A stretch of 64,000 nt of DNA, taken from Eledone cirrhosa. Lineage: Eukaryota. How positions within the stretch are numbered: the first letter of the stretch is position 1; each line of letters starts with the position of its first letter. The DNA is taken from the NCBI GenBank assembly GCA_964016885.1, contig OZ024756.1:7254001-7318000 (forward strand). Reading direction: 5' to 3'. The position numbers were made by a program, and so were the translations under genes. This document shows, piece after piece, positions 1 through 64,000 of the stretch. Under the pieces are notes generated by a model. It worked only from the letters and a program-made list of their open reading frames with translations, was not told where the DNA came from and searched no databases.

Positions 1-26339: not shown

Positions 26340-28540
26340 AACCACCACTATAGCCTCAACAGAACAAGGTATCATCCCTTCCACCAATACTCAAAAATGA
26401 AAGATCCACTTCATTGAGGATTGGGCTAATGCCCATCCTCACCCCACGCCTTTCTTCGTCCTCATCGAAACCCAACCCAATTCCCTCCACTTGGAAGCCG
26501 AGGTCAGAGTGAAGAATGTTAAATATATCCGTGCAGAGGGTGCTGGCAGAAGAAAGGGTGGAACTGTCATTTTTGTACACGATTCTTTTTCAGCAGAGAC
26601 TAAAGACATATTTACCATGAAGCAGTCTCTATATACTGTAAAACCAACAACTTAATAGTAATTGGGCTCTTTAGGCCAACCCAAATGCCTCAACCCAAGT
26701 GCCCCAACAGCATAAAGTTTCCAACAATGTCACCCTGGCAACATCTTAATGATGGAGGACTTCAACCTCCCTGATGTTGACTGATACACAAACAGCTTAG
26801 AATCGCTATTTCACTTCATGGATGAGTTTTTCCTGTCCCAACTTGTGCTCGAACCAACAAGGTGCCACAAAAACGTCTTGGACCTAATGTTCAGTAACCA
26901 CGCTGACACTATCCACAATATTACAGTGAAAAAAAAACTCTACTCTCAGACCATGACATGGGTCTGTGTGATCTGAGATTCCACCATCCAAATATCAAAC
27001 CCAATGACATCTCTCCAACCCATCCATTTGACACCATGGATCTTCATGCATGGAAAGCGATCAATCATCATCTTGCACATATCGATTGGTCTTTCGCGCG
27101 CACACGCACACACACACTAATATCAAAAAATCCTGACAAACATTTTTTAGGTCTTGTAAAAAAAATGTGCAAAACATACCCCATTAAGATCTGTAAAGAA
27201 ATCTAAATGCAGGATCACTAGAAATAAAAGAATACTTATCAGAAAAATTAAAAGAATTAACAAAAGAAACACTGCTAGCTGCAACACACATTACTAGAAC
27301 CGAAAAACCACAGCCTCCAAAACAACATGATGTCCATCATCAACAACCAAAGAGCAGCTGAAGCGGACCGGGCCATTGAGAAAATCAATCTCAATCTCAA
27401 ATTGTTCTTTTCATTTACAAAAAAAATCTTAAGGTCGCTGATTCCACTGTTGGTCCTCTTCCTGATGGTAACAACACTCTACATGATGATGCAACATTGA
27501 TGTATGAGACACTCCAGAAACAATACTGCTCTGTTTTCAATAATCCTGGTTGATCTGGTTAGTATCAGTTATGTTAACCCTCAATAAACTATATCTGACA
27601 ATGTTTGGTGACCCTGAAATCCTAGCTAAAATAAAATCAAACACAACTCAGCAGTATGTCACAATAGTTTCTACGCCACTGTCCTAAAGATGTGTCGACA
27701 TATATTGCAGCCCCTCTAGCTGATCTCTGGAGCAAATCACTTGAAGCAAGCTATATTACTGAACATGTTCTTTCCCAGTCTGTTGTCCCAGTTTTCAAAA
27801 AGGGAAATACATCTCTTGCAGTGAATTACTGTCCGATCTCACTCACCTCTCATATCATTAAAGTATTTGAGAAGGTGGGAAGATCACCAATAAATCACTT
27901 CCTTGAAAACAATAATCTGCCGAAGTCCATCCAACATGGGTTCCGTAATGGCAGGGACTCTGGCGCAGCTTTTGCATCACTTTGATGAGATACTAAAAGC
28001 TGTGGTAGAAGGCTCCGACACTGATGTCAAATATCTCGATTTCAGTAAGACATTTGTCAGGGTGGATCACAAAATTCTGCTGAAGAAACTAACATTGGAA
28101 TCTGTGGTAAGTTGCTGCAGTGGATCAAGTATTTCCTGACAAACAGGACCCAACATGTAGTCGAAGGAATCCGATCAAGCCCAGCCAAAGTCAGTAGTGG
28201 TGTCCCACAAATCACTGTGTTGGGCCCACTTTTCTCCATAATCTACATCAATGACATTGTAGACGTCATTAAACACAGCAAAATAAAAATTTTTGTGGAC
28301 GATTCCAAACTCCAGAAGGCCATAAACGGAGTGGGAGACCGGACATACCTTCAGTCGTATCTGCATGTTGTTATCCAATGGGCGGAAAAAATCAGTATGC
28401 TTCTAAACGAAGAGCAATTTGATTTAGTCCACTTTGGAAAAGAGGATACATTAAAGCTACCATATGCCCTCCCCTCAGGAGAAACACTTGTGGTATCCAA
28501 CAATACCAGGGACCTTCGAGTAATTGCTGATAACAATGAG
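26340..28540 (+). pseudogene. Decayed CR1-group LINE ORF2 (AP endonuclease + reverse transcriptase)
   Basis: Frameshifted motifs EDFNLPDVD, EPTR..NVLDL, LSDH, PVFKKG..NYCPISLTS, QHGFR, YLDFSK, SGVPQ..VLGP..YIND, FVDDSKL. Left boundary approximate. Confidence 0.85.
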
Positions 28541-28767
28541 TGTCGGCGGGGTGTATGCTACGCGACAGATCATACAAAGTTGGACATTTTATATATCACG
28601 ATAACAACCAAACGTTGATACGCAGCTGTAAAAATGATCAAATGTAAGTTTCATCAGTGCAGGTAGAACAAGTTGGTCTTCATGGCTCACGAAACGTACG
28701 TACAAGTTATGGCACCGTTGTAGTAACTGGCCTTACTGCCCGCACACACACACATATATATATATAT

Positions 28768-28908
28768 AACGGAGGAAATGCGGTAAGGAACCAGGTGGAC
28801 CATAATGCACCAAAGTACTCAATACTTAGAGTAGTAAAGTGGGTAATAGGAACGAGTAGGACCCCGACGGCTGAGCTCAAACCGTTTCGACGGCTAATTC
28901 TGGACTAA
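28768..28908 (-). mobile_element. Inverted terminal (pseudo-LTR-like) segment abutting the PLE ORF, carrying the 3' half of an HHR
   Basis: Related copies at 52642-52790 and 53683-53818, all starting at a TA-rich tract. Minus strand reads gtc-GAAA-CGGTT...AGCCG-TC. Confidence 0.6.
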
Positions 28909-30651
28909 ATGAAACACATCAGGCTAAAACACTCCATCTCGGATATACTTCACAAACACATACACACACGCACAACACATAACCTCACCAAATCTCAACT
29001 CACCACTCTCTCCAACCTAAAATCGAAGAACCTCATCTATCTCCCCTCCGACAAGGGAAAAGAATTCTGCGTCATCAGCAGAGAGGCCTACAACACCCTG
29101 GCCCTCCAACACCTTGACGATGACAACCTCTACTCCAAGGTCACGGGAATCACTCCCGCGCAGATAGAAGAGCACATCAACGCCGCCTGGACCAACATCT
29201 GCGACCGGCGGAAGCTCCCGAAGAAGCTGAGATACAACCTCCTCACGAGGAACAGCAGACTACCCGCCTTCTACCACCTCGTGAAAACACACAAACAGGG
29301 ACCCGACCTGAAGATCAGGCCCATCGTATTGAGCGTGGAGGGACCACTCTACAAAATTTCATAGCTCCTAGCCAGAATACTCAAACCCATCTTAGACACC
29401 TTGCCGGGACACGTTAACAGCTCCGAGGAGGTGTTGAAGCGCCTGCATCAAATGGATCCCGACACCAGAAGGAATAACAGATATGCCTTCAGCCTTGATG
29501 TAGTCACTCTCTACACCTCGGTCCCGGCACTCCCGGCCGTCAATATACTGATGGAACGCGTCCAATCCACCGACCTACACTGCTTCGGGCTCACCACCAC
29601 TGACATCCACCAACTCCTATCCATCGTCGTCGACAACACCTACTTCGGATTCCTTGACCAAACATACCAACAAACCTCGGGATTGCCCATGGGATCAAAC
29701 CTGTCAGGTGTGCTAGCGATCTCTTACATGGACAACCTCGAGCCAAAGGCACTCAACGCCTGCCACCCCAACGCCGTAGCCTTTTTCTCAAGGTACGTTG
29801 ACGATATCCTCATCCTCACCTCTTCCCAAGACACGGCGAACAGAATTTATGAGACGTTCAACAACACGGACGAGAACATTGACTTCAGTGTTGAACACCC
29901 CAACGAAGACGGGTCACTTGCCTTCCTCGACTTCCGAATTAACATCACGGAACAGGGAAGGATCCACTGCAACTTCTACCGAAAGGCAGCCTGCAGGGAC
30001 CTGTTCGTTCACTACAAGTCCGCCCTCCCTAACAGTGACAAAAGAGGATACATCACGAACGAGATCGCGCGAATCAAAAACAGATGCAGCGATCCCGCGA
30101 GTGGTCTCACTCATACCAAGCGATTCCTCGAGGTGCTGGAGACGAACGGGTACCCTACCTCGCTCACAGACAGAATAGGAGACACCAGACACAAGAGACA
30201 GAGAGGCACCCAAGGCAAGTGCTTCCTTAAAATGCCACACCTGGGCGAGAATACCACCAACGCTATCCGCAAGGCTATACGGAGGGAGGGCCTCGACATC
30301 CACCTGGCCCACTCGAGCCCCTCCCTGCGAAGATGCCTCTCCAGGAAACCCGGGAAATCTACTGACGCATGCTCCCTCAGAGACTGCCCGATACGCCATG
30401 CGAACTGTTGCCTACGCACATACGTCGTGTATAAGATAGAATGTGACAGGTGCAAGCAATACTACATAGGTAGCACAATCCGACCTTTGCACATCCGGAT
30501 CAAGGAACACACTAAAACCAGGGCCTCGTCTTTCCGGAAACACATAGACAAATGCGGAAACAAAGACGGAAGGCCCATTGTCTCAATTCTAGCGACTGAA
30601 AGAAACGTCGGCACGTTACGTATCAAGGAAGCACTTTTTTATAATAACTAA
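28909..30651 (+). mobile_element. Penelope-like retroelement ORF: RT + Cys-rich linker + C-terminal GIY-YIG endonuclease, 5'-truncated, one in-frame stop at 29362
   Basis: PSDKG, FYHLVKTHK, IRPIV, SLDVVTLYTSV, GLPMGS, RYVDD, FLD, YRK; VVYKIECDRCKQYYIGST..RIKEH; the two ORFs are in frame. Confidence 0.93.
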
Positions 30652-30986
30652 GGATGTAGATAACATTAAGAACGATATTACAAATATAGTCCAAAGTCAC
30701 CAACTTAAATCTAAACAAATTTGGTTATATAGAGCAGGAATTATATATAACACAGTATAATACATTATAATAATAATATATCTATACCAACACTGAAATT
30801 CGAAATCAAAAATCAAAAGGTACAATATATACATGTATATATGTGCGCACACACACACACACATACACACACATATTACAATACACATATCTATTTTCTA
30901 TTACACAGAAATTAAGCCCTATTGGAAGTTTGAACATCAAAAATATCAAAAATATGCATGGTAATAGTGAAAATAATGCTAATACA

Positions 30987-31680
30987 TGCTTTTTCTATGA
31001 AAATCAGTAGTGGGCAGACTAATTTGCATAGAACGTGAGTCATTGTACGCGCCGGTTCAGCGGAAACGTTAAAAACAAATAACGAAACGAAATTAAATTT
31101 CGTTTCGCTTCTAACTCACTTTTGTATGACTGACGCTTAAACAATTAAGTTAAAGTGTACATCTACATATGTATACCGAAGTACTAGTATGCATATAAAT
31201 ACACACATGTATACATATGTACATGTACTGAGTTTTTCACTAGACACTTTACAGTGAGTGTCCAGCTAGTCTGTATGTAAACAAGAGAAAAAGCATATAA
31301 CGATATGTGCTTTTACAATTCTCCAGAGAAGCCGGAAAATAGGTATATATTGCTGATGAGATGTAATAACATCGAAACTAGTCCATATTCCCGTCTGGCT
31401 CTCTGGAGAATAGAGGAAGTGTGTTTCCTTGAAAACTCGTATGACTTTAAAACCCGGTTCGTCTGTTTGTTTGCATACAGACTAGCTGGACACTCACTGT
31501 AAAGTGTCTAGTGAAAAACTCAGTACATGTACATATGTATACATGTGTGTATTTATATGCATACTAGTACTTCGGTATACATATGTAGATGTACACTTTA
31601 ACTTAATTGTTTAAGCGTCAGTCATACAAAAGTGAGTTAGAAGCGAAACGAAATTTAATTTCGTTTCGTTATTTGTTTTT
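30987..31680 (+). mobile_element. HHR element family D, copy 2, with inverted left arm; HHR at 31346-31389
   Basis: ATATTG-CTGATGA-GATGTaataACATC-GAAA-CTAG-TC-CATAT; same 3' end as the 7241 copy; inferred monomer ~470 nt. Confidence 0.85.
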
Positions 31681-31851
31681 ATATATATATATATACACAC
31701 ATATATATATATAACAACAATACAGAGTCTTTCGGCCAGTGTCTAGCTCACTCAACAAATCTAGTGAAATGCAGTTATGCAGCTGCAGTCACCTATTCAG
31801 AGTGCAGACATTTAGTTTTATTGTAGAGCGTTGGCTGTGTATTTAATTTAC

Positions 31852-34567
31852 ATATAGATAGGTATAGATAGAACACATATATAGGTATAGATAGAACATA
31901 TAGATAGGTATAGATAGAACACATATATAGGTATAGAGAGAACATATAGATAGGTATAGATAGAACATATAGATAGGTATAGATAGAATATATAGATAGG
32001 TATAGATAGAACATATAGATAGGTATAGATAGAATATATAGATAGGTATAGATAGAACATATAGATAGGTATAGATAGAACATATAGATAGGTATAGATA
32101 GAATATATAGATAGGTATAGAGAGAACATATAGATAGAACATATAGATAGGTATAGATAGAACATATAGATAGGTAGAGATAGAACATATAGATAGGTAG
32201 AGATAGAACATATAGATAGGTATAGATAGAACATATAGATAGGTATAGATAGAATATATAGATAGGTATAGAGAGAACATATAGATAGAACATATAGATA
32301 GGTATAGATAGAACATATAGATAGGTAGAGATAGAACATATAGATAGGTAGAGATAGAACATATAGATAGGTATAGATAGAACATATAGATAGGTATAGA
32401 TAGAACATATAGATAGAACATATAGATAGGTATAGATAGAACATATAGATAGGTAGAGATAGAACATATAGATAGGTAGAGATAGAACATATAGATAGGT
32501 ATAGATAGAACATATAGATAGGTATAGATAGAACATATAGATAGGTATAGATAGGACATATAGATAGGACATATAGATAGGACATAGAGATAGGTATAGA
32601 TAGAACATATAGATAGGTATAGATAGAACATATAGATAGAACATATAGATAGGTATAGATAGAACATATAGATAGGTATAGATAGGTATAGATAGAACAT
32701 ATAGATAGGACATAGAGATAGGTATAGATAGAACATATAGATAGGTATAGATAGAACATATAGATAGAACATATAGATAGAACATATAGATAGGTATAGA
32801 TAGGTATAGATAGAACATATAGATAGGACATAGAGATAGGTAGAGATAGAACATATAGATAGGTATAGATAGAACATATAGATAGTATAGATAGAACATA
32901 TAGATAGGTATAGATAGGTATAGATAGAAGATATAGATAGGTATAGATAGAACATATAGATAGGCATAGATAGAATATATAGATAGGTATAGATAGAATA
33001 TATAGATAGGTATAGATAGAACATATAGATAGAATATATAGATAGGTATAGATAGAATATATATATAGGTATAGATAGAATATATAGATAGGTATAGATA
33101 GAATATATAGATAGGTATAGATAGAACATATAGATAGGTATAGATACAACATATAGATAGGTATAGATAGAACATATAGATAGGTATAGATAGAATATAT
33201 AGATAGGTATAGATAGAATATATAGATAGGTATAGATAGAACATATAGATAGGTATAGAAAGAACATATAAATAGGTATAGATAGGACATATAGATAGGT
33301 ATAGATAGGTATAGATAGAACATATAGATAGGTATAGATAGAATATATAGATAGGTATAGATAGGTATAGATAGAACATATAGATAGGTATAGATAGAAC
33401 ATATAGATAGGTATAGATAGAACATATAGATAGGTATAGATAGAACATATAGATAGGTATAGATAGAACATATAGATAGGTATAGATAGAACATATAGAT
33501 AGGTATAGATAGAATATATATATAGGTATAGATAGAATATATAGATAGGTATAGATAGAATATATAGATAGGTATAGATAGAACATATAGATAGGTATAG
33601 ATAGAACATATAGATAGGTATAGATAGAACATATAGATAGAATATATAGATAGGTATAGATAGAATATATATATAGGTATAGATAGAATATATAGATAGG
33701 TATAGATAGAATATATAGATAGGTATAGATAGAACATATAGATAGGTATAGATAGAACATATAGATAGAATATATAGATAGGTATAGATAGAATATATAT
33801 ATAGGTATAGATAGAACATATAGATAGGTATAGATAGAACATATAGATAGGTATAGATAGGTATAGATAGGACATATAGATAGGTATAGATAGGTATAGA
33901 TAGAACATATAGATAGGACATATAGATAGGTATAGATAGAACATATAGATACGTATAGATAGAACATATAGATAGAACATATAGATAGGTATAGATAGAA
34001 CATATAGATAGGTATAGATAGGTATAGATAGAACATATAGATAGGACATATAGATAGGTATAGATAGAACATATAGATAGGTATAGATAGAACATATAGA
34101 TAGAACATATAGATAGAACATATAGATAGGTATAGATAGAACATATAGATAGTATAGATAGAACATATAGATAGGTATAGATAGGTATAGATAGAAGATA
34201 TAGATAGGTATAGATAGAACATATAGATAGGCATAGATAGAATATATAGATAGGTATAGATAGAACATATAGATAGGCATAGATAGAATATATAGATAGT
34301 ATAGATAGAACATATAGATAGGTATAGATAGGTATAGATAGAATATATAGATAGGTATAGATAGAACATATAGATAGGTATAGATAGAACATATAGATAG
34401 GTATAGATAGAACATATAGATAGGTATAGATAGAACATATAGATAGGTATAGATAGAACATATAGATAGAACATATAGATAGGTATAGATAGGTATAGAT
34501 AGAACATATAGATAGGTATAGATAGGTATAGATAGAACATATAGATAGAACATATAGATAGGTATAG
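31852..34567. repeat. Minisatellite of TAGATAGGTA (10 bp) and TAGATAGAACATA (13 bp) subunits, modal 23-bp unit
   Basis: Direct reading; gives 23-aa periodic spurious ORFs. Confidence 0.95.
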
Positions 34568-34994
34568 ACAAACAGACAGATTGATAAATAGATGGTCAAA
34601 TATGCTAGATTGCAAAGTAAGGAAAGACACACTAGATTTATTGACAAGCAGTAAGAAAGATAGAGAGGGGGAAGATACAGCGGGGGAGAGTGGGAGAGTG
34701 TGGGAGAGAGAGAGAGAGAGAGAGAGAGTAGGAGAAAGTTTGACAGACATGTAAGTCGAAAGAGGGGGTTGACAGAGGAGGTATGGGAGAGAGTTTGACA
34801 GACATCTAAGCAAGGCAGTAGATATATCGTATTACTACAGGCACAATGGAGTTGACAGTCGGTTTATATGTCCCAAATGTCTAGAAATAAAAATAAGAAG
34901 AATCAGATATGAGCAGGTGCGTACGTATGTGAATGAAAATACAATACACCTTGCTGGATATCTGGATCTTGTGTATAAATACACACACACACAC

Positions 34995-35077
<83 letters not shown>

Positions 35078-35113
35078 GAGAGTAAAACAAAGAAGCCTTT
35101 AATACATCAAAAG

Positions 35114-35168
35114 TTTTTATTAGCCGACAATGTTTCGTCCTATTAAGGACTCATCAGGGCAATTAAAA
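35114..35168 (-). ncRNA. Canonical-core type I hammerhead ribozyme (family H)
   Basis: Minus strand TTGCC-CTGATGA-GTCCTtaatAGGAC-GAAA-CAtTG-TC-GGCTAA. Confidence 0.88.
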
Positions 35169-35293
35169 CCACAAGAAGTAATATCGGCAAGAAGTAATAT
35201 TGGCTCTGTTTAACTACATTGAGCTATACCTTTTACTGTCATTTGTATAATACGAAGAGGGTGTTTAACTCCAACACGCTCCAGTATTTTAAT

Positions 35294-35333
<40 letters not shown>

Positions 35334-35378
35334 AGGATAAAAAGGACGATTGATTCTTCCTTCATTGCATTTATTGAT

Positions 35379-35465
35379 AGGTGACGCGCGTTTCGCCACT
35401 GATCAGCTCAAGGTTCGATCTATATCGATCCTACCCGACTCAATAATCGGCAGCTCGGCGGACCC
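35379..35465 (-). ncRNA. Variant or degenerate hammerhead (core CCGCCGA; family I)
   Basis: GGGT-CCGCCGA-GCTGC...GTGGC-GAAA-CGCGCG-TC-ACCT; helices intact, two core substitutions. Confidence 0.5.
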
Positions 35466-35740
35466 CCTTAAAATGCTATAAGAAAATGAAATACATGCTA
35501 TGTGGTAAAGTGAGTGTTTCAAGAGTTTGACAAAATGAGTTGTTTTGATTGGTGAGAAGGATCAAGGCGATGTACTGGCCTGAAGTGTATATGGGGGTGG
35601 GGGTGGTGGTGAGATGTAGGTGACGGTCTGTGGATGAGGTGGGCTGTGGTGTGGTGGTGGTGGTGGGTTGGCTTTGGCGTGTAGAGTATGTGGGGGTGGA
35701 TGTGATGATATGGTGGTGGTTAAGTTTATACACCCACTGG

Positions 35741-38363
<2,623 letters not shown>

Positions 38364-38783
38364 ATGGTGGCTGCCAACTCGTTTTCGAGTACGGCCACTA
38401 CTTTATATCTATGTAGGAGAACCCCTACCGATGCGCTGAACGAGTGTGACTTTTTTATCCAGCCAGCGACTTGAAAACTCTGGTACAAACACTACACTTG
38501 TGACGACAAATGCAGAGAGATCTCCAGATATAAAGCAATGCCTGTGCCGTGAAGCTTTTATAGTGAGCAAAGGCACTGCACAAAGCCAGTCCCACTCTCT
38601 TAACCAAGATGATATTTACCAAAAAGAAGAACAAGTCAACATCATTGGATACCATCAGAGTTGCAGGTGTTATATCAGAGTTTTCCTTCTCCTAGAATTC
38701 TGCCTTGACAAAGGCTAAGGGGTCATCTCTCCCGGTGATTTTGGATGGCCATTGACTCTTAAGAGCTCCTTTGCCCTTTGACA
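38364..38783 (-). mobile_element. Truncated second copy of the 22543-23138 repeat
   Basis: High identity with a short internal deletion; same ATGGTGGCTGCCAACTCG end. Confidence 0.8.
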
Positions 38784-39321
38784 ATATATATATATACACA
38801 TATATATACATACATATATATATATATATATACATATATATACATACATATATATATATATATACATACATATATATATATATATACATATATATACATA
38901 CATATATATATATATACATATATATACATACATATATATATATATACATATATATACAATACATATATATATATATACATATATATACATACATATATAT
39001 ATATATACATATATATACATACATATATATATATATACATATATATACATACATATATATATATATATATACATATATATACATACATATATATATATAT
39101 ACATATATATACATACATATATATATATATATATACATATATATACATACATATATATACATATACATATATATACATACATATATATATATATATATAC
39201 ATATATATACATACATACATACATATATATATACATATATATACATATAATTACATATATATACATATATACATATACATATATACATATACATATATAT
39301 ATATACATATATACATATACA

Positions 39322-39353
<32 letters not shown>

Positions 39354-39454
39354 CATATACATATATATATATACATATACATATACATATATATATATAC
39401 ATATATATATATACATATACATATATATATATACATATATATATATACATATAC

Positions 39455-39485
<31 letters not shown>

Positions 39486-39633
39486 CATATATACATACAT
39501 ATATACATATATGTATGTATATATAGATACATATATACATATATATATATATAGATACATATATACATATATATATAGATACATATATACATATATATAT
39601 ATATATAGATACATATATACATATATATATATT

Positions 39634-41483
39634 TGAAGATAGACATAGAATATTCGAAAATATTCTGTATGTTTATAATAAACATTAATCGCTATAGAAT
39701 AGAATACGTCACGTATTACAATTAGATTCTCGATAAAAGCAAGGGAAGTAACCTACGCGTTTCATTCTTATTAGAAATCTTCAGGATTACATATCCAGTG
39801 CTTTTATCGAGAATGACACAGCTAGAGACTTATAGAATACTTAGCTGTGTACAGGAACTGGTTTGAAAGAGCGGTTGCCGATCCGGCAGAAATTAGAAAT
39901 TGGATTAAATGCTCTGAAATAGCGATATATATGTGAAGATAGACATAGAATATTCGAAAATATTCTGTATGTTTATAATAAACATTTTGAAGACCTAATC
40001 GCTATAGAATAGAATACGTCACGTATTACAATTAGATTCTCGATAAAAGCAAGGGAAGTAACCTACGCGTTTCATTCTTATTAGAAATCTTCAGGATTAC
40101 ATATCCAGTGCTTTTATCGAGAATGACACAGCTAGAGACTTATAGAATACTTAGCTGTGTACAGGAACTGGTTTGAAAGAGCGGTTGCCGATCCGGCAGA
40201 AATTAGAAATTGGATTAAATGCTCTGAAATAGCGATATATATGTGAAGATAGACATAGAATATTCGAAAATATTCTGTATGTTTATAATAAACATTTTGA
40301 AGACCTAATCGCTATAGAATAGAATACGTCACGTATTACAATTAGATTCTCGATAAAAGCAAGGGAAGTAACCTACGCGTTTCATTCTTATTAGAAATCT
40401 TCAGGATTACATATCCAGTGCTTTTATCGAGAATGACACAGCTAGAGACTTATAGAATACTTAGCTGTGTACAGGAACTGGTTTGAAAGAGCGGTTGCCG
40501 ATCCGGCAGAAATTAGAAATTGGATTAAATGCTCTGAAATAGCGATATATATGTGAAGATAGACATAGAATATTCGAAAATATTCTGTATGTTTATAATA
40601 AACATTTTGAAGACCTAATCGCTATAGAATAGAATACGTCACGTATTACAATTAGATTCTCGATAAAAGCAAGGGAAGTAACCTACGCGTTTCATTCTTA
40701 TTAGAAATCTTCAGGATTACATATCCAGTGCTTTTATCGAGAATGACACAGCTAGAGACTTATAGAATACTTAGCTGTGTACAGGAACTGGTTTGAAAGA
40801 GCGGTTGCCGATCCGGCAGAAATTAGAAATTGGATTAAATGCTCTGAAATAGCGATATATATGTGAAGATAGACATAGAATATTCGAAAATATTCTGTAT
40901 GTTTATAATAAACATTTTGAAGACCTAATCGCTATAGAATAGAATACGTCACGTATTACAATTAGATTCTCGATAAAAGCAAGGGAAGTAACCTACGCGT
41001 TTCATTCTTATTAGAAATCTTCAGGATTACATATCCACTGCTTTTATCGAGAATGACACAGCTAGAGACTTATAGAATACTTAGCTGTGTACAGGAACTG
41101 GTTTGAAAGAGCGGTTGCCGATCCGGCAGAAATTAGAAATTGGATTAAATGCTCTGAAATAGCGATATATATGTGAAGATAGACATAGAATATTCGAAAA
41201 TATTCTGTATGTTTATAATAAACATTTTGAAGACCTAATCGCTATAGAATAGAATACGTCACGTATTACAATTAGATTCTCGATAAAAGCAAGGGAAGTA
41301 ACCTACGCGTTTCATTCTTATTAGAAATCTTCAGGATTACATATCCAGTGCTTTTATCGAGAATGACACAGCTAGAGACTTATAGAATACTTAGCTGTGT
41401 ACAGGAACTGGTTTGAAAGAGCGGTTGCCGATCCGGCAGAAATTAGAAATTGGATTAAATGCTCTGAAATAGCGATATATATA
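39634..41483 (-). repeat. Six tandem 310-bp retrozyme-like units (family J); HHR on minus at 39748, 40058, 40368, 40678, 40988, 41298
   Basis: TGAAGATAGACATAG at 39634, 39934 (first unit has a 10-bp deletion), 40244, 40554, 40864, 41174. Confidence 0.93.
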
Positions 41484-43051
41484 TTCAGAGCATTTAATCC
41501 AATTTCTAATTTCTGCCGGATCGGCAACCGCTCTTTCAAACCAGTTCCTGTACACAGCTAAGTATTCTATAAGTCTCTAGCTGTGTCATTCTCGATAAAA
41601 GCACTGGATATGTAATCCTGAAGATTTCTAATAAGAATGAAACGCGTAGGTTACTTCCCTTGCTTTTATCGAGAATCTAATTGTAATACGTGACGTATTC
41701 TATTCTATAGCGATTAGGTCTTCAAAATGTTTATTATAAACATACAGAATATTTTCGAATATTCTATGTCTATCTTCACATATATATCGCTATTTCAGAG
41801 CATTTAATCCAATTTCTAATTTCTGCCGGATCGGCAACCGCTCTTTCAAACCAGTTCCTGTACACAGCTAAGTATTCTATAAGTCTCTAGCTGTGTCATT
41901 CTCGATAAAAGCACTGGATATGTAATCCTGAAGATTTCTAATAAGAATGAAACGCGTAGGTTACTTCCCTTGCTTTTATCGAGAATCTAATTGTAATACG
42001 TGACGTATTCTATTCTATAGCGATTAGGTCTTCAAAATGTTTATTATAAACATACAGAATATTTTCGAATATTCTATGTCTATCTTCACATATATATCGC
42101 TATTTCAGAGCATTTAATCCAATTTCTAATTTCTGCCGGATCGGCAACCGCTCTTTCAAACCAGTTCCTGTACACAGCTAAGTATTCTATAAGTCTCTAG
42201 CTGTGTCATTCTCGATAAAAGCACTGGATATGTAATCCTGAAGATTTCTAATTAGAATGAAACGCGTAGGTTACTTCCCTTGCTTTTATCGAGAATCTAA
42301 TTGTAATACGTGACGTATTCTATTCTATAGCGATTAGGTCTTCAAAATGTTTATTATAAACATACAGAATATTTTCGAATATTCTATGTCTATCTTCACA
42401 TATATATCGCTATTTCAGAGCATTTAATCCAATTTCTAATTTCTGCCGGATCGGCAACCGCTCTTTCAAACCAGTTCCTGTACACAGCTAAGTATTCTAT
42501 AAGTCTCTAGCTGTGTCATTCTCGATAAAAGCACTGGATATGTAATCCTGAAGATTTCTAATAAGAATGAAACGCGTAGGTTACTTCCCTTGCTTTTATC
42601 GAGAATCTAATTGTAATACGTGACGTATTCTATTCTATAGCGATTAGGTCTTCAAAATGTTTATTATAAACATACAGAATATTTTCGAATATTCTATGTC
42701 TATCTTCACATATATATCGCTATTTCAGAGCATTTAATCCAATTTCTAATTTCTGCCGGATCGGCAACCGCTCTTTCAAACCAGTTCCTGTACACAGCTA
42801 AGTATTCTATAAGTCTCTAGCTGTGTCATTCTCGATAAAAGCACTGGATATGTAATCCTGAAGATTTCTAATAAGAATGAAACGCGTAGGTTACTTCCCT
42901 TGCTTTTATCGAGAATCTAATTGTAATACGTGACGTATTCTATTCTATAGCGATTAGGTCTTCAAAATGTTTATTATAAACATACAGAATATTTTCGAAT
43001 ATTCTATGTCTATCTTCACATATATATCGCTATTTCAGAGCATTTAATCCA

Positions 43052-58624: not shown

Positions 58625-61600
58625 CTACAGGCTGAGGTAGAGAGAAGGCCCATTCACACGGGCCATTCTCGCAACTTTCACCCACCTTTCATAAAACTGG
58701 CTGGAGTGGAGCACCTCTCCCTCCATCCTGATCCTTCTTCCGAAATGGTATCGGAAGAAAAGGACCAGTTGTTGGCCGGAGAGAAAGGTGTCCGACCTCA
58801 GCCCTTTCACACGCGTCCACCATATAGCCTCTTTTACCATGGCTATTACACAGAGGAAGACCGCCTCTCCTTCATTTTTGAAGGGGGGAGGCGGCTTGAT
58901 CGTTACAATGGACTCGGTGGTCAACCTAGTTGGTCCCACCCGTGACAGCAGTTGTTCGACATAAATCCACAGATCGGTGCGCGACGGTTTCCTCGTCGCG
59001 CACGCATCTGGGACAGATCTTTTCGAGGGGTCCCTACCCGGGCGCCCGTGTCTGTAGAGCTTATCCCGAACGGGCAGCGCACTTCGGTAGCACTGCCAGG
59101 CCAAGGACTTCTGGAAATTGTCCATAGGTCCCGGGCCGAAAGTCCTACCGAATAGACTGGCCAGTTCGTCCTCCTCCATGCCTAGGGCTTCTCCGAGGGC
59201 GTCGTCGCACCCGCTAACCACCAGCCCTCTATAGAATGACGAGGTGGAGTCTCCGTCGATAGCCGGGTCCGCCTGCCAGAGAGCCGTGAGCGCCTGGGCA
59301 CACTCGGTGTGCCAGTCGCCTAGTTTTCTCGGTCTTTGCTTCACCCAGGACTGCAGCTCGGTGAGCGAGACGAGCCTCGGGAAGGCTCGCCTCACAAACG
59401 GGGCCCACACCGGTTGACCGGTGAGGAATACGTGGAGGTGCCTTAGCCTCAATGCGTGTTTACGCATTTTTAGCCACGGCATCCCCAGCCCTCCTTTCAA
59501 AGGGTGTTGACAGCAGATGGATCTCCTCACCAGAGGAGACCTCTTCTTCCAAAGGAAATAAAAGAGGGCGCGCTCCATTTTGGCGAGGATCTCACCCGGG
59601 CAAGGCACGACAGTCAAGCGGTAATAGATGACGGACGCTATGTAAGCGTTCGCCACCTCCGCCCGACCTTTTAGGGATAATTTGCACTCGGCCCACTTCT
59701 GGGTCAGTGCAAACACCCTATTCGTCACCTCACCCCAGTTTTTCTCCACCTGGGGGTGTGGTCCGAACCAGACCCCAAGCAACTTCACCGGGCCCTCCGT
59801 CCACCGTCCGACGATACCGTCGCACGACATCGCTTTGCCTCTCCACTCGCCGAGTTGCAAAGCGACTGACTTGTCCCGGTTCAGATTAGCCCCTGTCAAC
59901 CTTTCGTACTCCTCTAGTAAGGTGCCGATTGCCTCGATTTCCGAGGTGGTCGACACCATTACTGTTACGACATCGGCGTAGGCCGACACCGCTTTGCGCA
60001 ATCCCGGTTCCAAAGGGATGCCCTGCAACAACTCCAACTTCCGCAGTAATGGCTCGAGAGCCAATACATACAGAAGGGAGGAGAGAGGGCACCCCTGTCG
60101 GATGGAGCGGGTGATTTCGAATGGCTCCGAAAGGTAGCCGTTCACCTTGACTCTAGAGCAGATGTGGCTGCTGTGCATGGCAGTGATCCAGCCCCTGAAA
60201 ACGGGTCCGAACCCAGCCACCGCTTAGACTGATCTAAATTTATCAGGGCCCCACCAAAGCCGGGTTCGTTCCCAACCCTCTCTATGATGTATCGCATGAG
60301 GTGGAGGTTGTCGTGGATGGACCTGGACGGGATAGCGCATGCCTGCGCATCTCCCACCAGGCCCCTCACGACAAGCGCCAACCTCTTCGCTAACACCTTC
60401 GCCAAAATCTTTAACTCTGCATTTAGCAGAGTTATGGGCCTAAAATTACTAATGTTATCCCCCTTGTTCTCGTCCTTCCTCACTAGCGAGACTACGCCCT
60501 TGGTCACAGAACAGGGAATTCTCCCGTTCTGTTGCCAGTTGCAGTAGACCGCCTCGAGGAGATCGGGGAACAAGTCCGGCATATTAATATATAGTTCGTA
60601 GGGCAGACCATCGAGTCCTGGAGATTTGCGTTTGCCGCATAGGCTCAGCACGTCCCCTATTTCAGCTGCTGAGATCGGCCCGTCCCAGGACCTCGCCTCC
60701 CTGTCCGAAAGACGCGGCAGGCCATCGAGGTATGGACTGAAATCCACATCTCCAACCGGCCCCCCGGCCCTGCCGAACAATTGGGCAAAGTGCCTTTGAA
60801 AGGCCTCGCACATTTGCTTAGGTTCAAGGATCACCCGTCCATCCTGGTCTCGCAAAGACCGGATAGTGGATTTAATCCCACTTTTCGCTTCTGTCACGCG
60901 GGCTCAGCTAACAGCTTTGGTCCCCTCGTTTCCCAGAGCACGTATTTTGCTTCGGACAACGCAGCCTTCGTGTTTCGCGTCGAAGAACTGGTTCAAGACC
61001 GTTCTCGACGCTTGCACTCTGGCCACGTTGCCGCTTCTCATTGCCTCTTCAACATTAACTACCAACTCCCTTTCCTTCCTATTTCTATCTGAGGCTAACT
61101 CCTTACTAACTCCTATTGAAACTACTCTAATCTCTCTTTTTAGAGAGCCCCACCACCTGTTGTTGACGATGGCGCCCGTCAACCGCTCCTTAACTAAGGT
61201 TCTAATCCGGTCCCTGTAAGCTCTACTTGCCGGTAAGGACAAGTTGAGCTTCCAGTAACCGGGCCCCTGCCTATGCGTTCTATCAAGGTGGACTACGCAG
61301 GTCACTAACTTGTGGTCTGAATAGCCTACCATGAGCATTTCTGGACAACTTAAAAAGTCCCTATCCTTAATTCTAACTAAGAACCTATCTAGGTACGATC
61401 TAGATTGACCACTGTTATTTGACCAGGTCCAGGTTGGTACAGTTGGAAAATCTAGTCGGTATCTATCGGCCAGGTCAAATCGGCCGATTAACCCCTTAAG
61501 GCTGTTGCACCCCCCTCTATCGGGACATGCCCCTACATAGTCCCAACGTGCATCTAGGATACCATTCCAGTCCCCCACTAAAAGCAAGGAGCGGGACGTC

Positions 61601-61992
61601 CCTAGAAAAGTGTTCAGACGATGGAAGAAGTCCGACCGCATTGCCCCAAACGGGGCGTATACGGCGACTAGCCTAAAAGCTTCGCCTTCACCATTTCCAA
61701 GGTCCAGAACCACGAGTCGACCCTCCGGGTCCAAGTGTACCGTCTGTGTAGCGAGACCCAGATGTTTTTGCAGCAGAACGACAACCCCACCCCCACCTCC
61801 GGGCTGACAGAGAGATGCGTGCATCTCAAAGTCATCAAAGGTGGGGGCTAGCTGTCGCATGCTGCTGATCCGGGCCTCGCAAATAACCATCACATTTATA
61901 CATTGTGACCTGAGGTCACTTAGAAGTTTAGCTTGCTTCCAAGGTGAGCCCAGGCCACGCGCATTTAGACAACCTACTCTTAAGACAGCCAT
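58625..61992 (-). pseudogene. Tx1/L1 ORF2 (AP endonuclease, RT), disrupted
   Basis: LNARGL, VYAP, GDWN, SYLDRF, SDH, YWKLN; SPGLDGLP, FRPITLLN, LDQSK, RQGCPLS, YADV. In-frame stop at 60904, deletion/frameshift near 60220, YADD changed to YADV. Confidence 0.92.
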
Positions 61993-62015
61993 GTTGGTGG
62001 CAAAGAAAGAGGCAC

Positions 62016-63788
62016 TTACCTCTCTGCGTCCCGGGGTTCGGGCCGCTCAGTTTCCATGGGGCTGGTGGAGGGGTTGATGGGTGGGGTGGTGGTTTGTGGT
62101 GGTGTGGGGGTATTAGTGTGTGGAGGGGTTGGGATCTTTGGAGTTGTGTGGGTGTTTGAGGAGGGGAGGGGAAAACCTTTCAGGAGGACGCGGTTGAGTG
62201 GCCTGGTGCAGGGTGGGCCCACGTCCTCAGGGTAAATGTCTTTCAAAGTTTTGAAAATCTCAAGTGGGATTTTCACCATTTTCAGGTTAGGGAGCCCCAT
62301 TGCCGTTACGAAATTCGGCCCTTCGGTTTGTATCGAAGGGTTGTTTTCTATTTTTTCAGTTAGGTTTTTATTCTTTTTGTTTATGTATGTGTAGAGTTTT
62401 TGTGGTGTTGTGTTTGTTTTTGCTTGTTGTTGTTGAGTGAGTTTGCGTTGTATTGTCTGTGTTGTGTTGTCAGGTGGGGTTATTTTTGTTTGTGTGGTGT
62501 GTGTACGTTTTTTTATTTTCACTTCTTGGAAGGGAGCCCCCTCGTCTTCCGACGATATGAGCTCCTCTTCCGTATTGGAGGGGAGGGGTATATCTCCGGG
62601 TTGTGTATGAACTGCGTGTGTTTTTGTATTTGTGTTCTGTGGGGTGGGGCTGGGTGGGACCGTGTTTTGGGTTGTTTTCTTGAGCTGTTGTTGATGTTGT
62701 TGTTGTTGTGGTGGTGGTGGCGGTGGTGTTGTTGGTGGTTTTTGTTGTCGTTCTGGTGGTGATGGTAGTGTATTTTGTTGTTTTTGTGAGGGTGGTGCTG
62801 GTTGTTTTTGTTGTTGTTGTGGTGTTTGTAGCAGTGGTTTTTTTGTTGTTAGTAGAGGGCAGGCTGTCCTCAGGTGACCTCTGCCATCGCAGTAGTAACA
62901 TGAGGGTCTCCTGCCTTCCACTGTGATATTTATGAAGGTTCGCCCATCCAGTACCACTCGGTCGGGTATTCCGGAGATTCTCTCAGGTGTCATCTGTAAG
63001 AGAACCTCCAGACTTTTCCCCCCGAACAGTCCACTGGTGGACTCCCCTGCTGAAATAAGTATATCATTTTCTAGGTCGGTAAATCCTGTTAGGACGGACC
63101 AGATGTTAATTTCTGGCGTTGGGCTCCATATTCTTATTCTTTGTGTTCTTCTTCCTTTATATGTGGGGAAGAAGGTGTATTGTGGTGACACTATAGGTGC
63201 CACCGAATATTTTTGCGCCAGCATTTCGTCCTTCATTCGGACCATAATGCTGGCATACAGCTTTCCTCTTTGAATAAAGAGTATGTCGTTTTTAATTTCT
63301 TTCAGAACCAGCTCAATTTGACTTTCGGTCAATTGCTATGGCTTTCTTGTTTCGTTGGTTATGGTTCTGTAGGTTACGGTATTCTTATAAACCTGTTGAC
63401 GCACTTCTTCTGGGGAGTTGATCGTAAAAGAACCATCCTCCCCAAAAGATACGTATTTTCTAGCCTCTAGCAAATTTTCATTGGCGTTCGTGATGTCTAT
63501 GGGTTTGTATTCCGTGGCTTTCCTGAGTGTTTGGGCAAAAGAAATGTTGTCTTTGTTTGTTGTTGTAATGTTGTTGGTTTCCTTATTTGTGGTGTTATTT
63601 TTTTCTTCAAAATTAAGTTTTTCATTTGAATTAATATTCTTTTTTTTTTCATTGGAGAGGAGGGGCTGTTCAACAGTTTGAACTGTTGTTTCCTCTTTCC
63701 CGCTTGTTTTTTTGGTAGGCGTGGCGTTCGCTTCCAATATGGCGATATCGTTTTCGACGATATCGTTATCAACGATATCGATAAACAT
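62016..63788 (-). pseudogene. Tx1/L1 ORF1 with CCHC zinc knuckle and Q/P/T-rich region; in-frame stop at 63336
   Basis: CYYCDGRGHLRTAC = CX2CX4HX4C; the two track ORFs are in frame across TAG. Confidence 0.85.
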
Positions 63789-64000
63789 TTTTGAATTAAT
63801 TATTTTTCACCCCAAAAGGGGTGAAAATATAATTGCCCTACGTCTATAGTCCCAGACTAGGGGTTAGAGTTAATAATACAAAAGAATTTAAATAATTCAC
63901 TCACAAATATAGCAGGTAAAAATCCCAAATCGCAGAGCCGATATAAAACACGTCTACTATCCTCAGACAGACAGACAGACAGACAGACAGACACATTTCT

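Follow-up and report, generated by a model that had tools for sequence, protein, structure and literature searches.

An octamer shared by two sister hammerhead repeat families as part of an inherited predicted hairpin and a fair candidate for an internal promoter element

The window, that is, the whole stretch of 64,000 nucleotides that was analysed, consists of AT-rich animal DNA in which (TA)n tracts predominate, and it contains fragments of retroelements. Among these, a Penelope-like frame on the plus strand (28909-30651, with one in-frame stop at 29362-29364) contains a reverse transcriptase domain (RVT_1, E 1.2e-9) and a GIY-YIG domain (E 8e-4, below the curated cut-off); the homologue search with its protein gave 15 matches, unnamed or labelled hypothetical, and its cysteine-rich linker resembles, by eye, that of the Neptune clade. 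A 130-nt terminus on the minus strand, which has no hammerhead core and appears to contain two small hairpins, is present in three copies facing microsatellites (28770-28909, 52643-52790 and 53680-53810), and the copy that abuts the Penelope frame may be the inverted 3′ end of that element. The window also holds a broken LINE-type element (58625-63335, minus strand), with AP endonuclease and reverse transcriptase in several frames, and copies, some tandem or inverted, of a SINE-like repeat (6-389, 19037-19412, 23766-23984 and 53914-54032), which resembles a cephalopod SINE; by the copy at 6-389 the genome may be that of a cephalopod.

In a descriptor search of the window, five repeat families, here called A to E, proved to have type I hammerhead motifs. 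The search recovered the cores of A, of B (4042 and 50883) and of D (7503); a further D core, at 31353, fell below its score cut because helix I is imperfect in that copy, and with Rfam this core reached 22 bits (Hammerhead_HH9, E 0.0083), below the gathering score of 52. At the gathering score Rfam has no match in the window, hence neither a hammerhead nor an snRNA gene, and no tRNA genes were found in it; the Rfam scan of two sub-regions gave just AT-hairpin microRNA noise and one sub-threshold hammerhead match, with none for B. A nucleotide profile detected no further copies of B or D, AT-repeat noise aside, and the B/D covariance model matched B and D copies only, without a significant match in family A. 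The repeat at 22545 and 38366 is, judged by eye, an unrelated family without hammerhead; the 2 bacterial matches of the B/D hammerhead pattern in a GTDB scan, none of which matches the B/D model, were judged to be chance; and a bacterial promoter scan was set aside as irrelevant to this host.

The first D insertion (30986-31681, about 1.5 units of 469 nt) begins about 335 nt to the right of the end of the Penelope frame and is formed by two arms. The left, inverted arm (30986-31284, minus strand) extends from monomer position 84 to about 382, crossing the conserved 3′ hairpin and T-rich linker (31071-31108) and the T-run into the octamer module; the right arm (31286-31681, plus strand) extends from monomer position 372 to 298, carries the hammerhead core at 31353-31383, with predicted cleavage after 31383, and a second copy of the hairpin and linker at 31643-31680, and ends at a T5 run in (TA)n. 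A second D insertion (7241-7833), also with head-to-head arms, is without the octamer region. Family B, with a unit of 425 nt, has a minus-strand insertion of about 1.07 units at 3735-4193, in which a hairpin, a T6 run, the octamer (4115-4122), a TATATA (4075-4080), the hammerhead (4012-4042), a second hairpin with T6 and (TA)n are found, and a head-to-head insertion at 50650-51209, whose minus arm has the octamer at 50956-50963, TATATA at 50916-50921 and the hammerhead at 50853-50883, and whose plus arm has the octamer at 51110-51117, TATATA at 51152-51157 and a truncated hammerhead. The B arms measure about 1.05-1.1 units, and the window holds neither a tandem array of B or D nor a dimer with two whole ribozymes.

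The sole array is that of family A (39625-43055), which comprises about 11 units of 310 nt and changes orientation at about 41483; 9 of its units were compared and show at most 1 difference, so that it is the youngest. It forms one head-to-head insertion between (TA)n tracts, and in unit coordinates the end of its right arm is about 35-40 nt beyond that of its left arm, which fits rolling-circle reverse transcription with a Penelope-type tail. Family C (24529-25036 and 49264-49601) is again arranged in inversion. Head-to-head arms are thus found in A, at both loci of C, in both D insertions and in one of the two of B; insertion ends abut (TA)n, except for the D end at 30986, and a self-comparison of the window revealed no LTR-like anatomy. 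The GC content of the units of A, B and D is 0.36-0.38. Elsewhere, a single hammerhead with an AATAAA after it, flanked by (TA)n tracts (35075-35297, minus strand), resembles the remnant of a Penelope pseudo-LTR, and two young inverted repeats with arms 99% identical (49761-50287 and 51723-52488), in which no hammerhead core was found, lie beside (TA)n.

The exact octamer ATGCAAAT is present at 4115-4122, 31022-31029 and 50956-50963 on the minus strand and at 51110-51117 on the plus strand, in all four cases on the hammerhead-sense strand, and it is kept in the three copies of B and the one copy of D that cover the region. A preliminary description of this DNA had reported these sites, and had seen in the octamer and a TATA-like word 34 or 35 nt further on, situated about 40 nt after a T-run and shortly before the hammerhead, a candidate snRNA-type promoter shared by two otherwise dissimilar families. 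The positions and the placement were confirmed, since the octamer lies 44 nt (B) or 41 nt (D) after the T-run and 72 nt (B) or 92 nt (D) before the ribozyme core. The spacing is exact in B, where TATATA follows after 34 nt in all three copies, whereas the 35 nt of D appear solely after reconstruction, in one copy. As a count, four octamers in the window are at the level of chance (shuffle mean 2.91, with 35 of 100 shuffles reaching 4); three of the four sites belong to 96-98% identical copies of family B, so that there are just two independent observations.

The D locus as it stands has no TATA-like word after the octamer and no octamer before the TATAA at 31296-31300 (plus strand). The reconstruction rests on the 11 nt that end the inverted left arm (30986-30996, minus strand) and are duplicated at 31286-31296 (plus strand), the last of them being the first T of TATA; because this overlap joins the inverted left arm to the right arm, we consider the reconstruction across the inversion, from one copy, to be sound. 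Two other octamer-like words were rejected: one with one mismatch in family E, 12 nt before a TATA-like word, as chance, and one in antisense at 31469, considered as a long-range partner, since the word is not the same in the other D copies and the octamer has a local partner in the predicted fold.

The description of the two families as dissimilar was not upheld. B and D are colinear homologues that align end to end (global alignment z 14.8, and z 12.0 without the octamer and the ribozyme core, with 0 of 300 shuffles in each case), at an identity of 61% in the MAFFT alignment (253 of 416 pairs) or 69% in a pairwise one, and given this homology throughout, the shared octamer was inherited by descent, not acquired by convergence. 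The longest run identical between B and D is a 10-mer that holds the octamer (31021-31030 in D, minus strand), followed by 9-mers, the ribozyme core included; an identical run of at least 10 is expected somewhere in the pair in any case (mean 0.93, P 0.63). In family A neither strand has an octamer, even with one mismatch allowed, and because its kinship with B and D cannot be demonstrated (global z 1.9-3.3, local about 0-1), this is a weak negative. Family C has no octamer within one mismatch either, nor any detectable homology to A, B or D.

As predicted circles, the units fold more stably than their shuffles (MFE z −5.1 for A, −4.6 for B and −12.2 for D; 0 of 40 shuffles each), and of the 148 pairs predicted for B, 53 are also present in D, where 6 changes are double-sided and 5 one-sided; in a simple null of uniform substitutions, with B randomly mutated to 69% identity, an average of 5.2 pairs and a maximum of 24 survive (40 trials). 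The octamer is in both families the 5′ arm of a predicted local hairpin (30993-31033 in D and 4088-4123 in B, both on the minus strand), and the spacer between it and TATA supplies the loop, the 3′ arm and a few flanking bases. That of D reaches −12.1 kcal/mol (z −4.85, 0 of 200 shuffles), and that of B, moderately stable, −11.6 kcal/mol (z −1.9 and −2.3, 9 and 4 of 200 shuffles); both have family-specific extra pairs outside the octamer. The 40 nt that precede the octamer are predicted to contribute a small hairpin together with one strand, the closing one, of a helix around the 3′ hairpin, which would account for the fixed distance between T-run and octamer. The TATA of D sits in a further predicted hairpin (31289-31314, z −4.8).

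In the 12-bp octamer helix, 22 of 24 cells are paired: there are 7 invariant pairs, 3 one-sided changes that keep the pair and 2 broken cells, one per family, with no double-sided change, and with two sequences the covariation does not reach significance (125 of 500 shuffles). Identity between B and D is 11/12 in the 5′ arm, 8/12 in the 3′ arm and 6/11 in the loop, and in the helix of the 10-mer all 3 differences fall in the 3′ arm, 2 of them breaking pairs. To judge from this alignment, the octamer arm behaves as if it were constrained by its sequence. Furthermore, the 3′ arm is in each family a one-mismatch inverted octamer, and the octamer and this arm may alternatively be read as two DNA sites that form a pair.

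The ends of the insertions inform on the T-run, which had been proposed as a possible Pol III stop. As an efficient stop it does not stand, since 3 of the 7 B and D arms cross it and the production of full monomers would be incompatible with it too; a leaky stop is possible, 2 of the 7 arms (both of D, out of four D arms) ending at a T5 run. Five of the 7 arms hold sequence located between the T-run and the predicted start, which a Pol III transcript running from that start to the T-run would lack, so that these five do not fit such a transcript. The arms would rather be reverse transcripts of read-through multimers or circles. Three of them end, beside (TA)n, at a homologous position just after the conserved hairpin (3735, 7833 and 31681), at the end of T5 in D and about 6 nt past T6 in B (3735), and this hairpin is identical at 17 of 20 positions between B and D. 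The hairpin and its T-rich linker would have served as a preferred priming or 3′ end site, not as an efficient terminator. Family A, too, ends at a TTT (43055), here within a U-rich linker that precedes a small CCGG hairpin; the TTT and hairpin at these ends are a candidate recognition signal of the reverse transcriptase.

With respect to transcription, the snRNA-type promoter fared unevenly: the octamer is conserved and the geometry fits, but the module is shared by descent and the slot of the PSE is no better than background. An 18-bp PSE at −65 to −48, with the octamer at −250 to −170, is described in the passages drawn from PMC9652321, and those from PMC7949045 give a spacer of 15-19 bp, PSE with TATA directing Pol III and PSE alone Pol II, and an H1 promoter that fits within 100 bp. 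The 34 or 35 nt thus match a PSE plus spacer (33-37 nt), on condition that the PSE abuts the octamer. In that slot, B and D are identical at 9/19 positions ungapped or 11/20 gapped, against a background of 61-69%; the first 10 positions after the shared T are identical at 6/10 (p about 0.01 against shuffles), which homology alone explains as well. A TATA-like word at that distance has a chance of 3-9%, and that of D is reconstructed. In such a promoter the octamer would occupy about −72 to −65, directly next to the PSE slot, and would thus be neither distal nor separated from the PSE as in H1; in the Schistosoma U6 promoter an octamer is predicted at −253 (PMC5460494, in the part cited). No molluscan PSE was present among the matches listed in the literature, nor, in the open-licence literature, any description among the matches listed of the B and D families or of an octamer in retrozymes; the passages drawn from PMC6309819 add nothing further on promoters.

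The octamer itself keeps some weight. An exact sense-strand octamer per monomer occurs in 46-81 of 5000 shuffles (0.9-1.6%), and its retention has a chance of 0.015-0.05, or 0.14 if the helix is kept, so that gain and retention jointly come to about 0.001-0.002 by our own arithmetic, for a motif noticed after the fact. Because of this joint chance a role in the DNA keeps real weight in spite of its low prior and of just two independent observations, and an internal promoter in B and D has, in our estimation, somewhat less than an even chance.

The precedent invoked for such a promoter was newt satellite 2. An snRNA promoter has indeed been reported for it, as one that drives Pol II (cited in the part of PMC2220036 used here), and to add it to a PSE with TATA, which belongs to Pol III, mixes the two classes. 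Satellite 2 is likewise a hammerhead repeat with a palindromic helix III that needs dimers, and has a reported internal snRNA-type promoter (Coats, Zhang and Epstein 1994, as cited in PMC2220036 and PMC7229834); here, in contrast, a PSE cannot be demonstrated, the module includes a TATA-like word, and the repeats probably belong to an invertebrate. Type 3 Pol III promoters (passages of PMC9652321 and PMC7949045) likewise have an octamer, a TATA-like word and a gap the size of PSE and spacer, but in B and D the octamer is adjacent to the PSE slot instead of being part of a distal element or neighbouring a Staf site, the slot is not conserved, and the module is inside a mobile RNA. With the immunoglobulin VH and histone H2B Pol II promoters, which are those of vertebrate protein genes, the resemblance is one of spacing alone: in them the octamer lies a few tens of bases upstream of TATA with no PSE between. 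The promoter of newt satellite 2 reportedly contains octamer and PSE without TATA.

B and D are likely non-LTR retrozymes with a Penelope-type insertion signature. Like the metazoan non-LTR retrozymes of Cervera and de la Pena 2020 (PMC7229834, in the sections cited), they are short and non-coding, with a type I hammerhead, a GC content below 50% and self-paired predicted circles, and tandem copies (here in family A) and a suspected Penelope-like mobilisation are also shared; against a range of 150-450 bp in the same source, B, with 425 nt, lies at the upper end and D, with 469 nt, slightly beyond it. Unlike the described retrozymes, B and D appear here as 1-1.5-mers in head-to-head inversions, and they share a conserved 3′-end hairpin and an octamer, whereas the review PMC7761336, in the passage cited, holds that retrozymes seem promoterless and that metazoan ones are without a conserved motif that would point to a partner. 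Later than that review, a promoter was mapped in a plant retrozyme LTR (PMC12029980, part cited). Helix III is palindromic, also in the copy at 7503, which implies dimeric cleavage (PMC4209133, in its relevant part).

The likenesses with Penelope-like elements and their non-autonomous derivatives (PMC8557442 and PMC4209133, passages cited) are minimal or short-helix-III hammerheads, inverted 5′-truncated copies, a tail at one end, a bias towards microsatellites and a partial upstream copy that supplies the start site; PMC8557442, in the same passages, reports such truncated inversions, one-end tails and microsatellite targets and places a start site in the Penelope pseudo-LTR, with an internal promoter nearby. 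B and D differ in that they encode no protein and are circularly permuted units, not pseudo-LTRs around a frame. A Penelope-like element is likely the kind that mobilises these repeats, and the adjacency of the frame at 28909-30651 to D may be incidental.

The history that we propose would begin with tandem copies transcribed by read-through, whose RNAs would cleave themselves as dimers by means of the palindromic helix III and then be ligated to circles; a Penelope-type enzyme would have copied B and D from this circular or multimeric RNA, with reverse transcription primed at nicked (TA)n, and the octamer module would have persisted as the 5′ arm of a 12-bp helix in a predicted, shared branched fold. 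The octamer would then be an inherited segment of RNA helix in sister families, without promoter function, a reading that we consider probable, if only slightly so. The roles of RNA helix and promoter are, however, mutually compatible.

A rather unlikely alternative, which should nevertheless be weighed, is that a POU factor also binds the octamer in the DNA, as part of an internal read-through Pol II promoter similar to that of newt satellite 2 or the Penelope pseudo-LTR, in which case every unit would drive the one that follows and the T-run would not act as a stop. The exact octamer with its flanking Ts as the longest run identical between B and D, the confinement of the helix differences to the opposite arm and the five arms of seven that such transcripts would fit speak for it, as do the precedents in newt satellite 2 (PMC2220036), the Penelope pseudo-LTR (PMC8557442) and the plant retrozyme LTR (PMC12029980), each in the passages cited; but the observations are two, with D from one copy, nothing except the octamer exceeds the background, the only array in the window (A) is without the motif, there being none of B or D, and the relevant passage of PMC7761336 has retrozymes as seemingly promoterless.

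Distinctly unlikely is a compact type-3 promoter of the U6, 7SK or H1 kind, from which Pol III would start about 30 nt after TATA, with a leaky stop at the T-run and read-through giving full monomers. The match of 34/35 to the 33-37 nt of PSE plus spacer (PMC9652321 and PMC7949045, in part), the compactness of H1 and the two D arms of four that end at a T5 run agree with it, and one D arm (7475/7477-7833) starts 29-31 nt after the position of TATA and ends at T5, its partner arm lying within the same span, that is, from start to T5. The reading of an inherited helix explains this arm as chance alone, one such start among the seven within 3 nt, at about 10% by our estimate. Moreover, the PSE slot is not above background and forms the loop and an arm of the predicted hairpin, the octamer is normally at −250 to −170 (PMC9652321) or at −253 in Schistosoma U6 (PMC5460494), as far as these sources were drawn upon, the end of the B insertion at 3735 is about 6 nt beyond T6, three arms cross the T-run, and family A has no T-run longer than 4. 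An independent convergence or pure chance in two unrelated families is hardly credible, for although the number of octamers in the window is that of chance and TATA-like words are common here, the end-to-end alignment of B and D and the homologous position of the octamer in a shared predicted helix contradict it.

In summary, the octamer feature is real but was over-read: it is an inherited hairpin and a fair candidate for an internal promoter element. A bolder proposal, which we regard as unlikely, would be that of a clan of invertebrate retrozymes with its own compact snRNA-type promoter, in which the same 40 bases would be an octamer-PSE-TATA promoter in the DNA and a helix in the circular RNA, each unit driving the following one and yielding both transcripts from start to T-run and read-through circles that the Penelope machinery would insert into (TA)n. 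PMC7761336 and PMC7229834, in the parts cited, leave open both the origin of the abundant transcription of animal retrozymes and the identity of the autonomous element that moves them, and in this respect the diverged sister pair offers one small and mutable candidate promoter element, together with a clean way to tell a DNA motif from an RNA helix. Even without a promoter, the shared 3′-end hairpin and the Penelope-type inversions are anatomical evidence for Penelope-like mobilisation. If the promoter were true, the strategy of newt satellite 2 would extend to an invertebrate lineage, with a dual use of one segment as DNA and as RNA.
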